Source of the DNA: a virus
Taxonomy: Duplodnaviria; Heunggongvirae; Uroviricota; Caudoviricetes
Reading direction: 5' to 3' (one strand)
DNA: 8,593 bases
IMG/VR virus record: IMGVR_UViG_2744054978_000004
The position numbers were made by a program, and so were the translations under genes. The notes under the pieces are model-generated. The model had not been told where the DNA came from and searched no databases. It saw only the letters and a program-made list of their open reading frames with translations. Each line of letters opens with the position of its first letter. Positions within the stretch are counted from its first letter, which is position 1. Positions 1 to 8,593 of the stretch are shown here, in pieces.

Positions 1-2082
1 GCCGGAGTCACTGCCGGGCAACTGTGGACGCTCAGTCGTGCTATTTCCGGGAATGGTATCACGCAACATGCTGCAGCCGGTGCGCTGGCTCAGGTGGTGG
101 GGAGTGGCGCATTTCGTGGAAACGATATCGGTATGGTGGCGAGAGCTGCCGCACAGATGGAGCGATCGGTTGGCCAGTCGGTCAGCGATACCATAAGTCA
201 GTTTAAGCGGCTGAAGGATGATCCTGTAAATGCCGCGAAGGCTCTGGACAATGAGCTGCATTTTCTTACTGCCACTCAGCTTGAGCAGATACGTGTCCTT
301 GGGGATCAGGGGCGGTCCAGTGATGCTGCACGGATAGCCATGTCTGCACTGGCAGAGGAAACCGGTCGGCGTACTGCGGATATTGATAATAACCTCAATG
401 CGCTTGGCAGTACGCTGAAGTATCTGTCTGATTTGTGGAGTCGTTTCTGGGATGCGGCCATGAATATTGGTCGTGAAGACTCGCTGGATGAACAGATTGC
501 CGCTTTACAGGAGAAAGTGTCGCGGGCGAAAAGACTCCCCTGGACGGCATCATCTTCTCAGGTTGAATACGATCAGCAGCGTCTTAACGATCTTCAGGAG
601 AAAAAACGCCAGAAGGATTTGCAGGATGCAAAAGAGCAGGCAGAGCGGAATTATCAGGAGCAACAGAAACGACGTAATGCTGAAAATGCTGCACTGAACC
701 GGATGAATGAATCGGAAGCAGCACGACATCAGCGTGAAATTGCGCGTATTAATGCCATGCAGTACGCCGATCAGGCTGTCAGGGATGCAGCGATACAACG
801 TGAAAATGAACGTTACGAGAAAGCCCTGGCATCCGGTAAGAAAAAAACACGCGAAACCCGTAATGATGAGGCCACCCGGTTATTGCTGCAGTACAGTCAG
901 CAACAGGCACAGGTGGAAGGACAGATTGCTGCTGCAAGACAGTCAGCAGGCATTGCCACTGAAAAGATGACAGAAGCGCATAAACAGCTTCTGGCTCTGC
1001 AGCAGCGCATCAGCGATCTGGACGGGAAAAAACTGACGGCAGATGAAAAGAGTGTGCTGGCCCGTAAAGATGAACTGATTCAGGCACTGATGCTGCTGGA
1101 TGTAAAACAGCAGGAGCTTCAGAAACAGACGGCACTCAACGATCTGAAGAAAAAAACAATTCAGCTGACCAGTCAACTGGCTGAAGAAGAGCGCGCTCAG
1201 CGCCAGCAACATGACCTGGATATCGCCACGGTGGGTATGGGTGATCAGCAGCGGCAGCGATATCAGGTACAACTGAGTCTTCGCCAGAAATACCAGCAAC
1301 AGCTGGAGCAGTTGAGGCGGGATAGTGAGCAGAAAGGGACATATAACACGGATGACTACAGAAAGGCCGAGCAGGCGCTGACGGAGAGCCTGAACCGACA
1401 ACTGAATGAGAATCGCCGTTACTGGCAACAGCTTGAAGTTGTGCAGGGTAACTGGAAAAACGGAGTCCTGCGTGCATTTCAGGATTTTACCGTGGATGCA
1501 GATAATACGGCAGGAACAGCAGAACAGGTGTTCTCGTCAGCCTTCAGCAACATGGGAAATGGCCTGGCAACTTTTGTCACTACCGGCAAACTCAACTTCA
1601 AATCCTTCACCTCTTCGGTGCTGTCAGATATGGCGAAAATCCTGGCGCAGGCAACCATGATGAAATCGATAAAAGGGATTGGCAGTGTACTGGGATTTGA
1701 TCTCAGCAGCCTTTCCCTGAATGCCAATGGGGGGATTTATCAGTCTGCTGATTTGAGTCGTTACAGTGGCACGGTGGTTAACCGTCCGACGTTTTTTGCT
1801 TTTGCAAAAGGCGCGGGTGTGATGGGGGAAGCTGGACCTGAAGCCATTCTGCCACTGCGTCGTGGTGCTGACGGTAAGCTGGGGGTTGTGGCGGATATTG
1901 GTGGTTCAGGTATGGCGATGTTTGCCCCGCAGTACAACATTGAGATCAATAACGATGGCACGAACGGGCAGATAGGTCCGGCTGCCCTGAAGGTGGTTTA
2001 TGACCTTGGGAAAAAAGCGGCAGCGGACTTTATGCGACAGCAGGCCCGTGATGGTGGTCGGTTAAGTGGAGCATATCGGTAA
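1..2082 (+). CDS. H: Tail tape measure protein (lambda gpH-like), 5'-truncated by the window edge
   Basis: Frame 1 is open from base 1 with no stop until TAA at 2080-2082, so the GTG at 94 in the ORF track is not the real start. Long Q/E/K/R-rich helical region (roughly 480-1450), then a Gly/Ala-rich hydrophobic C-terminal part and the motif INNDGTNGQIGPAALK, which I recall from the lambda gpH C-terminus. Lies directly upstream of M-L-K-I-J. Confidence 0.88.
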   Translation, partial: AGVTAGQLWTLSRAISGNGITQHAAAGALAQVVGSGAFRGNDIGMVARAAAQMERSVGQSVSDTISQFKRLKDDPVNAAKALDNELHFLTATQLEQIRVLGDQGRSSDAARIAMSALAEETGRRTADIDNNLNALGSTLKYLSDLWSRFWDAAMNIGREDSLDEQIAALQEKVSRAKRLPWTASSSQVEYDQQRLNDLQEKKRQKDLQDAKEQAERNYQEQQKRRNAENAALNRMNESEAARHQREIARINAMQYADQAVRDAAIQRENERYEKALASGKKKTRETRNDEATRLLLQYSQQQAQVEGQIAAARQSAGIATEKMTEAHKQLLALQQRISDLDGKKLTADEKSVLARKDELIQALMLLDVKQQELQKQTALNDLKKKTIQLTSQLAEEERAQRQQHDLDIATVGMGDQQRQRYQVQLSLRQKYQQQLEQLRRDSEQKGTYNTDDYRKAEQALTESLNRQLNENRRYWQQLEVVQGNWKNGVLRAFQDFTVDADNTAGTAEQVFSSAFSNMGNGLATFVTTGKLNFKSFTSSVLSDMAKILAQATMMKSIKGIGSVLGFDLSSLSLNANGGIYQSADLSRYSGTVVNRPTFFAFAKGAGVMGEAGPEAILPLRRGADGKLGVVADIGGSGMAMFAPQYNIEINNDGTNGQIGPAALKVVYDLGKKAAADFMRQQARDGGRLSGAYR

Positions 2083-2411
2083 TGGAGACGTTTCACTGGA
2101 AAGTGCGCCCGGATATGAATGTGGTATCAGAGCCGAAAGTGGTGACAGTGAAGCTGGGCGATGGTTATGAACAGCGTCGTGCGGCGGGACTGAATAACCA
2201 GTTGTCGACTTACAGCGTGACGATACGTGTTCGTAAATGTGAACACCCATCTTTAAAAGCCTTTCTGGAACGGCACGGTGGCGTCCGCGCATTTCAGTGG
2301 ACGCCACCTTATGACTGGAAACCGATTAGGGTGGTTTGTCGTAAATGGTCGGCAAGCGTGGGGGCGCTGTGGGTAACCATAACGGCAGATTTTGAACAGG
2401 TCGTGGCATAG
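2082..2411 (+). CDS. M: Minor tail protein M (lambda gpM-like), 109 aa
   Basis: ATG at 2082 overlaps the H stop (TAATG), indicating translational coupling; GGAG at 2066-2069. Same length as lambda gpM, with recognisable similarity (GDGY.QR, HGG, WTPPY.W, EFEQVV). Stop TAG at 2409-2411. Confidence 0.85.
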   Translation: METFHWKVRPDMNVVSEPKVVTVKLGDGYEQRRAAGLNNQLSTYSVTIRVRKCEHPSLKAFLERHGGVRAFQWTPPYDWKPIRVVCRKWSASVGALWVTITADFEQVVA

Positions 2412-2420
2412 GAGGCTCTG

Positions 2421-3119
2421 ATGCAGGATATTCCACAGGAAACACATCATGAGACGACACGCCTCACTCAGTCAGCCCAGGTGGTGCTCTGGGAAATCGA
2501 TCTGACAGAGGTCGGTGGTGAACGTTATTTTTTCTGTAATGAGCAGAACGAAAAAGGTGAGCCGGTTACCTGGCAGGGGCGGCAGTATCAGGCATACCCC
2601 ATTCAGGGGACAGGATTTGAACTGAACGGCAAGGGCAGTGCTGCCCGTCCGACACTGACGGTTTCTAACCTGCACGGCATGGTCACGGGGATGGCGGAAG
2701 ACCTGCAGAGTCTGGTCGGCGGAACGGTGGTCAGGCGTAAGGTTTACGCCCGTTTTCTGGATGCGGTGAACTTCGTCAACGGAAACAGCGACGCCGATCC
2801 GGAGCAGGAGGTGATCAGCCGCTGGCGCATCGAGCAGTGCAGCGAACTGAGTGCGGTCAGTGCCTCCTTTGTGTTGTCCACACCGACGGAAACGGATGGT
2901 GCTGTTTTTCCGGGGCGTATCATGCTGGCCAACACCTGCACCTGGACCTATCGCGGTGATGAGTGCGGTTATAGCGGTCCGGCTGTCGCGGATGAATATG
3001 ACCAGCCGACGTCCGATATCACGAAAGATAAATGCAGCAAATGCCTGAGTGGCTGTAAGTTTCGCAATAACGTCGGCAACTTTGGCGGCTTCCTTTCCAT
3101 TAACAAACTTTCGCAGTAA
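2421..3119 (+). CDS. L: Minor tail (tail tip) protein L (lambda gpL-like), 232 aa, with C-terminal Cys cluster
   Basis: GGAGG at 2411-2415, 5 nt before ATG 2421. Same length as lambda gpL. C-terminal cysteines C173, C182, C205, C208, C212 (nt 2937-3056) fit the Fe-S-binding tail tip protein family. Stop TAA at 3117-3119. Confidence 0.9.
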   Translation: MQDIPQETHHETTRLTQSAQVVLWEIDLTEVGGERYFFCNEQNEKGEPVTWQGRQYQAYPIQGTGFELNGKGSAARPTLTVSNLHGMVTGMAEDLQSLVGGTVVRRKVYARFLDAVNFVNGNSDADPEQEVISRWRIEQCSELSAVSASFVLSTPTETDGAVFPGRIMLANTCTWTYRGDECGYSGPAVADEYDQPTSDITKDKCSKCLSGCKFRNNVGNFGGFLSINKLSQ

Positions 3120-3123
3120 TCCC

Positions 3124-3867
3124 ATGACAGAGACAGAATCAGCGATTCTGGCGCACGCCCGGCGATGTGCGCCAGCGGAGTCGTGCGGCTTCGTGGTGAG
3201 AACGCCGGAGGGGGAAAGATATTTTCCCTGCGTGAATATCTCCGGTGAGCCGGAAGAGTATTTCCGGATGTCGCCGGAGGACTGGCTGCGGGCAGAGATG
3301 CAGGGTGAGATTGTGGCGCTGGTCCACAGCCACCCCGGTGGTCTGCCCTGGCTGAGTGAGGCTGACAGGCGGCTGCAGGTGCAGAGCGATTTGCCTTGGT
3401 GGCTGGTCTGCCGGGGTGAGATTCATAAATTCCGCTGTGTGCCGCATCTTACCGGGCGGCGCTTTGAGCACGGGGTGACGGACTGTTACACGCTGTTCCG
3501 GGATGCTTATCATCTGGCGGGGATTGAGATGCCGGACTTTCATCGTGAGGATGACTGGTGGTGTAACGGCCAGAATCTCTATCTGGATAATCTGGAGGCC
3601 ACAGGGCTGTATCAGGTGCCGTTGTCAGCGGCGCAGCCGGGCGATGTGCTGCTGTGCTGTTTTGGTTCATCGGTGCCGAATCATGCCGCTATTTACTGCG
3701 GCGACGGCGAGCTGCTGCACCATATTCCTGAACAACTGAGTAAACGAGAGAGGTATACCGACAAATGGCAGCGACGCACACACTCCCTCTGGCGTCACCG
3801 GGCATGGCACGCATCTGCCTTTACGGGGATTTACAACGATTTGGCCGCCGCATCGACCTTCGTGTAA
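3124..3867 (+). CDS. K: Tail tip assembly protein K (lambda gpK-like): JAB/MPN (JAMM) metalloprotease domain plus NlpC/P60 (C40) peptidase domain
   Basis: ATG at 3124 is 4 nt after the L stop (coupled arrangement, no obvious SD). JAMM motif H68-S-H70-x7-S78-x2-D81 (nt 3325-3366) with upstream Glu residues; NlpC/P60 catalytic Cys121 in VTDCYTLF (nt 3484-3486) and His187 in NHAAIY (nt 3682-3684). An alternative internal start ATG 3268 (MSPEDW...) would give the 199-aa product that I recall as the classical lambda annotation; 3' end is firm. Confidence 0.82.
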   Translation: MTETESAILAHARRCAPAESCGFVVRTPEGERYFPCVNISGEPEEYFRMSPEDWLRAEMQGEIVALVHSHPGGLPWLSEADRRLQVQSDLPWWLVCRGEIHKFRCVPHLTGRRFEHGVTDCYTLFRDAYHLAGIEMPDFHREDDWWCNGQNLYLDNLEATGLYQVPLSAAQPGDVLLCCFGSSVPNHAAIYCGDGELLHHIPEQLSKRERYTDKWQRRTHSLWRHRAWHASAFTGIYNDLAAASTFV

Positions 3868-4412
3868 AAACGGGGTCTGAAGCCATCCGGGCGCTGTCCA
3901 CACAGGTCCCGGCGTTTCGTCAGAAACTGAATGACGGCTGGTATCAGGTGCGCATTGCCGGGCGTGATGCAGGTGAAACCGAATTATCTGCCCGTCTTAA
4001 TGAGCCGCTGGCAAATGGTGCCGTGATCCATATCGTGCCGCGTCTGGCGGGAGCTAAAAGTGGCGGTGTATTTCAGGTGGTGCTGGGGGCGGCGTTGATT
4101 GCGGTGGCATGGTGGAACCCTGTGGGCTGGCTGGGTGCCGCGGCTGTATCGGGCATGTATGCGGCAGGGGCCAGTATGATCCTGGGCGGTGTGGCGCAGA
4201 TGCTGGCACCGAAAGCCAGGACGCCCACGGCAGCCAGTACAGATAACGGCAAACAGAACACCTATTTCTCCTCACTGGATAACATGGTTGCTCAGGGCAA
4301 TGTTTTGCCTGTTCTGTACGGTGAAATGCGTGTGGGGTCGCGGGTGGTTTCTCAGGAGATCAGCACGGCAGACGAAGGGGACGGTGGTCTGGTTGTGGTG
4401 ATTGGTCGCTGA
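3765..4412 (+). CDS. I: Tail tip assembly protein I (lambda gpI-like), 215 aa
   Basis: N-terminus MAATHTLPLASPGMARICLYGDLQRFGRRIDLRVKTG and C-terminus NGKQNTYFSSLDNMVAQGNVLPVLYGEMRVGSRVVSQEISTADEGDGG match what I recall of lambda gpI. Overlaps the 3' end of K by 103 nt in a different frame. Contains a Gly/Ala-rich hydrophobic central segment. GAGAGAGG at 3746-3753 is a possible SD. Stop TGA at 4410-4412. Confidence 0.85.
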   Translation: MAATHTLPLASPGMARICLYGDLQRFGRRIDLRVKTGSEAIRALSTQVPAFRQKLNDGWYQVRIAGRDAGETELSARLNEPLANGAVIHIVPRLAGAKSGGVFQVVLGAALIAVAWWNPVGWLGAAAVSGMYAAGASMILGGVAQMLAPKARTPTAASTDNGKQNTYFSSLDNMVAQGNVLPVLYGEMRVGSRVVSQEISTADEGDGGLVVVIGR

Positions 4413-4430
4413 TGAAAAATGTTTTATGTG

Positions 4431-4458
4431 AAACCGCCTGCGGGCGGTTTTGTCGTTT
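4431..4458 (+). terminator. I-J intergenic hairpin (8-bp stem AAACCGCC / GGCGGTTT, loop TGCG) followed by T-rich tract; possible partial terminator or attenuator
   Basis: Read directly: aaaccgcc-tgcg-ggcggttt at 4431-4450, then tgtcgttt. Sits 19 nt after the I stop and 15 nt before the J start codon. Confidence 0.4.
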
Positions 4459-4469
4459 ATGGAGCGTGA

Positions 4470-7871
<3,402 letters not shown>

Positions 7872-7889
7872 ATTTTATAACCCAGAACG

Positions 7890-7913
7890 GGCGTCAGAAA
7901 TGACGCCTTTTTT
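7890..7913 (+). terminator. Rho-independent terminator downstream of J
   Basis: GGCGTCA-gaaa-TGACGCC stem-loop (7890-7907) followed by TTTTTT (7908-7913), starting 19 nt after the J stop. Confidence 0.7.
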
Positions 7914-7937
7914 ATTGCAGAAAAGCGAGAGGTAATT

Positions 7938-8537
7938 ATGCGTAAACTTTATGCCGCCATTTTGTCCGCAGCCATTTGTCTGGCCGTATCCGGTGCGCCT
8001 GCATGGGCGTCTGAACATCAGTCCACGCTGAGCGCGGGGTATCTTCATGTCTCGACGAACGTTCCCGGCAGCGATGATCTGAACGGGATTAACGTGAAAT
8101 ACCGTTATGAGTTTACGGACACACTGGGGATGGTGACGTCTTTCAGCTATGCAGGAGACAAGAATCGCCAGCTTACCCGTTACAGCGATACCCGCTGGCA
8201 TGAAGATTCCGTGCGTAACCGCTGGTTCAGCGTGATGGCGGGGCCGTCTGTACGCGTGAATGAATGGTTCAGCGCGTATGCGATGGCGGGTGTGTCTTAC
8301 AGCCGTGTGTCGACTTTCTCCGGGGATTATCTCCGCGTAACTGACAACAAGGGGAAAACGCACGATGTGCTGACCGGAAGTGATGACGGTCGCCACAGCA
8401 ACACGTCTCTGGCGTGGGGAGCTGGCGTGCAGTTTAACCCGACCGAATCCGTGGCCATTGATATTGCTTATGAAGGCTCCGGCAGTGGCGACTGGCGCAC
8501 TGACGGTTTCATCGTGGGTGTCGGTTATAAGTTCTGA
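7938..8537 (+). CDS. lom: Lom-like outer membrane beta-barrel protein (Ail/Lom/PagC/OmpX family), 199 aa, with N-terminal signal peptide
   Basis: GAGAGG at 7927-7932 before ATG 7938. Predicted signal peptide [24 protein letters not shown], cleaved after AWA. Family motifs [23 protein letters not shown] and the C-terminal [26 protein letters not shown] ending in the outer-membrane-protein terminal aromatic residue. Positioned immediately after J, as lom is in lambda. Confidence 0.87.
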
Positions 8538-8563
8538 TTAGCCAGGTAACACAGTGTTATGAC

Positions 8564-8590
8564 AGCCCGCCGTTTCAGGCGGGCTTTTTT
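8564..8590 (+). terminator. Rho-independent terminator downstream of lom
   Basis: AGCCCGCC-gtttca-GGCGGGCT stem-loop (8564-8585) followed by TTTTTT (ending 8590), 27 nt after the lom stop. Confidence 0.75.
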
Positions 8591-8593
8591 GTG

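What the first reader, a model, noticed from the sequence alone, without database searches (positions are those of the whole stretch)
3124..3867. gpK-like protein carries both a JAMM/MPN metalloprotease motif and an NlpC/P60 cysteine-peptidase triad; the start codon is ambiguous
The translation shows a textbook JAMM signature (HSHPGGLPWLSEAD = H-x-H-x7-S-x2-D) followed by an NlpC/P60-type Cys (VTDCYTLF) and His (NHAAIY, ELLHH). The reading frame is open upstream of the internal ATG at 3268 (the lambda-style 199-aa start, as I recall it) back to an ATG at 3124, 4 nt after the L stop. Only the longer form includes the N-terminal strand and acidic residues (E19, E29, E31) that a complete JAB fold would need. 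If the long form is real, 199-aa annotations of this family are N-terminally truncated and the protein is a two-protease enzyme inside the tail tip assembly pathway.
Basis: partly seen in the sequence, partly recalled or inferred. Interest (0 to 1): 0.5.

Follow-up and report, generated by a model that had tools for sequence, protein, structure and literature searches.

The report
Lambda tail protein K, full-length form
This is the ordinary tail-assembly gene K of a lambda-like phage, a 247-residue protein with two protease domains that has been described since 2003-2006; the shorter 199-residue version in the lambda reference genome traces to one G missing from the 1982 sequence.

Summary
Window 3124-3867 encodes a 247-aa homologue of lambda gpK. 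It has an N-terminal JAMM/MPN+ metalloprotease domain (E19, H68-S69-H70, S78, D81) and a C-terminal NlpC/P60 cysteine peptidase domain (C121, H187, H199/H200).

The long start at 3124 is the real one:
- Codons 1-48 carry the catalytic Glu and the first helix and two strands of the JAB fold.
- They evolve under the same purifying selection as the rest of the gene.
- They align with homologues in about 1,700 phage records, down to 27% identity.
- Met49 is Ile in close relatives.

The architecture is not new. It appears in Ambroggio 2003 and Iyer/Burroughs/Aravind 2006, in Pfam, and in NCBI's "C40 family peptidase" naming. Most databases already aa.

What I add is the cause of the 199-aa call. 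J02459/NC_001416 lacks one G at about 14266/14267, ten bases upstream of the annotated K ATG, which splits the ORF. Every independently sequenced lambda has the G. So do 14 stray lambda contigs in unrelated bacterial assemblies that otherwise match the reference exactly.

The substrate is inferred, not shown: probably removal of the ubiquitin-like domain of gpI. Interest is low.

The parts
3124..3867 (+). Gene K, full-length CDS (247 aa plus stop): tail-tip assembly protein with two peptidase domains
   Evidence: ORF and translation. It is 96.8% identical to the uninterrupted K ORF of resequenced lambda imm21 (H42). Clusters of 247-aa proteins with thousands of members dominate the databases. 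Synteny is M-L-K-I-J.
3124..3267 (+). The disputed 48 N-terminal codons: coding, first third of the JAB/MPN domain
   Evidence: On their own they hit Prok-JAB positions 3-41 (E=3.4e-5) and phrog_30, phrog_2635 and phrog_7305. dN/dS is 0.06-0.13. tblastn alignments in 1,723 phage records start at residues 1-8. Model pLDDT is 89-96 with helix 3-14 and strands 21-27 and 30-36.
3133..3438 (+). JAMM/MPN+ (Prok-JAB, PF14464) metalloprotease domain, residues 4-105
   Evidence: Pfam 53.5 bits against a cut-off of 25. PDB 2kks JAB protein aligns with residues 7-109. Foldseek finds PfJAMM1-SAMP2 (5lda, TM-score normalised to the target 0.65), Rpn11 and AMSH. There is a sub-threshold NCBIfam desampylase hit over residues 3-115, lost in the 199-aa form.
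3178..3180 (+). E19 codon (GAG): catalytic glutamate of the JAMM motif, absent from the 199-aa form
   Evidence: Invariant in 15 K proteins down to 27% identity. It aligns with the Glu of 'PNEACG' in PDB 2kks. The JAMM motif is defined as E-x(n)-H-S/T-H-x7-S-x2-D (PMC300881, abstract).
3325..3366 (+). H68-S69-H70-x7-S78-x2-D81: zinc-binding part of the JAMM motif
   Evidence: Read from the sequence. H68, S69, H70, S78 and D81 are all invariant.
3454..3795 (+). NlpC/P60 (PF00877) papain-like cysteine peptidase domain, residues 111-224
   Evidence: Pfam 49.2 bits against a cut-off of 23, covering the full profile 1-105. Foldseek finds MepS/Spr, CwlO, LytE and other NlpC/P60 structures (E about 1e-4, probability 1.0).
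3484..3486 (+). C121 codon (TGT): predicted nucleophile, at the start of helix 121-131
   Evidence: D120 and C121 are invariant. The helix position comes from the model.
3682..3684 (+). H187 codon: predicted catalytic histidine of the NlpC/P60 domain
   Evidence: Invariant.
3718..3723 (+). H199-H200 codons: predicted third member of the triad
   Evidence: H200 is invariant and H199 at least 90% conserved.
3268..3270 (+). Internal ATG (Met49), equivalent to the annotated lambda K start 14276; not the main start
   Evidence: This codon is ATC or ATT (Ile) in Stx-type lambdoid phages and in Salmonella and Yersinia prophages.
3252..3258 (+). GGAAGAG: weakened counterpart of lambda's GGAGGCG. Base 3258 corresponds to the G missing from J02459/NC_001416.
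   Evidence: DNA alignment. Duplex energy with the anti-Shine-Dalgarno sequence is -3.5 kcal/mol here and -9.5 in lambda.
3117..3123 (+). L stop codon (TAA 3117-3119) plus a 4-nt spacer before the K ATG: probable translational coupling, with no Shine-Dalgarno sequence
   Evidence: Sequence. No anti-SD pairing (dG +0.7) in any lambda-clade relative. The K start lies at most 50 nt from the L stop, and usually within about 10 nt, in 15 diverse phages.
3765..3867 (+). 103-nt overlap of K (3' end) with gene I (3765-4412, another frame)
   Evidence: The ATG at -103 and the upstream GAGG are conserved in 10 lambdoid loci. The same 103-nt overlap is called in Salmonella, Yersinia, Edwardsiella and Citrobacter prophages.

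Best explanation
Window 3124-3867 is gene K of a lambda-like siphophage. It is translated from the ATG at 3124, 4 nt after the stop codon of gene L, probably by translational coupling because there is no Shine-Dalgarno sequence. The product has 247 residues.

SHOWN here:
- Residues 1-110 form a complete JAMM/MPN+ zinc-metalloprotease domain (E19; H68, H70 and D81 as metal ligands; S78).
- Residues 111-224 form an NlpC/P60 papain-like cysteine peptidase domain (C121, H187, H199/H200).
- Every one of these residues is invariant or nearly so in phages down to 27% identity, so both active sites are under selection.
- The 199-aa 'lambda-style' protein is an annotation artefact. The 1982 lambda reference (J02459/NC_001416) lacks one G at about 14266/14267, which puts the first 45 codons in another frame. 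Gene callers that reward a Shine-Dalgarno motif also pick the internal ATG, because GGAGG lies 11 nt upstream of it in lambda.

FROM THE LITERATURE:
- gpK is required for tail assembly but was not found in virions by mass spectrometry.

INFERRED, not shown:
- K acts catalytically during assembly of the tail tip.
- Its JAB domain cuts the neighbouring, overlapping gene product gpI just after the conserved G-A-K-x-G-G that ends gpI's ubiquitin-like domain. This would free the hydrophobic C-terminal part that becomes the plug of the tail tip. I put this at about 35%.
- The substrate of the NlpC/P60 domain is unknown.
For: Domains: Pfam, PDB sequence match to JAB protein 2kks over residues 7-109, AlphaFold2 model with pLDDT 85.7, and Foldseek matches to both NlpC/P60 enzymes and JAMM deubiquitinase-like enzymes.

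Catalytic residues are invariant in 15 phages.

Long start:
- The profile is complete only with residues 1-48.
- dN/dS is 0.06-0.13 for codons 2-48 and 0.12 for the rest.
- Of 1,762 phage records with a tblastn match, 1,723 cover at least 80% of the query, and alignments start at residues 1-8.
- The K start lies at most 50 nt from the L stop (usually within about 10 nt) in lambdoid, T1-like, Pseudomonas, Vibrio, Burkholderia and Rhizobium phages.
- Met49 is Ile in close relatives.

Reference error:
- The alignment shows NC_001416 alone lacking the G. With the G, lambda imm434 reads through 247 aa from ATG 14132.
- Only 4 of 122 phage records carry the form without the G, and none of 7,256 places in 3,928 E. 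coli genomes does.
- The 33-mer without the G has 0 hits in three large collections, whereas the 34-mer with the G has at least 120, 24 and at least 120.
- 14 stray lambda contigs in assemblies of unrelated bacteria are identical to NC_001416 over up to 8,000 nt once that one G is removed.

Role:
- Iyer et al. 2006 described TAPK as JAB plus NlpC/P60 next to the ubiquitin-like TAPI, and predicted cleavage.
- gpK was not detected in virions by mass spectrometry.
- gpI is resolved only from residue 101 or 135 onward in virion structures.
- The GAKxGG motif ends at residue 101 and is conserved.
Against: There is no direct protein evidence here for the N-terminus of gpK: no N-terminal sequencing and no ribosome profiling.

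The long start has no Shine-Dalgarno sequence in the lambda clade. In lambda itself the internal ATG has GGAGG 11 nt upstream, so a minor internally initiated isoform cannot be excluded there.

Two further GenBank records carry the reference form without the G: OR474059, flagged UNVERIFIED, and OR974322, which uses reference coordinates. I could not establish whether they are independent of the reference.

Cleavage of gpI by gpK has never been shown. The unresolved N-terminus of gpI may simply be flexible, and the virion mass spectrometry found only one gpI peptide.
Confidence: 0.88

Rival explanations
1. Dual initiation. Both the 247-aa protein and an internally initiated 199-aa protein, consisting of the NlpC/P60 domain plus a partial JAB domain, are made from nested in-frame starts, as for lambda C/Nu3 or S/S'.
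For: In lambda and PhiR49_2 a GGAGG lies 11 nt upstream of the internal ATG (dG -9.5 kcal/mol), whereas the long start has no Shine-Dalgarno sequence. Automated gene callers often choose the internal start: the 199-aa clusters P0056, P0058, P0064 and P0078 have thousands of members.
Against: Codon 49 is Ile (ATC or ATT) in the Stx-phage group, which still has the GGAGG, and in Salmonella and Yersinia relatives. The motif therefore encodes the conserved Pro-Glu-Ala rather than a ribosome site. In this window the motif is degraded to GGAAGAG (dG -3.5). The 11-nt spacing is longer than optimal. A fragment lacking the first helix, two strands and the catalytic Glu of the JAB fold is unlikely to fold.
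Confidence: 0.08
2. Only the 199-aa protein is real. The 144 nt between L and the internal ATG are an untranslated spacer, as in the lambda reference annotation.
For: The NC_001416 and J02459 annotation, copied into OM418626 with a ribosome-binding-site feature.
Against: The segment evolves as coding sequence, with dN/dS of about 0.1 and changes concentrated at third codon positions. It encodes the invariant E19 and matches JAB profiles on its own. It is conserved as protein down to 27% identity. The reference annotation follows from a missing base. A 148-nt untranslated gap would be unique in the tightly packed lambda late operon.
Confidence: 0.01
3. The missing G is real in the strain Sanger sequenced (lambda cI857 ind1 Sam7). 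That strain would make K in two pieces, by ribosomal frameshifting, or as a truncated but sufficient protein.
For: Four GenBank records carry the form without the G. Lambda does use programmed frameshifting in the same operon, at G-T (cited within).
Against: Two of the four are the same sequence (J02459 and NC_001416). One is flagged UNVERIFIED and one uses reference coordinates. Fourteen independent stray lambda contigs that match the reference perfectly over as much as 8 kb all have the G. So do DE3, lambda imm21, lambda imm434, KT232076 and PV340536. No slippery sequence is evident at GGAGGCTAT.
Confidence: 0.03
4. One or both peptidase domains are inactive scaffolds, so K acts as a chaperone. 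Alternatively, the NlpC/P60 domain is a virion-borne peptidoglycan hydrolase used during DNA injection.
For: The NlpC/P60 structural neighbours are cell-wall endopeptidases such as MepS, CwlO and LytE. The lambda enzyme that breaches the cell wall is unidentified. No activity of gpK has been reported in the papers I could read.
Against: All catalytic residues of both domains are invariant over wide divergence, which argues against dead domains. gpK was not detected in virions by mass spectrometry and has not been seen in any cryo-EM map, which argues against a role at injection.
Confidence: 0.1

Closest known systems
Bacteriophage lambda gpK, tail tip assembly protein K (TAPK of Iyer, Burroughs and Aravind 2006; UniProt and GenBank 199-aa entry from J02459)
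   Same: It is the same gene. The product is about 95-97% identical to the K ORF of resequenced lambda strains, in the same M-L-K-I-J order with the same 103-nt K/I overlap. The domain pair is the same.
   Different: The canonical reference entry has 199 aa because one G is missing from the reference sequence. This window, like all resequenced lambdas, encodes 247 aa. The window's L-K spacer is 4 nt against 5 nt in lambda, and its internal GGAGG is degraded to GGAAGAG.
JAMM/MPN+ isopeptidases that cut after the C-terminal Gly-Gly of ubiquitin-like proteins: archaeal desampylases HvJAMM1 and PfJAMM1, proteasome Rpn11, CSN5, AMSH, and Deinococcus DRJAMM (which cleaves MoaD-MoaE)
   Same: The motif E...HSH-x7-S-x2-D is the same. 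The predicted fold matches PfJAMM1 bound to SAMP2 (5lda, TM-score normalised to the target 0.65). There is a sub-threshold match to the desampylase family. The gene is next to a ubiquitin-like protein, gpI, whose domain ends in GAKxGG.
   Different: No E1 or E2 partners are present. The presumed substrate would be a linear fusion within gpI rather than an isopeptide conjugate. The domain is fused to a second peptidase. Activity is untested.
NlpC/P60 (MEROPS C40) peptidases such as E. coli MepS/Spr and Bacillus LytE and CwlO
   Same: Papain-like fold with a Cys-His-His triad and the nucleophile at the start of a helix. Pfam and Foldseek matches.
   Different: There is no signal peptide or cell-wall-binding domain. 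The protein is made in the cytoplasm during tail assembly and is absent from virions, so peptidoglycan is an unlikely substrate. Sequence identity is only 16-22%.

Membership tests
JAMM/MPN+ metalloproteases (Pfam PF14464 Prok-JAB) | Motif E-x(n)-H-S/T-H-x7-S-x2-D | tested here: met
   E19, H68-S69-H70, seven residues, S78, two residues, D81. All are invariant in 15 homologues. The motif definition is from PMC300881.
JAMM/MPN+ metalloproteases (Pfam PF14464 Prok-JAB) | Profile match above the curated threshold over the whole domain | tested here: met
   53.5 bits against a cut-off of 25, profile positions 4-113 of 114, with the 247-aa form. The 199-aa form fails at 23.9 bits.
JAMM/MPN+ metalloproteases (Pfam PF14464 Prok-JAB) | MPN fold | tested here: met
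   A confident AlphaFold2 model matches PfJAMM1, Rpn11 and AMSH by Foldseek. This is a prediction, not a solved structure.
JAMM/MPN+ metalloproteases (Pfam PF14464 Prok-JAB) | Zinc binding and peptidase or isopeptidase activity | not testable with these tools
   Needs biochemistry. No report was found in the papers searched.
NlpC/P60 (Pfam PF00877, MEROPS C40) | Profile match above threshold and papain-like fold | tested here: met
   49.2 bits against a cut-off of 23, full profile 1-105. Foldseek matches MepS, CwlO and LytE with probability 1.0.
NlpC/P60 (Pfam PF00877, MEROPS C40) | Catalytic Cys at a helix N-terminus, plus His and a third polar residue | tested here: met
   C121 lies at the start of helix 121-131. 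C121, H187 and H200 are invariant and H199 is at least 90% conserved.
NlpC/P60 (Pfam PF00877, MEROPS C40) | Hydrolysis of gamma-D-Glu-meso-DAP or a related amide bond | not testable with these tools
   Needs biochemistry.
Lambda gpK / TAPK tail-tip assembly proteins | JAB and NlpC/P60 in one polypeptide of about 245-250 aa, encoded between the gpL-like and gpI-like genes and upstream of the gpJ-like gene | tested here: met
   The neighbours are Phage_min_tail (M), Phage_tail_L (L), K, Lambda_tail_I (I) and J. The same order and size are found in 15 phages.
Lambda gpK / TAPK tail-tip assembly proteins | Required for tail assembly but absent from the virion | not testable with these tools
   Taken from the literature on lambda (PMC10721106; PMC12617516). 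Not tested for this phage.

The most novel reading that the evidence does not exclude
gpK and gpI form a phage-encoded protease and ubiquitin-like protein pair that acts as an assembly switch. The JAB domain of K would cut gpI right after the conserved G-A-K-x-G-G (gpI residues 96-101; window 4050-4067). This would discard the ubiquitin-like domain and release the hydrophobic C-terminal half that plugs the tail tip. The NlpC/P60 domain would carry out a second, still unassigned cleavage, for example gpH to gpH*, whose protease is unknown. The first half was predicted in 2006 but I found no experimental test of it. It fits the fact that virion structures resolve gpI only from residue 101 or 135 onward.
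Probability: 0.3. Interest if true: 0.5.

Novelty: already known. Interest (0 to 1): 0.22.

Why it matters
For this window, nothing new: it is a normal K gene.

The practical value is curatorial. The most-used phage reference genome (NC_001416/J02459), and the protein entries derived from it, give a K protein that lacks the first 48 residues, including the catalytic glutamate of its metalloprotease domain. The cause is one missing base.

Work that starts from that entry misses the JAB domain. For example, Goulet et al. 2020 found only 'a peptidase domain, residues 52-182 of 199' by HHpred. The cryo-EM papers I read treat gpK as an unplaced or non-structural protein, and none discusses the predicted K-I protease-substrate relation.

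Correcting the start makes that 2006 prediction easier to test with the right construct.

Tried and rejected
1. A longer start at GTG 3049 (272 aa, listed). Rejected: it overlaps the end of L, homologues do not align upstream of Met1, and the L-K spacer varies between 4, 5, 6 and 10 nt among close relatives, so an upstream extension would change frame.
2. Prior publication of the reference error. Six literature searches and several papers gave no explicit statement. Feiss et al. [quoted passage not shown] Casjens & Hendrix 2015, Anantharaman & Aravind 2003 and the lambda ribosome-profiling paper were not held, so prior knowledge cannot be excluded.
3. LC730321 (48,503 bp) as a clean resequencing of the reference strain. 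Rejected: it differs at 15 sites, including the Ur-lambda stf base. The stray lambda contigs in other assemblies were the better control.
4. Virion mass spectrometry to ask whether gpI is cleaved. Uninformative: one peptide, 9.9% coverage.
5. An alternative gene I start at Met14 (3804), suggested because the Pfam domain begins there. Rejected: the ATG at 3765 and its upstream GAGG are conserved in 10 loci, while Met14 is Leu or Val elsewhere.
6. Minus-strand ORFs inside 3124-3867 were not pursued. They have no support and lie opposite a strongly conserved coding frame.

Full report
WHAT THE WINDOW IS

The 8.6-kb window is the tail-tip part of a lambda-like late operon:
- H, 5'-truncated (..2082)
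- M (2082-2411)
- L (2421-3119)
- K (3124-3867)
- I (3765-4412)
- J (4473-7871)
- lom (7938-8537)

These assignments come, with Pfam confirming M, L and I. At the DNA level the K region is 98.4% identical to Escherichia phage PhiR49_2 and about 95% identical to lambda.

CHECK OF THE OBSERVATION

- The L stop is at 3117-3119.
- An ATG at 3124 opens a 247-codon frame that ends at 3865-3867.
- An internal ATG lies at 3268 (Met49).
- The JAMM string is H68-S69-H70-x7-S78-x2-D81.
- The NlpC/P60 residues are C121, H187 and H199/H200.

Pfam gives Prok-JAB at 53.5 bits (E=2.7e-14) and NLPC_P60 at 49.2 bits (E=5.8e-13), both well above their cut-offs. Chance is excluded.

It aligns with the catalytic Glu of the solved JAB protein 2kks.

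WHICH START

Five independent lines favour 3124.

1. Profile completeness. The long form covers Prok-JAB positions 4-113 of 114. The 199-aa form covers only 63-113 and drops below threshold (23.9 against 25 bits). The 48 extra residues alone hit positions 3-41. The sub-threshold match to the desampylase family also disappears in the short form.

2. Structure. An AlphaFold2 model (pLDDT 85.7, pTM 0.81) places residues 1-48 as helix 3-14 and strands 21-27 and 30-36, with pLDDT 89-96. The model matches PfJAMM1-SAMP2, Rpn11 and AMSH for the first half. It matches MepS, CwlO and LytE for the second half.

3. Evolution. For codons 2-48 against the Stx-phage group, dN/dS is 0.06-0.13, the same as for the rest of the gene (0.12). 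Third positions vary at 40 of 47 codons, against 22 and 21 for positions 1 and 2. There are no frame-breaking indels.

4. Breadth. tblastn finds the protein in 1,762 phage records. Of these, 1,723 cover at least 80% of the query, with alignments starting at residues 1-8 down to 27% identity. In 15 phages the K start lies close to the L stop, usually within about 10 nt and at most 50 nt. These include lambdoid, T1-like, Dhillonvirus, Pseudomonas, Vibrio, Burkholderia, Rhizobium and Mannheimia phages. Across them E19, G22, N38, H68, S69, H70, S78, D81, D120, C121, H187 and H200 are invariant.

5. The internal Met is not conserved. Codon 49 is ATC or ATT in Stx-type phages that are 87% identical, and Ile in Salmonella and Yersinia prophages.

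The long start has no Shine-Dalgarno sequence in the lambda clade, which fits coupling to termination of L 4-10 nt upstream. More distant phages do have one.

WHY LAMBDA IS ANNOTATED AS 199 aa

Translating NC_001416 upstream of its K start in the K frame gives a stop codon.

The DNA alignment shows why. The reference reads GAGCCGGAGGC-TATTTCC where lambda imm434 and every other relative read GAGCCGGAGGCGTATTTCC. In the reference, an ATG at 14133 opens MTQTESAILAHARRCAPAESCGFVVSTPEGERYFPCVNISGEPEA, and then the frame is lost. With the G, the ORF runs for 247 aa.

The form without the G is confined to a handful of records:
- It occurs in 4 of 122 phage records: J02459, its RefSeq copy, one UNVERIFIED engineered strain, and one record that uses reference coordinates.
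- It occurs in none of 7,256 places in 3,928 complete E. coli genomes.
- It has no exact match in JGI metagenomes, 185,579 species-representative genomes, or IMG/VR. The version with the G has at least 120, 24 and at least 120 matches.

The most telling control came unplanned. Fourteen of the 24 genome hits are low-coverage lambda contigs inside assemblies of unrelated bacteria. The hosts include Neobacillus, Psychrobacter, two Pseudomonas, Oceanobacillus, Chromatium, Shewanella, Paenibacillus and Bradyrhizobium, and some contigs are about 48.4-48.5 kb long. I take these to be laboratory lambda DNA. Each is identical to NC_001416 over up to 8,000 nt (span 7990-20409) once that single G is removed.

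So DNA of the reference lineage has the G, and the 1982 sequence almost certainly omitted it.

The annotation then persisted, even in the 2022 resequenced hybrids. Gene callers reinforce it by choosing the internal ATG, because GGAGG lies 11 nt upstream. The 199-aa clusters hold thousands of members. In the present window that motif is GGAAGAG.

WHAT IS ALREADY KNOWN

- The JAMM motif of lambda K was listed by Ambroggio et al. 2003.
- The JAB plus NlpC/P60 architecture, the ubiquitin-like fold of gpI, and the proposal that K processes I at the C-terminal glycine are in Iyer, Burroughs and Aravind 2006, which cites Anantharaman and Aravind 2003.
- NCBI names the protein 'C40 family peptidase', and most database entries have 247 aa.

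The finding is therefore a correct re-derivation of known facts. The short annotation has had consequences: an HHpred survey that used the 199-aa entry saw only one peptidase domain.

HOW IT PROBABLY WORKS

Shown: two intact, conserved active sites in one 247-aa protein, encoded between L and I and overlapping I by a conserved 103 nt.

From the literature: gpK is needed for tail assembly, was not detected in virions by mass spectrometry, and is not seen in cryo-EM maps.

Inferred: K is a processing enzyme of the tail-tip initiator. The best candidate substrate is gpI.
- Its N-terminal ubiquitin-like domain (Pfam Lambda_tail_I, residues 14-97) ends in a conserved P-x-x-x-G-A-K-x-G-G. A hydrophobic segment follows directly.
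- Virion structures resolve gpI only from residue 101 or 134/135.
- JAMM enzymes characteristically cut after such Gly-Gly tails.

This agrees with cleavage but does not prove it. The N-terminus could simply be disordered, and the one published mass-spectrometry table has a single gpI peptide. The substrate of the NlpC/P60 domain is open. The unexplained gpH to gpH* cleavage is one possibility.

RIVALS

- A minor internally initiated isoform in lambda itself cannot be excluded, but it is not conserved.
- A real frameshift in the sequenced strain is very unlikely given the stray-contig evidence.
- Dead domains are unlikely given the invariant catalytic residues.
- A role as a virion cell-wall hydrolase conflicts with the protein's absence from virions.

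VERDICT

The useful by-product is the cause of the truncated reference annotation: a single missing G at about 14266/14267 of J02459/NC_001416. I could not find this stated in the papers available to me.

Noticed in passing
L024 (NC_001416.1) 14261-14270; window equivalent 3252-3261, base 3258: The lambda reference genome lacks one G (GGAGGC-TAT against GGAGGCGTAT), which splits gene K. All other lambda sequences have the G, as do 14 stray lambda contigs that otherwise match the reference exactly.
   Followed up: yes
window 3765-3867; L002-L006 and L010-L013 equivalents: Genes K and I overlap by exactly 103 nt in different frames in all 10 lambdoid loci, with a conserved ATG and an upstream GAGG. 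Some recent records (PV340570, PV340536) instead start I at the K stop, which would remove the first strands of its ubiquitin-like domain.
   Followed up: partly
window 4050-4067 (gpI residues 96-101, G-A-K-S-G-G): The ubiquitin-like domain of gpI ends in a Gly-Gly motif conserved down to about 30% identity. A hydrophobic segment follows immediately. One cryo-EM study resolves gpI from residue 101 onward, which is the boundary expected if a JAMM protease cut there.
   Followed up: partly
L147, L150-L153, L155, L157, L162-L164 and others (genome-contig hits): Near-complete lambda genomes (about 48.4-48.5 kb, coverage about 1x) sit in published assemblies of Pseudomonas, Shewanella, Neobacillus, Oceanobacillus, Chromatium and other genera. 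I interpret these as laboratory lambda DNA contamination.
   Followed up: partly
L025 (LC730321.1) against L024: 'Lambda_AGU' differs from the reference at 15 sites. These include +C at 20836, the position of the known stf frameshift that separates laboratory lambda from Ur-lambda, and -G at 139.
   Followed up: no
window 3124-3351 (K residues 1-76): PHROGs holds separate families for pieces of K: phrog_7305 (76 aa, 'unknown function'), which matches K residues 1-76; phrog_2635, which matches the N-terminal half; and phrog_2552, which matches the C-terminal half. This suggests that split or frameshifted K genes are annotated in many phage genomes.
   Followed up: no
proteins P0014, P0024, P0031, P0036 and P0091: Some database entries fuse K with L (PF05100) or with I (PF06805) in one 310-430-aa protein. 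These could be assembly or frameshift errors, or the natural fusions mentioned by Iyer et al. 2006.
   Followed up: no
window 3117-3124 and relatives (alignment A1): The spacer between the L stop and the K ATG varies (4, 5, 6 and 10 nt) among phages that are otherwise more than 83% identical. It never contains a Shine-Dalgarno sequence, which suggests termination-reinitiation coupling.
   Followed up: partly

Follow-up and report, generated by a model that had tools for sequence, protein, structure and literature searches.

A lambda-like lom gene between two predicted terminators in the tail cluster of an E. coli prophage, with a possible role in receptor masking

The lom locus

The window, by which we mean the whole stretch of 8,593 nucleotides of viral DNA that was analysed (IMG/VR record IMGVR_UViG_2744054978_000004), contains the tail-tip/host-specificity gene J (4473..7871) and, starting 66 nt after the J stop codon, the gene lom (7938..8537); both, like all other features described here, lie on the plus strand. 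J carries six J-specific Pfam domains, including the C-terminal receptor-binding Ig_GpJ_C. In a 100%-identical copy in E. coli O111:H8 SF4-1 the genes are, in order, J, Ail/Lom, tail fibre (stf) and tail fibre assembly (tfa), in agreement with an earlier note on this DNA, which had placed lom between structural genes. Lambda has the identical J-lom-stf-tfa layout on the same strand. Lom is encoded by an ordinary lambda-like E. coli prophage gene in its canonical place between J and stf/tfa, and the locus is already known, both as textbook lambda biology and as an allele annotated in thousands of genomes.

The lom open reading frame begins with ATG, comprises 199 codons and a stop, and encodes the precursor of an eight-stranded outer-membrane beta-barrel of the Ail/Lom family. 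Its product matches Pfam Ail_Lom (PF06316; residues 1-199 on profile positions 1-199, E = 6e-120) with a score of 398.7 bits against a curated cut-off of 23, and PHROG 108, 'Lom outer membrane protein' (E = 8e-110), confirming the family assignment of the earlier note. By inspection, residues 1-24 (7938..8009) form a signal peptide with MRK, a hydrophobic core and an A-W-A cleavage motif, followed by S25; this segment is helical in the AF2 model. The C-terminus, ...VGVGYKF, ends in an aromatic residue, which fits a beta-signal. Eight strands are present in the AF2 model (mean pLDDT 66.8, a moderate value, with one of five models good), and the best Foldseek matches of the model are Ail (3QRC, E = 1e-9) and OmpX (1QJ9), with ~30% identity and a TM of about 0.6-0.77. 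Given the Sec signal peptide, the Ail/OmpX-type barrel and the C-terminal ...GYKF, Lom is expected from its sequence to be exported and inserted in the outer membrane.

Lom shares the Pfam families Ail_Lom / OMP_b-brl with Ail of Yersinia, OmpX of E. coli and Rck/PagC of Salmonella. Those genes are chromosomal or plasmid-borne and virulence-associated, whereas the window lom is phage-borne within a tail cluster, and its product has longer L2 and L3 loops. When NCBIfam models NF011777 and NF006917 were scored, Lom stayed below the equivalog cut-offs of both Rck (112.7 versus 258 bits) and OmpX (98.1 versus 176 bits).

A ribosome-binding site (RBS), GAGAGG (7927..7932), was read 5 nt ahead of the lom ATG. 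It is identical among the window-type upstream variants, with AGAGG kept in one (L136), and it persists even at loci where IS sequence has replaced the upstream DNA; most variants of classes 1 and 3 keep only AGAGG. The 24 nt previously given for the gap between the upstream terminator and the RBS is approximate: ~13 nt separate the end of the T-run (7914) from the RBS (7927), and ~24 nt lead to the ATG. We regard the identity and anatomy of the locus, as described here and below, as practically certain.

Comparison with lambda

Lambda Lom (NP_040601, 206 aa; PDB 9WSO chain C) resembles the window Lom in its position between J and stf, its family and its fold. The two proteins are 47% identical (E = 5e-57) and their last 25 residues are the same, which bears out the earlier description of a protein divergent from lambda Lom with a conserved C-terminus. 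The predicted loops L1-L3, whose boundaries in the moderate-confidence AF2 model are approximate, are 27% identical to those of lambda, as against 61% for the barrel and turns (p = 1e-5), and L1 is 8 residues shorter in the window protein. The N-terminal two-thirds does not correspond to loops as had been supposed, since conserved strands and divergent loops alternate along the chain.

At the DNA level, a block shared with lambda at ~95% identity (8447..8593) takes in the final ~90 nt of lom and, beyond them, the 3' UTR with the terminator. In the pairwise alignment, identity to lambda falls to about 55-60% upstream of ~8447, and this drop indicates a mosaic joint within lom. The last 31 codons differ from those of lambda at five places, all synonymous, and a further mosaic joint lies 38 nt before the J stop. 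With one joint inside lom and the other inside J, the exchange unit does not run from terminator to terminator as the picture of an insulated gene would have it. The GC content of lom (55.5%, GC3 62%) is close to that of the window (55.2%) and of J (56.3%, GC3 68%).

The J genes of the two phages differ in their tips, which are of the LamB type in lambda and of the OmpC type in the window. Residues 713-1132 of the window J match PDB 9wca_J ('A8 gpJ 713') with 925 bits and one mismatch in the last ~170 residues; the tip is near-identical to that of A8 gpJ, which uses OmpC. OmpC is the receptor of A8 (PMC11338833), and PDB 9WCB contains A8 gpJ together with OmpC. A second OmpC-type J tip is that of '1A2'.

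Terminators flanking lom

Two hairpins bracket lom. The upstream one (7889..7914) starts 17 nt past the last base of J, not 19 as had been stated, and has the form GGGCGTCA-GAAA-TGACGCCT (7889-7908), an 8-bp stem of seven Watson-Crick pairs and one G-U pair closed by a GAAA loop, followed by TTTTTTATT. The downstream one (8564..8591), 26 nt beyond the lom stop, has the form AGCCCGCC-GTTTCA-GGCGGGCT (8564-8585), an 8-bp stem with seven G-C pairs and a 6-nt loop, followed by the T-run TTTTTGTG; in the 100%-identical prophage copy the stf RBS and ATG lie 8-20 nt past it. Between 7000 and 8593, five terminator-like sites were found as compared with 2.2 ± 1.6 in shuffled sequences, and these two hairpins are the strongest of the five, with folding energies of -17.6 kcal/mol (upstream) and -20.5 kcal/mol (downstream) and a z of about -3 for either intergenic stretch. 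From their GC-rich stems and T-runs, both are predicted to be intrinsic terminators, as the earlier note had proposed.

Each of the four Lom allele classes retains the upstream hairpin, and at three of its eight pairs both bases have changed. Paired bases occupy 95% of the cells, a level reached by 2 of 500 shuffles, and sliding the partner strand lowers pairing to 34-59%. The T-run TTTTTTATTG is invariant in classes 0, 1 and 3 with the exception of one variant (L037), while the stem bases vary; lambda (class 2) carries TTTTATT in its place. Like the window, lambda has a hairpin after J, a GAGAGG RBS and a strong terminator before stf, but its upstream hairpin, CGTCCG-GGAA-CGGGCG followed by TTTTATT, is weaker, with a stem of about 5-6 bp instead of 8 bp. 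The downstream terminator, too, is conserved in lambda, apart from loop and G-U changes.

It could be argued that these hairpins do not insulate a separate transcription unit but serve the long late transcript, mainly as 3'-end or stability elements that keep 3' exonucleases off its J and lom segments once it has been processed. Such a role would suit the selection on the upstream structure seen in its compensatory changes, the stable GNRA-type tetraloops (GAAA and GGAA) and the lack of an associated promoter, and Q-modified polymerase would be expected to ignore terminators when lom transcription peaks. Both hairpins nevertheless have the full terminator signature, a GC-rich stem with at least six T directly after it, and an invariant T-run beside a varying stem is what termination predicts and what stability does not need. 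Stability is hence quite improbable as their main function, and the two roles are not mutually exclusive.

A small AT-rich hairpin, GUAACA-CAG-UGUUAU (8546..8560), lies in the lom 3' UTR inside the conserved mosaic block and is nearly invariant in loci with the same 3' block, lambda included. An Rfam search of the whole window at E up to 1 returned no known RNA family; a match to ST7-AS1 lncRNA and one to Trp_leader, the latter on the downstream terminator, were sub-threshold and were set aside as chance. The 'microRNA-size' RNA 24B_1 reported beside lom (PMC4426718) comes from the short-tailed phage phi24B, where lom stands in an unrelated context.

Promoter search and expression

A consensus scan of 7000-8593, which can miss weak or activator-dependent promoters, gave no sigma-70-like site, and a position weight matrix (PWM) scan gave no usable site between the upstream hairpin and the lom RBS, in line with the earlier statement that no promoter could be placed there. 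Two PWM sites were rejected. Transcription from the best one past the hairpin, TTTATT-17-AATTAT (7911-7939), would start within the lom ORF, and the best upstream one (7656-7685) sits in the variable J tip cassette, ahead of the terminator. The conserved TTATAACCC, which some alleles carry as TGTTATAAC, resembles a -10 element but lacks a -35 partner, and it would place the start at the foot of the terminator. With no promoter of its own found and a GC content equal to that of its flanks, the 'self-contained' moron of the earlier note is not borne out.

Published observations on expression concern lambda and phi24B. PR' is described as constitutively active yet terminated without Q (PMC7547250), and lambda lom expression is said to climb sharply late in infection (PMC12366544). 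Prophage expression of lom has been reported for both lambda and phi24B (PMC1151598; PMC4651098), and phi24B lom has been called constitutive and uncoupled from phage regulation (PMC4651098). By analogy with lambda, RNA polymerase modified by Q and coming from the late promoter would pass both terminators during lytic growth, and by this read-through lom would be made in bulk along with J and stf. Unmodified polymerase would be halted at the terminators in the repressed prophage, leaving stf silent, and a weak start may supply a low level of lom. We consider this logic, in which Q-dependent read-through acts late and the terminators act in the prophage, quite probable.

The same material bears on the reading of lom as a lysogenic-conversion moron, with its own constitutive promoter and insulating terminators, whose product would help the bacterium in an animal host by adhesion to epithelial cells and by the kind of serum or macrophage resistance that has been reported for Ail, Rck and PagC. 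Reports that lysogens transcribe lambda lom and that the gene aids adhesion to buccal cells (PMC1151598; PMC3594210; PMC7067206) favour this, as does the description of the phi24B gene as lying outside phage regulation, but the consensus scan of 7000-8593 gave no promoter, and transcription from the top PWM site past the hairpin would begin inside the ORF. The fold and family that Lom has in common with Ail and OmpX count on its side, and the scores below the Rck and OmpX equivalog cut-offs count on the other. Phage HK97, in which stf directly follows J, has no lom, so that lom can be counted as 'extra' DNA, yet its GC content is that of the flanking tail genes. Finally, the sole recently measured phenotype of lambda Lom is phage-specific (PMC12366544). 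Taken with the distribution given below, this makes conversion a rather unlikely explanation for the locus.

As regards the moron concept itself, a promoter of its own and deviant GC mark the textbook case (Juhala 2000; Cumby 2012, PMC3594210), and neither was seen for lom; its base composition (55.5% GC, window 55.2%) is not deviant. What lom does have is a downstream terminator and presence or absence among related phages, being found in lambda and this prophage and lacking in HK97. The J-stf spacer of HK97 holds no remnant of the lom flanks, and consequently no insertion boundaries can be defined. The HK97 morons gp15 and gp22/gp23 (between I and J) are likewise extra, dispensable tail-cluster genes with annotated flanking terminators (PMC3594210).

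Distribution of the allele

The same lom allele is present in 4,705 of 5,426 complete E. coli genomes and in 212 phage records. There is nothing unusual in such a locus, which follows the standard layout of lambda and occurs in most E. coli genomes. Abundance of the allele in EHEC and Stx phages would suit a part in conversion, but it is equally common in commensal and environmental E. coli, which argues against one.

Many database copies of lom are truncated or fused or have 14 residues deleted or duplicated, and IS elements lie directly upstream of the gene at some loci. Together with its dispensability for plaque formation, these features might suggest a functionless passenger of a decaying prophage, kept by a frequently recombining tail-fibre region. 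The window ORF, however, is intact, with its RBS, signal peptide and C-terminal signal; the 90%-identity clusters of the allele comprise 6,993 and 24,859 sequences; the barrel is conserved while the loops diverge between alleles; compensatory change has kept the pairing of the upstream hairpin; and overexpressed lambda Lom has a clear phenotype (PMC12366544). A passenger status is highly improbable on these grounds.

Association of Lom with J

The class of Lom was tabulated against the class of the adjoining J tip at 156 IMG/VR loci. Window-type Lom (at least 96% identical) adjoins at least four J tip classes (0, 2, 3 and 1). J class 1 was found with three Lom classes, Lom class 1 lies mostly beside J class 1, and at the 156 loci lambda Lom occurs only beside the lambda J tip. 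The pairing at these loci is non-random but not one-to-one, and is confounded by linkage and clonality. A strict match of Lom to receptor is not evident, because the same Lom allele adjoins several J tip classes. The phage records with at least 99% identity to lambda Lom are all lambda or its derivatives, and the pairing of lambda Lom with a LamB-type J accordingly amounts to a single observation.

Discussion

The best explanation of the locus as a whole, to which we assign a probability of about 0.55, is a lambda-like lom gene that is expressed by Q-dependent read-through and whose product masks a phage receptor. Lom would act at the cell surface by means of its divergent loops L1-L3. By analogy with lambda, its likeliest job would be to mask the receptor such that sister or superinfecting phages do not adsorb unproductively; for the window Lom the candidate target is OmpC, the receptor that goes with the adjoining J tip. 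The protein may also, or instead, act in adhesion to the host.

Several observations bear on masking. Overexpressed lambda Lom strongly blocks lambda-vir and not T7 (PMC12366544). PDB 9WSO, judging its contents by chain names alone, contains lambda Lom with LamB/maltoporin; in a sequence search LamB matched the partner, and a search of Stf against 9WSO gave no match. lom is not needed for plaque formation, and it adjoins the receptor-binding gene J, as in receptor-masking and exclusion systems. Counting against masking, lambda lysogens, in which Lom is expressed from the prophage, were not protected from lambda-vir in the laboratory (PMC12366544). The adhesion and serum-resistance role put forward in the earlier note corresponds to the classical view of lambda Lom (PMC3594210, PMC1151598), whereas newer data are phage-directed (PMC12366544; 9WSO). 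On balance, masking of a phage receptor by the Lom of this particular allele is a tentative proposal, drawn from the lambda analogy, to which we give somewhat less than even odds.

The position of lom has parallels in other phages. In HK022, cor, a gene for a small envelope protein annotated as an exclusion 'moron', lies in the same place, right after J, and accessory proteins encoded downstream of gpJ in the Drexlerviridae form a pattern comparable to J-lom. The Cor proteins of HK022, phi80 and N15 and Llp of T5 are superinfection-exclusion proteins that block FhuA. They are unrelated to Lom: instead of forming beta-barrels, they are small lipoproteins or proteins of the inner leaflet.

An extension of the masking reading is that Lom alleles are masking modules tuned by their surface loops to the receptor of the upstream J tip, LamB for lambda Lom and OmpC for the window Lom. 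J-lom would then be a tail-tip and exclusion cassette, in which lom, made mainly late by read-through of both terminators, stops progeny from adsorbing to infected or lysing cells. We consider this extension speculative and distinctly unlikely. The combination of an OmpC-type J tip with a Lom carrying non-lambda loops nevertheless makes the locus a convenient natural test of receptor-specific exclusion. If tuned masking were true, the lom copies in EHEC genomes would record competition between phages rather than virulence; and if Lom is a receptor-specific exclusion factor, annotators would have to reconsider the virulence-factor label that lom routinely receives in EHEC and Stx phage genomes.

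The lom gene and its setting

The window spans the distal half of a tail gene cluster of lambda type, whose genes each match their own Pfam family: a partial tape-measure gene H (94-2082), the genes M, L, K and I, and J (4473-7871). The feature under study is the final 722 bases. It contains lom (7938-8537, + strand), which starts with ATG, has a ribosome-binding site (RBS), GAGAGG, five bases 5' of the start, and encodes 199 residues. The product matches Pfam Ail_Lom (PF06316) over its entire length (E = 6e-120, 398.7 bits, cut-off 23) and PHROG 108, 'Lom outer membrane protein' (E = 8e-110). By inspection, residues 1-24, followed by S25, form a typical Sec signal peptide, and the C-terminus (...VGVGYKF) has the aromatic end expected for an outer-membrane barrel. 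An AlphaFold model, for which 17 homologues were used, has eight strands at moderate confidence (mean pLDDT 66.8, one good model of five), and a structure search with it ranks Yersinia Ail (3QRC) and E. coli OmpX (1QJ9) highest. The NCBIfam scores of the product for Rck and OmpX both fall short of the equivalog cut-offs, so it is assigned as a Lom-type member of the Ail/Lom family and as neither of those two proteins, and is predicted from the model to be an outer-membrane barrel.

Inside lom, two copies of a 10-nt direct repeat, TGGTTCAGCG, are spaced by 42 nt (8223-8232 and 8265-8274). Among Lom variants in the databases, 14 residues exactly between the two copies are deleted in P0021 and duplicated in P0014, a change that would remove or add a strand and probably inactivate the barrel. 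Antisense ORFs opposite J (5073-7097, - strand, 674 aa) and lom (7875-8396, - strand, 173 aa) are probably by-products of high GC3 in the sense genes.

Neither the gene nor its setting is new. The stretch 7800-8593 is 100% identical to a prophage beside prfC in E. coli O111:H8 SF4-1, where a side tail fibre gene (stf) lies 64 nt 3' of lom and is followed by a fibre assembly gene, the same order as in lambda. Matches to this stretch occur in 4,705 of 5,426 complete E. coli genomes (median 2, up to 14 copies per genome) and in 212 phage records, CP-1639 and many Stx phages among them; its annotation is Lom or Ail/Lom throughout. The protein clusters of the window allele have thousands of members. 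Taken as a whole, the window shares 97.8% identity with the complete genome that matches it best.

Comparison with lambda Lom

The window Lom is 47% identical to lambda Lom (E = 5e-57). In DNA sequence, the final ~90 nt of lom with its 3' UTR and terminator (8447-8593), and on into the start of stf (12700-12900 in L001, the SF4-1 copy), are about 95% identical to lambda, with few coding differences in lom, all synonymous, whereas lom 5' of about 8447 is 55-60% identical. This drop indicates a mosaic recombination joint inside lom.

Identity to lambda Lom was also mapped on the predicted topology, with extracellular loops at residues 34-48 (L1), 72-95 (L2) and 123-156 (L3). The predicted loops are 27% identical, compared to 61% for the barrel and periplasmic turns (p = 1e-5), or 51% for the barrel when the lambda-like protein tail is excluded (p = 0.006). 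These values bear out the description of divergent loops and conserved strands in the earlier note, but not its split into N- and C-terminal parts, as strands and loops are interleaved throughout the protein.

Terminators and promoter search

The strong terminators reported after J and after lom were both recovered by consensus scan and folding. The upstream hairpin, GGGCGTCA-GAAA-TGACGCCT (7889-7908), is followed by TTTTTTATT, and the downstream hairpin, AGCCCGCC-GTTTCA-GGCGGGCT (8564-8585), by TTTTTGTG. They are the strongest two of five terminator-like sites (2.2 ± 1.6 expected from shuffles), and the two intergenic stretches flanking lom have folding energies of -17.6 and -20.5 kcal/mol (z about -3 each). 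The distances first reported were essentially correct, except that the upstream hairpin starts 17 nt, not 19, beyond J; about 13 nt separate the end of its T-run from the lom RBS. Lambda has the same strong terminator 3' of lom but a weaker hairpin at the J-lom site.

The upstream hairpin was compared across 160 related IMG/VR loci in four Lom allele classes (class 2 being lambda Lom). Its stem occurs as GCGTCA/TGACGC, GCACCA/TGGTGC, GCGCCA/TGGCGC and GCACCT/AGGTGC, followed by TTTTTTATTG in classes 0, 1 and 3 (with the sole exception of locus L037, which has TTTTTTTTG) and by TTTTATT in lambda. Three of the eight pairs vary on both sides (ten distinct variants counted), and 95% of cells are paired, compared to 34-59% with the partner strand slid; the pairing score was equalled in only 2 of 500 shuffles. 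As judged from this alignment, pairing in the upstream hairpin is under selection.

In three IMG/VR loci (L009, L061 and L066), transposase-like ORFs replace the J end directly 5' of lom; L009 has lost the hairpin and retained the lom RBS, and in L066 the junction falls within the hairpin. In some loci of Lom classes 1 and 3 (L100, L115, L123-L125), unrelated sequence takes the place of the conserved block of 3' UTR, terminator and stf, so the right-hand context of lom is not universal.

The earlier note had placed no transcription signal for lom, and this stands: no sigma-70-like site was found in 7000-8593 by consensus scan, and no usable promoter between the upstream hairpin and the lom RBS by PWM scan. 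The best PWM site 3' of the hairpin was rejected because it would initiate inside the ORF. A sigma-70-like site within J (7656-7685, GTGACC-18-TTTAAT) has the sixth-best PWM score window-wide; as a lom promoter it was set aside, lying ahead of the terminator and within the swappable J tip cassette. In the gap that separates the J stop from the hairpin, the motif TTATAACCC (7875-7883) persists in every window-type upstream variant despite differing flanks, and Lom classes 1 and 3 carry TTATTAACCC in its place. TTATAACCC resembles a -10 element but has no -35 partner, and the start it implies would fall at the terminator foot.

Exchange units and proposed expression

The proposal that lom is a moron is partly supported. 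In its favour are the terminator 3' of lom and the presence of the gene in some relatives and not others, HK97 running directly from J to stf. Against it, its composition is not deviant (GC 55.5% for lom, 55.2% for the window and 56.3% for J). The consensus and PWM scans detected no promoter of its own, but a weak or activator-dependent one may escape such scans. Many loci with the window lom allele have another J tip and regain homology at 7833, 38 nt ahead of the J stop. Because joints lie near the J end (7833) and inside lom, the exchanged blocks, as delimited by sequence comparison, do not match a terminator-to-terminator unit. The observation as a whole is confirmed, and its interpretation is supported in part. 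Among the IMG/VR loci, the J stretch 7429-7833 behaves as a swappable cassette, with at least four tip classes accompanying one lom allele.

In lambda, Q renders late transcription from PR' resistant to terminators, so Q-modified polymerase transcribing J should pass both hairpins and run into stf, whose RBS lies just 3' of the second T-run in the prophage copy. Without Q, the first terminator would halt stray transcripts leaving J, and the second would hold stf silent. PR' is described as constitutively active, with its transcripts terminated when Q does not act (PMC7547250). For lambda and phi24B, lysogens are reported to express lom constitutively at a low level (PMC7067206, PMC1151598, PMC4651098), and a sharp rise late in infection is described, via cited ribosome profiling, in PMC12366544.

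J tip and function of Lom

The J tip of the window differs from that of lambda. J residues 713-1132 match PDB 'A8 gpJ 713' (9WCA) with 925 bits and one mismatch in the last ~170 residues, and the receptor-binding tip (7362-7868, J residues 964-1132) is that of A8 gpJ except for one residue. The A8 tip comes from a natural E. coli prophage and was chosen precisely for its use of OmpC in place of LamB (PMC11338833); PDB entry 9WCB contains A8 gpJ with OmpC. Given this match, the window phage probably adsorbs to OmpC.

In the window, an OmpC-type J adjoins a Lom with rebuilt predicted surface loops, which invites the prediction that OmpC is masked by this Lom. Co-variation of Lom and J tip was tabulated over 156 loci. 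The window-type Lom adjoins J classes 0 (44 loci), 2 (the A8 type, 27), 3 (22) and 1 (4), and the 207-residue Lom class 1 adjoins J class 1 in 26 of 27 typed loci. Lambda Lom adjoins the lambda tip only; since all lambda-type Lom records are lambda derivatives, this pairing is a single observation. Overall, pairing across the 156 loci is non-random but clearly not one-to-one, with physical linkage and clonal sampling as confounders.

In the classical view, lambda Lom helps adhesion to epithelial cells (PMC3594210). In a 2025 functional screen, overexpressed Lom gave strong defence against lambda-vir and none against T7, for which the authors proposed superinfection exclusion or avoidance of unproductive adsorption late in infection (PMC12366544). 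Lambda Lom is also present in PDB entry 9WSO (PDB sequence file), which a maltoporin search showed to contain LamB, the lambda J receptor, in a construct as in the J-LamB complex 8XCJ; a Stf query against PDB sequences did not return 9WSO, and a search of one literature library found no paper describing it. For lambda Lom, the lambda-vir defence and the contents of 9WSO point away from the classical adhesion role. Exclusion genes right after J are a known pattern, exemplified by Cor in HK022 and by accessory proteins 3' of gpJ in T1-like phages. We hypothesize, at a probability of about one in five, that J and lom may form a receptor-matched exclusion cassette.
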